The notes under the pieces: generated by a model
What the model was told of the DNA's origin: nothing
The model's database searches: none
The model's input: only the letters and a program-made list of their open reading frames with translations
Position numbers and translations under genes: made by a program
Source: an uncultured Poribacteria bacterium
Lineage (GTDB): Bacteria > Poribacteria > WGA-4E > WGA-3G
Reading direction: 5' to 3'
Length of the DNA stretch: 64,000 nucleotides
Assembly: GCA_951813565.1 (NCBI GenBank)
Contig: OX638351.1
Location: 4,480,001 to 4,544,000, forward strand
Shown here: positions 1-64,000 of the stretch, in pieces
How positions within the stretch are numbered: position 1 is the stretch's first letter
Layout of the letters: each line of letters starts with the position of its first letter

Positions 1-433
1 GGCGATGGACGACCTACTCAAGGAAACACCGACCAGCCAACTGTTTACCGTGTTTGGTTTGCCGCGTACAGAACTCAAAGAAACAGAAAATGGCGAATTC
101 ATCGTCAAGATGGAAGGTGTGGACATTTATAATCCTGTGGACAACACGGTGAATTCTGCAGGTGCAGATAAAGTTGCAGCGTGGTTTATTGATTCGGATT
201 ATAACGGTCGAGACTTCTGCATCACGCAAGCCTTCTTTCCTGACAAAAAAGCGTGGGACAAAATCGTCCGTGATCTCAAAGGCGTAATTGACCCTGAATG
301 TTTTGAGAAGTTTAGTGGCACAGAATCTTTGCCGTTTCCTGCGGATGAGCATGCGTGTGTAGCAGTCAAAGTCATTGATCCGCGTGGGAATGAGGTTATG
401 CGCGTGCATGCTTTGGGTGAGGTGGGGTATTGA
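1..433 (+). CDS. C-terminal part of site-specific DNA methyltransferase (type III RM Mod-like), 5'-truncated by window
   Basis: C-terminal motifs WFIDSDYNG..F...QAFFP and AVKVIDPRGNEVMRV typical of long type III-like Mod subunits; followed by Res-type fragment. Confidence 0.75.
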   Translation, partial: AMDDLLKETPTSQLFTVFGLPRTELKETENGEFIVKMEGVDIYNPVDNTVNSAGADKVAAWFIDSDYNGRDFCITQAFFPDKKAWDKIVRDLKGVIDPECFEKFSGTESLPFPADEHACVAVKVIDPRGNEVMRVHALGEVGY

Positions 434-551
434 TTCTGATTGTCTGAATCGCGGATTTCACAGAGGACGCGGATTTTAAGAGGAGATGCGTTTGTAGTCG
501 CGCAATTCATTGCACCTTTTCTCTTTTTTCTGTGAATCGCGGGTTTTAGCC

Positions 552-1085
552 CCACTAATCGTAGAACGTTTGATGACTGCTATTCAACCTGATGAAGCGA
601 AAGGTGAAATCCCGCTGCTGCCTATCCTCAACCGTTATGCACCGATCGGCACATCGGCTGATGTTGACTTTCTCACAGCGCGAACATGTGTAGCAACAGA
701 ACGGAGTCATGTGAATCAGGTAGTACTGGATACAGACACATGGGAACGTGCTGCTAAATTTCGGCTTGAGCAATCTGATGTTGTCCAATGTTACGTGCGG
801 AACGACCATCTCGGACTCGGAATTCCGTATGAATACAACGGTTTTTCTCATCTCTACGAACCAGATTTTATTGTACGACTGACAAATGGAGTCCATCTTG
901 TTTTAGAAATAAAAGGTTTTGAACCGGATCAGGTTCATGCGAAACATGCTGCAGCTAAACGTTGGATAGCCGCAGTGAATAATTGGGGTAAATTGAAAAA
1001 ATGGGAATTTCATGTTTGCCGAGATCCACAATTGCTGAGGGAGGAATTGGCTGAGATTTTTGAGGGTTCAATTACACCTGGTTAG
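552..1085 (+). pseudogene. C-terminal nuclease fragment of type III restriction (Res) subunit; helicase part missing
   Basis: SHVNQVVLDT..WE, YVRNDHLGLGIPY, YEPDFIVRL, LEIKG (PD-(D/E)xK), RWIAAVNN; only ~175 aa, begins right after a repeat element. Confidence 0.75.
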
Positions 1086-1119
1086 TTATAGAAACTTAGT
1101 ATCAATTCCGGAGTAACAA

Positions 1120-2136
1120 ATGAAATTAGCACTTCTCTCCTACAGCCATCACGGACGCAGCATGGCACGCACCGCACAAGCACTCGGACACGAAATCGTA
1201 GGTGTGATGGATGCGGAGCATTCACAACGCGAACAGTTAGCAAATGACTTTCAGTCTCCAGCATTTGATTCTGCAGGCAACTGTCTGGATGCAACCAAAC
1301 CGGACGCAGCACTTGTCGCGGGAAAACATACCGAAATGCCATCTCACGTTCGGGCATGTGTTGACAGACGTATCCCCTATCTTTTGGATAAACCGTTCGC
1401 AGACTGTGCAGATAGGCTGCGTCCTACAGCAAAGGCATCCGAAAAGCATGGCGTATTCAGCGCGCTTGTGCTGCCAAACCGTGTAAGCAGAATCGTGAGT
1501 GTCGTCAAGGAGATGATTGAAGATGGCAGTTTGGGTGACCTTGTGTTATACAATAGCAGATTGAACAATGGTCCACCATCCCGTTATGATCCGACACCTT
1601 CCTACTGGCACAACGATCCGAACATTTCCGGTGGTGGGTGTTGGGCAGTTGAAGCAGCACACGGTATTGATACTTTTCTTCAGTTTGTGGGTAATCAGGA
1701 GATTACGGTGGTTGGTGCGGTGATGTCTAATGCTATGCATAGTCGGGGAGTGGAGGATAGCGGTATCGGTGTGCTAAGGACAGAAGACGGTATCACAGGG
1801 ATTATTGAGTCGGGTTATACCTATCCGTCAGGCAAGCGGGGTGGCGATCACTTCTTCCGATTTATTGGCACAAAAGCATCGGTATTTGAGCAATATGGTA
1901 AGAATGGCGAACCGTTGATTGAAGTTCACACAACAGAAGGTGTGCAGTTCAGCGAGGACATCTCACACGGTGCAAGAATAAAAGGCGTGATGGGTAAAGC
2001 ATTTGACGCTATTCGTGACGGAGGCACATTTGAACCGTCGGTTGTTGATGCTGTGCGGATACTTGAAATTCAGGATGCCGTTTATGCACATGCCCGCCAG
2101 AGCGTGACGACGCACGGTCCGCATCCGATGGGATAA
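1120..2136 (+). CDS. Gfo/Idh/MocA family oxidoreductase
   Basis: Rossmann N-terminus, LLDKPFA (EKP-like), GGGCWAVEAAHGID; RBS ggag. Confidence 0.85.
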   Translation: MKLALLSYSHHGRSMARTAQALGHEIVGVMDAEHSQREQLANDFQSPAFDSAGNCLDATKPDAALVAGKHTEMPSHVRACVDRRIPYLLDKPFADCADRLRPTAKASEKHGVFSALVLPNRVSRIVSVVKEMIEDGSLGDLVLYNSRLNNGPPSRYDPTPSYWHNDPNISGGGCWAVEAAHGIDTFLQFVGNQEITVVGAVMSNAMHSRGVEDSGIGVLRTEDGITGIIESGYTYPSGKRGGDHFFRFIGTKASVFEQYGKNGEPLIEVHTTEGVQFSEDISHGARIKGVMGKAFDAIRDGGTFEPSVVDAVRILEIQDAVYAHARQSVTTHGPHPMG

Positions 2137-2269
2137 AATACGTCCGAAAGATTGACTACATACTTTATTAACAAGAAAGAGGCGCAATGAATTGCGCGAC
2201 TACAAACACTGTTAATGGAAAAAGAGGCGTATAGGAATATTCGTATATCACTATAATGAGGAGTTAAAT

Positions 2270-3232
2270 ATGCCAAATTCGCAAACTGCAAACGTAGAAG
2301 AAATCCTACCAGCAGACTCTAAACTTGAGGAAGTTTTCAGTGACGCACATTTTACGGAGGGACCAACCGTCGCGCCAGATGGCACGGTCTATTTCAGCGA
2401 TATCACCTTCACACATCAAGCTGATATGCAAGCCGGACACATCATGCGATACGATCCTAAAACAGGGGATACCTCTGTTTTTCGATCTCCAAGTGGGATG
2501 TCAAACGGGATGAAGTTTGACGCACATGGACGTTTAGTTGTTGCGGAGGGCGCAGATTTCGGAGGACGACGGATTACCCGAACTGATATGAAAACGGGGA
2601 AAAGTGATATTATCGCAGGTCTATATGAAGGAAAATCGTTTAATTCACCTAATGATCTTACGATTGATGAGCAGGGAAGAATCTATTTTACTGATCCTCG
2701 CTACGTTGGGCATGAGTCTGTAGCACAACCCGTTATGGGTGTCTATCGGATTGATACAGATGGTTCAGTCCATCTCGTCATCGCTGATTCCGGCAAACCG
2801 AATGGTATCGCGGTCTCACCTGATCAGAAAACGCTTTATGTCGGTAGTAACGACAGCGGTTCGTTTCGGGAGATGCCTGATGAATTGCCAACTTGCATGG
2901 GACGGATGGCACTCCTTGCTTACGATTTGTCATCTGACGGGACAGCAACTTTCCGTGAAATGCTCGCTGACTATGCGCCAGAACACGGTCCCGACGGATT
3001 TGAAGTTGATGTGGAAGGTAATCTCTACGTTGCAGTCCGCGATGCAACACGGTTTGGTATTTGTGTTTATGCGCCAGATGGTAAGGAATTGGCGTACATC
3101 AAGACACCGGAATTACCGACAAACGTCGCCTTTGGGCGTGGTGAAGCGAGTAAGGTGCTTTATATCACCGCAGGAGGGTGTCTCTTTAGAATTCGTGTTG
3201 GAAAAGACGGTTATCACCTTCCGCAAAAATAG
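2270..3232 (+). CDS. SMP-30/gluconolactonase/LRE family protein
   Basis: FTEGP, NGMKFD, FNSPNDL, PNGIAVSPD, GPDG..VDVEGN, PTNVAFG motifs. Confidence 0.9.
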   Translation: MPNSQTANVEEILPADSKLEEVFSDAHFTEGPTVAPDGTVYFSDITFTHQADMQAGHIMRYDPKTGDTSVFRSPSGMSNGMKFDAHGRLVVAEGADFGGRRITRTDMKTGKSDIIAGLYEGKSFNSPNDLTIDEQGRIYFTDPRYVGHESVAQPVMGVYRIDTDGSVHLVIADSGKPNGIAVSPDQKTLYVGSNDSGSFREMPDELPTCMGRMALLAYDLSSDGTATFREMLADYAPEHGPDGFEVDVEGNLYVAVRDATRFGICVYAPDGKELAYIKTPELPTNVAFGRGEASKVLYITAGGCLFRIRVGKDGYHLPQK

Positions 3233-3244
3233 AATTGTTCTTGG

Positions 3245-4645
3245 TTAAATGTTGGGATGAAGATTATGCCATGAGGTTGCACTCTCATAAGCGTGCCCAA
3301 CTTGACACAATAGCGGTTCTGACAAATGCTTGCCAACAAACTGAATGCTCAAGGGCAATCCTTCGCTGTTCATACCGCACGGTACAGATAGTGTTGGTGC
3401 ACCGTTGTAGTCAAACGGCGCGGTAAATCGTTGAAACCGCGCAGGTCGTGTTTCTTTTGGTCCGTATAACAGTTCTGGCGTAACTTTGTGCGGTGGTGCG
3501 GACATTGACGGACATACCAACACATCAATATCTTGAAATACCCATCTGAGATGTCCTGTACATTCGGCTCTTAAGTTGTTTGCTTCGGCATATTTAGCCC
3601 CTGTTACCTGCGCGCCCATATCAAGCCACCCTTGGAACCAAGGACCGTATGCATCACGTTGTGAAGGATAGGTAGCTGCATGCGCTGCTACCGCTTCTGC
3701 GGAACAGATTGTTGGCCACGCCAACACATATTCATCCACGTCTGGTAATTGCACATCAACGATTTCAGCACCTAATTCTTCTAAAACTTTCACACCAGCA
3801 CATACCGCTTCGGCAAGTTTAGGGTCAACATCCTTCGTTGCGTAATTTTCGTCAAACCCTATTTTAACTCTTTTGATACCCTTATCTATCCCATCAAGCA
3901 TAGCAGGTACAGGATTGGGCAGAGAAGTTGGATCATTCGGGTCAAAGCCAGCGATTGTCTCAAGGATAATTCCTACATCAGCCACGCTCCGCGTCATTGG
4001 ACCGACATGATCCATCGATTCAGCGAGTGCCAGCACACCGTATCGGCTTACTCTACCCCACGTTGGTTTTATTCCAACAATCCCGCACGCAGCTGAGGGA
4101 AAGCGAATTGAACCACCAGTGTCACTACCGATTGAACCTGAACACAATCCTGCAGCAGTTGCAACGCCAGAACCGCTTGAAGATGAACCTGTCCATCGGT
4201 TTGGATTCCACGGATTGATGGGAATATCAAATTCCGGATGGTAACCGCCCATTGCGCCTTCTGTCAAATTGAGTTTGCCAAGTAGCACCGCCCCCGCGGC
4301 TTCAAGTCTCCCAACAACCGTGCTGTCAAACTCGGGGACATGATTTTGCAGAACTTTCGCGCCGCCCATCGTGCGAACATCCTTTGTAAAACAGAGATCT
4401 TTCACTGCAATCGGGACACCGTGAAGCGGTCCACGATATTTACCTGCTGAAATTTCCTGTTCAGCTTTCTGTGCTGCTGCTATCGCATGGTCTGCCATTA
4501 CTGTGGCATAACTTTTCAACTGGTCGTCAAGTTGTTCAATCCGCTGCAACATAACGGTTGTCAGTTCAACTGGTGACAACTTTTTTGAAGACAGTAATTC
4601 TGCGATTTCGGTAATAGGTTTATAGTGAAGTGGTGTTTCTGACAT
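3245..4645 (-). CDS. Amidase signature family protein (GatA-like amidase)
   Basis: GPLHGVPIAVKD, GSSSGSG, GSDTGGSIRFPS; start set to MSETPLH. Confidence 0.9.
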   Translation of the reverse strand: MSETPLHYKPITEIAELLSSKKLSPVELTTVMLQRIEQLDDQLKSYATVMADHAIAAAQKAEQEISAGKYRGPLHGVPIAVKDLCFTKDVRTMGGAKVLQNHVPEFDSTVVGRLEAAGAVLLGKLNLTEGAMGGYHPEFDIPINPWNPNRWTGSSSSGSGVATAAGLCSGSIGSDTGGSIRFPSAACGIVGIKPTWGRVSRYGVLALAESMDHVGPMTRSVADVGIILETIAGFDPNDPTSLPNPVPAMLDGIDKGIKRVKIGFDENYATKDVDPKLAEAVCAGVKVLEELGAEIVDVQLPDVDEYVLAWPTICSAEAVAAHAATYPSQRDAYGPWFQGWLDMGAQVTGAKYAEANNLRAECTGHLRWVFQDIDVLVCPSMSAPPHKVTPELLYGPKETRPARFQRFTAPFDYNGAPTLSVPCGMNSEGLPLSIQFVGKHLSEPLLCQVGHAYESATSWHNLHPNI

Positions 4646-4666
4646 GTTACGCCTTCTTGATTTCAA

Positions 4667-5524
4667 TTAAGAATTCGGACGACTACGTCCTAACAAACCC
4701 AGCAGACGATCACTTGCATTTTGTAATGCGTCTTCTGGTACAGGCACTCCGTTACACAGACTGAACCGCCAGTATGCCCAATAAGCTGCATACTGAGATT
4801 GTAAAATATAACGGGTTTTGCCCGACAGGTTCGGTGCACCACGATGCCAACATTGTGGGTCCTGCAGATAAATATCACCTGCTTTGCAGAAAATAGAAAC
4901 CGGTTTATTCCCTTCAAATTCGGGATTTTCTTGATCGTTGGGACCTCTGCCTGAATAATGGCTGCCACGGACATATTGAGTCGGTCCTTCCTCAATTGTA
5001 TCAATATCGTTTAGTGCCATCTGAACCGTGAACCACATCACAGGCATCCGTAAGCGAGGATCGTGGCGTGGCATCTCATCGGTAACAGGAAAATGTACCG
5101 ATCCGTCTACATGCCAAGTGCTAATAGAGAGTCCGGGTAGATTACGAAGCACATTCTGACCACAAAACTTGCAGTTTGCCCCGACTATTGCCTCAGCCAA
5201 ACTCAAAATCGGTTCACGAAGCAGCATATCCCGATAGATCGGATCAAGTTCAATCGTATTTCGTAAAATGAAAGGTAATGTTTCACCCGATTCAGCGTGT
5301 GCACCCATCTGGATATATCGGTGGTCTGCAAGTTCAGGGTTTGTCCTTTCAGCAAGTTCTGGGTCTGCGAAGAACGCATCTGTTTTATCTCGTAGTGCAG
5401 TGACCTCATCTTCAGTCAGCACTCCCGGAATATGAACAAATCCATCACGGAAGAATTGTTCGGCGATCTGTGTTGTTTTCTCTTCACTAAAAGGTTTACC
5501 ACTTAGTATTGGACTGTTTTCCAT
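4667..5524 (-). CDS. Phytanoyl-CoA dioxygenase family (Fe/2OG) protein
   Basis: F..DGFV.I, WHVD, GPT.YV.GSH, AGD....D...WHRG.PN. Confidence 0.85.
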   Translation of the reverse strand: MENSPILSGKPFSEEKTTQIAEQFFRDGFVHIPGVLTEDEVTALRDKTDAFFADPELAERTNPELADHRYIQMGAHAESGETLPFILRNTIELDPIYRDMLLREPILSLAEAIVGANCKFCGQNVLRNLPGLSISTWHVDGSVHFPVTDEMPRHDPRLRMPVMWFTVQMALNDIDTIEEGPTQYVRGSHYSGRGPNDQENPEFEGNKPVSIFCKAGDIYLQDPQCWHRGAPNLSGKTRYILQSQYAAYWAYWRFSLCNGVPVPEDALQNASDRLLGLLGRSRPNS

Positions 5525-5576
5525 ATTGTATCTCCTCTTAAACCAATAACCTTATTAATTCATAAATACCACACAG

Positions 5577-8500
5577 TTATTTCTCTTCATTGTTACCAAA
5601 CTTCAAATCAGAAAAAGGGTTGCCTTCTGAGTCTGTAATCCGCATATAAAATGCCCATCCACCCTGTTCATTACATACCTTAACAAAGATGCTGTTTTTG
5701 CCGGGTTTGAGTGTCACAGGAATAGTATATGTATCAACTATTGCCATAAAGGTTTTCGTATGGGAAAAAACCTCTTTGCCATTGAGCCATACTTTCCCTT
5801 GGTCATCACTATCAAATCGGATTTCAACTTCCCGTTCATCGGGGGAGGTAACGATTGTGAAGGCATAAGCGACATGCCAATCAACATCGCCTTCTCCGAG
5901 ATGAATGTACCCATCTAAATCATCATCGGAGAACTTTTTCCAACTTACTTGTCCATTTAATCCATCGTATTTTGCAGTCAAATCAATTTCCGTGATGTCC
6001 TCAGGAATGTATGCTCTATCGTAACCGATTCCATCGGTATTATCAAATGGACCAAGCACCATCCATGCATCTTCAGTAATAAAGCCAGTTCTCTGAACAT
6101 ATTCATCCGCCTTTTCAAACTGTCCAAACTCCCGATAGTATTCTGCTAAAGCGAAGTTGGCATTTAACTTAGTTTGCAGCGCATCAGGGTGAAGGTTTTC
6201 AAGAATAAATACAGTCCTCTGTATATACTCTTCTGCTTTTACAGGTTGCCCATATTCGCGATAGCATTCTGCTAATGCGATGTAAGCGTTTACCCGGATT
6301 TCCAAACTATCCGTGGGTATATTTTCAGTAATCAATTCAGTTTTTTGAATATGTTCTTCTGCCTTTTCAAGCATACCATTTGCGGCATAAAATTTAGCCA
6401 AAATTATGTGTGAATTCAGTTGGATGTTCGGTCTATCAGAAGCAAATTCAATCAATTGACTCAACATATTGGCGTAACCTTCTATGTCTTTGACGTTTTT
6501 GCTGGCTCTGGTAATCTGTCTGAACAACTTGCGTTCTAACTTTGGGGAGGCTATGACATTTAAGTCTCCTTTTGGTGTTGGAACAGTTCTTGACGTAGTA
6601 ATATATAGGTTTCTTTTGTACCGTTCTAATGCCTCTTCATACCATTCGTTTGCGAGATATACCTCTGCTAAAGTCAAAGCATGTTTTATGCTTTTCACTG
6701 TTAGTGATGAACGTTCAAGGAATTTCAACACGTTTTCTGTGGATTGTCCCGTAGTGTGAAGATCTTTATCAGGATTACGTTCTTGCTCCTCTTTGCGTGC
6801 ACTCGTGCTAACTTTCTCCCAGTCCCAGAAGAGAATTGTACCTCCTCCAACACTAATAAGTGTTTTGCCATCAGGCGAAAATGTCAACGCCTCCACCATG
6901 TTAGTGTGTCCATCAAGCGTAGCGAGTATATCTCCTGTAGATACATCAAATAATTGAATTTTACCGTTATAAAGACTGGTAACAAGCACACAATTGTCTG
7001 GTGAAAACAGTAAGGTATCGTCAAATAATTTAGCATCAAGTGACACTTCTTTGAAATGTATTTGTTTCAATCTTCCTAACAAACGAATCTTGTTCCGGTC
7101 TCTCACAGCAAGTAGCAAACCATCTGAGGAAAACGCAAATGAACGAATAGGAAACGTGCGCCCATTACCACTTGAAGGCTGCTCTTTAAAGAAAGAAGCT
7201 AAAGCAACCCCTGTTTCCGCATCCCACATTTGAACCTGTCCGCCCTCGTTTCCGCTGACAATATTTTTGCCATCTGGTGAGAATGCTACAGTTTCAACAA
7301 AAGATTTGTCATCATCAAAATTCTCACCGTGGTCTGAGGTTATTATTTTAAGTTTTTCACCCGATTCCGTATTTAAGATGTAGATTGTGTTTCCGCGACT
7401 ACCGGCAATGGTCTTCCCGTCAGGAGAAAAAACTTTCTCATTATCGTCTGGAAAAGCCGCCAACTCACGTCCCGTTTTAACATCAGTCAGACGGAGCTCA
7501 TAATTATCAAAATTAGGGTCAGACGAATCATGGACAAGACCGTGGGTGAGGAGTTTTGTTCCATCAGGTGAAAGCACAAGGGATACGTAAGAACCCCATG
7601 ATCTTAGTATCTCAAGTGTCTTTTTGGTTTTGTGAGTCGTTTTATGGTGATTCTTCAGATCCCAGGCAGTGACTATTCCATCTGATGAAACACTTGCGAG
7701 TGTGGAATTATCTTTTATGAAAGACGCGTTTCTTATCCACGCATGTCCAGTAATGCTGGTCTGGCGAGGTGCTTTCGTCTCAATGCTCCAAAACCGGACG
7801 GTGCCATCTGAACTTCCACTTGCGAGTGTGTTACCATCTGGCGAAAATGCCAATCTGGAAACATTACTTGTGTGACCAGCAAAGGATGCGATCAATTCAG
7901 TTGTTACGATATTCCACAGTTGGATAGAACTATTGATATTTCCTATAGCGAGCAAATTTCCATCTGGAGAGAATACTAACACTGTAGGTCTACCTGGACT
8001 ATTCTTTTCCCATGGCTCATGTGTGTGCAATTTTCCATCTGGCGAATGAAATAACATTTTCATTTTGTCCATTGACTTATTTAGGAAAATTAGTTCTTCT
8101 CCAGTGATGGTATCCCATACTTGCACCGTTCCATCCAGATTTCCACTGGCGAGTTTTACTCCATCTGGGGTAAATGCTAACGATATAGAATGATTTTCTG
8201 CCGACACTCCAATCCGAAAATTAATCGTCTTCTCTGTTTGTTCCCTGAGCGTAGATAACTTCTTGCCAGTCCTAATGTCCCACAACTCAAGCCTACCACC
8301 TCTGCTTCCGATAGCAATTTTATCTTCGGTAAGCGCATAGTTTTCAAGATGAGCATAACCGGGTCTTTCTCCAATTACGGTGGTAGTCATCTGTCCAGTT
8401 TCAGTATTTAATATGCTAATTGTGTCTCTGGCTTTACCCATACTCACAAACGTCTTGCGGTCTTTCAAAAACCATGCCACGTCAACATCTGGAAGGGTAT

Positions 8501-8771
8501 CGTGATGTGAAACATTTCGTCCTGTTGCTATTTCCCACACCCCTTTTTCACTTTTGAGAAAGCGTCCATCAGAGGAAAATGCAAGCGTGCCAGATATTTC
8601 TGGAATGAGAGATATCTCCTTGCCCGTTTCTACATCGTATAACCATACACCGACAGAACTGTGCACTGCAATTTGTGTGCCATCTGGTGAAAACTGAATA
8701 CCTCCCATACCACCCTTACCTAAACGCATTTTCGCTTCTTTTGGCAGATTCCATTGTGGATAATTCTCCAT
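5577..8771 (-). CDS. WD40-repeat protein with TPR-like repeats and C-terminal beta-sandwich (PA14/galactose-binding-like) domain
   Basis: QWNLP.EAK.RLGKG start, many AFSPDG..LASG...GTVR.W repeats, three TPR-like units, C-terminal LGPFDN...SDDQGKVWLNG domain. Confidence 0.85.
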   Translation of the reverse strand: MENYPQWNLPKEAKMRLGKGGMGGIQFSPDGTQIAVHSSVGVWLYDVETGKEISLIPEISGTLAFSSDGRFLKSEKGVWEIATGRNVSHHDTLPDVDVAWFLKDRKTFVSMGKARDTISILNTETGQMTTTVIGERPGYAHLENYALTEDKIAIGSRGGRLELWDIRTGKKLSTLREQTEKTINFRIGVSAENHSISLAFTPDGVKLASGNLDGTVQVWDTITGEELIFLNKSMDKMKMLFHSPDGKLHTHEPWEKNSPGRPTVLVFSPDGNLLAIGNINSSIQLWNIVTTELIASFAGHTSNVSRLAFSPDGNTLASGSSDGTVRFWSIETKAPRQTSITGHAWIRNASFIKDNSTLASVSSDGIVTAWDLKNHHKTTHKTKKTLEILRSWGSYVSLVLSPDGTKLLTHGLVHDSSDPNFDNYELRLTDVKTGRELAAFPDDNEKVFSPDGKTIAGSRGNTIYILNTESGEKLKIITSDHGENFDDDKSFVETVAFSPDGKNIVSGNEGGQVQMWDAETGVALASFFKEQPSSGNGRTFPIRSFAFSSDGLLLAVRDRNKIRLLGRLKQIHFKEVSLDAKLFDDTLLFSPDNCVLVTSLYNGKIQLFDVSTGDILATLDGHTNMVEALTFSPDGKTLISVGGGTILFWDWEKVSTSARKEEQERNPDKDLHTTGQSTENVLKFLERSSLTVKSIKHALTLAEVYLANEWYEEALERYKRNLYITTSRTVPTPKGDLNVIASPKLERKLFRQITRASKNVKDIEGYANMLSQLIEFASDRPNIQLNSHIILAKFYAANGMLEKAEEHIQKTELITENIPTDSLEIRVNAYIALAECYREYGQPVKAEEYIQRTVFILENLHPDALQTKLNANFALAEYYREFGQFEKADEYVQRTGFITEDAWMVLGPFDNTDGIGYDRAYIPEDITEIDLTAKYDGLNGQVSWKKFSDDDLDGYIHLGEGDVDWHVAYAFTIVTSPDEREVEIRFDSDDQGKVWLNGKEVFSHTKTFMAIVDTYTIPVTLKPGKNSIFVKVCNEQGGWAFYMRITDSEGNPFSDLKFGNNEEK

Positions 8772-8919
8772 TTCTTGCTCCTCATCTGCCTCCGCAGATA
8801 GTGGTGTATCATCATGTTGTTTATAAACAAGTTTTTAGTTATGTGTAAACACTCCCAAGTTTTCTCCACATTTCCAACTTCAATGCAACAATTTCAATAA
8901 CGGGTGGTGCAATAATCTT

Positions 8920-10377
8920 TCAATCCAAATAATCCATTTCTGGCAAAAGATTCCATCGGTACTGGTCAGGAGGTTGTGTGTTGCGTGCCCATTGGCCAAG
9001 AACGCGTGTATCGGTTCGCTTGGCTGCCATCTGAACAGCAATCTTATCGGGATCCCATCCATCCAAAATCTTTTCCGTCAACGCCATCAACATGTCTCTA
9101 CATTCTGGGTCATTTGATCGGTCATCTAATTCATTTGGATCTTCCTTCAAGTTAAACAGTTGAGTCGGTTGCTCGTGATAGTAATTCAGTTTCCAATCTT
9201 CATAGCGAACCATCCGATGATAACATCCATCGTCGGTGCAAAATTCAGAAAATGCGATGTCTTCCCACGCCGCATTTTCTTCACGAAAAAGCGGTAGAAC
9301 ACTTCTTCCACGGGAATTTGGCAAAGGCGATGCGCCAAGAGCATCAATCATTGTCGCATTCAAATCAAGTGAACTGATTACACGATTACACCGCACACCT
9401 TCTGGCAGGCTGCCTCTCCACGATAAAATCGCCGGGACTTTGACAGAATGTTCATAAAATGTCTGTTTCCACCAAAGCCCGTGTTCACCAACCTGTTCGC
9501 CGTGATCAGAACTATAAAGGATAATCGTGTTCTGATCCAATTCATTTTCTCTGAGTACAGTCAGAATCTGCCCAATCATTATATCCATCCGTGTAACCAA
9601 AGCCCAATATGCCGTGCGTGCCCGAAGGATCTCATCATTAGAGACTTCGGTTATCCCACATTTTTCGCGCCACCATCGGAAGTAGGGATGCAGTTTATCT
9701 GAAAAAGGTTCAGGGTTTTGCGGCATCGTCATCTGCCCTTCATATAGTTGATAGTCTACCTGACGCGCAACAAAAGGTTGATGCGGCAACATAAACCCGA
9801 CAGAAATTGAAAACGGTGTATCAAGTAGTCCTGCTCTTTTCTGAACGCCAAGCCGATTGAGATAATCGACGGTTGCCGCAGTTACATCCTCATCGTGAAC
9901 CTGATACGCACTCTGCCCTGGACCAGATTTTTGTAGACTTACTCGCGCCGGTCCCGCTGTTCCAGATAGCTCACCGTGGTCAACACCGCCCCCACCCGGA
10001 TGATTCGGTCCGTGGTCACCCACAAGACGTTCAGTATAACCGTGCAGCTGATCCGGCCCTAAAGCATGCATTCGTCCAATGAGAACGGGTTCGTACCCAG
10101 CAGTGCCCATCGCATGTGCGAAAGTCGGAATCCCAGAATCAAGGATATGGCTGTTTGTCCACACTGCATTTTCGTACGGGTATCGTCCGCTCAACATTGA
10201 CATACGGGAAGGCACACAGATCGGTGACGGACAGTAGGTATTTTCAAACACAATCCCATCTGCAGCGAGTTGGTCAAGGTTTGGAGTTTGCACCAATTCA
10301 TCACCATAACAACCTGTAACATAAGGGTTGTGTTGATCAGAATGGATATATAACAAATTGGGACGCTGATTGTACAT
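8920..10377 (-). CDS. Sulfatase (formylglycine type, choline-sulfatase-like)
   Basis: PNLLYIHSDQH, CVPSR (CxPxR), GRMH, SDHGE, LFNLKEDPNE; start MYNQRP with gagg RBS. Confidence 0.9.
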   Translation of the reverse strand: MYNQRPNLLYIHSDQHNPYVTGCYGDELVQTPNLDQLAADGIVFENTYCPSPICVPSRMSMLSGRYPYENAVWTNSHILDSGIPTFAHAMGTAGYEPVLIGRMHALGPDQLHGYTERLVGDHGPNHPGGGGVDHGELSGTAGPARVSLQKSGPGQSAYQVHDEDVTAATVDYLNRLGVQKRAGLLDTPFSISVGFMLPHQPFVARQVDYQLYEGQMTMPQNPEPFSDKLHPYFRWWREKCGITEVSNDEILRARTAYWALVTRMDIMIGQILTVLRENELDQNTIILYSSDHGEQVGEHGLWWKQTFYEHSVKVPAILSWRGSLPEGVRCNRVISSLDLNATMIDALGASPLPNSRGRSVLPLFREENAAWEDIAFSEFCTDDGCYHRMVRYEDWKLNYYHEQPTQLFNLKEDPNELDDRSNDPECRDMLMALTEKILDGWDPDKIAVQMAAKRTDTRVLGQWARNTQPPDQYRWNLLPEMDYLD

Positions 10378-10472
10378 TCTTTTATCTACCTCGTAAATGA
10401 TGCTGAAATCCATTATACATGGGATAAGATTATCGTCAAGCAAAAACATATCACGCACCATGCGTTTCTATT

Positions 10473-10502
10473 TGACATAGAAATACGGGTTGTAGTACAA
10501 TA
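10473..10502 (+). promoter_or_regulatory. Putative sigma70 promoter for NUDIX gene
   Basis: TTGACA-N18-TACAAT. Confidence 0.45.
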
Positions 10503-10687
10503 TTAAAGGTTGTTCAAATCTCATCTTAATTTTCTCTCAAAACTTTACCAAGTTGACATTGGACGCTGCCTGAATATCTCCGACAACAACTCAAATTGCC
10601 AACTCTAAAATAAGTATAACGCAAACCTTACAAAATTCAGGTACCACTCACGTTATGTGATACGTTGTATGAACTTATGGAGAGAAA

Positions 10688-11155
10688 ATGATTCAAAAGA
10701 TTGAGGAACAAGACGGATACATGTTGCTCTATTTTGGAGAACCTCCAAAAAATGTAGGGCAAATCAAGTTCGTCAATTGTCTTGCCTATCAACAAAATCA
10801 GATACTCTTTTGCAAATGGCGTGATGAAGACATTTGGGTCTTGCCCGGTGGACGCATTGAATCCGAAGAAACAACTGAACAAGCGTTACACCGTGAACTT
10901 ATGGAGGAGACAGGCGCAACGTTGAAAAATTTTGAAGTCTTGTGTCATCTCCACTGCTTTATGTTCAATCTCGAATATTGGGGAATTGCTTATATGGGAG
11001 AAATCAAAAAGTTGGGTAGTCCATTGGATATAGACGAAGTCAGTGAAGCGAAACTGTTTTCGCACTTTCCAGAAAATCAGCCTAAGCCAGGACCGTTTGA
11101 TAACCAAAGCAAAGCATTATATCTTGCTGCGATGCATAAGTTATCACGCTATTGA
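10688..11155 (+). CDS. NUDIX hydrolase
   Basis: Nudix box PGGRIESEETTEQALHRELMEETG. Confidence 0.9.
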   Translation: MIQKIEEQDGYMLLYFGEPPKNVGQIKFVNCLAYQQNQILFCKWRDEDIWVLPGGRIESEETTEQALHRELMEETGATLKNFEVLCHLHCFMFNLEYWGIAYMGEIKKLGSPLDIDEVSEAKLFSHFPENQPKPGPFDNQSKALYLAAMHKLSRY

Positions 11156-11299
11156 AGCCTCAAATGCATCCGAAAATGAGTAACAGCACAAAAACAGAAA
11201 GAAGCATAGACATAACTGCTTTAGTAGAGTAGTTTGATTTGCTGACACAAAATGTGAAGAATCACTTGAAAACTGACGACTAACCATATTAGGAATACA

Positions 11300-12118
11300 A
11301 TGGCATTTGAATTTCAGGATTATATGGTCAACGAGTATCTCTCGCAAGGCTACCTAATTTTTCGAGGGGTTGTGCCGCCATCGCTGCTCACAGATTTACG
11401 CAAGGAAGCAGAGAAAGCGCGACATTTAGCACACAAACTCAATGGACCACAGACACAGCGGATTCAACCTTTGTCAAACTATGGTGACGATTTGGATTTG
11501 AAACCGTTTTATGACTACACAGAACTGCCAGAACTGCGAGATGCTGTTCAGAAATTGCTTGGAGATGATTATTCGCATGGGCATGTTGACATTATGGGAT
11601 TACTTGTCGAACCCCTTGAGCATCCTTGGCATATCGGTTGGCATCGTGATGGCGTGGTTGAAGTGCCACCTGAAGCACGTGATGAAACTGTGAACGCAAA
11701 ACTCGCAGAAGTCTGGCACGACTTACGTCATTTCAATCAGGTCAACTGTGCGATTTATGCGGATTCTTGCACATGGTTTGTTCCAGGCAGCCATCTTCGG
11801 CAATGGGACATGCCGGGCGAAGAACAGACAACTGGCAATCCTGCGTTGCGTAAACCTGCTGATGGACAGTCCAATGTTGAGGCAGAACGACTCTACTTAG
11901 AACATTGTCAGCGGTTTCCAGGTGCAGTTCAAGTGCATCTGGGACCGGGAGATTTCATGATTTATCGGAATCTTGCATGGCATACTGGAAATTATCTTAC
12001 TTATCAACCGCGTGCTACAATTCATGATGTTGTACGGTATGAAGGTAAAAAAGATTGGCTTGATTGGCAACAAACAAAACTTGATGCTGTTAAACGTTGG
12101 AAAGAGAAAGAATCATAG
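11300..12118 (+). CDS. Phytanoyl-CoA dioxygenase family protein
   Basis: GYLIFRG, WHRD, FVPGSH, PGD....N.AWHTG. Confidence 0.85.
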   Translation: MAFEFQDYMVNEYLSQGYLIFRGVVPPSLLTDLRKEAEKARHLAHKLNGPQTQRIQPLSNYGDDLDLKPFYDYTELPELRDAVQKLLGDDYSHGHVDIMGLLVEPLEHPWHIGWHRDGVVEVPPEARDETVNAKLAEVWHDLRHFNQVNCAIYADSCTWFVPGSHLRQWDMPGEEQTTGNPALRKPADGQSNVEAERLYLEHCQRFPGAVQVHLGPGDFMIYRNLAWHTGNYLTYQPRATIHDVVRYEGKKDWLDWQQTKLDAVKRWKEKES

Positions 12119-12162
12119 CACAATTAAGTTTACCCATAAACAATCAACAAAGGAAAAGAATC

Positions 12163-12255
12163 ATGCCAAAAGGTATTTTAATAATAGGATTGTTCATCAT
12201 ATTTGTTACAGGGGCATTACTATCGTTGATACTTCTTGTTAGGTCAAAAGAATAA
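12163..12255 (+). CDS. Small 30-aa single-TM membrane peptide (MPKGILIIGLFIIFVTGALLSLILLVRSKE)
   Basis: Hand translation; aagga RBS upstream; one hydrophobic helix; below ORF-track cutoff. Confidence 0.5.
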   Translation: MPKGILIIGLFIIFVTGALLSLILLVRSKE

Positions 12256-12280
12256 CAACAATAAAAGGAGAATGAAAGTA

Positions 12281-12373
12281 ATGGCTATCAGTTTTGTTGG
12301 ACTTGCAGTTGGCATATTCCTCGTTGGTGCTGTACTCGCAGTGATAGTAATTGTCACGAAAAACAAGAATTGA
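12281..12373 (+). CDS. Small 30-aa single-TM membrane peptide (MAISFVGLAVGIFLVGAVLAVIVIVTKNKN)
   Basis: Hand translation; aaggag RBS at 12265-12270; hydrophobic helix with basic tail. Confidence 0.55.
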   Translation: MAISFVGLAVGIFLVGAVLAVIVIVTKNKN

Positions 12374-12446
12374 GGATATCAATTTGCTTTTTTGTTTGCA
12401 ATCATTAAATGAAGATGAGTGATTCGTTTTGAAGGAGAAAAGAAGG

Positions 12447-13283
12447 ATGGAGCAGAAATTCACAATAGAACACCCAGGAAAAGTAATAAATCACACGTTT
12501 CCACCGACCCGTCCCGATATAAAGATAGTTGAAAGTTCTGACCGTATAACTGAAGTTGATTGTCAAGAACTACAGTGGTGGTTTGCTATCCCAAAGATGG
12601 GTGAACGTTATATGTGGGCAGAATACGATGGCGAAACACAAAAGTTAGACGCTGTAACAGAGATGATTCCGACTGCTCCTGCAACTATTCGAGACATTGA
12701 CTGTGTTGAAATCCAATTCAATGAGTGGCTTGCAAAAGACTGGCCAGTTTCTCCTGATTTGATGTATGTTGCAATTGATGAAACTCATACAAAGTGGGTC
12801 TCAGTTGTAAATACAATTGATGGGAGACGTATTTTCAATACAATCGGAGACGAATGGTTTGAAGACCAATGGGGTGGACCTTGCAAACGCCGTATTGTTG
12901 ATGATGGTCGCTACCAATTGCAACCCGATGGATCCTACAAACTTACGGACGGTCAGGGATTCGGAGCAGGAACGTATGATGTGACAATTGGTGAAAGGAC
13001 CTTCCACTGTCTCAGGGTTTTAGATGCTGATATTACCGATGAGCACGGAGGAGAGCTTGCTGAAGCTTATATTGAAGAAGAAACCGGACGCACGGTCTTC
13101 TTTAGACGTTATGACGGCCGGTATCTACGTGGTGATCTGCTTAAAAAGTTTCCTAACAATCGTCGTATTGTGATAGATGACATCACCTATATACATAGCA
13201 ACTGCACGGGTTGGTTTCACGATACATTTACATTGGCATCTCTTGGTCAAACACTAAACTCAGCTGGTGAAAGCGAGAAGTGA
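12447..13283 (+). CDS. Hypothetical protein (possibly related to C-terminal extensions of some ECF sigma factors)
   Basis: Long ORF with aaggag RBS; family assignment from memory only. Confidence 0.6.
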   Translation: MEQKFTIEHPGKVINHTFPPTRPDIKIVESSDRITEVDCQELQWWFAIPKMGERYMWAEYDGETQKLDAVTEMIPTAPATIRDIDCVEIQFNEWLAKDWPVSPDLMYVAIDETHTKWVSVVNTIDGRRIFNTIGDEWFEDQWGGPCKRRIVDDGRYQLQPDGSYKLTDGQGFGAGTYDVTIGERTFHCLRVLDADITDEHGGELAEAYIEEETGRTVFFRRYDGRYLRGDLLKKFPNNRRIVIDDITYIHSNCTGWFHDTFTLASLGQTLNSAGESEK

Positions 13284-13383
13284 CACCCAAAAACACAATT
13301 CACTATCTTTTATCACGGAGATGTCAAAGTTTTTGAACTTTAATTAGGAGTTCAATAATGGGAGCGATTACAAAACCATTCAA

Positions 13384-13735
13384 TAGGTGTCAATTTAAGA
13401 AATTATTCTGTTTTGTGGATGTATTAGCCCCAGAGGGGCGAAATGTGTATAATGCTATATGTCTTCCCACCAATGCCTTATGCACATTTGGTGTTGATTC
13501 ACGGGACTAAAGATGAATGGGTGGGTGGACAAAGTCTTCCCACAAGAATTTATACTAGAGCGTATCTCATAAATCTTATGTAGGGCGAGGTCCCTGTGCC
13601 TCGCCATCTCTCAAAAGTGCAAACAACGGGCGGGCACAGGGACCCGCCCCTACAATAGAAGTGCGTGTTAGAAAAAACAGAGCGAAATCTAACAAAATTA
13701 TATTTATGAGATACGCTCTACTAAATTGACGCCGA
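13384..13735. mobile_element. MITE-like element with GGTGTCAA(C/T)TTAAG-type ends, containing nested element
   Basis: taggtgtcaatttaag at 13384 and ctaaattgacgcc at 13721; same end family at 39833, 40224 and 52455-53170. Confidence 0.5.
13556..13720. mobile_element. MITE with perfect 19-bp terminal inverted repeats enclosing a GTAG REP-like doublet
   Basis: tagagcgtatctcataaat (13556-13574) / atttatgagatacgctcta (13702-13720); internal gtagggcgaggtccctgtgcctcgcc ... gggcgggcacagggacccgcccctac. Confidence 0.7.
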
Positions 13736-13903
13736 TGTGCGGTTAGGAAACCGCACCTACCTGTGTGTGTTAAGTTCGCTGAGATGGTGAATTCTATTCA
13801 AAATTTGCTACAAATTGAACTCACGTAAAAATTTAGTCTAAGTAAACCATTGAAGAATCCGAGTCATTTTTAGAAAATTATTTATCCTCAAGGAGGGCTT
13901 CCG

Positions 13904-16900
13904 ATGTTTGGACGTGAAAAATGCTTAATTGCTTTATGTGTGTTATATCTACTGTTTTCAACCCTACTTCTTTCTCCCATCATTCTCGCGCAAGATGAAA
14001 CGAGCGATGCTAAAATCATTGAACGTTACAAGTTAATGCTCAACCAAAAGCCGAAAGAAGGCAGCACATTTGATCGGCTTTATCAATTTTATCTTGAAGG
14101 TGACGGTTTAGAGAAAATGGTCGCAGATTATCAAGCAGAAACACAAGCCAAACCTAACGACCCAAACATTCAACTTATTTTGGGGCATATTTATAAAAGA
14201 CTTGGTAAGGATAAGGAAGCACTTGCAGCATATCAACGCACAGTAGCACTTGCACCTAACAATTACTACGCCTATTTTGCACTCGGGCAGCTACACGTGA
14301 CGCTACGCCAACATGAGGACGCAATTCGTGAGTTAACCAAAGCAGTAACCCTATCGGAACAGTTACAATCTGTATCTCCTGAAGAGTTAACAGAAATTTA
14401 CAAGGCACTCGGACATGCCTATTTTAGTCGAGATAAGTTAGACGATGCGATTCAGGTATGGAAAAAAATCTCTGAACTTGATCCGCAGAACGTATTTGCC
14501 CGCATTGAACTCGCCGACCTATTCCGAGAAAAAGAACTCTATCCGCAAGCAATCGCACAACACCAAGCCATCATTGATATTAAAAAAGACGATCCGTATC
14601 GTAGGTGTCTCAGTCTACGGGAAATCGGTAAAATACATGAAGATACAGGTGACTATGAAAAGGCGCGTGAGCATTACGATAGGGCGTTGGACCTAACTGC
14701 CACCGGCAATTGGCTTAGAAAAGACCTGCAACATAGGATTATCGCAATTTATTCGGCAGATGCAAATTGGACAGACCTAATTACATATTATCAAGGTAAA
14801 CTTGAAGCAAACCCGAATGACCCTGAATTGCTCGGTTTACTTGCCGCAACATATATTGAAAATCAGCAGCTTGAGGAAGGAACAGACACATATAGGAAAG
14901 GGTTAGAACTTGCACCAACAGACTCTGGTCTCCGCCTAAATCTTATAACTGCTCTCCGGAACGCTGAAAAGTTTGAAGAGGCTGCAGCCGAATACGAATC
15001 ACTTAGCGAACAACAACCTGATGACTTCGGCATCTACCGAGAACTTGGTAAATTATATCTGGAGCTTGAAAATGAAGACAAGGCAAAGGCAGTATATCAA
15101 CGAATGATTGACCGAGATCCGCAAAATGCCAGCACGCACCTTACACTTGCTGAAATTTATACTGGACACGAATGGATGGAAAATGCAGCTGCTGCGTATC
15201 AGCAGGCGATCTCGCTTGCCCCTCAAAATCTTGACTACATTGAATATTTTGGAGAGTTCTATTTCCGTCAAGCCAACCGTGACAAGGCAATTGAGACGTG
15301 GAACCAGATGGTTGCAGATGACAAGAGTACTGCCGAGAATTATGACCGTTTAGCACGGTTGTTAGAAGCAAAAAAGTTTCCCACCGAAGCAATTGATGCA
15401 AGCAAAAAAGCGGTAGAACTAATGCCCGATGCTTACCGTTTTCGTGAGGCTTTAGCAAAACGCCTACTGAGCAACAAGCAATACGATGATGCACTTTTAG
15501 AATATAATGAAGCAATTAAACTTGCCCCCAATGATTTTTTTGCAGAACAGATGGACGATCAGCGAATTGAACTTTATCGGCAGCAAGGGACGCTCGTTGA
15601 AAAAATTGAAGACGCAGAAGCACAACTTGAAAAACCCGGACTCGCAGATACCGATAAATTCACACAACTGAAGCGACTCGCGAAAATGTACCTAAAGTTG
15701 AGCAATAATACTTATGCCCTTGAAATCCTTTTGAAAGCCAAAGAACTTCAACCTAATGATATAAGTGTTAATCGTCAGACAGCAAATCTCTACGTCAAAC
15801 AAGGTAGACGTGATGAAGCGATTGCAATTTACACGTACTTAACTGAGATTGATAGCACTAATGCGCGTGAATACCATGCGAATATCGCAAACGCATATTT
15901 AAAAGGAATGGACTTTGAGGCTGCCACAAATGCAGCGAAACAGGTAGTCGCCCATAGCCCACGGAACCCAGAGGGACATCAACTGCTCGCTGAAATCGCC
16001 AAACAGTCTGCCAATTATGAAGCGGCAATTGACAGCTATAAGCAAGCAATTCGACTACGACCTGAAGCAATTGATATCCGAACAGAACTTGCTGCGCTTT
16101 ACAACAGTTCAGGCAACTCCCGACAAGCAATCGCACAGTACTGGAGATGTTGGGAGTTAAGCGATAATATTAGCGACAAACTCAGTTTTATTAAACCTCT
16201 TTCCGAAGCATATTACGATTTAGGTAGAAGCGGAGAACTTGAAGAAAAACTGAAGCAGATGGCAAAATCTAATACATCCGGTGTAGGACCGGTTTTAGCA
16301 TTGGGACAAGTCTATCGGATTGAAGGTGATCTTTCAAACGCACGATTCCAACTTGCGAGCGCATTAGACCGCCAACGCGAAAACGCGGAACTTTTATCAC
16401 AACTTGTTGATATAAGTCTGGACCTTGGCGATTTCCAGGAAGCACTTACTTATCAACAACGTCTCGTCAAAGCAAATCCCGATCCTACACATCAGCAAAA
16501 ACTCGGTGAACTTCTGTTTGATGTCGGGCGCGAGCAAGAAGCCATCCAAGCATGGTCTAAAGTACTTCACGCCAAAAATCAGACCCTTGAAGCTGAAGTC
16601 AAACTCGCCAAATTGTTGATTCGACATGGTTTGTTAGAAGAAGCACTTTTTGCCTTGGACAGCGCAGCAGAAAAAATTTCGGGCAAAGACGCACATCTCG
16701 CGCTATACCAAATCGGTGCTACACTTGTTGAAATAAACGAGGCGGAAAGAGCAATGCCCCACTTTCAGCGGATCTTAGCAATGCCCGAACCTGGCTCTGA
16801 TACTACCTTGACTGCCACCACTAATAACACAACGACAAGTGTGCGATCCGCCATCTACCGTCCGCCTGGAGTCAATACAAATAAACTCACCCTTCCACAA

Positions 16901-19900
16901 AATATACTAAATCGTATCCAAAGGCAGCCGTACGGATACACAACAGCACAAGCATGGAGTCCCAGTAGTTTTGAAGAGGCTCAGGCTGGTGCACTTGTGC
17001 AGTTAAAAATATTTATGGAAGAGGAAGGGAAATTAAACGAACTTGTTGAACAATTTGAGAAAAATGCTAATGACAATCCAAAAGACGTACAGACACTTGA
17101 ACAATTAGCACAACTTTACGTTTTGACTGGAAAACGTGAGAAGTCCGAACAAATTACCGAAAGGTTAATCGCTGTATCTCCAAACAATCCAGCGTATCAA
17201 GGTATGCAGATGAATCTGCTCCAAACGCAGGAAAAGCTTAATTATGACACATTAATGGAACAACTTGAAGAATTGGCTTGGTTGGCGCCAGAAGCACGAC
17301 AATGGTATATGGCAGACTTCGCCAGAAGATTTAACAATCAAGGGCAGAAAGAAGATGCTGGAAAACTTTTAGATGATCTTGCGAAAATAAAAGTAATCAC
17401 TCCGAATATATTTTCCATGTTAGTAGAAACTTTTGTACAGATGGGAAGGACAGACGAAGCGGAGAAAATGATTGCACAATTTTCGGCTACAGCCACACCA
17501 CAATTGTCCCAACAGTATTCTCGCATCTATCAAACACTGGCTGCTACCTATCTTCGTGGTGGAAATATTGACAAAGCAATTGCCCTCTATTGGCAATATT
17601 TTGAACGCACAAAACCGAGAATTACAAATCCGCGCCGCACGCAGGCACTCGGAAGATCCAACTACTCTTTTGGAGGATATGCCGCTATTCAATCAAATTT
17701 TCCCGCACCTACAACCTACTACAGCCAGAATAGGCTGGAGTTTCTGCAGCAAATTTTCAATCAGTTGTGGGTAAATAATCAGCAACAAGCATTATATACT
17801 ATCTTACAAGCGAAGTTAGAAGCGGCTGAAGGTAGAGACAGAATTTATCCCGCGTTAGCGATGTGCTATTGCTATTGGTGGGAAAATAAACGCGATACAG
17901 CATTGGGAATCCTTGCTGGTTTACAAAAGGAATTCTCCGATGATCTTACGCTTAAACTTAATACTGTTTTGGTCTCTATTCAGGCAGGTGAACATAAGAC
18001 AGCATTAGAACTCCTGGAAAATCTCGCTGATGCAGATCCCAGAAACCGCCGTCAATATTACGACCTGACGTTACAGGTCGCAGTCCATGTAGGTGATACG
18101 CTCATTGTCCGTGACTTGATCACAAAAGTTCTAAATTCTCCGAGTAGTGTCCGCGAACTTTTTCGGTTTTCACAGAAACTCCAGCAGAACGGTCTCACAC
18201 AGTACGCTATTGCTGTTGCCAAAAAAACAATGACTTTAGCGATGAGAGAACGTGACGCGAACCTCCTCGTACAATTAAGCGAACATCTGGCACAACTCGG
18301 TCGGGGACAAGATGCAGCACGTATAGCTGCACGCGCCATACATTTCGCCAACCAACGCGACCGTTACGGGCGAACATTGTACCCCTGGCAATTTCAACAA
18401 GCAGCACGTCTCGCCAGTCGTTCCATGTCTGGCGGCAACCGAGCAGCAAAATTAATTGAAGCAGCAGAAAAAAATCCAAACTCATTCCAAACCCAAATAA
18501 GATTAGCATCGTTCTACGAAGGTAGAAATCAAATCAATAAGGCTTCAGAAGCTTTTGAGGCAGCGCTTGCACTGCGTCCGAAAGACTATACAACGCGAAT
18601 GCGATACGCACAGATGCTGCAACGGAATAGACAATCAAAAAAGGCTGTAACCCAATATAGCATTCTTCTAAAAGAGAAAAACAATATTAACGCAGTATAT
18701 TCTAACTATTGGGAAGTAGTCCGAACTTTTATTCAAGCGCGGGAAGTAGATAAATTGGTTACACTTGCAAAGGAACTAATAGACCTTGATACCCAATATT
18801 CCAGAGGCAATGATTTCGCAAGGCAGGCTGCAGAGGAATGCATCAGAAACAAAAACTATAAAGCTGCAATTCAAATATATGAAAAATTCATAGAATCCGA
18901 CAAAACAAATATGTACCTCCAATTAGCTGATGCCTATACGTCTGCTGGTGAACGTGATAAAGCAATTCAGCTTTTGAGGCAGAAGCTGCAAACTGTGACC
19001 CCCGATGCGCAAGTTAGCATCATTTTAAAACTCTCAAAGTTTGATGAAACAGAGGAAGAGATAAAAGCGCTTGCAGCGAAATACGATGGGAAGATAAGCA
19101 ATGAAAAAATTGATCCGCCATCACTTTACCTCGCCGCTATTGCGAAAATTGTAACGAACGACTTAGAAGGTTCAGATGCAATTGTCGAAAAACTTCTTGA
19201 ACATGCTCCTTTATCATTAAGACAGCGATGGCTAAATACTGTAGCTGATACATATAAAGCAGAAGGGGACATTGACCGAGAAATTCGCACACTTGAAGCC
19301 ACAATTCAGAATATAGATCTACAGAATTACTGGCAACTTTCAGATACCTATAGAAAACTCGGAACAGCATATTCCCAAAAAGGCGAAAAAGAGAAGGCGC
19401 AGAATGCTATACTAAAAATGGGGACACTTCGACTTATGATGCGGCGTGGTGCACCACAATATTATGAAAAAGAGAACGTTGCACAAACATATATTAAACA
19501 CGAATTGTGGGACGAAGCAGAAATCCTGTTAACCGAAGTAATCAATGATCTTGCAGCACAACAATATTATAAAGAACGCGCACAAGAACAATTGATGACA
19601 ATCAAACAGAGACGGGATGGCGTTGCAGGCAATCAGCTGTCAACACCTAAAACAGCAGGAATGAACATTGGGGTGCAGCGATCAATCGCACAACAACACA
19701 TGCGCCGTAATCAAATCTCTGAAGCCATAGAAATTTACGAGCAGATCGCGAAAGCGATGCCAATAGACCTCGAATCTCGCGCGCAACTTGCCGGCCTCTA
19801 TTCGCGCCAAAATCAACATGAAAAGGCACTTAAAACTTGGCAAGGCTTACTTGAAGCTGATCCTGAAAATACAAGATACCAAGATGGAATTATAAAGGCA

Positions 19901-22882
19901 TATCAAAGCGTTGGGAAACTCAATGATGCAATTCAACTCGCCTTGAAATATATTCAGGATGACGCTGAAAACGGTATACATTACGCTCGGCTCGCGCAAC
20001 TCTACGGTAGCAATGGTCAAATTGAAGACGCTATCACAAATTATAAAAAAGCTATTGAACTTTCACCAGGGGATGCACAAACCTATGAACGATTAGGACG
20101 GCTCTACCTTCGCAACAGTAGACTTGATGATGCTGAAAAAGCATTCAACGAAGCACTCAAATACGTTGCACAGGATGGACAACGACAGAACATTGAGCGA
20201 CAATTGATGCAAATCTATCAGCGTAAAGGGAAACTTGATGAATTTCTAAAAGACGCGGAAGAGCGAGGGGCACTTACCTTTGCTATGCAACAAGAAATCG
20301 CACGTGACCTTGACAGTCAAGGGAAGTTAGATGAAGCCGTCAAGGCTTATGAAAAAGCTCTTCAATTGACAACCGGTGAATGGGAACAACAGAATGTTGA
20401 ACGACAACTGTTATCACTCTATCGACGTCAAGGTAAATTAGAAGAAAAGTTAAAGGAAGCAGAAAAGAATGGCACTCTTACGTTCACTATGCAATTGGAA
20501 CTTGCCCGTCAATATCGTACTAAGGGAGAATCTGAAAAAGCCATCAGTGCCTATAAGGAAGCGCTCAACATGACGTCCAGCAGTTACGAACAAAATAATG
20601 CCTATATGGAACTGATGCAGGAATACGTCCGCCGTGGTGAGAATGATTTGGCAATTGAACTTCATGATGAAATGTATCAACCCAATTCAAATTCCACCAC
20701 TATAGGTAGGGGTCCATCAGGTTTTGATATCAAGTTCGGTGATGATACAGCGCGTGATACTTTAATTAAAGCCTATAAGAAGCAAGGAAAATTGCACCAA
20801 TTGCAGACAATCTTTGAAGAAAAGCTTACAAAGAAGCCTAATGATGCTATCACCCTTGAAATAGTCGGAGAAATATATAGGAAATCCGAAAACCATGAGA
20901 AGGCAGCAGAGACATATCAGGCACTTTGCAAAGCAGAACCGAGTAATGTTCGCAGTTTTTATTACGCTGCTGCCGCACTTAATAAAAGCGGAAAATCAGA
21001 GAAGGCAAAAGAAATGTTAAATCAAGCCACTACTGCACTTACATCAAGTACCCGTAGGAGCGATATGTGGTTACTCTGTGCACTTGGTTCTATCTGTTAT
21101 GAAAGTAAAATGTATACACCTGCGATCAAACTGTTTAAAGACGCTATTGCTGCCAATACGATGCACAGACATGGTGGGTCCAGATGGGAAGAGGAGATAT
21201 TATATGATCTCATCGGGAAAAGTGCACTCGCGACAGAACAGTATGAAGAAGCTGTTGAAGCATATCAACAGTTGAAAAGTATTACCAGCGATAGAAGAAA
21301 AAAAGAGAACGCGGAAAAAGCAATCCAACAAGCATATAGAGACGGAAATCTTCACCAAAAACAGATTCCTGAACAGATTAAGAAAATTGAAGATAACCCA
21401 AACGATGTAGATGCGCGCCTCGCGCTTGCACAAAACTACGAATTAAGTAACAAGATCAAAGAAGCAATCGCGCAATACGAAAAGATTAGCGAACTTCAAC
21501 CTGATAAAGCGCAATGGCACAAAAAAATTGGGGACCTATACGAGGGTTCAACGCAGACAAACAAGCAAGAGAGATTACAAAAAGCGGCCGCAGCTTATCA
21601 AATAGCCATCTCACTTGAACCCGACTCGTATGAACTTTATGACTCGTTGGCAAAAACTCATAAAAATCAAGATAACTTATCAGAAGCCGAAGCCGCATAT
21701 CGTCAAGCCTTAAAAGCTTCTCTCAAACCAGCAGAATATGATTCAGCTGTTAAAGCCATCTTGAAACTTTACGGCGGTAAAGAATATACAGAAAAAAGGC
21801 TTGCCATTCTTAAAGAACTTGGCGAAGAAACCCAAAACAGTCCTTTTCTCCACAAAATGTTAGGCGGTACCTATATTGAATCAGGTGATACGGATAAAGC
21901 AGCGTCTGCATATAGAAAATGGTTAGAAATACTTAAAGATGAACCTAATCAGGGAAAAAACGCAGAGGAATTTTCTCAACTTGCTCAGCATCTTCTGAGT
22001 CAGAATATCATGCCGGAAATTGCATTGGAACTTGCAAAACAAGCAGCTGAAACCCGAACAGATTCAAACTACCTATCAACCCTGGGTCACGCATACCTGG
22101 CGAATGAACAGTATGATAAGGCATTAGAAAATTTACAACACAGCCTTAACCTTATAAATCAGTCTGGAAAAGCCAGCGGAGATAGAATAGAACATTTGCT
22201 TACAGGTATCTCTCAAATAGGTAAGAATGTCAAAGACAAAACACTTTACACGGAAATGATAGGAAAATTGATTGACGTTATACCCGACCAACCAGACAAC
22301 CAGCTAAATGCTAACTTATCATTAGCTGAATTCTGCCGTGAACTCGGAATGATGGACAAATCAAAATCATATATTCTGAAAACGGGCTTTTTCCCCGAAA
22401 CTGCATGGTTAACACTCGGTCCATTCGACAATACAAAAGGTGTCGGATACAACACCGCTTATATCCCAGAAGAAACAACGGAGATAGACACCAATGCAAA
22501 ATATGACGCGGTCTCTGGAAAAGTGACTTGGAAACGGGGAACTGATGATACCTTTGACGGATTTTTTGACTTTAGCAACGGTGAAAATTGGCACACCGCT
22601 TATGCATGGATAACCTTTACCTCACCTGAGGAACGGAAAGCACAAATCCGATTTGATAGTGATGACCAAGGTAAAGTATGGTTGAACGGTAGTAAAGTAT
22701 ATGCACACAGAAGAACTCGTGGCGCACAAATTGACCGGCGAACCATCCCTGTGACACTTATCGCAGGGCAAAACACTATCCTTGTCAAAGTCTGTAATGA
22801 ATTACTACCTTGGGGATTTTATCTTCGAATTACTGATACTGAAGGCAAACCTTTTGATGATTTGAAACTGGTGACCAAATAG
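13904..22882 (+). CDS. Giant secreted tetratricopeptide-repeat protein (2992 aa) with C-terminal beta-sandwich domain
   Basis: Signal peptide (...PIILA-QD), dozens of TPR motifs, C-terminal LGPFDN...SDDQGKVWLNG domain; aggagg RBS. Confidence 0.9.
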   Translation: MFGREKCLIALCVLYLLFSTLLLSPIILAQDETSDAKIIERYKLMLNQKPKEGSTFDRLYQFYLEGDGLEKMVADYQAETQAKPNDPNIQLILGHIYKRLGKDKEALAAYQRTVALAPNNYYAYFALGQLHVTLRQHEDAIRELTKAVTLSEQLQSVSPEELTEIYKALGHAYFSRDKLDDAIQVWKKISELDPQNVFARIELADLFREKELYPQAIAQHQAIIDIKKDDPYRRCLSLREIGKIHEDTGDYEKAREHYDRALDLTATGNWLRKDLQHRIIAIYSADANWTDLITYYQGKLEANPNDPELLGLLAATYIENQQLEEGTDTYRKGLELAPTDSGLRLNLITALRNAEKFEEAAAEYESLSEQQPDDFGIYRELGKLYLELENEDKAKAVYQRMIDRDPQNASTHLTLAEIYTGHEWMENAAAAYQQAISLAPQNLDYIEYFGEFYFRQANRDKAIETWNQMVADDKSTAENYDRLARLLEAKKFPTEAIDASKKAVELMPDAYRFREALAKRLLSNKQYDDALLEYNEAIKLAPNDFFAEQMDDQRIELYRQQGTLVEKIEDAEAQLEKPGLADTDKFTQLKRLAKMYLKLSNNTYALEILLKAKELQPNDISVNRQTANLYVKQGRRDEAIAIYTYLTEIDSTNAREYHANIANAYLKGMDFEAATNAAKQVVAHSPRNPEGHQLLAEIAKQSANYEAAIDSYKQAIRLRPEAIDIRTELAALYNSSGNSRQAIAQYWRCWELSDNISDKLSFIKPLSEAYYDLGRSGELEEKLKQMAKSNTSGVGPVLALGQVYRIEGDLSNARFQLASALDRQRENAELLSQLVDISLDLGDFQEALTYQQRLVKANPDPTHQQKLGELLFDVGREQEAIQAWSKVLHAKNQTLEAEVKLAKLLIRHGLLEEALFALDSAAEKISGKDAHLALYQIGATLVEINEAERAMPHFQRILAMPEPGSDTTLTATTNNTTTSVRSAIYRPPGVNTNKLTLPQNILNRIQRQPYGYTTAQAWSPSSFEEAQAGALVQLKIFMEEEGKLNELVEQFEKNANDNPKDVQTLEQLAQLYVLTGKREKSEQITERLIAVSPNNPAYQGMQMNLLQTQEKLNYDTLMEQLEELAWLAPEARQWYMADFARRFNNQGQKEDAGKLLDDLAKIKVITPNIFSMLVETFVQMGRTDEAEKMIAQFSATATPQLSQQYSRIYQTLAATYLRGGNIDKAIALYWQYFERTKPRITNPRRTQALGRSNYSFGGYAAIQSNFPAPTTYYSQNRLEFLQQIFNQLWVNNQQQALYTILQAKLEAAEGRDRIYPALAMCYCYWWENKRDTALGILAGLQKEFSDDLTLKLNTVLVSIQAGEHKTALELLENLADADPRNRRQYYDLTLQVAVHVGDTLIVRDLITKVLNSPSSVRELFRFSQKLQQNGLTQYAIAVAKKTMTLAMRERDANLLVQLSEHLAQLGRGQDAARIAARAIHFANQRDRYGRTLYPWQFQQAARLASRSMSGGNRAAKLIEAAEKNPNSFQTQIRLASFYEGRNQINKASEAFEAALALRPKDYTTRMRYAQMLQRNRQSKKAVTQYSILLKEKNNINAVYSNYWEVVRTFIQAREVDKLVTLAKELIDLDTQYSRGNDFARQAAEECIRNKNYKAAIQIYEKFIESDKTNMYLQLADAYTSAGERDKAIQLLRQKLQTVTPDAQVSIILKLSKFDETEEEIKALAAKYDGKISNEKIDPPSLYLAAIAKIVTNDLEGSDAIVEKLLEHAPLSLRQRWLNTVADTYKAEGDIDREIRTLEATIQNIDLQNYWQLSDTYRKLGTAYSQKGEKEKAQNAILKMGTLRLMMRRGAPQYYEKENVAQTYIKHELWDEAEILLTEVINDLAAQQYYKERAQEQLMTIKQRRDGVAGNQLSTPKTAGMNIGVQRSIAQQHMRRNQISEAIEIYEQIAKAMPIDLESRAQLAGLYSRQNQHEKALKTWQGLLEADPENTRYQDGIIKAYQSVGKLNDAIQLALKYIQDDAENGIHYARLAQLYGSNGQIEDAITNYKKAIELSPGDAQTYERLGRLYLRNSRLDDAEKAFNEALKYVAQDGQRQNIERQLMQIYQRKGKLDEFLKDAEERGALTFAMQQEIARDLDSQGKLDEAVKAYEKALQLTTGEWEQQNVERQLLSLYRRQGKLEEKLKEAEKNGTLTFTMQLELARQYRTKGESEKAISAYKEALNMTSSSYEQNNAYMELMQEYVRRGENDLAIELHDEMYQPNSNSTTIGRGPSGFDIKFGDDTARDTLIKAYKKQGKLHQLQTIFEEKLTKKPNDAITLEIVGEIYRKSENHEKAAETYQALCKAEPSNVRSFYYAAAALNKSGKSEKAKEMLNQATTALTSSTRRSDMWLLCALGSICYESKMYTPAIKLFKDAIAANTMHRHGGSRWEEEILYDLIGKSALATEQYEEAVEAYQQLKSITSDRRKKENAEKAIQQAYRDGNLHQKQIPEQIKKIEDNPNDVDARLALAQNYELSNKIKEAIAQYEKISELQPDKAQWHKKIGDLYEGSTQTNKQERLQKAAAAYQIAISLEPDSYELYDSLAKTHKNQDNLSEAEAAYRQALKASLKPAEYDSAVKAILKLYGGKEYTEKRLAILKELGEETQNSPFLHKMLGGTYIESGDTDKAASAYRKWLEILKDEPNQGKNAEEFSQLAQHLLSQNIMPEIALELAKQAAETRTDSNYLSTLGHAYLANEQYDKALENLQHSLNLINQSGKASGDRIEHLLTGISQIGKNVKDKTLYTEMIGKLIDVIPDQPDNQLNANLSLAEFCRELGMMDKSKSYILKTGFFPETAWLTLGPFDNTKGVGYNTAYIPEETTEIDTNAKYDAVSGKVTWKRGTDDTFDGFFDFSNGENWHTAYAWITFTSPEERKAQIRFDSDDQGKVWLNGSKVYAHRRTRGAQIDRRTIPVTLIAGQNTILVKVCNELLPWGFYLRITDTEGKPFDDLKLVTK

Positions 22883-23213
22883 TAAATTCAACGTAGAAAT
22901 GCTTGGCAACATAATCCGTTCTTTACTTCAAGTTTACAGTAAAAAAGTTATACCATTTCTAATATATAATGTGTCATTTGCTGGAATATCTTGTCCGAGC
23001 GACCTCGAATCAACGCCAAATGCGCTTGGCAGCATACGCCAAATCAACGGTATGAATCATGGCGAATGCCATACGGGGAATGCCAAAAGGCATTCATACC
23101 GTTGATTTGGCGCATTCGTCTTTAGGCATTCCCCGTATGATATGCTGCATGATTTGTCGGGTCGCGACCAATAGGTCGCTCCTACAAGAACATCTCAATA
23201 ATGGCATCTTATT

Positions 23214-23327
23214 TATAGTAAAATTCACAATTACCTTTACATTGGCGAGGTTAGGAAACCTCGCCAGCGCATGCGTGTGGGAATTGCTGTTCACTGAAAT
23301 GTGAACATATTATTGGATTTTACTATA
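23214..23327. mobile_element. 114-bp MITE (TATAGTAAAAT ends) with internal GGCGAGGTTAGGAAACCTCGCC hairpin
   Basis: Terminal IRs; near-identical inverted copy at 39909-40022. Confidence 0.75.
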
Positions 23328-23372
23328 ATAGAAATGGTATTAGATCTTACTCACTATGAGTTCAAGAACTGT

Positions 23373-26300
23373 TTATTGATCTGCCGAATCGTCAAGTGAA
23401 AAGCGGAGTACGCCCTTTCCTGCCGTTCCCACATAGAGGGTGTCTGCATCAACGTCAAAAGAAAAAACAAAATGTGGGATTTCTGGCGTTACTTGTTGCC
23501 ACTTGCCAGTGTCCATGCTCAATTGATATATTTTATGGTTATATTCGCCGTAAACCGTTGTGTCATCGACTGCCAATCTTTTCATAGCGAGAGGTGTTCC
23601 TTCGCCGTCAGTGAGTGTGTGCCAATCAGTTCCGTTGCCTGAACGGACAACGCCTTTGTCAGTTGCCACATAGACAAAGTTTCCAGCGAAGACTATATTC
23701 TTGAAATGGTCTACAGGAAACGGCAGATTTGCAGTGACATCGTTCCACGTGTTTCCTTCATCAACAGATCGCATGAGACGACCATCCAATTTCCCGACGT
23801 AAACAGTACTTCCCAAAACAGCAAGTTTAAAACCGACAGCAAGTTTAGAACGGATAGATTCTAAAGTAACAACTTCGCCAGATTCAAAACTAACACCTTC
23901 ATCTAATATGCCCGTGTCCGACCATTCAGCTATGCTTGGTTCCAATTTGAAGAGTTTGTGCATGTATTCCACATAGTATGTTCCGTCGTTAACAGCAAAA
24001 CATCCAAGCATTGAAGTATAAATACTACCCTTTCCTTGTGTCACAGATCTTATAGGTCTCCTATGAGTAGTATTCATTTCCTCCAATTCTTCCAATGCTT
24101 TGTGTGGGTCATATACATTAAAGGCGGGTACTTTAGAAGCGTCAATGAGTCTATTATCTTTGGTAGATAAACGGTAAAACCGAGGTGTCCCAATTTTATC
24201 GTCTCTCACATATAGTTGCCCATTAGATTGCGCAATACGTGTGATATAACCAGTATCGCCTGGAACAGGTGTCCACGATTCTCCACCATCAGCTGAACTG
24301 AGAAGTCCACCATTCGACTGCGCGTAGAGGACACCGTTAACAGCAATCAATTCACTGATATATGTATTTACGAATCCAGTATTGAATTGATGCCACGTTT
24401 TTCCTCTATCTGTGGTGCGATAAATTCCCAATCTTCCAGATACTCCGAATTTTCCAGATACATAGAAAGTATTCTCATTTAACGATGCCAAACCAGAAGT
24501 CTCACCTATATTATCCGTTTTGTCTGAGGTTCTCCAAGTTTCACCTGCATTGATAGAATAGAAGCATTTCTCACCCTCAATCAATATCACCGTTTCCCCC
24601 GCTGCAGACATTTTGAAGGTAGTATTCACTTGTGTCCTAAAGGGAACATCGCCTTCATTCTGGCGCGGTGGAGATATATTGGACAATTTAACCTTCTGCT
24701 GTGGTTTATTCTTTATATTCTTCTCGTCTGGCGTTATTGCATGCCATGAATCGCCCCGGTCATCTGTACGAAAAAGAGACCACACGTATAGTTGTTTTAG
24801 CTGCTTAATTTCCAATTCCGTCGGTATTGTACTAGTAAAAGAGATAGTTGCATTAAGTGGAACATAACCAGATCCAAGAAAACTTTTCTTTGTCACAACA
24901 TAGAGACGGTTATCTGTAACTGACATTGCAATAATAGGTAGCGTGTTTCCTTTCGTATCTGCTTGAACGATGGACAATTGTTCCCATTTATCGGCGTTAA
25001 GACGATAAAGTCCTTTGTCAGTACCGACAAAAACAGTATTTCCTACATTAGTGATTACGCCAACTTGTCTATCGTTGATACCTTCGGGCAATGGTGTCCA
25101 TGAATTGCCAGCGTTATCTGATCGAAATACGCCTTTCTTGTAAGCAAGGTAAATCGTCATATCACTTTGTCCACCTGGTATTTTATCCGTTATGACCATG
25201 CTGACAAGTTCACCTTTTATACACTCACAAAATTCTTTCCATGTCACGCCTCTATCTGTAGAAGCAAAAATCTTTGAATCAATAGCACGGTAGAGCGTAT
25301 TCTGCCACTCTGCTACATGCCGAAATGCATTCCTTCCCATTGCTGCATAACGCGAGGAATCTTTGATAGTGTTTATGAGTTTCCACGACTGTCCATTATC
25401 TGTGAGTCTGTAGAGACCGCTTTTTGAGAGACTGCTTTTTGCCGTTGCATACACGTCACCACGGTTTGTTGTGAATAAGGTAGCAACTATGCCACCCTCG
25501 GGACCTTTGGGATCACTCCATTGTCGTTTCGATTTTGAAATTTCTATGTCATCTATCTGTGCTGCAGCGAACAGTGGCGCGTCCGGTTTTTGCCCTATTC
25601 CTTCGGGACTACCAGTTACATCAGATTTCCCGACTTGAGTCCGCACCGCTGGTTTTGCTGGCATGTCAATGACAAGTTGTGTCTCTGTTATTTCAATCTT
25701 CGGTTCAGATTGTGCGTTTAAGCTATACGGTCTCTGAAAACGAATCAGATTTTGCGCCCCAACTCCCATTAACATTACCATTAAAATGGCAGCGGCAGCG
25801 GAAACTGCCAATGGCACCAGAGGTTTATTGCCTGAAGGTGCTACCGGTTTTAGACGTGAAATTTCCTTCATGATATTCTCTGTCATTTGTGTTGGCAGTT
25901 GGAAACTGCTAAGATTTTCTTGAATCACTGCTTCCTCCTTCTTTAAGCGTTCCCGGGCGCGATGCAGCCGACTTTTAACCGTGTTCGGCGATACACCCAA
26001 AAACTTACCGATCTCTTCACATGTTAAACCTGCAAGGTAGTGCATCGTTACCACTGTCCGTTCACTTTCTCGGAGTTTATTGAGCAGCTTCCGAACAATT
26101 GCTCGCTGATTTTGATTCGCTGCTTCTTCACGTTGACGAGACGTATATTCGGAATAATACACCTCTTCTAATTCCATTGGGTCTGTCTCCTCCAGAGATT
26201 GTAGTTTCGGTTTTTTCTTTCGGTGCCACATGTTACACTTATTACTGGTAATGACATAGAGCCATCCAGCAAATCGGTTGTGATGTGTGAGGGTTGAAAG

Positions 26301-26477
26301 TTTTTGATACGCTGTGATGAAAGCATCTTGTGTTATCTCTTGCGCAATATGGAAATCACCAATTTTCTGCCACGCCAGCGCGTGTATCTGTTCTTGGTAT
26401 TTTTCTACAAGTGCAGCAAAGGCGTGTTGATCACCTTCAAGTGTGCGTTCAATCAACTCAGCATCATTATGTTTCAT
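23373..26477 (-). CDS. ECF sigma-70 factor fused to TM helix and extracellular BNR/Asp-box beta-propeller
   Basis: Sigma2 (AQEITQDAFI.AY..L...RFAGWL), sigma4 (GLTCEEIG..LG.S.NTVKSRLHRAR), TM VPLAVSAAAAILMVMLMGV, repeated (S/T)xDxGx(T/S)W Asp-boxes. Confidence 0.88.
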   Translation of the reverse strand: MKHNDAELIERTLEGDQHAFAALVEKYQEQIHALAWQKIGDFHIAQEITQDAFITAYQKLSTLTHHNRFAGWLYVITSNKCNMWHRKKKPKLQSLEETDPMELEEVYYSEYTSRQREEAANQNQRAIVRKLLNKLRESERTVVTMHYLAGLTCEEIGKFLGVSPNTVKSRLHRARERLKKEEAVIQENLSSFQLPTQMTENIMKEISRLKPVAPSGNKPLVPLAVSAAAAILMVMLMGVGAQNLIRFQRPYSLNAQSEPKIEITETQLVIDMPAKPAVRTQVGKSDVTGSPEGIGQKPDAPLFAAAQIDDIEISKSKRQWSDPKGPEGGIVATLFTTNRGDVYATAKSSLSKSGLYRLTDNGQSWKLINTIKDSSRYAAMGRNAFRHVAEWQNTLYRAIDSKIFASTDRGVTWKEFCECIKGELVSMVITDKIPGGQSDMTIYLAYKKGVFRSDNAGNSWTPLPEGINDRQVGVITNVGNTVFVGTDKGLYRLNADKWEQLSIVQADTKGNTLPIIAMSVTDNRLYVVTKKSFLGSGYVPLNATISFTSTIPTELEIKQLKQLYVWSLFRTDDRGDSWHAITPDEKNIKNKPQQKVKLSNISPPRQNEGDVPFRTQVNTTFKMSAAGETVILIEGEKCFYSINAGETWRTSDKTDNIGETSGLASLNENTFYVSGKFGVSGRLGIYRTTDRGKTWHQFNTGFVNTYISELIAVNGVLYAQSNGGLLSSADGGESWTPVPGDTGYITRIAQSNGQLYVRDDKIGTPRFYRLSTKDNRLIDASKVPAFNVYDPHKALEELEEMNTTHRRPIRSVTQGKGSIYTSMLGCFAVNDGTYYVEYMHKLFKLEPSIAEWSDTGILDEGVSFESGEVVTLESIRSKLAVGFKLAVLGSTVYVGKLDGRLMRSVDEGNTWNDVTANLPFPVDHFKNIVFAGNFVYVATDKGVVRSGNGTDWHTLTDGEGTPLAMKRLAVDDTTVYGEYNHKIYQLSMDTGKWQQVTPEIPHFVFSFDVDADTLYVGTAGKGVLRFSLDDSADQ

Positions 26478-26513
26478 GGAACACCTCACAAATAGACTAA
26501 TCTTTTAATATAA

Positions 26514-26541
26514 AGATGCTATTTGGCTTATGAAGGTTGCA
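26514..26541 (-). promoter_or_regulatory. Putative ECF-type (autoregulatory) promoter
   Basis: Minus strand TGCAACC-N16-CATCT about 40 bp upstream of the sigma fusion start. Confidence 0.4.
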
Positions 26542-26693
26542 TTTATCAGAAAAAAGTACGTGATTGAAAAAGGAAGACTAATTTTGCGCAGTTCCCAATA
26601 ACAAAAAGATCTTGAGGAAATTGGTTTATTGGGAGTTATGCCTTAAAATGATAGCATATAATTGGACGATTGCCAACTATAGAAAATCACGGA

Positions 26694-28152
26694 GGGTGCG
26701 TAAAGTTTTGGTTATAAGTGTCATGCTGCCTGTGGGAGTTCATTCCAATATTTGTCCCAGTCCCCATTTTTCACTAAACACCGTAAGGCAAGCACCGGGT
26801 TGATACCTTTCTCTTTCCACCTCATAGCAGCTTGTGGACACCTTTGTCCGACAACATGTGGACAGGCACTCTCAATCACACCACTCCCGATTTGATACCC
26901 TTTTTCCCGAAACTTTTTATACCGCGGACGAGCAGCGTGTTTTTCAAAATACCGTGCTTCTCTTTCGAAAATATCCGATACTTCCGGGTGCTGTGTGCCT
27001 AAGCCACGAATGCGTGCGGCTACTTCTGTAATGTTGCCATCATAAAGGATAGGTTCTGTCGTTTTTACCCAGTCTTGTATCGCCTCTGTTTCAGTCTCTC
27101 CGAACGCAACTTTAGCAACATCGGACAGATGAGATTTCGCGTGCTTGTAATCCACAATCTCAACAGCATTGGGAAAGTATTCATCTGCTAAGTTCCAAAT
27201 CCACGCAGCACCATCACCAAGAAACACAATCTCTTGCGTATCAATAGCTTCTTGGTAGATGCCACTATTGGTTGCTAACGCATATAACTCCTTACCAAAA
27301 TGTGCCGCATCATTACGCGTTGCAACATAACGGATACTTGTCTCTCTCGCACTTGACACCGCATCAGAACCACATTGTGGATAATCTCTGTAAACACAAC
27401 CGACTTTTGTCTCTTTCCACCCATCAGTAGAGTTGGTGTAGCATCCATCACAACTTACATACCAACGCTGATTAGCCGCAAGTATTTGCGGTTCAACTTG
27501 TGCTGACACGCTCAAGTCTGACGACCACTCAAGCACTTTTTCGCGCACTATCGTATGGCTCACTTCTATCCCTTGAAAAGCCAACGCTTTCGCAGCAGCT
27601 CTATAGTCAAGAAGGGCAGACAGACGACACATCGCTTCAGCAACACGACGCGTGTATTGACCCAATAACTTCTGTTTGACCTCCCACGGCGCGTGACGAT
27701 GTCCTTGTTCACAACAATACACCCAACGATTTACGCTTGTTTTTCCACAAAGTGTTGTGAAATAACGCGCACGCATACGCAATGGACGACAAAGTTCTTG
27801 ACACGCTGGACATTCAACTGGTTCACGCTCTTTCTTATTTGACTTTTTAGAAACACACATTTCTAAAAACTTTTGTTTAAAAGAACAAAATGCTTCGGAA
27901 ACACGGACTTCAACATCACCTAAAGATAAACCCTCGTCAGAATTGATGTCTACATAAAGATCGTTGATCTCTTTTACAAACTCGTTAAAATCTGCTTTGT
28001 AATCGTTGCCTTCACAAGGACTTAATGATATACTTGGCATTGGTATCCTCTCCTATAATAGTGTGATAATTATTAGGGTAGGATACCAGTTATATACATT
28101 TTCTACAAGAACTCCATTCATTTCAATTTCATGCCAAAAACTTTACACACCC
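26694..28152 (-). mobile_element. ISKra4/ISLre2-like (p-MULE) insertion sequence
   Basis: IRs gggtgcgtaaagttttgg (26694) and ccaaaaactttacacaccc (to 28152) flanking transposase; no obvious TSD. Confidence 0.8.
26721..28040 (-). CDS. ISKra4/UPF0236-type DDE transposase
   Basis: CPAC Zn knuckle, CDG, LGDGAAWIW, DYKHAKSHL, IGSGVIES, MRW. Confidence 0.85.
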   Translation of the reverse strand: MPSISLSPCEGNDYKADFNEFVKEINDLYVDINSDEGLSLGDVEVRVSEAFCSFKQKFLEMCVSKKSNKKEREPVECPACQELCRPLRMRARYFTTLCGKTSVNRWVYCCEQGHRHAPWEVKQKLLGQYTRRVAEAMCRLSALLDYRAAAKALAFQGIEVSHTIVREKVLEWSSDLSVSAQVEPQILAANQRWYVSCDGCYTNSTDGWKETKVGCVYRDYPQCGSDAVSSARETSIRYVATRNDAAHFGKELYALATNSGIYQEAIDTQEIVFLGDGAAWIWNLADEYFPNAVEIVDYKHAKSHLSDVAKVAFGETETEAIQDWVKTTEPILYDGNITEVAARIRGLGTQHPEVSDIFEREARYFEKHAARPRYKKFREKGYQIGSGVIESACPHVVGQRCPQAAMRWKEKGINPVLALRCLVKNGDWDKYWNELPQAA

Positions 28153-28168
28153 ATCCTCTTCCTATCGC

Positions 28169-28197
28169 TTGACCAATTTCCTTTTATACGGTATAGT
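28169..28197 (+). promoter_or_regulatory. Putative sigma70 promoter
   Basis: TTGACC-N17-TATAGT upstream of 28247 gene. Confidence 0.5.
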
Positions 28198-28246
28198 ACA
28201 ACAAACCGAAAATAAGAATAGATATTCTCACATTAAACGGAAACTT

Positions 28247-29239
28247 ATGAAAACAGAATCTAAAAAACCTGTTCGATGGGGAATTCTCAGCACAGCGAAT
28301 ATAGCTACCAAGGTTGCTCGCGCAATTAATATCGCTGAAAATGCAGAATTGGTTGCCGTAGCAAGTCGCACTGAAGAACGTGCTTCTGCATGGGCACAAA
28401 AACACAATGTTCCAATCGCCTATGGCAACTATGACGCCCTCCTCTCTGATTCATCCTTAGATGCAATTTACATTCCACTTCCACCTTCAATGCACGCTGA
28501 ATGGACAATCAGGGCAGCAGAACACGGTAAACATGTCCTTTGCGAGAAACCACTTTCCGCGAACTCTGATGAAGCAACTGTAATGGCAGATGCTTGTCAA
28601 CAAAATGGCGTGCAACTGATGGACGGTGTTATGTGGGTGCATCATGAACGCACTAATATGATGAAGCAAGAACTGACAAGTTTAGGAAAACTGCGGCGAG
28701 TCACAGCCGCCTTCACATTCAATTGGAGGACAATTCCAACCAATAATATCCGTGCTAAGTCGGAACTCGCGGGTGGTAGTCTCGGAGACCTTGGCTACTA
28801 TTGCGTCCGCGCGATTCTGTGGGCTTTTGAGGAGATGCCGACAAAAGTATACGCTACAGCGCGCTACAAAGTTGGTGTTGATTTCAACCTTGCTGGTATT
28901 CTTTGGTTTCAAGATGATCGCATTGCTACTTTAGATTGTGGGTTTGATACAAGTCACCGAAAGTGGTTTGAGGTCGCTGGAACAAATGCCTCTTTAGTTT
29001 GTGATGATTTCACCGTGCCAACATCGGAAGAATCATCTCGGTTTTGGATACATGGATCGGAAAATGAAAAGCACGAAACAGGTGCTTGCATTCAGGAAGT
29101 CAAAATGATTGAACGGTTTTCGGGAATTGTGAAATCTGAAAACCTTGAGCCAGAATGGGCAGATGTTGCAGTAAACACGATGCGAGTTTGTGATGCGTTG
29201 CTTGAATCTGATCGACAGGGAAAAATTATAGACCTTTAA
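28247..29239 (+). CDS. Gfo/Idh/MocA family oxidoreductase
   Basis: VRWGILSTANIA, HVLCEKP, GGSLGDLGYY. Confidence 0.9.
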   Translation: MKTESKKPVRWGILSTANIATKVARAINIAENAELVAVASRTEERASAWAQKHNVPIAYGNYDALLSDSSLDAIYIPLPPSMHAEWTIRAAEHGKHVLCEKPLSANSDEATVMADACQQNGVQLMDGVMWVHHERTNMMKQELTSLGKLRRVTAAFTFNWRTIPTNNIRAKSELAGGSLGDLGYYCVRAILWAFEEMPTKVYATARYKVGVDFNLAGILWFQDDRIATLDCGFDTSHRKWFEVAGTNASLVCDDFTVPTSEESSRFWIHGSENEKHETGACIQEVKMIERFSGIVKSENLEPEWADVAVNTMRVCDALLESDRQGKIIDL

Positions 29240-29265
29240 TCAGAAAACGTATTCCAAGGAGTTCT

Positions 29266-30453
29266 ATGAAAATTACAAACATTGAAACCTTTATTGTAGA
29301 TGGTGGATGGCGACCTTGGATTTTTGTCAAAGTCGAGACTGACGAAGGTGTTACCGGTTATGGTGAATGCAGCGATGGCAGAAACCCTAACGGTGTTGCG
29401 GGAACTATTAAAGATTTAACACCTCTGCTGATTGGACGCGATCCACGTGCTTATGAGATGCGTTTTTGGGATATGATTCGCGGTTCACGACAAAGTCCGG
29501 GTGGCATTGCTGCAAAGGCAATTGCTGGTATTGAATGTGCGCTTGTTGACATCAAAGCGAAGGCTTTGGGAATATCCGTTGTAGAACTCTTTGGTGGTCC
29601 GACCCGTGAAAACGTGCGAGTCTACTGGTCGCACTGCGGTTCATCTCGTGCGCGGAACTTTGAACTGATAGGTGTGCCTCCACTCAGAACAATGGAAGAC
29701 ATCGCAGCATTAGGACGCGAAGTTGTAGAAAAAGGGTTCACAGCACTTAAAACAAATATCGTTATTCCTGGAGAACCTGCCTCGGTTTATTTCAGTGGCT
29801 TCGGTGGAGGACTCGGATCGACCGATGGAAATGTAACACCTGAACTTCTAAGACATATTGAGACACTCATCAGCACTTTTAGAGATGCCATTGGACCCGA
29901 TGTTGGTCTCAACCTTGATTTGAACTTCAACTTTAAACCAGAAGCGTGTATGCGTATCGCGAAGGTGCTGGAACCGTACGATCTGTTATGGTTGGAGATT
30001 GATATGTATGACCACGAAGCGATTCGTCAAATCAAGGATTCCACAACGACAAAGATATGCACCGGTGAGAATCTATACTATATGCGCGAATATCTCCCCT
30101 ATTTTGAGGCACGGGCTGCAGATATCTTTATGATTGATGTGCCGTGGAACGGATTTGCGCAATCTAAGAAGATCGGTGATTTGGCGGATGTTTATCAATT
30201 CAATGTCGCACCGCACAACTATTATAGCCATCTTGCCACTTATATTAGCGCGAGTCTGTGTGCTGTGCTACCGAATGTTCGCATTATGGAAGTTGATATT
30301 GACGATGTGCCTTGGAAAAACGATTTGACGACCCATACGCCAGAGATTGTAGATGGTTATATGAAAATCCCGGCGCGTCCAGGGTGGGGCACAGAATTAA
30401 ATGAGGAAGTCGTCAAAGCGCATCTATGGGGTGATCGGAGAGGAGATTGGTAG
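29266..30453 (+). CDS. Mandelate racemase/muconate lactonizing enzyme family (acid-sugar dehydratase-like)
   Basis: MKITNIETF, VKVETDEG.TGYGE, GFTALK, CTGENL, APHN, PGWG.ELNE. Confidence 0.88.
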   Translation: MKITNIETFIVDGGWRPWIFVKVETDEGVTGYGECSDGRNPNGVAGTIKDLTPLLIGRDPRAYEMRFWDMIRGSRQSPGGIAAKAIAGIECALVDIKAKALGISVVELFGGPTRENVRVYWSHCGSSRARNFELIGVPPLRTMEDIAALGREVVEKGFTALKTNIVIPGEPASVYFSGFGGGLGSTDGNVTPELLRHIETLISTFRDAIGPDVGLNLDLNFNFKPEACMRIAKVLEPYDLLWLEIDMYDHEAIRQIKDSTTTKICTGENLYYMREYLPYFEARAADIFMIDVPWNGFAQSKKIGDLADVYQFNVAPHNYYSHLATYISASLCAVLPNVRIMEVDIDDVPWKNDLTTHTPEIVDGYMKIPARPGWGTELNEEVVKAHLWGDRRGDW

Positions 30454-30474
30454 GGACGTTTGTATTTCTACGAT

Positions 30475-30504
30475 TGGGCGGGTCGGTGTTCCCGCCCATT
30501 TTTT
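30475..30504 (+). terminator. Rho-independent terminator between convergent genes
   Basis: tgggcggg-N8-cccgccca followed by T6. Confidence 0.65.
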
Positions 30505-30505
30505 G

Positions 30506-31354
30506 TTAACGTGCAACCGCTTCTGAACCAAGATTTTCTTGAATCCATGCGCGGAGTGGTACATCCTTGTCACCAGGGGAAGTATACCCCATTCCACCTG
30601 TGCTTTTGCCTAAAATCTGTTGGCGAATCGGGTCCGATTTTTCCATATAATGTTCCACCGTCATGTTGTCTCGCGGTTGCAGCCAACGGTAACTATAACC
30701 GTAAAAAATCACCTTACGCATAATGTCAGATGTATTGCGCCCCACTGCATGCCATAACCTACGGTCAAAAAAGACTGCCGTTCCCGGTTTAGCAAAAACA
30801 GACGTAGCGTTTTCTGGATTAGCCTTATCATCATCAGGCATTTTAACCTTGTTGAATTTTTGACTGCCCGGTATCACAGAAAAGTTACCGCGTCCTGGCA
30901 CAGACGTATCAGTCAAAAAATATGCAACTTTCAATGATACACGCGGGCGTGGTTCACCTTCCAATTCAATGTTGAGTCGTCCACTATCCTGGTGCCATCC
31001 AAGACGGCGCTGTTTGTTTTGTTCTTCAGGTGGGAGCGGTGGTAGTGCTATTAAATGTGAATGGTAGAGTTTGATATTCCAACCCAAAATTCCCCACACT
31101 TTTGGAAACGTTGTGTGCCAATCCAACATCTCAATAAAGATATTATCTCTACCGACGAAGTCAAGTATGTTGAAACTTGCATCGGGAGGAAGTTCGTCTT
31201 TGCCCAAGTGTTCCGCGCCAACACGGTCAAAAGCGACAATCAATTTCTCAACTATTTCCTGTGGAATGGCCTCTTTAACGACAAAATAACCGTTGTCCTC
31301 AAATTGTTGTTTTTCCGATTCGGTCAAACAGTGTTCTAAACATAGCGGGTCCAT
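30506..31354 (-). CDS. Phytanoyl-CoA dioxygenase family protein
   Basis: FEDNGYFVV, WHQD, LKVAYFLTD, PGTAVFFDRRLWHA. Confidence 0.88.
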   Translation of the reverse strand: MDPLCLEHCLTESEKQQFEDNGYFVVKEAIPQEIVEKLIVAFDRVGAEHLGKDELPPDASFNILDFVGRDNIFIEMLDWHTTFPKVWGILGWNIKLYHSHLIALPPLPPEEQNKQRRLGWHQDSGRLNIELEGEPRPRVSLKVAYFLTDTSVPGRGNFSVIPGSQKFNKVKMPDDDKANPENATSVFAKPGTAVFFDRRLWHAVGRNTSDIMRKVIFYGYSYRWLQPRDNMTVEHYMEKSDPIRQQILGKSTGGMGYTSPGDKDVPLRAWIQENLGSEAVAR

Positions 31355-31527
31355 TGTTTTCCCCTATATGAGCAGTGCTTTAGTTTGCAAAAGTCTATAT
31401 TGAATTTACATTCTTGTCAACGTCAATATATTTCAATTGTCACTATGCTCTCTTGTAGGAGGGCTTTGTCCGCCCGATTTATATATGCCAAAACTGAAAT
31501 TATCTGAGCGCAAATGAAAAAGTTCAA

Positions 31528-32346
31528 TCAATGAAAATTCCATGCTGCTGTTATATATTTTGTATTAGCTAACATTTCTGCCTGTTTTTTCTCTGTTAGA
31601 GACAGTTTTCCTGAATTAAACGTAATTCCGGGGAATGCCATTAAGGCATTCATACCGTTGATTTGGACCTCAAATGTTTCACAGATTGCTTGAATGAGTG
31701 AACTTCTGGTTATAAAACGTCCATCCATATTTATAGCTGCAGATTTATCGCATAACATTTCCTGAATCTCAGGGCGTTGTGAAACGCGCTTAAGGATAGG
31801 GTCCGGTGGCATATCCAAGGAGATATACCCTTGGAACAGTATACCGTTTCGATTGCGTCTTGTTGAAACGCCTGCCAGTTTTTTACCGTCGCACATCACA
31901 TCGTTTTCGGCAGGATTTGTCAGGCAAATATTATGGGAAGATTGCGAAAGATCCGCAGTAGCACTATAACATTTTGCTGGAATAGCAAGTTTCTCAAACG
32001 CCTTGACGAGACTTTTTCCTATTTGTTGATACGTCTCAGCAATACCACTTTCTCTCGCATGGCGGGGAAGAATCAGCGTATAGGTCAAATCCCACCCATG
32101 CACGACGGTGCCGCCGCCAGTCATTCGTTTAACCAACTCAATCTTATCCAAACAGCACGCCTTAACGTCAACTTCTGAGTTAATATCTTGAAAATATCCA
32201 AAACTGAACGCAGGTATTTCCCAATCGTAAAACCGCAACGTTGGATTTGGTTGGTCTTTCTGCGCGATCAGAATTGCTTCATCAATTGCCATGTTCATCG
32301 CCGCGCAATTTTTTCCCATTATTAAGAGACGTCCAATAGTTCCCAT
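31528..32346 (-). CDS. Lipoate-protein ligase A / octanoyltransferase (LipM-like) family
   Basis: NMAIDEA, PTLRFY.W, R.TGGGTV.H, DLTY, GKKLAG. Confidence 0.85.
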   Translation of the reverse strand: MGTIGRLLIMGKNCAAMNMAIDEAILIAQKDQPNPTLRFYDWEIPAFSFGYFQDINSEVDVKACCLDKIELVKRMTGGGTVVHGWDLTYTLILPRHARESGIAETYQQIGKSLVKAFEKLAIPAKCYSATADLSQSSHNICLTNPAENDVMCDGKKLAGVSTRRNRNGILFQGYISLDMPPDPILKRVSQRPEIQEMLCDKSAAINMDGRFITRSSLIQAICETFEVQINGMNALMAFPGITFNSGKLSLTEKKQAEMLANTKYITAAWNFH

Positions 32347-32978
32347 TAGGATAGTGCCACTCGGCAGACAGCGGTCGTATGTGCATCACAATACCAGAAA
32401 TATCCGTCCCAGTAGGTCATGCCGTGCGGTTCAGGATGTGGTTCAGGTATCTCAATTTTGTTGAGATGGCTGCCATCTTCTGGATTGAGGTGATAGATTG
32501 CGCGATGATTAGTTTCAACGCACCATAGGTCGTCCCCAACCCATGCAATGCCGTGTGGTCGGTCAGCTGGCGCAGGAATCGTGTGAATCACCGTGAAATC
32601 ATTTTCAACGTCAACTTGATAGATCGTAGCAGTAGGTGGCACTGCAACCCACAGTTTATTGTCGCGCCATTCCAAACCGTGCGCGCCTGTTTGTCCTGCG
32701 CCAGGGGTGTCAAAAGTGGCAAGTGTTTTGCCGTTTTCCGGGTCGGTTGAGAGAATTTCGCAACTATAGGTAGACGCAAGCCAGAGGTTTGTGCCAGTGT
32801 GTGTGATACCGCTACCTCTATCAGAACCTGTGTTGAGTGTCTTTTTCACTTCCCCGTCATAAGAGACGAGATGAACTTCATTGCTATGTTGATCAATAAT
32901 CCAAAGTCCTTCTTCGGTTGCTTGCAAGCCGTTAGGTTTTGGTCCTGGTGAGTCAAAAACTCTTTCGATTGTTGACAT
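32346..32978 (-). CDS. Beta-propeller protein (glutaminyl cyclase/Vgb-like fold), function unknown
   Basis: Repeated P..(P)HG(L/I/M)xW.G..(L/F)W units. Confidence 0.65.
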   Translation of the reverse strand: MSTIERVFDSPGPKPNGLQATEEGLWIIDQHSNEVHLVSYDGEVKKTLNTGSDRGSGITHTGTNLWLASTYSCEILSTDPENGKTLATFDTPGAGQTGAHGLEWRDNKLWVAVPPTATIYQVDVENDFTVIHTIPAPADRPHGIAWVGDDLWCVETNHRAIYHLNPEDGSHLNKIEIPEPHPEPHGMTYWDGYFWYCDAHTTAVCRVALS

Positions 32979-33015
32979 GAGAAATCTCCACATAGATGTG
33001 TATTATTTGGGGTTT

Positions 33016-33044
33016 ATTGTAAGCAGTTTTGAGAGGAGTGTCAA
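33016..33044 (-). promoter_or_regulatory. sigma70 promoter
   Basis: Minus strand TTGACA-N17-TACAAT upstream of 32978. Confidence 0.6.
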
Positions 33045-33113
33045 GGGATTTTTAATGTCTCAATGCAGGTTGAATATTAGAGTGGAAAACTTCGATCATT
33101 TTAGTGGCGGATT

Positions 33114-33325
33114 CTATAATTCTGCCAATTCACGTGCGTAATCAAGGCAGGCTTGAATTTGCATCGTTTTGAGGTCGGGGAATTGAGCAATGATTTCATC
33201 TGTTGTCCGCCCTGCTGCCAAGTATCCAAGCAGAAGGCTTACTGGAATCCTTGTGCCTTTAATACGTGGTTTACCCTTAAAATATCAGGTGTGCTAACGA
33301 TATGATCTCTCCAATTAATTGGCAT
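33114..33325 (-). pseudogene. DUF433-domain (VapB45-like antitoxin) gene with -1 frameshift
   Basis: MPINWRDHIVSTPDIL/GKPRIKGTRIPVSLLLGYLAAG.T.DEI...FPDL...QIQACLDYA; 212 nt, shift near 33278. Confidence 0.75.
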
Positions 33326-33416
33326 GTGAATTTTCCTACTTTGTTGTGAAGTTTCCGTGTTTTAATGATTCGGAGTTCCGCACGCGAGAACTAAAACCGT
33401 ATTCTATCAATGACTG

Positions 33417-33659
33417 TTAACGTTCTCGACTGGCATAGCCCGGTTGAAAGTCGTTGATGAACCTTGTTAACCCTTCTCCTTCTTTCGCCAATTCTTTCAT
33501 CTCTTCAATGTCATCCTCGCCAGCACTCTCATAAGTGTACAAATAGATGCTGCCGCTCGTGAATTGGATTCTGATGAAATTAGATCCTGCTTCATAAGCA
33601 GCGATTCCCGAATTTCCGTGAAGATTTCCATAACGTTTCATGCGTTTTTTCTTTTGCAC
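33417..33659 (-). CDS. Small KTSC-like domain protein
   Basis: GNSGIAAYE.G..FIRIQF..GSIYLY...G.....M..LA..G.GL.RFI; AGGAGG RBS before GTG at 33659. Confidence 0.6.
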   Translation of the reverse strand: MQKKKRMKRYGNLHGNSGIAAYEAGSNFIRIQFTSGSIYLYTYESAGEDDIEEMKELAKEGEGLTRFINDFQPGYASRER

Positions 33660-33750
33660 GTGTTTCCTCCTATGTGAGATCAGTAGTAGTAGTATCGTGA
33701 ATAATAGCACATCCGAAACTTTTTGTTAAATGAAATGACTCACTTTAAGA

Positions 33751-34178
33751 TTACGGGCAGGTATCTTTGGTTAGTAGATCCCGATGCGCTTTTCTTGTGT
33801 AAACTTTACCTTGAACTAAATCACGACTTTTAAAATCTGTGATCAGGTCCCTATCACCCTCTCGGCGAGACAAAAGAACTTTTACACCTGCTATCAGTGC
33901 CAAAGCAATAATATGCTCGTCATCTGATCTAATTCTATCTTTAAGTTCATTTGCTTTCTCTTGCACCCCTTCAGATACCAATTTGAGTTGACCAGCACGC
34001 ATAAGTTGGTCTCTTATGTGGATCATTCCACCTCTTCCCCATTCCTCTTCAAATTTTGGAGTATCAGCATAGACTAATTTACCACTTTTATTTCCAACCA
34101 ATTCCACACAGGTTCCATGTCTTTATCAGCAGGGTCCTTGAATTTATTGAAAGTATTCGCATCTAAAATCGCACACAT
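33751..34178 (-). pseudogene. PIN-domain protein, -1 frameshift near 34092 (possibly sequencing error)
   Basis: MCAILDAN... joins ...RSDDEHIIALA...LLS..GDRDL; 428 nt; starts 3 nt after ATPase stop. Confidence 0.65.
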
Positions 34179-34181
34179 TAT

Positions 34182-35513
34182 TTAATCCTCAAATCCCATA
34201 AGCCGTTTAGATTCTTTGAGGAAAAAATTTCTATAATGTGGTGGAACATCTGTCATATTTGCCATTTCATCAAACCCGATATTATGCACATTGACAATAT
34301 TTCCTTTCGGTTTAAAATAGATTAGAGACACATCTTCGGGTTTGATGTTGCCTTTTCTGATTTCAATCCGTGCGCGATCAATTATATAGTCGCTATGTGT
34401 TTCAATGATAAATGAGCAGTTTCCTTGTTTTGCCATTTTTGCTAATAGAGAGGAAAATTCAGCTTGTGCCTTTGGGTGTAAATGGACTTCGGGTTGTTGT
34501 AATAAGAAATAAGACATATCTTCATATTCAGGTTCAGTGCCCTTGCGAATACTATGATTTAGTATTTGCACCAAAATTGGCAAAATTTGGCTTACACCGT
34601 AGCCGACATCTATAATATTAGAAGTAGGGCCTCGGACTTTGAATTGCAATTGGAATGGTCCGCCAAGGGATCGTCCAAAATTTTTTATTTTTATGTCCTG
34701 AAAAAGTCCCGAACTTGTCCCAAATTCGATGAGTTGTTGTTTTAGTTTCTCCCATTCCTTTTTTTGGGTTGCTTCTATCCGCATTAAATACATAGGGATA
34801 TCACTACCTTCTGGATCATCAAATTCCCGCGCCGGATCGTAAGTTCGTTTAGGTCGTGATCTAATCGGCGATGTACTAAACACAGATAAACTACCAAAGG
34901 AATCCCACGGTCGGTAATCACCTATTCCTATATAGTGAATCTTTTTACTTAGATATTCCTTTAAGGCAATTTCTGCATCAGATTCATATTTGAAATGGAG
35001 TGAAAGTATTTTAATATAAGGTGGAGTTAAGGTGTCAGTTCCACAAATTATTTGATATTGATTTCGTTCTTTATCATAAGAGGCTAAACGCACAGTCTTT
35101 GCGATTTGTTGTCCAGTTTCAAGAATGATTTCACCATCAACGAATTTCACTCTTATTGAACTAACAGTCGGCTCAATTCCTCCTTTTTTCTCAACAAATT
35201 CAACTGTCACTTCGACTTTTTCATTACTATATCTACCAGCAAAACTATATCTACCAGTAAACCCAAGCTTAAAAATTTTTTCTTTTTTCTTACTATTTCT
35301 GACAATATCTCGGTAGGTTCCCAGTGAGTAGGGATGAGGGTTAAAATCTAACTCGCCATGTCGTAAATAATTTGCTAATACATGGAAACAAGCAAGTGCA
35401 GTCGTTTTACCGGTACTATTTTCACCAACTAAAAACGTCAGAGGGCGAATTTCAAGTGTCTGGCATCCACCGAAACAACGTACTTCTTCCATTGTGAATT
35501 GTGTAATGCTCAT
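34182..35513 (-). CDS. AAA_21/ABC-type ATPase with DUF3696-like C-terminus
   Basis: Walker A GENSTGKT, signature DVGYGVSQILP, Walker B/D-loop LLQQPEVHLHP, H-loop IETHS. Confidence 0.88.
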   Translation of the reverse strand: MSITQFTMEEVRCFGGCQTLEIRPLTFLVGENSTGKTTALACFHVLANYLRHGELDFNPHPYSLGTYRDIVRNSKKKEKIFKLGFTGRYSFAGRYSNEKVEVTVEFVEKKGGIEPTVSSIRVKFVDGEIILETGQQIAKTVRLASYDKERNQYQIICGTDTLTPPYIKILSLHFKYESDAEIALKEYLSKKIHYIGIGDYRPWDSFGSLSVFSTSPIRSRPKRTYDPAREFDDPEGSDIPMYLMRIEATQKKEWEKLKQQLIEFGTSSGLFQDIKIKNFGRSLGGPFQLQFKVRGPTSNIIDVGYGVSQILPILVQILNHSIRKGTEPEYEDMSYFLLQQPEVHLHPKAQAEFSSLLAKMAKQGNCSFIIETHSDYIIDRARIEIRKGNIKPEDVSLIYFKPKGNIVNVHNIGFDEMANMTDVPPHYRNFFLKESKRLMGFED

Positions 35514-35586
35514 GTTCTCACCTCCACAAATTCAATGTGTCTTTACACGCCAATTAAGATTCGGTTCGCGGACATAGTATCGATCT

Positions 35587-35937
35587 CTAACCATCAAGTC
35601 TGGGGCGGTCAATAGACTGCGGAGACTGAAATTTACCTTGTTTCCATTCATTATAGATTAAAAGGACTCCAAATGAACAAATTGCCAAAATTAGCCAGTA
35701 ACTAATATTGGAAATTAAGGAATAGATTTCTATGGCCCTCATTTCACTTGTATGCGGGCGGTTTAATAAAAATCTAAAATAAAATTCGCGGAGACCCCAA
35801 TTGAAGATTCTACCTATTAAAAGGGAAATCCAAATCAATATAACACCCGCTGACTTTGTTCGGATGAATAAAAACAGCAAACAACCCATAAAAACCAATT
35901 GGAAGATAATAGTTATTCCGGAAAGAATAAAGTTCAT
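35587..35937 (-). CDS. Hypothetical membrane protein (3 TM)
   Basis: Hydrophobic ORF, gagg RBS. Confidence 0.55.
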   Translation of the reverse strand: MNFILSGITIIFQLVFMGCLLFLFIRTKSAGVILIWISLLIGRIFNWGLREFYFRFLLNRPHTSEMRAIEIYSLISNISYWLILAICSFGVLLIYNEWKQGKFQSPQSIDRPRLDG

Positions 35938-35999
35938 TGTTAAGTCCTCTAATAGTAGAGATAGATTTGTGCTAATATGTTGGTCGCGTTAACTTATAA

Positions 36000-36473
36000 T
36001 CAGTTATATCTGTTGAGCCACTCTTTAATCTGATCTGCTTTCTCTGTTCTTCCCAATTGTCGATATGCTTGCTCCTCATATTTTAAGGATAATACTGGCA
36101 ATTTCATACATTCAAATGAAACAAATTCACGATACCTTTCCACTTCTACAGGGGATTCCCATGTGCCATTTGGTAGTTTTTTCTGTAATGCACCTATTAT
36201 TTCAACTTTTACACCTTCAATTTTTAATTCTCCCCAATGAGAGGCAATATTGTCTGAAACGGAAAATCTGACCCTCCGAACAACGTTTTCTATAAAAGCA
36301 TTCTCAATTTCATAGGCACCGTTCGCATCAGTCTGTAAATCAATATCGTTGATTTCGACTTTCATGCCGTGAAGCGCGAATCCAAGACTGCCGGTGATTG
36401 CCCAAACGACCTTGGTCTCTTGAAGTCCATCGTGGATAATTCTTAGAGTGCGCTGCTGTGGTGCTGAAATCAT
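36000..36473 (-). CDS. Nucleotidyltransferase domain protein
   Basis: WAITGS.GFALHG and DIDL motifs (Pol-beta NTase). Confidence 0.75.
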   Translation of the reverse strand: MISAPQQRTLRIIHDGLQETKVVWAITGSLGFALHGMKVEINDIDLQTDANGAYEIENAFIENVVRRVRFSVSDNIASHWGELKIEGVKVEIIGALQKKLPNGTWESPVEVERYREFVSFECMKLPVLSLKYEEQAYRQLGRTEKADQIKEWLNRYN

Positions 36474-36502
36474 TTTATCTAAATTGCTATTGTTCGAAAT
36501 CT

Positions 36503-39088
36503 TTATCCTGAGATATTCCTGAAATCAATACGGCGCAGTGCGATATCAATGAGTAATAGAATTAGCGCAGTGATAAGGAAAGGACGCCACAAATGAATCC
36601 GCAGAATTACAGGATTTTCTGGAGAACGAAATGCTTCTTCGGCAGAGATATTGAACTTTCCACCGGACACCGTTGAGAGTTGTGTGAGAAGCGATTCATT
36701 GGCGTTGTGAACGAGATATTCTTCAGGATAGGAGACAACCGTGCCTGTAACTTGTGTATTGACGATTTCTCCAGCCTGTTTTTGCATGATGTTCAAGAAA
36801 TAAGGTCCGACATCTTGCGTTGGGAAATCAAGCTCATATCGTCCAGGTGAGGTTTGTGAAATTGCAAGTTGTTTCTTTTTGAGATCAGGACCGATAAGGG
36901 AAATATCACTGTCTAATTCGTTTAAGAAATCTCCAGTTTCACTGAGTGCATCAATAGCAAGATGCGCAACCCCTTTCTCTTTAGTTATTTCTGCTTGGAA
37001 ATTACTCAGTGTTGTCTTACGCATCGTATCACGGACGAGTTGTGTCCAAAACTTGCCGTAACCGGGCCATTCTAACCAATCTGATGCCCATCGCGCTTTC
37101 GCATCGGATGTGAATGCGACAGCCTTTCCTAAGCCGTATTGCCAACTTGCCAAAATCGGATCACCACGGTCAGAGACGAGGAAGATTTCGGCGGTAGGAC
37201 GTGGATGTGTTGCCACGTATCCGAGGAGGAATGGTGCAAGTTCAAGGTCAATACCACTTAAAACCTGGGTCGGTTTGATACGTTGCGGTATAAAAGGTTC
37301 GTCAATGATAGCGGATTTGGAGGCAGTAACAGTTTCCTTAGCAAATATCTGAGGCACATTATACGGGTCTTGTGTAAAATAATCGCGCCCGCCGCCCCAC
37401 TTTGCAAGATCGCCCAGCATATTCATGTCAGCACCACTGCCGATGCCGACTGTGGAAACCGTGATACGCTCGGAATACATGGAACTTGCAATACCATACC
37501 AGTCTCCGGGTTGAGAATGCCCATCACTCAGAACAATAACGTGCTTGAGTTTAGCACTTGTCTCAGTCAAGGCAAAATACGCCTGTTGGAGTGCAGGATA
37601 AAGATTTGTGCCGCCACCTGCAGTGATTGACCCCACTTGATTCGAAATAAACTGTTTATCTGATGCGTCATGCATTTCTGTAATCCAGAATGGTGAACCA
37701 TCAAAAGCGATAACACCGATTTTATCGCGCGGTCCAAGCAGCTCTACGGTTGCACGTGCTGCCTCTTTCGCTAATTCAATCTTGATTCCGCCCATACTTC
37801 CAGATTTGTCAATCACGAGCATCATTGCTAAGGATGGCGTTTCCTTTTTCTTCTCAGTGTCGGTACGGACAGGTAAAATCTCCTCAATTGGGGTTTTATA
37901 GTAGCCGCCAAGTCCATAACTGTTCTCACTGCCGAGCATCATGAATCCGCCACCAAGGTCTTGGACATAAGTGCGGATAAGTTCCATCTGCTTTTCGTTG
38001 AGGCGGTTTGCAGGAACATCACTAAAAATAACAAGTTCATAGTTTTGGAGGTCAGCAAGTTCATGCGGTACCCCTAAGCCATTACGCACATCAACACGAA
38101 TCTTAGCATCCTCAAGCACCCGCATTAAATATCGGGTTTGCGACTCGTTTTCATCAATAAGTAAGACCCTGGGTTTACCAGAGACTGAAACAATACCGAA
38201 CGCCCGATTGTTGTCGTAACGTGTATCCTGTGTGGTACGGCAGGTCGCGTCGTAGGTCAATGTGCCGCTTTCCATAGAAGTTTCAGTGAACAAGACACGA
38301 TTTTCACCTTCAACAAGTCGTACTTCTTTTTTTGCCACCTCAAATTTGTTCTTATAGAGATTTATCTGTGCAATATCATCATGATTGCTGTGAATAAGCA
38401 CTTCCAAGTTGAAAGGAGCGCCTTGTTTGACCTGTGCAGGCGCTTCAATTCGCTGCACCATTACTTCCGGGTCATCACTTGGATATATCGGAACCGTATC
38501 AATCTGTATGCCGAAATCTTTCCCGCGAAGACCTGTGTGAATTGCATCGCCTTGTGTCTCAATGCCGTCTGTGATTAAGACAATCCGTTTGTTCGCATTT
38601 GCCGGAAAAACACTCCAAGCCGTTTCAATCGCTTGTGCGATATTCGTTGTGTCAGCTGCATCCTCATCTGCGTCTATCCAAGTCTGTTTCGTTTCAGCAA
38701 GATCTAATTTTTCTTCGGAACTTCTCTGATTTTCCAGATGAGCTGCCTGAAGTATCTCTGCCTTATCTGTAAACGCAATGATACCTACTTGTTGATTTCC
38801 GCTACGTGATTCAAGCGCTTCGTTGATGTATTCTGTTGATTTTGTCAAACCATCTGCTGAGATGCTATCAGAAATATCTGCGAGAAACATCACTGCAAGT
38901 TTGTCATCGGTTTTCAGATACTGGAGATCAGCTACGCTTAGGATAAGCAGCAGTACGATAATGATCCTGACACAGAGGCTAATTATTCTTTGTGTTCGAG
39001 ACAAGTCAACGAGGCTGCGCCGAAAACCGTAGTAGAGGACCGGCAATAAAAGCAGCAACAATAGCAAAAACGGTCGTGTAATTTCCAT
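36503..39088 (-). CDS. Membrane protein with BatA-like N-terminus, two VWA domains and GATase1-like domain
   Basis: MIDAS DISDS and DKSGS, LITDG/LSDG, GGGFMMLGSENSYG.GGY, C-terminal TM. Confidence 0.88.
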   Translation of the reverse strand: MEITRPFLLLLLLLLPVLYYGFRRSLVDLSRTQRIISLCVRIIIVLLLILSVADLQYLKTDDKLAVMFLADISDSISADGLTKSTEYINEALESRSGNQQVGIIAFTDKAEILQAAHLENQRSSEEKLDLAETKQTWIDADEDAADTTNIAQAIETAWSVFPANANKRIVLITDGIETQGDAIHTGLRGKDFGIQIDTVPIYPSDDPEVMVQRIEAPAQVKQGAPFNLEVLIHSNHDDIAQINLYKNKFEVAKKEVRLVEGENRVLFTETSMESGTLTYDATCRTTQDTRYDNNRAFGIVSVSGKPRVLLIDENESQTRYLMRVLEDAKIRVDVRNGLGVPHELADLQNYELVIFSDVPANRLNEKQMELIRTYVQDLGGGFMMLGSENSYGLGGYYKTPIEEILPVRTDTEKKKETPSLAMMLVIDKSGSMGGIKIELAKEAARATVELLGPRDKIGVIAFDGSPFWITEMHDASDKQFISNQVGSITAGGGTNLYPALQQAYFALTETSAKLKHVIVLSDGHSQPGDWYGIASSMYSERITVSTVGIGSGADMNMLGDLAKWGGGRDYFTQDPYNVPQIFAKETVTASKSAIIDEPFIPQRIKPTQVLSGIDLELAPFLLGYVATHPRPTAEIFLVSDRGDPILASWQYGLGKAVAFTSDAKARWASDWLEWPGYGKFWTQLVRDTMRKTTLSNFQAEITKEKGVAHLAIDALSETGDFLNELDSDISLIGPDLKKKQLAISQTSPGRYELDFPTQDVGPYFLNIMQKQAGEIVNTQVTGTVVSYPEEYLVHNANESLLTQLSTVSGGKFNISAEEAFRSPENPVILRIHLWRPFLITALILLLIDIALRRIDFRNISG

Positions 39089-39214
39089 AATCTTATGTTA
39101 TTTCAATGGGTTTTGATTAGTCTCAGTGGCAATCAGGTTTGGCGACTGAGTTGGTGGTTTGATACAAGTATACCACAAAAATTTGGCAGATGGCAAGGCA
39201 AAAGAGTGAACGTC

Positions 39215-39256
39215 AACATTGACAGGTAGATGCATGTGTCTACCTGCCGATGTTGG
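39215..39256 (-). terminator. Long hairpin downstream of the C-terminal-domain fragment
   Basis: caacattgacaggtaga / tctacctgccgatgttg imperfect IR. Confidence 0.45.
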
Positions 39257-39285
39257 CGAACTGTTATATTCTGTTTGGGTTTAAC

Positions 39286-39770
39286 CTATTTCATGATAAC
39301 CATTTTTCGAGTTGCAGTTAAATCAGAAGTTTTCAATTGGTAAAAATATACGCCTGATGCGAGTCGTTCACCCGAATCATTACGACCATCCCAGTAAGCA
39401 GCACGAGATTTGCCAATATAAAACCCAGTTGTTTGGAATCCAAGTTCAAGATGTCGGACAAGATGTCCCGCTGCATCGTAGATGTTGATAGCCACATCGG
39501 AATCTTTAACTAACTGGTAAGGAATCCATGTTTCTGGATTAAACGGATTCGGATAGTTGTTGAATAACGCTGTCCTGCTGGTTTGAGTAAGTCTGGTGTC
39601 AGGTGCAATTCAGCAAATGCTCGGTGAATATCTTGTGCGTTGATTTGGTGCTGTAGCGTCCGAATCAATTTGCCATCTACATCACGAACTTCAATCATCA
39701 AAACATCACCAGCTGAAACAACTGGGTTTTGATTGGTATCTGCCCAGACAGCATGTGCTTTGTATGTATT
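39286..39770 (-). pseudogene. C-terminal fragment of secreted protein with FlgD/T9SS-A-like domain, frameshifted
   Basis: AVWADTNQNPVV...; LFNNYPNPFNPETWIPYQL...AAYWDGRN..GERLASGVYFYQL..RKMVIMK; -1 shift near 39575; no start codon. Confidence 0.8.
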
Positions 39771-39832
39771 TAAACGTGAGTTTGATAATTAGACCCAAAT
39801 GTAGATGTCCGTTGGGTAGAGCGAAGCGAAAC

Positions 39833-40224
39833 CCATAACTGTCAACTTAAGAAAAAATGCTGGATATTCTCTTGTGGGAGGGGTTTTTAACCCCGATTTT
39901 GTGAGTCTTATAGTAAAATCCGAAAATATGTTCACATTTCAATGAACAGCAATCCCCACACGCTTGCGCTGGCGAGGTTTCCTAACCTCGCAAATGTAAA
40001 GGTAATTGTGATTTTTACTATAACTTGTAAAATCGGGGTTAAAAACCCCGATTTTCTTCTGTAGGAGCGACCTCCCGGTCGCGAGCTGGAGCTCGCTCCT
40101 ACAGAATGTCCGAGGCGACAAGTCATGGCGAATACCACGCGTATTCGCCCAAGTGCGCTTGGCGTTGATTTGGCAATGAATTGCGCGACTACAAACGCTT
40201 TTTTTCTTAAATTGACAGTTATGG
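39833..40224. mobile_element. Composite MITE with 25-bp terminal IRs (TGTCAACTTAAG family) containing nested palindromes and MITE
   Basis: ccataactgtcaacttaagaaaaaa / ttttttcttaaattgacagttatgg (1 mismatch). Confidence 0.7.
39909..40022. mobile_element. 114-bp TATAGTAAAAT MITE (inverted copy of 23214-23327)
   Basis: Sequence similarity and IRs; sits in loop of gggtttttaaccccgatttt/aaaatcggggttaaaaaccc palindrome. Confidence 0.75.
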
Positions 40225-40472
40225 AGCGGTTAGGAAACCGCTCCTACCGTCCGGAAAATGCGATAAATCCCGTTAATTTGGTATAATAACTGTATTTTCA
40301 ACTTCGGTTTTGAGTGCGTTGAGAATAGATGAAAAACGTGGCGCGTTTTCGAGTGCCTCAATACCGCCTTCCATGTCTGCGGCGTGGAGGAGTTGAAGTG
40401 TAAAATCTTGTGGAGTTTCTTGCGAGTTTAAATCTACTTCATTATCTTGAGAAAAGGCGGGAGTAAGAAAAA

Positions 40473-40770
40473 GTCATAGTGACCCACTACCTAAAGGCAG
40501 GGGCTTGTGCTTCGTAGCAGTTAGCGTTTCCGAAGAAGCGTCTTACATCTGCTCCACAGTGGCTGCTAAGCCAGCCACTTGCCCGAAGGCAACTTATTAT
40601 TTTTGACACGTGATTTTTCAAGCGGGTGAGCATTTTTCAATGCGTCTACCCTAAACGTGCAATAGATGTTACAAAGAACTTTAGCAGTATTGAATCGCAA
40701 GGCTTTTACCTGATTGTTTCACTGCCGAGCGGTCTACCACCACATCAATCAGAACCGATGCCGACTGCTA
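40473..40770 (-). ncRNA. Putative ~300-nt structured RNA ending in TnpB omegaRNA/reRNA-like 3' region
   Basis: Internal promoter; stems with GAAA and UUCG tetraloops; GTGGAG..GTAAGAC..GAAGCA.AAGCCCC 3' motif like tnpB right ends. Confidence 0.6.
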
Positions 40771-40775
40771 AAGAC

Positions 40776-40804
40776 AATATATCAAATTTTGGTGAAAGTG
40801 TCAA
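40776..40804 (-). promoter_or_regulatory. Near-consensus sigma70 promoter inside the PATE
   Basis: TTGACA-N17-TATATT on minus strand. Confidence 0.7.
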
Positions 40805-41195
40805 GGTTTTTTTGACACATAAACTGCTGAGCTGTCTACATCCCCTACCTAAAGGCAGGGGGTTTGACAGGGAGTGCTAAAACAGAAATTGAAAGAACAA
40901 CATACGTTAGAATAGTGACTCTCTTATTATACATCAGCAAATTCTCTCCTAATTCATCAAATCAAGTTTATAACAATTTTGGCAAACCTCTATATAGAGG
41001 CTTGAATATGGCAAAATTATGATACTTCAAAATTGTTGCAGGCTACTGCCACTATTTTGACTTTTTTGTGTTTATAGGAAGATGTATTTAGTATTGGAAA
41101 AGGACGTTTATAGTTCTTATAAAAGGAAATGTGTTTGTAGCATTCAGAGGGCACCTCACCCTGCAATCATATTGTTTGAGAATAATTCTAAATGC

Positions 41196-42101
41196 TTAGG
41201 TAGGGGCTACATTTATCTCAATATCAGGACTTTCTTTACGTATCCGGCGATCAAAATAAAGAAGCGTTGTCCCAATCACCCAAATTGGCAAGACGAGTGC
41301 CTTAAGAATTAGGTCGGAGCCCGTCATAATTACATAAAAGAAAAAGTTACTGGTATCAAGGACTTTTTCCATTACTGACCATTCTATAATACTTCTTAAG
41401 TCAGTATTACCAGCGAATTTTGCGAAAATGAAGATGAATCCGAGTGATACCTTGAAGATGACTGCAATCGCGTAACTTGATAGGATAATTAAGATTAGCA
41501 TTCCGAACACCTGCCACCACGAGCCACGAACGAGTTCATTGCTCCGTTTGAGAGCATATCCGACACGCGGTTCTTCAAGTAGGACAATTGGTAAGTGAAA
41601 TACCCAACATATCATAAAATAGATAGATACTGGGAAACCGATAAATGCTAAAAGTATACCAAATGGTCCTTGACGCACCATAAGTAGCATTGCAGACATT
41701 AAGCTCATGAGTGTAATCGCTGCGACTAATCTCCATATTAGGTGACTCCCAAGCATTGGGAAAAACCGCTGAAATACCTGCCGTAGTGCAGCACTACTTG
41801 TAATGTTGCCACCTAAGTAAGTCGTGGCACTTGCCAAGACAATCCCGCCAATGCTTACCATAGCAAAAGGAATAGCAGTGAGGGTTGGTATGAGTGCTTT
41901 TTGGATAGTTCCTGATATAAACCCTTTTAGAGAATATTCAATTAGAATTGCAAAGAAATAAATACTCGCTATCCCCATAAATAGTAAGAAGTGTCTTCTA
42001 TACAAACTGAAATTTGTATCAAGAATGTCACCAACGCCCATTGGTTGGAGTTTAGATGTATCATTTATATTTATGTGGGATGTGTCATTTGAGTCTAACA
42101 T
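41196..42101 (-). CDS. Multi-pass membrane protein (GPDPase-membrane/DUF975-like family)
   Basis: PMGVGDILD..FSLYRRHF, PIVLLE....YALKRS.ELVRGSWW, TLLYFD.RIRKE. Confidence 0.75.
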   Translation of the reverse strand: MLDSNDTSHININDTSKLQPMGVGDILDTNFSLYRRHFLLFMGIASIYFFAILIEYSLKGFISGTIQKALIPTLTAIPFAMVSIGGIVLASATTYLGGNITSSAALRQVFQRFFPMLGSHLIWRLVAAITLMSLMSAMLLMVRQGPFGILLAFIGFPVSIYFMICWVFHLPIVLLEEPRVGYALKRSNELVRGSWWQVFGMLILIILSSYAIAVIFKVSLGFIFIFAKFAGNTDLRSIIEWSVMEKVLDTSNFFFYVIMTGSDLILKALVLPIWVIGTTLLYFDRRIRKESPDIEINVAPT

Positions 42102-42151
42102 ATGTTTTCCATACAGCAGGAATATGATCTCGTTCAGTTAGATTACATTTA

Positions 42152-43149
42152 TTACTGTCCATTTTTAATTTGAGCTTGTTGATATTCATAGTGTGCATTT
42201 TGGACATCTTGCCGAGCATTTAGGGTAAATTGAACAGTGGTTGTCATTTTGCCAATAACTTTTCTCAGTGGTTGTAAACCTGTTTTTCCATCATTAAGGC
42301 GTTGCATTTCTATGGTTAGTGCTTTTGTAACTTTGTTCACCTCAATGAGTATTCCAAACAACTGGGTGTTCACATTAATATTTTTTTCAATCAGTGATTT
42401 AAGTTCTGCGTCCTGTTGATTGAGACGTTTAAGTTCCGCGTTGCGTGTTTTTATCCCCTCGGTTGCAGCAGTTAGCGCATCGCTTACCTCGGTGTTCATT
42501 TCAATGAATATCTTAAAGTCTTCCTTTATACTTTTATTTATTTCTTCAAGAGTCTTAATCAGTTCGCTGGTCGGTGCAATAAGTGTTTTGTATTGTGCTT
42601 CTTCAACGTTTACGGTGTATGTTGATCATTCTGTGCATTTATAGCCCTTTCTAACGTATTGAGTGCCTCAATTGCCTCATTAAGAATCTGGGATGACTGA
42701 TATTGTTCCTTTTCATTTTTTGCAGGTTGTGTGTTACCGTTGGTTGCTTTGTTTGTTTTCTCAATTCCCTGGAGAACTTCAATCGCAGTAACCGTCTTAG
42801 AGATAGCAGTAACCGCCTTGCGTTGTAGCTTTTCATCGTTGACTCGTTTAGTTTCTTGTATCAGGACTCGTATGGCCTTGATCGCCTTTGTAAAGTTATC
42901 AGAGAGATGTTCAATCTTTTCGTTTACCGTTCTGGTTGTCTTAAGTACTTTTTGGATAGCATCGGTTGTCAGTTTAAGGTGTGCACTTTCCTTTTTTATC
43001 CGTTGGAAACCTTCGTTGAGCCGTTCTTGTAGTGCCTGTTCATTTTTAGCAGGTTGGGTGGTAGGTTTAGGTGTATAAATGACGACAATTATCATCACTA
43101 ATATGGAAATAGTTATAGCACCAACAACTTTTACTGTTTTACTATTCAT
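42152..43149 (-). pseudogene. N-terminally anchored coiled-coil protein split by -1 frameshift near 42625
   Basis: ORFs 42610-43149 and 42152-42499 are joined by an open frame TYTVNVEEAQYK...; 998 nt total. Confidence 0.6.
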
Positions 43150-43175
43150 CTCTATGGCTTCCCTTTATTCCATTT

Positions 43176-43310
43176 TATAGTGGATTCTACAATTAACTGG
43201 ACATATGAGCTGTCCGAGGGAACTCCGATTCCCGACTATTAGTGGTTTCATCGCGATTCGGAGATCGCTCCTACAGAATATATGTGAACTTATTTACATA
43301 ATTTACTATA
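43176..43310. mobile_element. TATAGT-ended MITE-like element with GTAGGAGCGA-type hairpin
   Basis: tatagtggatt / aatttactata ends; cgatt..gatcgctcctaca module. Confidence 0.5.
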
Positions 43311-43367
43311 AATCAGAAAACCAGTGTATGAAGTGCTACCGTTTATTCAGACCAAAATTTAGCAAAG

Positions 43368-44207
43368 TTAAGACAAGTTTTTTTGCTCAAATTCCACAGG
43401 TGTCAAATACCCTAACGCTGAATGAGGGCGTTTGTGATTATACACTTGCGTAATAAAATGCCCAATGCGGGCTCTCGCTTCGTGGATGTTCTCATAGGCG
43501 TTGAGATGAACTTCTTCTTCCTTGAGCGTGCGGATAAGTCTTTCAGCATATCCGTTCTCCCAAGGACACCCTCTTCGGGCGACTGAAATCTCTATCCCAT
43601 GATACCTAAGCAGTGAGATATACGCATCTGAAAGATACTGAACGCCTTGATCAGAATGATGGATCTCTGGAACACTTTGACATAATGCTGTCTCTAAGGG
43701 TTTCAACGCCAGAGATTGCGTCAAGTGTCGACTGATATGCCACCCCCTGATCATGCGAGTGAAGACATCCATGAGCAGACAAACATAGATGAAGTGTCCT
43801 TTGAGACGGACGTAGGTAATATCGCCTACCCAGACCTGATCACATCGGGAGACATCAAGGTTTTCAAGGCGATTACCCCAGGGACGCACACCCGCAACGG
43901 ATGTCGTGGTTTGACAGACACGTTTGACAGAAACCGAGAGGTTGGCGGATTTCATCAATCGGGCAACACGCTTATACCCGATGGTGTATCCGCCACGCAC
44001 TAACAACTGTGTGATACGTCTATATCCGTATGTTGGATATAGCAAAGATAACTTCTCTATTTCATCCCGGAGGCCCGCTTCACACGGGTCCTGCTTGGGG
44101 TGATAATAGAGATTGCTTCGGTTGAAACCGAGCGTCTCACATATCTGCCGAACCGAAAAGTCTATCCGTAATGCTTCAACCATTTCTCGCTGCTCCATCG
44201 GGGTCAA
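43368..44207 (-). CDS. IS3 transposase OrfB (rve DDE integrase domain)
   Basis: YGYRRI, WVGDITY, HHSDQGVQY, WENGYAER, YNHKRPHSALGYLTP. Confidence 0.93.
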   Translation of the reverse strand: MTPMEQREMVEALRIDFSVRQICETLGFNRSNLYYHPKQDPCEAGLRDEIEKLSLLYPTYGYRRITQLLVRGGYTIGYKRVARLMKSANLSVSVKRVCQTTTSVAGVRPWGNRLENLDVSRCDQVWVGDITYVRLKGHFIYVCLLMDVFTRMIRGWHISRHLTQSLALKPLETALCQSVPEIHHSDQGVQYLSDAYISLLRYHGIEISVARRGCPWENGYAERLIRTLKEEEVHLNAYENIHEARARIGHFITQVYNHKRPHSALGYLTPVEFEQKNLS

Positions 44208-44494
44208 CTCAAGTAAGTTGAGGCTTTTTTTTGGATGTCAAGTGCCAGGGTCAACCGCCCAACGAGTTGCTCAAGTTGGGCGATCCGATCCGCAGAGGCA
44301 TCAGACTGTTTATCAGCGGGTTCAAAGAGGGTCGCCGCATTTTCAAGAAGCTGTCGCTTCCACTTTGAAAGTTGTTCATCGCTGAGGCTATGTCGCCGAC
44401 ACACTTCTGCTTGGGAACTTTGACCGCTCAGTGCCTCAAGAACAACTTCGGCTTTAAACTCGGGAGTGAAGTTTCTTCGTTTTCGTTTCGCCAT
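44204..44494 (-). CDS. IS3 transposase OrfA (HTH_Tnp_1)
   Basis: RRNFTPEFKAEVV, QLSKWKRQ, LEQLVGRL. Confidence 0.92.
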   Translation of the reverse strand: MAKRKRRNFTPEFKAEVVLEALSGQSSQAEVCRRHSLSDEQLSKWKRQLLENAATLFEPADKQSDASADRIAQLEQLVGRLTLALDIQKKASTYLS

Positions 44495-44577
44495 CGGATA
44501 CTCCTTTCAAGTAGATGGATATTATACCATAATCTTGTCTTAGAGAGTGGCCCGAATTTCCGGTGGCAGTACAGTAT

Positions 44578-44639
44578 TATATGTCAAGTCTATTTGCATA
44601 TAGTAGCACTATATGTCAAGTCTATTTACATATAGTAGC
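44578..44639. repeat. 32-bp tandem duplication containing palindromic operator-like site
   Basis: tatatgtcaagtctattt(g/a)catatagtagc x2; catatagt-agc-actatatg at junction. Confidence 0.7.
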
Positions 44640-44669
44640 GTTTTTTGGATAAGGTAAGACAATTGTTGT

Positions 44670-46754
44670 TTAATCGATTCTTCTACGCTGATATAGAAAC
44701 CACTCCACAACTGTTAAAATAACAGCAAGAAACACCAAGTATATCCAAGGTGGATAACGGAAAAATGAACCGCCACCTAAAACTTCCGATCCTGCTAACA
44801 AGTCTTCAATTCCATCAGCGATACCTATATGAGATTCTGTTTCACTTGCGAGATTGACTGCCCAGAACTGTTTCTGAGCGTCTGCTTCTTCGTTGTCAGC
44901 TGCAGATTCATTTTCGTTATCGGTTGTAGATTCGTTTTTGTTATCATCTACAGGTTCATTTGAGGTGCTCAACTTATAAAAACCCGCATGTAGGGTTTGA
45001 TCAAAGAGTATCTCATCATTTTCAACAGGAACATCCCAGGTCTTGTCTCCAGGACCGGTAACTTTTAGTATTTTTTCTGTGTTTTCGGATGGGGTATCTT
45101 CATCCTGCTTAGCTTGTGCATCAGGAGTAGGCTGTGAATCTACCTTATATCGGAGGACTTCACCTGTATGGAGGTGATGTTCCTGTATCTCTTCGCTTTG
45201 TTGAAACCACTGGATTGTATTAGCGATTATAACAGGAAATGCGATACGTAATGGTAGGTCAGATTCAAGTATGTTAATTGCAGCAAAGACGATCTTTCGC
45301 TGCGGTGTAACATCAACAAACAATATAGGAGATTCAAACGAACGCGCAAGAATCTGTGCTGTGGAGGGCGGTGTAACCTCGTATGCTTCGCCTATTACGA
45401 CATTTTCCAAATGGACGTGACGCAGGATAGGATGTGTGTTATCCCAATCGGTGATAATAGGCGTTTCAAGTGCTTCTCCGATGTTCCACGTCGCAACAGA
45501 GTTGGTTCTGCTCTCATCAGGCGGGTTAGTGGTTTTGGGAGGATAGATAAACATATAATTTCCATCTCCAAGCGTTGTTGGACTGAATCGGTCGAAAATA
45601 ACAACTTGGGCATCTTTAGCAGCCACCTCATATTCTGCTGGGGTCATAACACTCAGATTTAGTTTTTCATCAACGGAAAGCGCTTTTAGGAGAAATGGAT
45701 TTTCATTTGTTACCAGCAACACAGAGATGAGTACACGTTTCGGTAACGTTGCGTAGGCAACATTGTCAGTAGGAAGCGCGTCTATGATGTCTAACACTGC
45801 TTTTAGTTCTCCACCTTCAAAAGTAAAATTGCTGAAAATTTCGGACTTTTTCTCACCAGGTGCAAGTGTGTAAGGACGAACATCAAAGAGACTATCGTTA
45901 AAATAGAGTTCTACACTGCACTTCTTTTCTTGATCTGAAGCGTTGACAACAGTCAGCAGTGTTTCGTAATCAAAGGCATTAACAATACTTTTTCGGACTC
46001 GAAATTGAGTGATGCCAACGTTATCGCTGTCTTCACCTATCCTGATAAGATGCAGTTTAATTTTTCCTTTTTCAGCAGGTTCTTCTTCAGTTGTTGTGTC
46101 TTGTGGAAGCGATTTTTGGAATTTTGCAAGGATTTCCTCAGAAATAGACTGAAAATCACTAAGGATAATAATTTCTGGGTTAGGTTTTGTTTGTGCGACA
46201 TCAAATGCTAAATCTACTCCGGACTTTAGGTCTGTCTTTACATCAGTTGGTTCAATCGATTCAATTGCTTGCCGAAGTGTTTTTTGATGGTTTGTAAAGG
46301 GCGTCCGAATTGTAGGACGAGTATGACAACTGATGACCGACATTTCGTCCATAAATCGCAGCCCTTTTACCATCTGTAGTGCTTGCTGTTTGGCGGAATC
46401 TAAACGGGATTCGGTAGCGGAATTATCAGGATTGAGATTCAGTACTGCATTCATACTTGCTGAGTGATCTATAATCAAAATGAGTTGTCGTGCGGATTTC
46501 GTTATGAATGCGAACTGTGGTCGTGCAATAGCAAGCACTAAAAGCGCAAGAAACAACAATTGCAGGAGTAGGGATAATAGATGTTTTAGCCTTTGGAAAA
46601 GAGAGGTCGTTTGTCTCTCTTTGAAAAGTTGTTCCCAGAACATCAACGTGGAGACAGGTTCGCGTCTTCGCCGCAGTTTTAGGATGTATAAAGCGATTAT
46701 AGGAATCGCAAGCGCAAGTAGGAATAGGGAGGTGGGCGTCAAAAAATTCATCAA
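44670..46754 (-). CDS. BatA + VWA domain membrane protein
   Basis: PIIALYILKLRRRREPVSTLMFW...LALLVLAIARP, MIDAS DHSAS, C-terminal EWFLY. Confidence 0.9.
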   Translation of the reverse strand: MMNFLTPTSLFLLALAIPIIALYILKLRRRREPVSTLMFWEQLFKERQTTSLFQRLKHLLSLLLQLLFLALLVLAIARPQFAFITKSARQLILIIDHSASMNAVLNLNPDNSATESRLDSAKQQALQMVKGLRFMDEMSVISCHTRPTIRTPFTNHQKTLRQAIESIEPTDVKTDLKSGVDLAFDVAQTKPNPEIIILSDFQSISEEILAKFQKSLPQDTTTEEEPAEKGKIKLHLIRIGEDSDNVGITQFRVRKSIVNAFDYETLLTVVNASDQEKKCSVELYFNDSLFDVRPYTLAPGEKKSEIFSNFTFEGGELKAVLDIIDALPTDNVAYATLPKRVLISVLLVTNENPFLLKALSVDEKLNLSVMTPAEYEVAAKDAQVVIFDRFSPTTLGDGNYMFIYPPKTTNPPDESRTNSVATWNIGEALETPIITDWDNTHPILRHVHLENVVIGEAYEVTPPSTAQILARSFESPILFVDVTPQRKIVFAAINILESDLPLRIAFPVIIANTIQWFQQSEEIQEHHLHTGEVLRYKVDSQPTPDAQAKQDEDTPSENTEKILKVTGPGDKTWDVPVENDEILFDQTLHAGFYKLSTSNEPVDDNKNESTTDNENESAADNEEADAQKQFWAVNLASETESHIGIADGIEDLLAGSEVLGGGSFFRYPPWIYLVFLAVILTVVEWFLYQRRRID

Positions 46755-46793
46755 TCAATTTCAGATGGACAATCTTCGGTGAGAATTGATCCG

Positions 46794-47681
46794 TTATGTG
46801 ACAAAACCACCCATTCGGAAGATGCGTAGGATAAGTTCTTCAAAAGGTGCTTTTGTCATTGTCCGCACAATGCTGATCTCTCGCTGTGTACAATATCGGT
46901 CAATGTCATCACAATATTTCTTGAAAAGAGTTTGGTATCGTTTAATGTGATTTTCGTTGATGGTTACAGGTCGGAGTTGATTAGTTTCAACATCAACGAG
47001 ATGATAATCACCCAGCAGGTTGGGTTCAGCCTCCTTTTCATCAATGATGTGAATGACGAAAAGATCATGTTTTTGGAATTTCAACATATTCAGACCAGCA
47101 GTAAACCCTTTAGGGTCAAAGAGATCGGAGATTAGGACGACCAACCCACGTCTTTTGGTCATGTGAACAAAATTGTGGAATGCCTGTTCCAGATCGGTTT
47201 CTCCAGTACCATTAATCTGGTCAAGAAAATTGAGGACTGTAAAGATTTTGCCTTTTCCTCGTTCTGTAGGTAGCCGATTCATGTCGGTAGTATTAAAAGC
47301 AGTAATCCCGATGCGGTCAAGATTGGAGAGTCCGATGTAGGCAAGTGCTGCAGCAACACGTTTGGCATAAATCAGTTTCGGTAATTCGCCATAAGTCATG
47401 GATTGGCTTGCATCAACGAGGAAGTAGATGTGCAGGTCTTCGCGTTCTTCGTAGAGTTTTAGCAGAAGTTCGTCTAATCTTGCGAAGGCGTTCCAATCAA
47501 TATAACGAAAGTCATCACCGGCAGTGTAGTTACGGTAATCGGCAAATTCAACACTAACACCACGACGTGTGCTACGACGTTCAGCCTTAATTCGTCCAGC
47601 AAAAATCTTTTTTGAGACAATATACAGGTATTCCAGTTTTTTGAGGAAATCACTGTCAAACGCGGATTGTGTGTCATTCAT
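46794..47681 (-). CDS. DUF58 domain protein
   Basis: G.SVEFADYRNY..GDDFRYIDWN..AR, DASQSM, LISDL. Confidence 0.92.
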   Translation of the reverse strand: MNDTQSAFDSDFLKKLEYLYIVSKKIFAGRIKAERRSTRRGVSVEFADYRNYTAGDDFRYIDWNAFARLDELLLKLYEEREDLHIYFLVDASQSMTYGELPKLIYAKRVAAALAYIGLSNLDRIGITAFNTTDMNRLPTERGKGKIFTVLNFLDQINGTGETDLEQAFHNFVHMTKRRGLVVLISDLFDPKGFTAGLNMLKFQKHDLFVIHIIDEKEAEPNLLGDYHLVDVETNQLRPVTINENHIKRYQTLFKKYCDDIDRYCTQREISIVRTMTKAPFEELILRIFRMGGFVT

Positions 47682-47766
47682 AGGAAGACCTTATGCTGTT
47701 TTGGGATTACAAACCCGCTGAATGTCTTATGCGCATTCAGCGTTGACTCACTCCTACAAGAAGAAA

Positions 47767-48765
47767 TCAATCAATTACTTCCAACAGATGTTGGATGATT
47801 CCGTCTGGGTCAATGCCTTCAGCTTCGCCTTCAAAACTAAGAATGAGACGATGGCGTAGACTCGGCAGTGCGACTGCTTGGATGTCTTCACGTGCGACGT
47901 TATATCTACCATCAAGGATCGCACGCACCTTACTTGCAAGAATCAATGCTTGCGCACCACGAGGGCTTGAACCGTATCGGACATATTTTTTTGTCTGTTC
48001 TGGTGCATCTTCAGTTTCTGGGTGTGTTCCCATAACAATTCGTAATGCGTATCTACGTACGTCTTCTGCAACAAGGATGTCCCGAACAATCTGTTCTAAT
48101 TCGTTAATCGACTGACCATCGCACACCTTTTCAACAGCAGGCATTTCTCGCTTTGTGGTACGTTCCATAACAAGATCAAGTTCATCAAGAGAAGGAAATT
48201 CCACCTTGAGTTTGAAAAAGAAGCGGTCAAGTTGCGCTTCAGGTAACGGATATGTGCCTTCCATCTCTAAAGGGTTTTGAGTAGCCATCACGAAGAAAGG
48301 TAGATCCAGGGAGCGATGTTGTCCAGCAACAGTTACAGATTTTTCCTGCATTGCCTCTAACAGGGCAGATTGAGTTTTAGGGGTTGCACGGTTGATTTCG
48401 TCAGCAAGGACGAGATTTGCGAATATAGGACCAGGTTGAAATTCAAAGAATTTCTGTCCAGTTTCATCCTCAGCGACGATTGTAGTACCAACAATATCAG
48501 CAGGCATCAGGTCAGGTGTGAATTGAATACGATTAAATTCTAAGTCTAATACTTCTTCTAATGTACGGATCAATAATGTTTTGCCTAAGCCAGGAACTCC
48601 TTCCAATAACGCATGTCCTCCCGTCATTAAGCAAATTAAAACACCTTCAATAATTTCCTTTTGACCAACAATCCGCTTTGAGACCTCTTCTTGTATCTTT
48701 AGGAAGGTCTCTCGAAATTCATCATGTTTTTGTTCGACTTTTTCGGAAACATTTTGTTCGGACAT
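47767..48765 (-). CDS. moxR: MoxR family AAA+ ATPase
   Basis: LLEGVPGLGKT, RIQFTPDLMP, ADEINRATPKTQSALLEAM, ATQNPLE.EGTYPLPEAQLDRF. Confidence 0.93.
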   Translation of the reverse strand: MSEQNVSEKVEQKHDEFRETFLKIQEEVSKRIVGQKEIIEGVLICLMTGGHALLEGVPGLGKTLLIRTLEEVLDLEFNRIQFTPDLMPADIVGTTIVAEDETGQKFFEFQPGPIFANLVLADEINRATPKTQSALLEAMQEKSVTVAGQHRSLDLPFFVMATQNPLEMEGTYPLPEAQLDRFFFKLKVEFPSLDELDLVMERTTKREMPAVEKVCDGQSINELEQIVRDILVAEDVRRYALRIVMGTHPETEDAPEQTKKYVRYGSSPRGAQALILASKVRAILDGRYNVAREDIQAVALPSLRHRLILSFEGEAEGIDPDGIIQHLLEVID

Positions 48766-48797
48766 ATTTCCCTCTAATGGTAGTAGCACGTAGACAT

Positions 48798-48836
48798 TAA
48801 ATCACCGCAAAGATATATTATCTCTGCGGTGATTTA
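48798..48836. repeat. Intercistronic hairpin upstream of moxR
   Basis: taaatcaccgcaaagata / tatctctgcggtgattta. Confidence 0.55.
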
Positions 48837-48850
48837 CATGACAACTCGGT

Positions 48851-50338
48851 TTACTCATCAGTTGGTTTAATCGATTCAAAATAACGTTTCACATAGAACT
48901 TATATCCGAGAGGGATCTGTTCTTCAGTGAGTGCATCTTCAGAAAGTTTTTGATACTTCATATAAGCATCTTTGTAACTGAGACCAGATTCTTGTCCTTC
49001 TGCCGATGCTTTGGAGGTTTGAACGGTTGAACTGCCTTCACCTTGAACACCTTTGAGCTGTTCAAGATTAAGAGTAGAATCGAGGGAAGTTTGTTCTCCA
49101 AGTTGGGTCTTAGAAGTCTTATTAGCTACACCCTCACCCGGTTTATTAGATAACAAATTTGTTAATCCCGTGGCAGAATTTATCCCTTTGGCGTTGCAAG
49201 CCCCTGCGATACCTGCTTTGCATGCCTCACATTCGGACAATAATTTTGCCAACCGTTTGTTGCGATTCAGGAGGAGATCAAAATCACGGATCTTTTTACC
49301 GGAAGCGCGCAAGCCTTTTTGAGCTCCTTCGCCATCGTTTCCTTCAAGTGATTCCCCCGCACCAGATAACCCGCTCCCAAGTCCGTCAAGATCAGTATCT
49401 TTGAGGCTTTTGCCAGCGCGTTTGAGTTCGTCAGACAAATTCTGGCGTTTTTCTTGGTCATACTTCGGGACATCTGCTGCCACTTTGTCAAGTTTGTCAG
49501 CTGCTTCTTTGTAGTCCCCGCGTTTTAATTGTTGTCCGAAATCACCGAGGATCGGATTTCCGATGAACTGTTGTCCGAGCCCCTTCATTAACTCTTCCTG
49601 CTGTGCCATTTTAAGTGGATCAGTTTTTGTCTTCAACAGCGCAGTCAATTCGGTCATTCTTGCGAGAGCGTCCTTAGGAGCAATCTGAGGTTTTTTCAAT
49701 TCAAGTGTTCTTTCCTCAATCTCCTTCAAGATTTCTTTCAGTTCTTGGTCTTCGTCCTGTTCAGCTTCTTTTTTAGCCTCTTCAATCTTTTTCAACAGCG
49801 AGTCGGCTTCTGCAGCAATTTGCGGTGAAAAGTCAATTTCTGTTGAGGTTGCTGGCGGTGCAAAAAACTCTATAAAAGAGAAAGTAATCAGAAAGATGGC
49901 GACAATAGCAATAAATTTGGTTTCACGCGGCACAGTATATCGCGCAACCTGTTTTATAGGGATTGCTTGCAGCCTTTTTGAGGTATCTTGAAGTTGAAGA
50001 GCAGTCAACGTTTCATTGGTATTACGTTGAATCTGTTCAAGACCACTGACAACACGGTCCTTTAGAGACGCGTCTATATCTATTGCGCGGGCTGCTTCGT
50101 GTAGATTGACTGGTCGAATAAGACGGACAATTAGAGTGATCACTGCAACGCCACATGCAACCAAGAGGAATACAAGTGGCGGAATGTTAAAGGATGTTAC
50201 AACGCTATCTACGATAACTACCGGCACACATACCAAAAGTCCAAAGAATAGAAACGTCGCGAGTGTTTGAAAATATCCTTGGACGTTCAAACGGCGGCGT
50301 ACGTGAGAAATTTTTTCGAGAATCAATTTTTCCTGCAT
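48851..50338 (-). CDS. Membrane-anchored coiled-coil protein of MoxR operon
   Basis: N-terminal TMs, ARAID....LKDR, helical repeats, C-terminal IPLGYKFYVKRYF motif. Confidence 0.8.
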   Translation of the reverse strand: MQEKLILEKISHVRRRLNVQGYFQTLATFLFFGLLVCVPVVIVDSVVTSFNIPPLVFLLVACGVAVITLIVRLIRPVNLHEAARAIDIDASLKDRVVSGLEQIQRNTNETLTALQLQDTSKRLQAIPIKQVARYTVPRETKFIAIVAIFLITFSFIEFFAPPATSTEIDFSPQIAAEADSLLKKIEEAKKEAEQDEDQELKEILKEIEERTLELKKPQIAPKDALARMTELTALLKTKTDPLKMAQQEELMKGLGQQFIGNPILGDFGQQLKRGDYKEAADKLDKVAADVPKYDQEKRQNLSDELKRAGKSLKDTDLDGLGSGLSGAGESLEGNDGEGAQKGLRASGKKIRDFDLLLNRNKRLAKLLSECEACKAGIAGACNAKGINSATGLTNLLSNKPGEGVANKTSKTQLGEQTSLDSTLNLEQLKGVQGEGSSTVQTSKASAEGQESGLSYKDAYMKYQKLSEDALTEEQIPLGYKFYVKRYFESIKPTDE

Positions 50339-50538
50339 GAAGTATGCCTCCTGTTGACCATAGTTCAACTCTAAATTGGAAACTTTTCTTAACAAGATTG
50401 TAACTTATGAGAAAAACGTTATTAATCTTGTCATGTGAAAGCCATCAAATGCTGTGTTATTTTTTGGTTTGTTAATAGTGTACTATATTTTTCATTATTA
50501 AGTCAAGTTGTTTTATAGTGAAAATGGTATAAGTTCTT

Positions 50539-50567
50539 TTGACAGATTATTAATTACGTGTTAAACT
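50539..50567 (+). promoter_or_regulatory. sigma70 promoter for PhyH pair
   Basis: TTGACA-N17-TAAACT. Confidence 0.55.
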
Positions 50568-50602
50568 GTTTTACGTGAACATTGAGTTAGAAGGAGCAGC
50601 CG

Positions 50603-51535
50603 ATGGCTTACAAAGAACTTGCTACGAAGAAACCGTTTATTGTTAACAAAAACCTCGGTAGTCCTGTTGAGGTAGAACCTGAAGAATTGACACAGACCAA
50701 TGCGGATGGATTACCTGTGGTTATCCCTACGCAAAAACAAAAATATGACTTTGATCGTAAAGGATGGCTGTTAATTCCAAACATCTTATCTGGTGCAGAA
50801 ATAGTTGAGATGCGTGAATTTTGTGAACGCTTGAACGCTGAACCTGACAGCATTCCTGAGCCGCAACGTTGCGCCCTTGGTGGTCCATTACAAAGGCTTG
50901 CCGATCATCCAGTAGTTGTAGGATTTTTGAACGAATTTTTGGCATACCCACCCGCTGCCAGTGAAGATTGCTATGGATTTCGACTGGAAGAGACAGAAAT
51001 GATTTTTGGTGTAGAAGATAAAAAAGTTAAAAATCAGTTTACATCTCAGAAAGGAAACGGCTTATTCCGATTACCCGGCGATTCTCATATTTACCGATGT
51101 GTTCCTGGGCGTGGATGGAGTGGATTAACGCGCGCTATTTGGGAATTATCGGAGGTCAATGCAGAGACAAATAGTTTTCAGTTTATAACAGGCAGCCATA
51201 AAGCAGCATATACAGCACCACAGGCAGTCCATAATCTAAATTCACCGCTCTGGGACACTTATGAATGTCCTCCAGGGTCACTTTTCCTTCTTACGGAATC
51301 AATCACACAGATGCATGGACAGGCAACCTCTAATTCCACAAGTATTGACCGTATGTCTGTCTCTAATTTATACAATACCGTAGCAAGCCGTTGGTCTAAT
51401 TGGATGCCGCATCCTGAACTTTTGGAAGCAATGCCATCCAAACGGCAAACACTATTTAGAGAAACTTACGCAGGCGGCAACGTTATCAACGGTGATTTTG
51501 GTAATCGCACTTCTGCATATCCTATGCAAATTTAA
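50603..51535 (+). CDS. PhyH-family paralog with degenerate Fe ligands
   Basis: FDRKGWLLIP, GSHKA, CPPGSL; aligned to next gene, SQKG replaces PHNG and ITQ replaces LTH. Confidence 0.75.
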   Translation: MAYKELATKKPFIVNKNLGSPVEVEPEELTQTNADGLPVVIPTQKQKYDFDRKGWLLIPNILSGAEIVEMREFCERLNAEPDSIPEPQRCALGGPLQRLADHPVVVGFLNEFLAYPPAASEDCYGFRLEETEMIFGVEDKKVKNQFTSQKGNGLFRLPGDSHIYRCVPGRGWSGLTRAIWELSEVNAETNSFQFITGSHKAAYTAPQAVHNLNSPLWDTYECPPGSLFLLTESITQMHGQATSNSTSIDRMSVSNLYNTVASRWSNWMPHPELLEAMPSKRQTLFRETYAGGNVINGDFGNRTSAYPMQI

Positions 51536-51550
51536 CGAAGGTATCCATAA

Positions 51551-52405
51551 ATGGAAAAACAGAGAAACAACACTCTTAACACGGCTTTGCCAGCAGAAAC
51601 ATGCGAATTGCCAACTTACAACGCTGATGGAATAGCTATACCAGAATTGACTCCTGAACAGATATATGCATTTGATACGCACGGTTGGTTTTTAATACCA
51701 GAAGTGTTCACAGGCAGTGAGCTAAAAGAAATGCGTGATTTCGGCTACAGACTGCACCATGAACCTGAGTCTATTCCAGAACATGAACGGAGTACGCTCG
51801 GAGGTCCTCTACAAAAATTAATTGACCATCCGCTTGTTGTATCGCTTCTCAATGAATTCACTGCACATCCGTCCGTGACGAGTCCTGAATGCTACGGTTT
51901 TTGTGTAGAAAGCACAAATCTTTTCTATCGAACCCCTGGCATGGGCGGATTTGGCCCACATAACGGCAACGGTTTGCTCCGTTTCCCTGGTGATGTTCAT
52001 TACTACAACGCTTTTCCTGGCAAAGGATATAGTCCACATACACGTGTAGTATGGGAATTGAACGAGGTGAAAAAAGGACAAGGTGGAACGTTGTTGGTCA
52101 CAGGAAGTCATAAATCTGTTTACACAGCACCCCCTGAAATTCAAAATCCAGAATCAGATATTTGGAGCACTTACGGATGCCCACCAGGCTCACTTCTCTT
52201 TTTCACTGAAGCACTGACGCACAGCGCGAATCCGTGGACAAATACGGATAATGATAGGATAGCAATTTTTAACCTTTATAGTCCAGTTGATAGCGGTTAT
52301 GCGCGAGTTTACAAACCGCATCCGAAATTGCTTGAAGAAATGCCATCGCTGCGTCGAACTCTGTTCCGCAATCGATACGTGGTAGACAATCTGAATGGTA
52401 CATAA
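51551..52405 (+). CDS. Phytanoyl-CoA dioxygenase family protein (H-x-G motif)
   Basis: FDTHGWFLIP, PHNG, GGTLLVTGSHK, FFTEALTHS. Confidence 0.82.
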   Translation: MEKQRNNTLNTALPAETCELPTYNADGIAIPELTPEQIYAFDTHGWFLIPEVFTGSELKEMRDFGYRLHHEPESIPEHERSTLGGPLQKLIDHPLVVSLLNEFTAHPSVTSPECYGFCVESTNLFYRTPGMGGFGPHNGNGLLRFPGDVHYYNAFPGKGYSPHTRVVWELNEVKKGQGGTLLVTGSHKSVYTAPPEIQNPESDIWSTYGCPPGSLLFFTEALTHSANPWTNTDNDRIAIFNLYSPVDSGYARVYKPHPKLLEEMPSLRRTLFRNRYVVDNLNGT

Positions 52406-52429
52406 AAATTTCAAATCGAGAGGCGTAGG

Positions 52430-53232
52430 TTGGGTAGAGCAAACGCAAAACCCATAGATGTCAACTTAAGAAAAAATGCTGGATTTTCTCTTGTGGGAGG
52501 GAAACCTTGTCCGCTCGATTTTCTTCTTGTAGGAGCGATCTCCAGCTCGCGACCGTTCGTAATATGTCGCGACCAGGAGGTCGCTCCTACAGGAAGAGAA
52601 AACAGCGCACTTACAACGCGCACCTATCGTCATCTCATAAGTTGGATATTTAGCACGCGTAAATTTCTTTAAGTTGACACCTATGGGTAGAGCAAACGCA
52701 AAACCCATAGGTGTAAACTTAGCGTATTTTTCTCTTGTGGGAGGGAAACCTTGTCCGCTCGATTTTCTTCTTGTAGGAGCGAGCTCCAGCTCGCGACCGT
52801 TCGTAATATGTCGCGACCAGGAGGTCGCTCCTACAGGAAGAGAAAACAGCGCACTTACAACGCGCACCTATCGTCATCTCATAAGTTGGGTATTTAGCAC
52901 GCGTAAATTTCTTTAAGTTGACACCTATGGGTAGAGCAAACGCAAAACCCATAGGTGTAAACTTAGCGTATTTTTCTCTTGTGGGAGGGAAACCTTGTCC
53001 GCTCGATTTTCTTCTTGTAGGAGCGAGCTCCAGCTCGCGACCGTTCGTAATATGTCGCGACCAGGAGGTCGCTCCTACAGGAAGAGAAAACAGCGCACTT
53101 ACAACGCGCACCTATCGTCATCTCATAAGTTGGGTATTTAGCACGCGTAAATTTCTTTAAGTTGACACCTATGGGTAGAGCAAACGCAAAACCCATAGGT
53201 GTAAACTTAGCGTATTTTTTTCTTGTGGGAGG
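52430..53232. repeat. Tandem array of ~244-bp composite palindromic units (3 copies plus partial)
   Basis: Units at ~52430, 52683, 52927, 53171; copies 2 and 3 appear identical. Confidence 0.9.
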
Positions 53233-53375
53233 GCTTTCTAAGCCCGATTAGTTAATTTATCGGCGTTGAAAACGCCTCCCACAAGAGATGGACTATAACC
53301 AGTAGGCTGAGAAGAGCGCAGCGAAACCCAACAAAGTAGAATAGTTTTTATTCATAACATTGAAAGGAGACAGTT

Positions 53376-54752
53376 TTGGCAACAACACAACCTAATGTTT
53401 TGTGGATATACGGTGAAGACCTTTCACCAGATTTGGCATGTTACGGCACTCCTGCTGTACAAACACCGAATATTGATCGTCTTGCCGGAGAAGGCACACT
53501 TTTTTCCAACGCTTTTGTGACTTGTCCAGTCTGTTCACCAAGTCGATCAGCCCTAATTACGGGTACGTATCAAACCCATTTTGATGCACACAATCATCGA
53601 AGTAATCGCGAAAAACCTTTACGAGATGATATGAAACTCATCACTGATTGTTTCCGTGAGGCAGGATATTTCACTTGTAACAGTCCTGGACCGCCTTATA
53701 ATCGTCGTGGTAAAACAGATTTCAACTTTCAACGTGAGCAGCCTTTTGATGGAATTGATTGGTCTGAACGTGCAGAGGGACAACCTTTTTACGCCCAAAT
53801 CAATATCCCTGACACACATCGCGTATTTAAACCGGATCCGGAACGTCCAATCAATCCTGATGATGTTGAATTACCACCTTACTATCCCGATCATCCGCTT
53901 ACTCGCAAGGATTGGGCACTCTATCTTGAAAGCATTCAGATTTTGGATAGGAAAGTGGGTGAAATCCTCAAACGTCTGGACGATGAAGGTCTTTCTGAAA
54001 ACACAATTGTCTTTTTCATGAGCGATCATGGACGCGCCCATATCCGCTGCAAACAATTCCTCTACGATGGCGGCATTCACATCCCTTTGATTGTTAGGTG
54101 GCCAGGAAATGTTGCAGCAGGTGCAGTTAGTGATGAACTGGTTAGCGGTGTTGATTTTGCACCGACAACGCTTTCTCTCGCCGGAATTGATATTCCGAAC
54201 TATATGCAGGGGCAAATCTTCCTCGGATCGGATGCTACATCTCGTGATGTAATCTTTGCTGCACGAGACCGATGTGACGGAACAGACGACCGTATTCGCT
54301 GCATCCGTACACATCAATACAAACTCATCCGAAACTATCATCCCGATCTGCCTTATATGCAATTCAATGGCTATAAGAAATTGCAGTATCCTTTGTGGAC
54401 ATTGATTCGTGTCTTATCCGAAAAAGGCGAATTGTCTCAAGCGCAACAGCATTTCCTGCAACAGACGCGTCCTTCTGAAGAATTATACGATTTACGGGCA
54501 GACCCACATGAAGTTAACAACCTCGCCGATGATAAACGGTATGGTGTAGTGCGAAACGATCTGAGCGAAAAATTGGACGCATGGATAGATGCAACAGGAG
54601 ACATGGGTGAGACACCTGAATCCAATGAAGTTACTGCTTATTGGGATGAAAACATGGCGGAAAGTTTTAGAAATAGTATGGAAAAAAGAGACCTCTCACC
54701 GGATATAAGTGATGCCGATTACCTTGAATGGTGGGAGAACAAACTTCTATAA
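53376..54752 (+). CDS. Sulfatase (sulfamidase-like)
   Basis: PNVLWI..EDL, CSPSRSALITG, GKTD, SDHG, EELYDL..DPHE. Confidence 0.9.
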   Translation: MATTQPNVLWIYGEDLSPDLACYGTPAVQTPNIDRLAGEGTLFSNAFVTCPVCSPSRSALITGTYQTHFDAHNHRSNREKPLRDDMKLITDCFREAGYFTCNSPGPPYNRRGKTDFNFQREQPFDGIDWSERAEGQPFYAQINIPDTHRVFKPDPERPINPDDVELPPYYPDHPLTRKDWALYLESIQILDRKVGEILKRLDDEGLSENTIVFFMSDHGRAHIRCKQFLYDGGIHIPLIVRWPGNVAAGAVSDELVSGVDFAPTTLSLAGIDIPNYMQGQIFLGSDATSRDVIFAARDRCDGTDDRIRCIRTHQYKLIRNYHPDLPYMQFNGYKKLQYPLWTLIRVLSEKGELSQAQQHFLQQTRPSEELYDLRADPHEVNNLADDKRYGVVRNDLSEKLDAWIDATGDMGETPESNEVTAYWDENMAESFRNSMEKRDLSPDISDADYLEWWENKLL

Positions 54753-54774
54753 CGTGAGTATTATAACACTTTAT

Positions 54775-55085
54775 AACGTGAATTTGATTCAATAATTTAA
54801 AGAAATCCAACACGATATCATGGCTATCTAAATTTGATGTGAATATGTTGCAGCACGCCAGCGGAGTGCTATGTTTATAGAATACCAGATTGTCAAGTTC
54901 TCGCACGCCAGCGGAGTGCTATGTCCACTGAATCACATACCGCTCCCGCCAAATGCCATGCGCCCCATTTGGCGTTGATTCACGGAACAAAGGAATTTTT
55001 CTGGTATTCGTGTTCGATTTCCATGCCAAGATGAACGTAAACGACACACAACATTCAATATTGAATTCTTTTTCAAACTCACGTT
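54775..55085. mobile_element. MITE-like element with AACGTGAGTTTGA ends
   Basis: aacgtgaatttga / tcaaactcacgtt; internal direct repeat gcacgccagcggagtgctatg x2; same end at 39773. Confidence 0.55.
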
Positions 55086-55245
55086 TCTATAAATCTGAGT
55101 GCAAGGTTTAAAAAAATCCGTGATTACTTGGACAATATTAACGGCGCGCTTACATGAAGATTAATTTTTTAATTCGGTAATTTTCTGTTCGCACAAGGCA
55201 GGTGTACCCACCTGCTGGCGAGGTTTCCTAACCTCGCTAAATTTT

Positions 55246-57222
55246 CTACCGGTAAAACGAATACACAGACACACCCCAGATAAGCCGAACCAGCACCCAT
55301 GCCCCACCAACAATAAATTCACCTAAAATTAGTCCCAAAAACAGCGGTAACACCCGATGATAGAGATGGATGCCGCCAAACCGTAAGATAAGGTTTTTGG
55401 CCGCCCAACTAATAAAAACAGAAAACCAGAGCCAACCAAAGGTCCACATACTACTTGCTACAGCATAACCAGTCGGATGAAACGGAAACATAGGAAAACG
55501 GGTGCGGAGCCACCACAACAACCCTGTAAACAGAAATCCAACACCCATAAATGCTACGGCAGGAACATTCGTTTCGCTCGGATAATAAAGCCAGGTCCGT
55601 AGCCTGTTATATCCGCCGTTCCCCAAACCCGGATTCGCCCCTATGTCGTAGGATACAACCAGATATGACCAGAACGAGGCAAGAATACCGAAAAAAACAG
55701 CACACATCATTGCAATCACCATTCTCCCAGTTTTCATGTTTGCTACCTCAACAAGTTTAAATCCTTCCAATGTATGAGGCATCGGATGCGCACGGTACCC
55801 GCGATTAAAGGCATAATACAGCGACATCATCGTTAAGCTTTGTGGCGGAATCTTGCGTGAACCGAATGCATCTAAGATAAACTGTCGTGGGTTTGCTACA
55901 AACATCTCGTGTGTCGGAGGTCCAACTTCAGCTCGGACACGGGTGATTCCCAACGCAAGAAGATAATAGATTAGAAAGTACAACGCAATCATCCAAACAG
56001 CCATCCCGCCATAACCTGAAAAAATAAAAAGAAACAGAACACCCGCTATTAACCCTGCTATTGGCCATCGATAATTTGTCGAATCTCGTAGTTCAGAGAA
56101 AAGGTTCTGTGCTGATCGGTTAGAACGTGTACCTATTTTGAATGTCCCGATTAAGTTGTGGAACATGGCATAGAAGTGTTTACGTCCACCATAAAGCGCA
56201 AAGCAGGCTATAGCAAGATATGCACCAACGCCCTGTGGTCCGTCATAAGGAAAACCGGGCAATACTTGTAGACCCATCGCCCGACCCAAGATACGTTCTC
56301 CCTTCCAAAATAGGTAGAAAAACCAAAGTGAAAACGACATCTCTAACGGCATTAAAAAAGCGAGTCCCACACCGAATGATAAAATGTAGACAGGTGTCCA
56401 CCCCATAGCATCCCAAGGTTTTTCTGTGAAGTAGGTACCAAGATTTGCCTGACGCACCGGAATCTCTGGAAATGCGGGAAAGAAAGCATGGATACCATTA
56501 ATCAGATCAATTCCGCCTGCAATCGCAAAGCCAACCCACAGCATCTTGTTCTTAAAAAGCCTTCCATCCGAATGTGTCATTTCTATTGGCAAACGAACAA
56601 TCGGATATGTTAACCGTTCCCGTTCAATCCACTGCTTCCGCAAAAGCAGATCAATGCAAATCATTACCCAAATTATTACTGATAGAAACACAGTCCACCA
56701 TAAAATCGGTTCCCACCAAGCGGATAGATACCTTTTGCTATAAAAGGTTGTATCGCCATCGTAGAAATCTTGTAAAACAGATAGGTCACTCAACGTCATC
56801 CAACTGGGCAAATATCGCCAGAAGAGTTGTTGCCATTCATTTTCAGGCGTTGCAAACCAAAAGCCGTTCGGAATAACAGGGACGACGGTTTGCATCATGT
56901 CGTGCCCCGCAATTGCTGATGAAAGTGAGAGGATAACGTAGATTGTGAGTAGTTCTCCCTGACGAAGCGAGAAACGCGGCGCAAACAGTTTGATTAAAAA
57001 ATTGAGACATGTCAACACAACCAATGTTACCACGACGTTGTAAATTAGGGACATCGTCGTAGGCAGCGTGCTCCAAAAACGAAGATGATTCGCCATGATG
57101 AAATAGGTATTAGGAGGGATTAATATAATGCCTATCAGAATCGCACGGTAGGTCACACCTGGGTGTTTAGACTGTGCCATTTCTTGAAGGTCTGGCGAAT
57201 GTATTGTTGGTGTATTCGTCAT
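55246..57222 (-). CDS. Multi-pass membrane protein, DUF6785/DUF6784 (OPT-like putative transporter)
   Basis: GVTYRAILIG, GELL.IY, RKQWIERERL.YPI, HPMP..LEGFK, FPFHP.GY, FLGLILGE. Confidence 0.75.
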   Translation of the reverse strand: MTNTPTIHSPDLQEMAQSKHPGVTYRAILIGIILIPPNTYFIMANHLRFWSTLPTTMSLIYNVVVTLVVLTCLNFLIKLFAPRFSLRQGELLTIYVILSLSSAIAGHDMMQTVVPVIPNGFWFATPENEWQQLFWRYLPSWMTLSDLSVLQDFYDGDTTFYSKRYLSAWWEPILWWTVFLSVIIWVMICIDLLLRKQWIERERLTYPIVRLPIEMTHSDGRLFKNKMLWVGFAIAGGIDLINGIHAFFPAFPEIPVRQANLGTYFTEKPWDAMGWTPVYILSFGVGLAFLMPLEMSFSLWFFYLFWKGERILGRAMGLQVLPGFPYDGPQGVGAYLAIACFALYGGRKHFYAMFHNLIGTFKIGTRSNRSAQNLFSELRDSTNYRWPIAGLIAGVLFLFIFSGYGGMAVWMIALYFLIYYLLALGITRVRAEVGPPTHEMFVANPRQFILDAFGSRKIPPQSLTMMSLYYAFNRGYRAHPMPHTLEGFKLVEVANMKTGRMVIAMMCAVFFGILASFWSYLVVSYDIGANPGLGNGGYNRLRTWLYYPSETNVPAVAFMGVGFLFTGLLWWLRTRFPMFPFHPTGYAVASSMWTFGWLWFSVFISWAAKNLILRFGGIHLYHRVLPLFLGLILGEFIVGGAWVLVRLIWGVSVYSFYR

Positions 57223-57419
57223 AAGAATAGGTTGGCAAATGAAAGGAAAGTTTTAAAGTGTCCTACGTCTATCGAGTCGATTTAAGCAAATTTCTGATAG
57301 TAAATGTTGAATTTACTTTTAAATATTCATGCTGCAGCCTGAACTAAAACGTTGTAATAGATACAATTTCATGTAAGGACGTTTGCCCATTCTGAGTTAT
57401 CAAGTGCTTTTCTATGTCT

Positions 57420-58187
57420 TTAGGACATACGCCTGCACAAAACTGGAAAAATAACAAGACACAGTACACAAAAAAGACTAACGTTCTGTATCCACAAATA
57501 CGTTGCGTCTGATTGAAGGATTGACAATAGTGCACACAGTGGACTCAGCATGTCAAACATCGGTATGTCGGTAAAGGGGCTAATCGGAATCAGCGGCAGG
57601 AAAGTGATGGCAAGAACAAATCCGTAACTGATGCCTTTGGCACGCGTAGGGGAGTTCCACAGCGCAACCCCAATGCCAACCAAGGCAAAAAAGATACAGC
57701 TAACCAATATCACCATACCACATTTGACTAACTGCGATATTACTAATCCACCTACATAACTTGAAAGTGCGAATAATGGAATTGTAAACCACACACCCCA
57801 GAATGCCCAAATCACTACTGCAGCTAACTTCCCACCTAACATTTTCCAATTTGGCAAAGGCGTTAACGCTAATATCGCACCGTTTCCACTATGCTCCCGT
57901 TGATTATCTCTCAAAAAAGTCAGAGACCGTTCCATATAAACTGCTTCAACACCATGTCTCGGCGTAAGAAACTGTAAAATAAAAATGCAGATAATAAAAA
58001 GTGTATACGTCTGTTTGCCGACATCAATTGCATTCCCTACTTGTTGCTTATCTATTCCTTGGGCATAGAATTCTATTGCAGCACCAAAAAACAGAAGGGT
58101 AAGAGCAGCCAAAATAATAAACTGAATTATCCGATATTTGCGCGAATTTGTATATAAACGAAGGTCTTTAAGAATTATAGCTAACAT
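57420..58187 (-). CDS. ABC-2-type permease-like membrane protein
   Basis: AIILKDLR, LTPLP....LGGKL, about 6 TMs. Confidence 0.6.
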   Translation of the reverse strand: MLAIILKDLRLYTNSRKYRIIQFIILAALTLLFFGAAIEFYAQGIDKQQVGNAIDVGKQTYTLFIICIFILQFLTPRHGVEAVYMERSLTFLRDNQREHSGNGAILALTPLPNWKMLGGKLAAVVIWAFWGVWFTIPLFALSSYVGGLVISQLVKCGMVILVSCIFFALVGIGVALWNSPTRAKGISYGFVLAITFLPLIPISPFTDIPMFDMLSPLCALLSILQSDATYLWIQNVSLFCVLCLVIFPVLCRRMS

Positions 58188-58347
58188 AATTTAGTGTGTT
58201 TGAGAATTGAGTTTTCAACTCCTAAACTGAAAACTAATTGGCTCAAACTATGAGTAATTCCATTGACGGATTTTCACAAAAATGGTATTTTTTGTACATA
58301 CGTAACCCTATATTCCAAGAGTATCACTGTAAATTTAGGAGCAAACT

Positions 58348-59538
58348 ATGTCCAAACTCAATATCGCTTTAGTTGGTGCTGGTCGCCGTGGTGGGGGTTC
58401 GCATCTACCTGTTATTGCTAAACTCAAAGATGTCTACAATCTTGTCGCGATTTGCGATATAGACGAAGAAACCGCAACAAACTTCGCAAAACAATACGGT
58501 GCAAACCCGTACACCAACGTCCGTGATCTTGTTGAGCAGGAAGAACTTGACGTTGTAGATATTACCGTGCCAGGCGTAGCACACCATGCGATCGCATGTT
58601 TTATGGCAGATGCTGGAGTTCATATCCTTTGTGAAACCCCTATCGCCGTAACGCTCCCAACATCGGATATGATGATTGAAAGTGCCAAGGCGAACAACGT
58701 TAAACTTGAAGTTGCAGAAAATTATTATCGCGCACCACGGGAACGGTTTTTATCTAAGGTTATTGAAGCCGATGTTATTGGTGATGTCGCTCGGATTTAC
58801 CGAATTTTTTACGAAGGTGGATATCACGGCATGAGCATGCTCCGTCTCCGCGCAGGTGGTGAACCGAAATCCGCGCTCGGTATTACGCAATCAAGCCCAG
58901 TAATTCCTATCATTGACCGCATGAAACGAAATCATACCAGTGAAAAGTGGAGCCTTGGTTTTATTGAATTTGACAATAGCGCAACTGCACTCATGGTATA
59001 TTCTAACGTCATCCATGCGCGTTCTCTTGGACGCGGACAGACAGGTATTTCACAAATTGATGGCAGCAAAGGCACAATCGTTGGTGAAGATATTTATGTA
59101 ACGCCTGCTGCAGACCTCGAATCCGGTGCTAAAGGCATCGCGCACCGTGCCAACCGCACAACAATTGACGTTGATGGGGTTGATGTAATTGAAAAGATTG
59201 AACTTGAACTCCCAGAACAAACAGTCACGTGGGAGAACCCACTCAAGAACTATCCACTTTCAGAAGGACAAATTGCAGTAGCAGATGAACTCCTCAGTAT
59301 TGCCACAGCAGTACTTAATGATACAGACCCTGAATACGGTGCCGCCCTTGCAAGGCAAGATCAAGAAATGAACATTGCGATGAATGAATCGGGCAAACGG
59401 AGCCGCGAAACCCTCCTATTTCCTATCACAGAACTCACTGAAACTGAACGCAGCACGCACGAAAACTATCAAAAGCAATATGGACACCCCATTGAAGATG
59501 TTGAAGCAGGAATTGATACCTTCTTTCCGCGCCGTTGA
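58348..59538 (+). CDS. Gfo/Idh/MocA family oxidoreductase
   Basis: IALVGAGRRG, LVAICD, LCETPIA, VAENY, YHGMS. Confidence 0.88.
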   Translation: MSKLNIALVGAGRRGGGSHLPVIAKLKDVYNLVAICDIDEETATNFAKQYGANPYTNVRDLVEQEELDVVDITVPGVAHHAIACFMADAGVHILCETPIAVTLPTSDMMIESAKANNVKLEVAENYYRAPRERFLSKVIEADVIGDVARIYRIFYEGGYHGMSMLRLRAGGEPKSALGITQSSPVIPIIDRMKRNHTSEKWSLGFIEFDNSATALMVYSNVIHARSLGRGQTGISQIDGSKGTIVGEDIYVTPAADLESGAKGIAHRANRTTIDVDGVDVIEKIELELPEQTVTWENPLKNYPLSEGQIAVADELLSIATAVLNDTDPEYGAALARQDQEMNIAMNESGKRSRETLLFPITELTETERSTHENYQKQYGHPIEDVEAGIDTFFPRR

Positions 59539-59587
59539 TATGATAACAGGTTAAGTAGGATGGGTCAACTGAATTTAGTCATTTCTC

Positions 59588-59731
59588 CAGAGCCATTCAA
59601 TTATCGCGAAACACTCTTGTGGGAGGGCTTTGTAAGCCCGATTTACTTGCCGATCTCTGCGCCTCCCGTTGTTTCGTAACTTAAAACATAGCGCAGATTC
59701 ACATTTAAAAAATCGAAACTGAATGGCTCTG
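59588..59731. mobile_element. MITE-like element with CAGAGCCATTCA ends
   Basis: cagagccattcaatt / aactgaatggctctg; internal cttgtgggagggcttt module. Confidence 0.5.
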
Positions 59732-59792
59732 TATTTTCTTTAGAGATGATGTGTTTTTAACACCTTTCAATCCCGAAAATCCCCAAAATTTG

Positions 59793-59821
59793 TTGTCAAT
59801 ACGTATCGTTTATGATATACT
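59793..59821 (+). promoter_or_regulatory. sigma70 promoter for tat operon
   Basis: TTGTCA-N17-TATACT. Confidence 0.55.
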
Positions 59822-59869
59822 ATATTTATTAGGAGTGTGCAACATCTCATCAAAGGAGGATCCAAAAAC

Positions 59870-60082
59870 ATGGGAATAGGCGGAATGGAGATCTTTTTTA
59901 TTCTTGTGGCTGCCTTAGTAATTTTCGGTCCCCAAAAGTTACCGGAAATGGGAAGGTCTTTAGGAAAAGCTATCCGGGAATTTAAAAGTGCCGGGAGCGA
60001 AATCCAAGATGAAATTACAAAAGCAACAAACGACATAGATATTGATCCGGAGAAAACCATTAAACCCCCTAAATCATCCTGA
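59870..60082 (+). CDS. tatA: Twin-arginine translocase TatA
   Basis: IGGMEI....AALVIFGPQKLPEMGRSLGKAIREFK; aggagg RBS. Confidence 0.92.
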   Translation: MGIGGMEIFFILVAALVIFGPQKLPEMGRSLGKAIREFKSAGSEIQDEITKATNDIDIDPEKTIKPPKSS

Positions 60083-60102
60083 CTCAGTGAGCAAGAAGCA
60101 CT

Positions 60103-60924
60103 ATGGAATCTAATGATGTTGAAATGAACTTCTGGGAGCATCTTGAGGAACTCCGGCGGCGTATTATTATTTCTCTAATTGCTTTAGCTGTTTTTTCAGT
60201 ACTCGGTTTGTCCTTTACAAAGCCGATTAGATATGTTCTTGAACTCCCTATGAAGAGCCCTATGATGAATATGGTTGCCAAAGCGATTGAAGCGAGGGCA
60301 GGAACAGAAGGCTCAACACTCGGTTTTTTGACACTCGCCCTACGCAGTGGAACATCAAGAGTAGAAGCAGAACTCATCTTGACAGGAGCATTTCAAGGTA
60401 TCATGGCATATCTAACAATAGGAATAACCACTGGTGTCCTACTTTCATTACCGATAATTCTTTATCAGATTTGGATATTTGTGTTTCCCGCATTGAATAG
60501 GTCTGAACAGCGATTGGCAGTGCCACTTTTTTTTACCATCATATTTTTCTTTATTCTCGGCGCAGTTTTTGCGTATTTTATTGTAGTTCCAGTTGTATTG
60601 CAATTTGCAGCAGGGCTTTTTCCTGAGTTTAAAAATCTTTGGGATTTGAAAGCGTATATTACTTTTGTAACGCAGTTAATTTTAGGGTTCGGAGTTGCTT
60701 TTGAATTACCCATCGTAATGGCATTTCTCGCGCGTATCGGAGTTATTGACTCACAAGGTTTTCGTGGGAAGCAACGTTATGCCTTGTTAGGTATCTGTGT
60801 AATTTCAGCTTTGCTAACACCAGCAGACCCAGGTTCAATGCTGTTGATGGCGATTCCGCTTTTCATTTTGTATCAACTCGGTATTTTTTTCGCATTTCTT
60901 GTTGAAAAGGAGGTAGAGGCATAA
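60103..60924 (+). CDS. tatC: Twin-arginine translocase TatC
   Basis: EHLEELRRR, YQIW.F..PAL, FGVAFELP, LTPADP. Confidence 0.93.
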   Translation: MESNDVEMNFWEHLEELRRRIIISLIALAVFSVLGLSFTKPIRYVLELPMKSPMMNMVAKAIEARAGTEGSTLGFLTLALRSGTSRVEAELILTGAFQGIMAYLTIGITTGVLLSLPIILYQIWIFVFPALNRSEQRLAVPLFFTIIFFFILGAVFAYFIVVPVVLQFAAGLFPEFKNLWDLKAYITFVTQLILGFGVAFELPIVMAFLARIGVIDSQGFRGKQRYALLGICVISALLTPADPGSMLLMAIPLFILYQLGIFFAFLVEKEVEA

Positions 60925-61667
60925 TGGCGAACGAATCTTTGCGGCAGCAGCTCGCTTTGCTCTATGAGTTGCAGGAGCATGACAGGGAGTTGTTGTCTTT
61001 CCACCAGCGACTCCAAGTTATTCCCCAACACATTGAACAGTTAGAAGCCAACGTAACCAAATATAAAGATAGCTTAACAACAAAATCTGATCAACTCACA
61101 GAAGTAGAAAAATTACAACGCGCCAAGAACGGTGAATTAGAAATGAATGCTGTTCAGCGCGAAAAATATAGAAATGAACAACGCGAAGTTACCTCAAATG
61201 AAGCCTATACCGCACTTGAAAATCAGATTGAATTCCTTGATCAAAAGGATGGAGAAACAGAGGAGGAAATCTTAGAACTGATGGAAAAGGGTGACCAGTT
61301 GAAGGCAGAATTGACAGAACTTGAAGCAGACGTTGTTCGTGAAGACGAAAAAACGACTGAAAAAACATCTGAATTCCGATCTGAACAAAAAAATTTGGAA
61401 GCACAGATAAACCAGAAATTAAAGCAGCGGAACACATATCTTCCGAAAATCGATAAGAAACTTAGCACACAGTACCATCGGTGGATGGAACGGCATAAAA
61501 CCAATTTTGTAGCATTGGGTAAAAATGGAACTTGTGGAAGTTGTCGTCTTACAATTCAGCCACAAAATCTCAAAGAAGCGCAAAAATATGAAAAATTGGT
61601 TTATTGCTCCAGCTGCAAACGGGTACTTTATGTTGAACCTGTTGATTCAGATTTACCTTATCCATAG
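60924..61667 (+). CDS. C4-type zinc ribbon coiled-coil protein (DUF164/CT398-like)
   Basis: L.ELQEHD, coiled coil, EY.AL, CGSC...CSSCKRVLY. Confidence 0.88.
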   Translation: MANESLRQQLALLYELQEHDRELLSFHQRLQVIPQHIEQLEANVTKYKDSLTTKSDQLTEVEKLQRAKNGELEMNAVQREKYRNEQREVTSNEAYTALENQIEFLDQKDGETEEEILELMEKGDQLKAELTELEADVVREDEKTTEKTSEFRSEQKNLEAQINQKLKQRNTYLPKIDKKLSTQYHRWMERHKTNFVALGKNGTCGSCRLTIQPQNLKEAQKYEKLVYCSSCKRVLYVEPVDSDLPYP

Positions 61668-61719
61668 TGTAGCCCTATAACTCGTTTTGATGTTTGATTA
61701 ATAAGATGGAGTTGTCTCT

Positions 61720-62046
61720 ATGCCATTTATTGATATTAATGTACAACCTGAAAAACAGGTTTTTGATGGGATTACAATTCGGACTATACATGGCGAAAAA
61801 CTTATGATGTCCTATGTCTATCTACAACCACACAGCACGGTTGCAGAGCATAGCCACTTGCATGAACAGATGGGTATGGTTTTAGAAGGCACATTTGAAT
61901 TGACTATTGACGGAGAATCTCGAACACTTAAAAAAGGCGATACTTACCTTATCCCATCCGATGTAATACATAGTGCAAAAGCATTCGATGAAATGGCAAT
62001 AGCACTTGATATTTTTAGCCCACCCCGGGAAGATTATATATCTTGA
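61720..62046 (+). CDS. Cupin domain protein
   Basis: HSHLHEQ..VLEG, IPSDVIH, DIFSPPREDY. Confidence 0.88.
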   Translation: MPFIDINVQPEKQVFDGITIRTIHGEKLMMSYVYLQPHSTVAEHSHLHEQMGMVLEGTFELTIDGESRTLKKGDTYLIPSDVIHSAKAFDEMAIALDIFSPPREDYIS

Positions 62047-62822
62047 CGACAAATTTGTTTCATACAATTTCTGAATTAACACAGACCCGCTTAGCCAAGG
62101 CAGGCATCAGTCTACGTTTTGGAGGCGTAAGCAAAGCACCTTACACTTCACTTAATTTAGCTTCCCATGTAGGAGATAACCCCGCAGCGGTTTCCCAAAA
62201 TCAGCGAATCTTCTCCGCCCAAAGCGGTATTCATGAACTTAAATATTGCCGCCAAATTCATAGCGATTCTGTATTAAACGCAGATGTTGTTAAAACCTCA
62301 TTTTGGAACGGTGAAAACCAAAACGTTCCTGAAAAAACAGGAGATGCCTTGATTTCAGCGCAGCAAGGTGATGCTCTTGGTGTTTTTACTGCAGATTGCG
62401 TCCCAATTTTCATTTTGGATACAGCAACACCCGCTATCGGTATGGTGCATGCTGGATGGCGCGGCACCTTGGCACGAATCGCTGCCAAAACACTTGCACA
62501 AATGAAAGCGAGTTTCGGGACGATTACAAAAAATTGTCTAATCCATTTAGGAACTTCCATTCAACAGTGTTGTTACACCGTAAGTTCAGATATGATTTCT
62601 CAGTTTGTAATACATTTTGGTAGTGCCGTCCACAATGGACTAAATCTGAGTTTGCAGACAGCCAACTTTTGTCAATTAGTTGAAGCTGGCATAACACCCG
62701 AATCAATTTCAATATCTCCTTTTTGTACTGCCTGTTGTACAGATAAGTTTTATTCATATCGGGCAGAGGGTGAACAAACAGGAAGGATGCTCTCTTTTTT
62801 ACAACTCACAGATACAAATTAA
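62043..62822 (+). CDS. pgeF: PgeF/YfiH family purine nucleoside phosphorylase
   Basis: SLNL..HVGD, QIHS, TADCVP, HAGWRG, CTAC, FYSYR, GRM. Confidence 0.9.
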   Translation: MTTNLFHTISELTQTRLAKAGISLRFGGVSKAPYTSLNLASHVGDNPAAVSQNQRIFSAQSGIHELKYCRQIHSDSVLNADVVKTSFWNGENQNVPEKTGDALISAQQGDALGVFTADCVPIFILDTATPAIGMVHAGWRGTLARIAAKTLAQMKASFGTITKNCLIHLGTSIQQCCYTVSSDMISQFVIHFGSAVHNGLNLSLQTANFCQLVEAGITPESISISPFCTACCTDKFYSYRAEGEQTGRMLSFLQLTDTN

Positions 62823-62953
62823 AGAGAAGCATCTGACTGTGTGGAAGTTCGTAGGTTGGGTAGAGCGCAAAGCGATACCATAAATCAACGCTGTGAATGC
62901 CACAAAGCGCATTTGGCGTTGATCCGCCCTACAAGTGATTTATGAAATAATTT

Positions 62954-64000
62954 CTACTTGTTTATCACCGCTTCATAAACGTCAAGCAACTTTTTTCCAA
63001 TATTACGCCAATCGTAATCTTGTTCTACACGCGCGCGGCCGTTTTCTCCAATCTTGCGACGTAGTGACGAATCTGTAAGCAACTGGGTGACTGCTTCTGC
63101 AAAGAGTTTCGGTTCATCAGCAATAAATATTTCTTCCCCATCTCGGAGAGCCAGACCTTCAGCGCCAACTGTGGTAGAGACAACTGCTTTCCCCATTGCC
63201 AATGCTTCAAGAATTTTCAGGCGCGTTCCACTCCCAATGCGTAAGGGGACGACAAAAACCGTCGCCTCCGAGAAGTAAGGCTTGATCTCAGGGACACGTC
63301 CAGTAACAACAACCTTTTCCCTTTCTGCTAATCTTTGGACACGCGTCGATGGATTCCCCCCAACAATGGAAAATTTGACATCTGGCACCTTGTCCTGAAT
63401 CTGCGGCAACACCTTTTCAACAAAGAATGAAACTGCATCTTCATTCGGATACCAATCCATGCTGCCGATATAGATTAAATGCGCTGGTGCTTCAGAGGAA
63501 AAATTCGGGTGATAATGCGTAATATCCACACCGTTAGGAATTACCTTTACAACGTTTTTTCTACAGTGTTCTTGAAAAACGGCGGCATCAATATCAGACG
63601 TACACGTAACAGCGTCAAACTTGGGACTTATCACCCGCTCATACCTTTGAAATGCAAGTTGTTGAGTCCAATACGCACACTTGTAGAACAGATTAGAAGT
63701 TTCACCCTTTAACCTTCGCCAGATAGCGGAATCAACGTTTTGTTGTGAAAGCACACGGGGTAGGTCTGTTTCCGAATAAAATTGCGCAGTATGAAACATC
63801 TCATAGTGAACAAGATCAAAGGTTTCTGCTGATAACAACTCTTTTAATTTTTCGCGATAAACAGGAACGTTGTAACGTGCGACAGTGATAGGTTGTCTTT
63901 TGAAAAACGATGAGAAGAGCGTGCTAAGTGATACGCGTGGAAGTGTTGACGAATTTAGGACAAGGTGAACCCTTATACCTAAGTCTTGAATGTGTGTGAT
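62954..64000 (-). CDS. Glycosyltransferase family 4 (5'-truncated by window)
   Basis: IPNGVD, GSMDWYPN, VVPLRIGSGTRLKILEALAMG, YDW. Confidence 0.88.
   Translation of the reverse strand: MTHIQDLGIRVHLVLNSSTLPRVSLSTLFSSFFKRQPITVARYNVPVYREKLKELLSAETFDLVHYEMFHTAQFYSETDLPRVLSQQNVDSAIWRRLKGETSNLFYKCAYWTQQLAFQRYERVISPKFDAVTCTSDIDAAVFQEHCRKNVVKVIPNGVDITHYHPNFSSEAPAHLIYIGSMDWYPNEDAVSFFVEKVLPQIQDKVPDVKFSIVGGNPSTRVQRLAEREKVVVTGRVPEIKPYFSEATVFVVPLRIGSGTRLKILEALAMGKAVVSTTVGAEGLALRDGEEIFIADEPKLFAEAVTQLLTDSSLRRKIGENGRARVEQDYDWRNIGKKLLDVYEAVINK

Follow-up and report, generated by a model that had tools for sequence, protein, structure and literature searches.

How can a guide RNA that is made without its tnpB mRNA survive, and how does it find a nuclease? 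This question is raised by a short element in the window, the stretch of 64,000 nucleotides from an uncultured Poribacteria bacterium analysed here. The initial annotation had read the span 40453-40880 as an ORF-less IS200/IS605 element of 404 bp that supplies a guide to a TnpB-like protein in trans. This span corresponds to the element together with its target and its guide.

The element, its ends, and its copies

The element itself lies at window positions 40876-40473 on the minus strand and is 404 bp long. No ORF longer than 48 aa from ATG is present on the element strand, and no similarity to TnpA or TnpB was found in the interior. The left end (40842..40876, minus strand) consists of the DNA guide AAAC (40865-40862) and a subterminal hairpin (40861-40842), and shares 94-98% identity with the corresponding ends of tnpB and tnpA-tnpB elements in the same genome. 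The target tetranucleotide TTAG (40877..40880, minus strand) is host sequence and stays in the host. It is the TnpA insertion site and the predicted TnpB TAM. At the right end, the DNA guide CAAG (40507-40504, minus strand) corresponds to the terminal TGAC (40476-40473, minus strand), the last bases of the element. Both guide assignments had been proposed from the window, and the rule behind them covaries across relatives: AAAT is found with TTAA, AAAC with TTAG, AAAA or AAGA with TTAT, and GAGA with TCAT. The predicted target is present at 69 of the 81 left ends whose guide could be called; six further left ends had no call. TTAG precedes 29 of 30 left ends of the same type as that of the window element, and the positions further out are variable. 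Ends shared with an autonomous TnpA element (Y1_Tnp) and the guide/target pairing identify the element as a gene-less IS200/IS605 element (PATE).

The element has subterminal palindromes, no terminal inverted repeats, and no target duplication, and empty alleles show a clean TTAG junction. As described for the homogeneous PATEs of Haloquadratum (Dyall-Smith et al., PMC3119063), which likewise lack terminal inverted repeats and target duplications, carry near-terminal palindromes, and show over 90% identity among copies, the element is too short to encode a transposase. The Haloquadratum PATEs are presented there as deletion derivatives, whereas the interior here is a conserved RNA unrelated to tnpA and tnpB.

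Five copies without a single difference, all after TTAG, are present in the genome (G000; 5.43 Mb in one contig), and one diverged copy (73%) is found at G000:5295840. The identical copies occupy unrelated sites, relatives hold empty alleles, and other samples show other flanks. These observations show that the element has moved recently. TnpA for its movement is likely supplied from elsewhere in the genome. There are five tnpA matches in the genome, two of which lie behind a TTAG left end almost identical to that of the element. In addition, a collapsed element of ~50 bp at G000:918764 consists of fused right and left ends, as after a deletion between near-identical hairpins.

Each copy was expected to add a new guide, and the five identical copies indeed have five different guides, each from its own 3' flank. 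The predicted 16-nt guide of the window copy (40457..40472, minus strand) is flanking host DNA. No TTAG-adjacent match to it elsewhere in the genome is better than 4 mismatches in 16. For the five guides, one site with 4 mismatches in 16 was the only self-target with at most one mismatch in the seed.

The window copy has landed in a gene, close to the start of that gene. The interrupted gene (40283..40933, minus strand) encodes a signal peptide and the start of a 5'-nucleotidase-like protein. The empty TTAG junction is found in three relatives (G122, G028, and G029) within an ORF of over 600 codons, and the Pfam domain 5_nucleotid_C is present in an intact relative (L249). Exact removal of the element was claimed to restore the host frame. 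It does so, and the relatives carry the same empty junction, but the restored frame in the window is only 83 aa because the host gene is also broken further downstream, near 40283. Short high-copy palindromic repeats are clustered at 39800-40284, where the middle of the nucleotidase-like gene is expected, with very high depth in run X17. A remnant of a C-terminal sorting domain follows at 39286-39495. At 43368-44494, there are two ORFs of 96 and 279 aa, which we take to be an IS3-family transposase pair. At G000:4700826, another copy lies close to the start of an ORF of over 330 codons and interrupts it; like the window copy, it is in sense orientation. Among 39 such elements, a long ORF is split by two, a same-strand host start lies within 80 nt after the right end in three, and a divergent start lies at the left end in 11; these are raw counts without a null expectation.

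The omegaRNA core and its candidate partners

The last part of the element (40473..40578, minus strand) is a TnpB omegaRNA core, with 69-78% identity to tnpB-element right ends of the genome. It consists of stem 1 (40578-40559), with a loop that pairs to the end of the element, stems 2/3, and the right-end hairpin (40503-40483). A UUCG-capped hairpin (40579..40592, minus strand) stands directly before the core, and a hairpin of different sequence takes this place in relatives. The UUCG hairpin and the stem at 40578-40559 had both been annotated correctly. Covariation across copies, expected of a functional guide RNA, was found in an alignment of 26 of the 28 non-redundant gene-less elements; L017 and L120, which are damaged or carry an insert, were left out. 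Over the last ~107 nt, 95.7% of cells are paired, and 13 of 25 pairs change on both sides, a value reached by 5 of 500 shuffles. Pairing reaches 87% in the loop-to-end pseudoknot when misaligned ends are scored as unpaired. The variable guide follows directly after the right end, and the TAM can be deduced from the left-end target. No terminator was found after the right end.

This architecture agrees with the ISDra2 omegaRNA as described in PMC10097598: there, too, a 16-nt guide comes after a core of ~110 nt that is built from stem 1, a loop-to-end pseudoknot, stems 2/3, and a right-end hairpin. The functional scaffold of ISDra2 is given there as the last 116 nt. The 5' extension of ISDra2, according to the same source, overlaps the tnpB coding sequence and is disordered and dispensable, whereas the corresponding part here is a conserved non-coding fold.

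An IscB omegaRNA (HEARO) was also considered, with a HEARO fold and a 5' guide on the opposite strand as the arrangement looked for. This assignment was rejected. The Rfam model RF02033 matches only one other locus in the genome, R1 (one of two covariance models of the module described below) has no match there, and the elements with the same ends encode TnpB. Separately, L001 (G000:C1:2828883-2832124) carries an IscB-like gene of at least 479 aa with RRXRR and HNH, a weak HEARO match (56 bits) directly upstream, and an adjoining CRISPR array of more than 20 repeats. This arrangement suggests a CRISPR-associated IscB locus.

Elements with the same ends in the genome carry TnpB or both TnpA and TnpB. 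There are 36 full-length TnpB ORFs, 35 of them with all three RuvC motifs and 18 behind a TTAG left end, and the candidate TnpBs carry the D-E-D motifs. The TnpB families correspond to targets: family a (370 aa) to TTAG/TTAA, family b (373 aa) to TCAT, and a third family to TTAT and a different right end. A family-a TnpB gene lies at G000:228805-229914, and a family-b one at G000:1844010-1845128 on the minus strand. This correspondence mostly holds in relatives, with a few exceptions among the 52 right ends listed. The expectation of genomic tnpA and tnpB genes with the same ends thus held, but the omegaRNA of the window element recurs in none of the TnpB elements of the genome. The best is 78% identical (family b, TCAT), and identity to the TTAG elements of family a is 69-72%. 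The window omegaRNA is a mosaic, closer overall to family b than to family a. Its stem 1 resembles that of family-a elements of the genus (L309 and L314) and of one b-like element (L217). A 27-nt stem-1 pattern occurs at 20 places in 10 of 101 genomes; 19 of these places belong to elements with the module and the other to a tnpB element. Because of this mosaic structure, it is the target that suggests the partner: by TTAG, it would be a family-a TnpB. Co-occurrence does not discriminate: within the two genera, 27 of 28 genomes with the module and 21 of 26 without it have TnpB. One genome (G017) has a decayed copy of the module and no TnpB at E<=1e-60.

The central idea of the initial annotation, an RNA-only element which supplies a guide to TnpB in trans, is plausible and already known. 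Meers et al. (bioRxiv 10.1101/2023.03.14.532601 / PMC10055086) describe PATEs of Geobacillus stearothermophilus which encode omegaRNAs that need TnpB in trans. Altae-Tran et al. 2023 (PMC10691335) describe standalone omegaRNAs, mobilised without effector or transposase, which work in trans. The G. stearothermophilus PATEs, as reported, share with the window element gene-less IS200/IS605 ends, a TAM equal to the TnpA target, and a right-end omegaRNA, and their retention is explained by donor-joint cutting. Their description, Extended Data Fig. 2e and supplements aside, contains no structured 5' module, promoter swap, or chassis exchange such as found here. Likewise, an additional conserved 5' RNA domain is present here and is not mentioned for the standalone omegaRNAs in the part of PMC10691335 consulted.

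The conserved module ahead of the omegaRNA core

The interior had been seen as scattered hairpins. This view overlooked a conserved RNA of ~165 nt with two covarying pseudoknots, which extends from the predicted transcription start. Domain 1 (40661..40769, minus strand) is supported by covariation in alignments A1 and A3. It comprises P1 (40768-40760 with 40703-40697), P2 (40752-40746 with 40716-40710), the P3 hairpin (40743-40729), pseudoknot 1 (40726-40718 with 40694-40683), an optional P4 hairpin (40679-40668) which is absent in some relatives, and pseudoknot 2, formed between the loop at 40736-40733 and 40666-40663. Domain 2 (40606..40660, minus strand) is a long hairpin with internal loops (P5-P7). 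The hairpin annotated at 40624-40651 exists, but its supposed GAAA loop is a six-base UGAAAA loop which varies in relatives and is not a GNRA tetraloop.

The final structure of the module has 44 pairs. In an alignment of 43 of 44 non-redundant sequences (L027, which has a duplication, was left out), 97.2% of cells are paired and 31 of the 44 pairs change on both sides, as high as in none of 500 shuffles; these counts ignore the tree and are raised both by the division of the sequences into two genera and by the derivation of the structure from the same alignment. Slid controls gave 28-45% pairing. Helices 9 and 10 of domain 2 are paired in 98% and 92% of cells, with 8 of 14 pairs changed on both sides. 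An unsupervised covariation scan recovered the helices drawn by hand, with both pseudoknots among the top pairs, and added two pairings, one extending pseudoknot 1 and the other defining pseudoknot 2. Distant variants outside the alignment show, by eye, independent compensations in pseudoknot 2 (L002, L196, and L208) and in P1 (L204 and L208). The minus strand of the element is more stably folded than expected by chance (z -4.66, 0 of 100 shuffles), with z -2.54 for the plus strand. Nested folding of domain 1 alone is no more stable than shuffles (z -0.17) and does not recover the domain, so its fold rests on covariation. The unpaired invariant core of the module is UC, AU-N-GGUU, and GUAAAAG.

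Scans of the region and eight related loci gave no Rfam 15 match over the interior at E<=1 or at E<=10, so that catalogued ribozymes, riboswitches, and IS605-associated motifs have no covariance-model match here. To our knowledge, and compared by topology only, the module is unlike HDV-like, twister, and group I cores, SAM-IV, guanidine-I, the 5' end of group IIC introns, tmRNA pk1, and bridge RNA. It was not found in the literature as searched by title or abstract start; supplements and figures might add to this. A group I intron or IStron was rejected; there is no Rfam intron match at E<=10, and the module starts ~105 nt inside the element, behind a promoter. The resemblance to IStrons, which combine a group I intron with IS605/IS607 (PMC10690162, PMC4227781), is a large structured RNA placed before the omegaRNA within IS605-type ends. 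Unlike IStrons as described in those sources, the module starts at an internal promoter rather than at the left boundary, and the element has a terminal C and is far shorter.

The interior occupies the usual slot of tnpA/tnpB, behind a homologous promoter, and might therefore be decayed coding sequence of these genes or the remnant of a tnpB leader. This origin is scarcely credible and largely refuted. The module profile gave a best E of 1.1 against 23 tnpA/tnpB loci, and TnpA and TnpB matched the interiors only over the C-terminal 9-10 residues, those which overlap the omegaRNA. None of 124 loci has a tnp gene within the element; the single nearby match, at L030, is a separate element. Compensatory changes occur throughout the module. 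That the interior is not merely decayed tnpB had been set as a condition for the guide-cassette idea, and both profile and translated searches agree with it. Nor is the module found upstream of tnpB, as the profile and the models have no match in tnpB leaders. The tnpB genes in this genome have short structured leaders (by eye); these close their pseudoknot inside P1, whereas the module closes it outside P1 (by eye). As a separate observation, tnpB genes of several families (G000 at 1844010, 159990, and 5119186; L217) have pseudoknotted leaders of 70-95 nt which close beside the ribosome-binding site. A translational control element is possible there.

The annotated sigma70-type promoter, TTGACA-17-TATATT, is present at 40776..40804 (minus strand), with 11 of 12 consensus positions, a TG extension, and a predicted start near 40769. 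A single site of this kind is not rare by itself, because three promoter-like sites were found in 950 bp versus 2.0 in shuffles. The promoter region is homologous to that of a tnpA-tnpB element (79% over 40778-40880). Among 95 flank-distinct insertions, that is, those with enough flank, some of them at the same site in related genomes, loose patterns called 65 sigma70-like and 25 ECF-like promoters and left 5 uncalled. The latter type, AAAC-N15-19-CGTCT, is labelled ECF-like by its resemblance to the ECF consensus. The promoter ends 4-9 nt before the module in all called relatives.

The available sequencing runs are assembled contigs; 13 of 21 are on record as RNA, and eight were compared with the element. 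Contigs from X1-X3 cover the entire element and extend into the flanks, as DNA would, with the element at other flanks. In X7, a 297-nt contig of a related copy covers 40473-40756 at depth 17, with depth 3.5 upstream. A contig of a related copy in X11, from a different study, stops at 40752. The stops near the predicted start in X7 and X11 are a weak hint of transcription. A contig in X5 passes the predicted start into the left end, and X15 covers the module at depth 3 only, so that its uncovered parts prove nothing. In four RNA runs, summed depth is far higher at the omegaRNA end (945-5322) than at the left end (0-19), unlike in X17; these sums include all family members and not this element in particular.

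TnpA needs the right-end hairpin and the DNA guide in any case, and the RNA contigs give no direct evidence of expression. The omegaRNA part could thus be an inert relic of an element spread by TnpA only, with the interior fold relevant, if ever, as single-stranded DNA during transposition. We consider this quite improbable. Stem 1, stems 2/3, and the pseudoknot lie beyond the TnpA hairpin and yet covary, the module begins at the predicted transcription start under two promoter types, and the UUCG loops and many G-U pairs point to RNA.

Covariance models detected the module in 49 (R1) and 48 (R2) of 150 genomes of the phylum sample, with the best 19-25 candidates scored per genome; it was not found in the 20 genera other than g1 and g2. 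A DNA search gave 41 of 151 genomes, four of them by 20-30-nt matches only, and a GTDB pattern scan of 40 of 64 parts gave at least 117 stretches. R1 scored strongly at 8 of 73 loci, including two metagenome contigs and three named Poribacteria, and at none of 11 viral sequences. Both ends are present in 85 of the 95 insertions, the right end only in 6, the left end only in 3, and neither in 1.

The module precedes four types of omegaRNA and end: RE1a in 47 insertions, RE1b in 4, RE2 in 25, and RE3 in 16, with none in 3. The module tree (115 columns, with many open forks) needs 11 changes of type compared with a minimum of 3, and its starred branches force at least five for RE2 and four for RE1a. 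Of 86 elements with a left end, 81 have a target that agrees with their omegaRNA type (targets by eye), five are damaged, and none is mixed. The gene-less elements follow the same rule as the tnpB elements. This match could come from TnpA end specificity or from shared descent, and not from TnpB. Given its fixed place at the start, the four omegaRNA/end types, the type changes, and the target match, the module behaves as a cassette at the transcription start that stands in for the genes of different IS605 families.

Each of the 19 gene-less omegaRNA elements found with a left end in this genome has a large insert, designated X (6), Y (9), Y-like (3), and Z (1). Family Y (L004 and L005; G000:247009, 365561, 611454, 2994597, 3902100, 4155803, and 4973348) has nine copies of ~410 bp; ahead of the omegaRNA, these carry a structured insert of another kind, and no promoter is obvious. 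L004 and L005 have no Rfam match. The long form of the Y insert starts with GUGCG/GUGCR, which we take to recall the 5' ends of group II introns. Three longer Y-like elements (G000:926328, 2324387, and 4013735) have RE2 ends. The insert of Z (L003, G000:963510-963961, ~450 bp) begins, by eye, with a pseudoknotted tnpB-type leader. In L044 and L093, a Y-type element is inserted into an X-type element just after pseudoknot 1. L030 (G039:C1:3446219-3446361) is a short variant with domain 1 and an RE2 end, without the omegaRNA core, and adjoins a tRNA-like gene.

Proposed role of the module

We propose that the element is a gene-less PATE, moved by TnpA, whose RNA of ~310 nt combines a 3' guide for a borrowed TnpB with a predicted double-pseudoknot 5' module that protects the guide and presents it. 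This model as a whole has about an even chance of being right. One RNA of ~310 nt is very probably transcribed from ~40769 through the right end. By analogy with known systems, TnpA and TnpB would both be used in trans. The RNA would probably be loaded on the family-a TnpB (370 aa) and trimmed at its 5' side, after which TnpB would cleave the TTAG+guide donor joints left by excision, and recombination would restore the element. In the account of Meers et al. (PMC10055086), the element excised by TnpA is restored after TnpB has cut the donor joint. TnpB is also reported to trim the 5' part of its precursor, and pairing with the mRNA can inhibit the guide (PMC10278001).

The module may act in cis as a self-folding leader, which hides the 5' end and preserves the guide until it meets a TnpB, in place of the tnpB mRNA on which an omegaRNA is normally carried; we put this step a little short of an even chance. 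Paired 5' ends slow bacterial RNA decay. Three features suggest the leader: the constant position of the module at the predicted transcription start, the pairing of its first bases, and a weak tendency to avoid pairing with the omegaRNA. In 15 of 16 homologs, the predicted pairing of the first four bases exceeds that in shuffled sequences. Cross-pairing between module and omegaRNA is below shuffles in 12 of 16 homologs, with the window copy above (31.9 vs 23.2), in folding without pseudoknots.

The same RNA, with a strong-consensus promoter, several copies, and a mosaic omegaRNA without an exact cognate TnpB, might instead be a decoy or competitor. The knotted module would then resist trimming or beat the cis omegaRNAs, soaking up TnpB more than directing cleavage. 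A decoy has no need of target and omegaRNA types matched in 81 of 86 elements or of an end pseudoknot retained beside the guide, and this alternative is highly improbable.

The unpaired invariant core and the two pseudoknots are more than protection of a 5' end needs, as a simple hairpin would protect. The leader model leaves this core unexplained, and therefore an independent function stays alive. The module might be an RNA functional in its own right, such as a ribozyme, an RNA that binds a ligand or protein, or a passenger from which the host profits. It would ride on omegaRNA PATEs and be released by TnpB 5' trimming, with the guide just holding the vehicle in place. It swaps chassis repeatedly irrespective of the omegaRNA type, has its own promoter, exchanged for an ECF-like one in 25 of 95 insertions, and is retained as domain 1 in L030 without the omegaRNA core. 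The reported trimming of omegaRNA 5' ends by TnpB (PMC10278001) would provide the release. Nevertheless, no fixed host locus was seen, 91 of 95 insertions keep the right end and three of the other four keep the left end, the distribution is patchy (49 of 150 genomes), and there is no Rfam match. We regard this reading as unlikely. A more specific form, in which the module is a double-pseudoknot ribozyme or a ligand or protein switch that moves as a cassette among TnpB transposon families, replaces their genes, and times nuclease loading, with an ECF sigma factor involved in some lineages, would make the element an RNA-only parasite with its own active part. This form is distinctly unlikely.

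The proposed protective leader would bear on the role of standalone omegaRNAs, which is called unknown in PMC10691335. PATEs and omegaRNAs of these kinds are already in print; the new part is the conserved double-pseudoknot module before the guide. One 5' module before four omegaRNA types, with natural variants for every helix, offers a direct test. As a stabiliser, the module would be a natural, portable means to boost TnpB guide RNAs; as a catalyst or switch, it would represent a new RNA class.

Follow-up and report, generated by a model that had tools for sequence, protein, structure and literature searches.

A conserved pseudoknotted RNA domain at the predicted 5' end of a stand-alone omegaRNA element from a sponge-dwelling Poribacteria bacterium

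The element and its insertion site

The window, which is the whole stretch of 64,000 nucleotides that was analysed, comes from a sponge-dwelling, uncultured Poribacteria bacterium and carries on its minus strand a 404-bp element without a protein gene (40876-40473), whose longest ATG-started open reading frame (ORF) comprises 48 amino acids. The genome contains five identical copies, each at a different site, and a relative that shares 73% identity and has another left end. All five copies have the target tetranucleotide TTAG, the predicted TAM, directly outside the element (40877..40880, minus strand). The left end (40832..40876, minus strand) is 92-98% identical to left ends of the TnpB elements of the genome, and it includes the guide AAAC (40865-40862) and a subterminal hairpin that can be read from the sequence (40861-40842); the right-end hairpin (40503-40484) lies inside the omegaRNA scaffold. 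Among the 32 paired ends of the genome, 21 elements with a TnpB ORF have ends that match those of the 404-bp element, including the subterminal hairpins. Moreover, excision of 40473-40876 in silico generates an in-frame host ORF without target duplication. This interrupted and shortened ORF (40278..40934, minus strand, joined in frame across the element) presumably encodes a signal peptide and an N-terminus resembling a metallophosphoesterase/5'-nucleotidase. Genes for TnpA and for several TnpB families are located at other places in the genome (five tnpA matches and many tnpB matches, named by NCBIfam). Thus, the matching ends, the clean in-frame excision and the TnpA and TnpB genes elsewhere identify the element as an IS200/IS605 PATE. 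In the passages compared, the published PATEs and stand-alone omegaRNA elements likewise lack an ORF, have IS605 ends and a right-end omegaRNA, are multicopy and depend on TnpA and TnpB in trans (10.1101/2023.03.14.532601; PMC10691335). The occurrence of other flanks around the PATE in public contigs is, together with the five scattered copies, an indirect sign of mobilisation by TnpA in trans.

The ends of the PATE are chimeric (40473-40880): the left end belongs to a TnpB family with the target TTAG, and the omegaRNA is closest to a TnpB family with the target TCAT. For the guides of the five copies, no convincing second target was found in the genome (12 nt with at most one mismatch gave three matches over four TAMs). 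The window also contains a repeat element that is bounded by 28-bp inverted ends and has palindromes inside (39833-40224), which adjoins the truncation of the host ORF and has a very high depth in a public run, and an insertion sequence with two ORFs (43368-44494) that we take to be IS3-like.

The predicted promoter and transcript

A sigma70-type promoter, TTGACA-17-TATATT with a TG, matches 11 of 12 consensus positions (40776..40804, minus strand) and places the predicted transcription start at 40769, 1 nt ahead of the first helix. The predicted transcript has a length of about 300 nt and is highly folded (z -2.9). It would start with a structured domain of about 86 nt (domain 1; 40683..40768), followed by domain 2 (40606..40660), which consists of a GCACGT/ACGTGT stem, a GGG/CCC stem with an internal loop and an apical hairpin, a layout that is kept in the homolog alignment and folds. 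Hairpin 3, TTGCC-TTCG-GGCAA (40579..40592), which has other stems in the homologs, directly precedes the omegaRNA core. The TnpB omegaRNA scaffold ending with TGAC (40473..40578, all minus strand) shares about 80% identity with the 3' ends of four of the tnpB elements in the genome. According to the omegaRNA layout described in the consulted part of a study on ISDra2, the host flank 3' of the right end would serve as the guide (40457..40472, minus strand; PMC10097598).

Domain 1 homologs were retrieved and parsed from 119 distinct loci, and two partial matches were dropped. In 115 loci, a sigma70-like site precedes the domain in 87 and the motif AAAC-N15-17-CGTCT, which we assume to be ECF-like, in 17, giving 104 of 115 loci with a promoter-like site at fixed spacing (shuffled null of 3.9% and 0%, respectively). 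The sigma70-like site ends 7 nt before helix P1a in 64/87 loci and the ECF-like site 9 nt before it in 14/17 loci; from these spacings it follows that the two promoter types converge on one start. The ECF-like motif lies ahead of the cassette in L054, L055, L102, L104-L107, L109, L110, L112, L113, L115, L119, L120, L132, L142 and L215, and it was not found beside a sigma-WD40 cluster. Contigs assembled from RNA reads (three libraries, one study) extend over the element and the left end upstream of the promoter, a kind of evidence that cannot resolve strand, ends or the absence of DNA.

The fold of domain 1

An earlier sequence-only reading of this locus had proposed a structured RNA domain from the single sequence. 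All the strings that it quoted lie at their place on the minus strand and its fold equals the minimum free energy structure, which alone is within the range of chance (z -1.57, with 19 of 200 shuffles folding equally well). The support comes from the homologs, of which 65 distinct sequences were used for counting pairs in an alignment that was fitted to the nested helices only and not to the pseudoknot. P1 (P1a: GCAG 40768-65 with TTGC 40700-697; P1b: a GGC/GCC stem) is paired in 97.9%, P2 (40752-46 with 40716-10) in 98.8% with two-sided changes at 6/8 pairs, and the apical hairpin P3 (40743-29) in 90.5% with two-sided changes at 4/5 pairs. Covariation thus confirmed the inner GGC/GCC and CTGATTG/CAATCAG stems and the apical hairpin of the earlier reading. 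Furthermore, it revealed a pseudoknot helix between GGCAGT (40726-21) and ACTGCT (40688-83), which is paired in 89.5% with two-sided changes at 5/6 pairs, and a 3-bp extension of GAA (40720-18) with TTC (40694-92), paired in 97.9% with two-sided changes at 2/3 pairs (all minus strand). Slid controls reached 35-45%, and the compensatory changes span two genera. The pseudoknot was also recovered free of the alignment in 104 sequences, with L046 and L057 omitted owing to a deletion and an insertion: 37 distinct internal segments gave a mean of -8.4 kcal/mol with their own 3' tail and -4.3 with tails of other types. Shuffle tests are inflated by the kinship of the sequences, but the independent strand pairs are many and include GCAGT/ACTGC, GTCGT/ACGAC, GTCAAT/ATTGAC, GATATT/AATATC and ACAAGT/ACTTGT.

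The outermost helix of the earlier fold, a 10-bp stem said to start near the predicted transcription start, had to be abandoned. Its first four nucleotides (40773-40770) are close to the predicted start at 40769 and lie upstream of it, and the stem is paired in 56.9% over the 65 distinct homologs, which is chance level (153 of 500 shuffles as high), with two-sided changes at 0/8 pairs in the same-genus set. In the 104 sequences, the alignment-free energies of this stem are -5.1 kcal/mol with own and -4.4 with foreign partners. The 3' ACTGCT instead closes the covarying pseudoknot with the internal GGCAGT-GAA, and the source clade can form the outer stem only owing to the likeness between its 5' end AGCAGT and the pseudoknot strand GGCAGT. 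Since the outer stem is a stronger duplex than the pseudoknot in 27 of 104 sequences, including the source copy, it is a possible alternative fold in the source clade. The idea of a second guide loop gained no support either, as the variable segments covary with each other in the pseudoknot and not with the flanks.

Among the 104 sequences, whose pairwise identity is 53-100%, 41 positions are at least 95% conserved, and the near-invariant positions include the unpaired internal loop AUNGGUU/GUAAAA between the stems. A linker of 2 nt connects the base of P1a with the pseudoknot, the partner strand of which sits at the top of P2, and the helix stack would therefore have to fold back. Variants in which GTAAAAG is changed to GTCCAAG were not counted as support for pairing, since changes of a similar kind, AA/AG to CC, turn up repeatedly at other places of these elements. 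Recurrent GTAA/GTAG-to-GTCC substitutions at unrelated positions were noticed in many copies, namely in L044, L055, L060, L061, L260 and left ends of the source genome.

The fold could also act in single-stranded DNA during peel-and-paste transposition, or be a functionless relic. In the IS200/IS605 family, the transposed strand is the strand bearing the domain 1 sense. However, domain 1 begins exactly at the predicted start of two promoter types and the compensatory changes continue across two genera, which makes these two explanations extremely unlikely.

The boxA-like motif

The earlier reading had likened GTTCTTTGTAAC (40668..40679, minus strand) to rrn boxA and had suggested Nus-dependent antitermination. 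The string is present, but it is not conserved: it occurs with at most one mismatch in 29 of 116 loci, all of one genus, and is better read as a short hairpin. In most lineages, the position is a covarying hairpin of 3-5 bp, such as GTTAC-TTT-GTAAC, GCC-TTCG-GGT, ACCC-TTTC-GGGT or GGGA-TTTTT-TCCC, and one large clade has an unrelated linker there. The likeness of the 12-mer to rrn boxA is therefore superficial; rrn boxA is a conserved single-stranded 12-mer, with which the count of 29/116 loci and the hairpin variants do not agree. Matches to a boxA-type sequence with at most two mismatches number 1455 in the genome, and the start of a 16S gene was not found there with a primer sequence. The host possesses genes for NusB and Rho, but nothing in the data points to the use of Nus factors by the leader.

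Antitermination through Nus and boxA, or through an RNA of the put/EAR type, would carry the RNA polymerase through the untranslated element into downstream genes. The promoter-proximal position, the Rho and NusB genes and a same-strand ORF downstream of all five copies in the source genome would fit such a role. However, the motif is confined to certain lineages and most lineages have paired bases in its place, the predicted transcript is only about 300 nt long and highly folded, and the downstream ORFs across genomes are without strand bias, as they lie on the same strand in 17 cases, on the opposite strand in 15 and are missing in two (n=34, with a crude ORF caller). We thus consider antitermination to be very improbable.

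Distribution and module swapping

BLAST detected domain 1 homologs in 15 of 36 genomes of the same genus, and the covariance model in 46 of the 99 family genomes, compared with none of 51 genomes of eight other families. A broader model gave no full match in 24 genomes of other families and nine further genomes of the same genus. The domain was also not found in five single-contig genomes of the genus, and it is therefore not a housekeeping RNA. In a pattern scan covering up to 80 loci, each of the 22 true matches listed carries the title Candidatus Poribacteria, and none of the 58 listed loci from outside Poribacteria contained a homolog (best E 0.75). No real homolog was found in viral contigs (0 and 2 pattern matches) or phages (three 29-nt matches at E 0.7) and none in plasmids; the single metagenome match is the same element. 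Two weak model matches (L226, L227) look like chance by sequence. In the genomes searched, the cassette is hence found in one Poribacteria family only, and in the source genome the model finds only six PATE copies.

In the homologs, a second stem domain and then a small hairpin come after domain 1, and the omegaRNA behind them could be assigned to one of the classes A, B and C in 109 of the 115 loci with enough downstream sequence. No tnpB or tnpA match was obtained in 58 loci tested by tblastn, and in the remaining loci the omegaRNA leaves no room for tnpB. Of 13 loci examined for the second omegaRNA class, 7 have it immediately behind tnpB, and a class-B homolog yields a score for the Rfam family HgcC that falls short of the gathering cut-off. 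In a tree built from 95 domain 1 sequences, the omegaRNA class changes 13 times with a minimum possible of two; the tree has few columns and weak resolution, and the supported branches force at least 6-8 changes, involving classes A and B. Moreover, the left-end targets of 84 parsed loci are TTAT, TTAA, TTAG or TCAT and define four types. The class changes and the four left-end types show that the cassette moved between elements, or that omegaRNAs were swapped behind domain 1, and that the cassette was kept.

Such module swapping, the own promoter and the two conserved domains would also be expected of an independent cargo sRNA comprising domains 1 and 2 (about 170-190 nt), which TnpB trimming would release to act for the element or the host; indeed, processing of 5' sequence by TnpB is described in the consulted part of a study on AmaTnpB (PMC10278001). 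However, domain 1 was never seen as a stand-alone locus, the few copies lacking an omegaRNA look truncated or nested and the distribution within the genus is patchy, so that a cargo sRNA appears distinctly unlikely.

Comparison with known RNA classes

Domain 1 has no match among the Rfam 15 covariance models, which yielded five weak chance matches, none within the domain. The hammerhead core consists of CUGANGA, stem II and then directly GAAA. Domain 1 has UUGAUG instead of CUGANGA and 8 nt between the hairpin and GAAA, and its GAGA, CAGA and GAUA variants pair in the pseudoknot. HDV-like ribozymes form a nested double pseudoknot (P1-P2-P3-P1.1-P4) with a catalytic C; here the covarying helices come in another order, with the hairpin 5' of the pseudoknot strand, and the knot does not enclose a P4. 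A kink-turn requires a 3-nt bulge followed by tandem G-A and A-G pairs, and the loop AUN GG UU / GUAAAA would form G-A instead of A-G as its second pair. Domain 1 also lacks the layout of a riboswitch, as an omegaRNA and not an ORF follows in 109/115 loci and there is no sense-strand terminator. A tRNA or tmRNA was likewise discarded, with none in the window and D-loop- and T-loop-like words that are not conserved, as was a likeness to the 5' end of group II introns, the first bases covarying with TTGC, ACAC or ATAC instead of being fixed.

The size, the compact pseudoknot and the invariant junction bases could nevertheless indicate a self-cleaving ribozyme of a new kind with a role in guide RNA maturation, and small ribozymes are common on mobile elements. 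However, the hammerhead, HDV and twister cores do not fit and Rfam gives no match, the RNA starts at its own promoter with nothing upstream to remove, and TnpB itself can trim the omegaRNA. A ribozyme is thus highly doubtful.

With the TnpB omegaRNAs, as far as these are described in the parts consulted (ISDra2, PMC10097598; AmaTnpB, PMC10278001; Rfam HgcC), the PATE transcript shares its 3' part of about 105 nt and the 3' guide. Only this part matches tnpB elements. Domain 1 is located 100-190 nt upstream of it and does not resemble tnpB 3' ends, and the pseudoknot that it contains differs from that of the omegaRNA. It neither overlaps with the tnpB 3' end in autonomous elements nor takes a position after it, which excludes an identity with the omegaRNA scaffold. 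The main proposal of the earlier reading, a distinct structured RNA domain in the place of tnpB, is therefore borne out by the covariation: the structure is conserved among homologs and matches neither an Rfam family nor the omegaRNA scaffold. From the published PATEs, the 404-bp element differs in that a promoter of its own and two conserved RNA domains precede the omegaRNA, a module not described in the passages compared. IStrons, in the part of the report consulted, are likewise IS605 elements carrying a structured RNA (10.1101/2023.11.20.567912), but here no group I intron of Rfam matched and the promoter is internal. Flaviviral exoribonuclease-resistant RNAs also form a compact pseudoknot at the 5' end, and such folds can block RNase J1 according to the consulted part of a study (PMC5760640). 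They differ from domain 1 in topology and origin and mark a decay stop, whereas domain 1 would sit at a primary start site; resistance of domain 1 would be a candidate property by analogy.

Possible functions of the cassette

The element is of a known kind and bears an undescribed, well-supported RNA domain with a putative function. No description of the module was found in the literature searched, which comprised mostly titles and abstracts; the omegaRNA model sets in the supplements of TnpB papers could hold one. The role of stand-alone omegaRNAs is called unknown in the consulted part of a previous report (PMC10691335), and the question addressed here is how they are expressed and persist without the tnpB mRNA that is normally cut for them. 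The cassette is a concrete and mutable candidate answer that comes with natural compensatory variants.

Our preferred reading, which we hold tentatively and regard as nearly balanced between right and wrong, is that domain 1 heads a portable promoter with a 5'-protecting knot, which lets the stand-alone omegaRNA survive until TnpB made in trans is loaded. Closing the knot across the 2-nt linker would force the stack to bend at the AUNGGUU/GUAAAA loop and bury the 5' end, which would shield the untranslated RNA from 5'-end-dependent decay by RNase J and RNase E/G, both of which are encoded by the host genome. The omegaRNA would then persist until bound by TnpB, which probably trims the leader, and the loaded complex, by cutting empty donor sites, would favour retention of the PATE. 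The burial of the 5' end and the protection, loading, trimming and homing steps are inferred by analogy with reports of which parts were consulted: stand-alone omegaRNAs act in trans (PMC10691335), TnpB trims 5' extensions (PMC10278001; PMC10097598) and folded RNA can block RNase J1 (PMC5760640). A difficulty is that, given the TTAG left end and the TCAT-like omegaRNA, homing would need cross-loading. The reading is favoured by the location of domain 1 at the predicted start, by its fold, by the omegaRNA behind it and by its retention as a swapped module. In favour of a role at the 5' end, an unrelated pseudoknot occupies the slot of the first nucleotides in several tnpB mRNA families and in another PATE family, and this recurrence suggests a need that is tied to the 5' end. 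Against it, the major 1368-bp tnpB family of the genome has no such leader, the 411-bp and 360-bp PATEs have no obvious promoter cassette and, in the part consulted, the omegaRNA of ISDra2 is functional without its own 5' region (PMC10097598). If the knot protects RNA 5' ends, it could be a compact stabiliser for guide RNAs.

A plain 5' hairpin might suffice for protection, and the 41 near-invariant positions may therefore mean protein or ligand binding or catalysis. As a scaffold or sensor, domain 1 would bind TnpB, TnpA, a host protein or a small ligand and thereby aid the capture of TnpB or tune its activity. The invariant unpaired bases (AUNGGUU/GUAAAA, GAU and AA) would suit this role, and the layout of a bent stack closed by a pseudoknot resembles several aptamers. 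Moreover, 5' mRNA sequence can regulate TnpB, as stated in the consulted part of a previous study (PMC10278001). However, the domain is combined with omegaRNAs of three divergent classes, which speaks against a contact specific to TnpB, neither an ORF nor a U-tailed terminator exists on the sense strand 3' of domain 1, and the alternative fold is limited to one clade (27/104). Binding is thus an unlikely explanation. A bolder reading, to which we give some but clearly the smaller part of our belief, is that domain 1 represents a new class of self-acting RNA fold, either a bacterial exonuclease-blocking knot or a ribozyme, at the core of a swappable promoter-plus-leader cassette that would convert any pair of IS605 ends with an omegaRNA into an element that expresses itself and parasitises TnpB, with an alternative (ECF) sigma factor acting in some lineages. 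If domain 1 cleaves or binds, it would found a new functional RNA class.

Other leaders and PATE families in the genome

The genome contains several tnpB families with a leader at the start site and a covarying pseudoknot (near 159990, 1388100, 1834432, 1844031 (L009), 2764436, 3777154 and 4626621 of G000:C1). These tnpB mRNA leaders occupy the same transcript-start slot as domain 1, belong to the same element family and have a similar size, but they have another helix order and no sequence likeness (model R2 found nothing in those loci), and they head ORFs, which domain 1 never did. One scanned tnpB leader had no match in Rfam, and no publication on these leaders was found. In several of them, the 3' strand of the outer helix is duplicated at the ribosome-binding site or the start codon, an arrangement that looks like a translational switch.

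A second PATE family (L052/L259, G000:C1:963518-963961, and L260-L288) combines a promoter, a pseudoknot of the tnpB-leader type, the linker CTTGTAAAACATC, a stem domain and an omegaRNA. In 22 of 60 genomes of the bacterial family, BLAST gave matches to it that vary in length. PATEs of 411 bp and 360 bp (L051 and L053; G000:C1:365561, 4985924, 4973348 and 1854061) carry another GC-rich and apparently structured cargo, for which no Rfam match was found, and one PATE of this type is nested behind domain 1 in L044/L063. Finally, folds of the tnpB-leader type or similar to it lie upstream of ORFs other than tnpB in L281 and L280.
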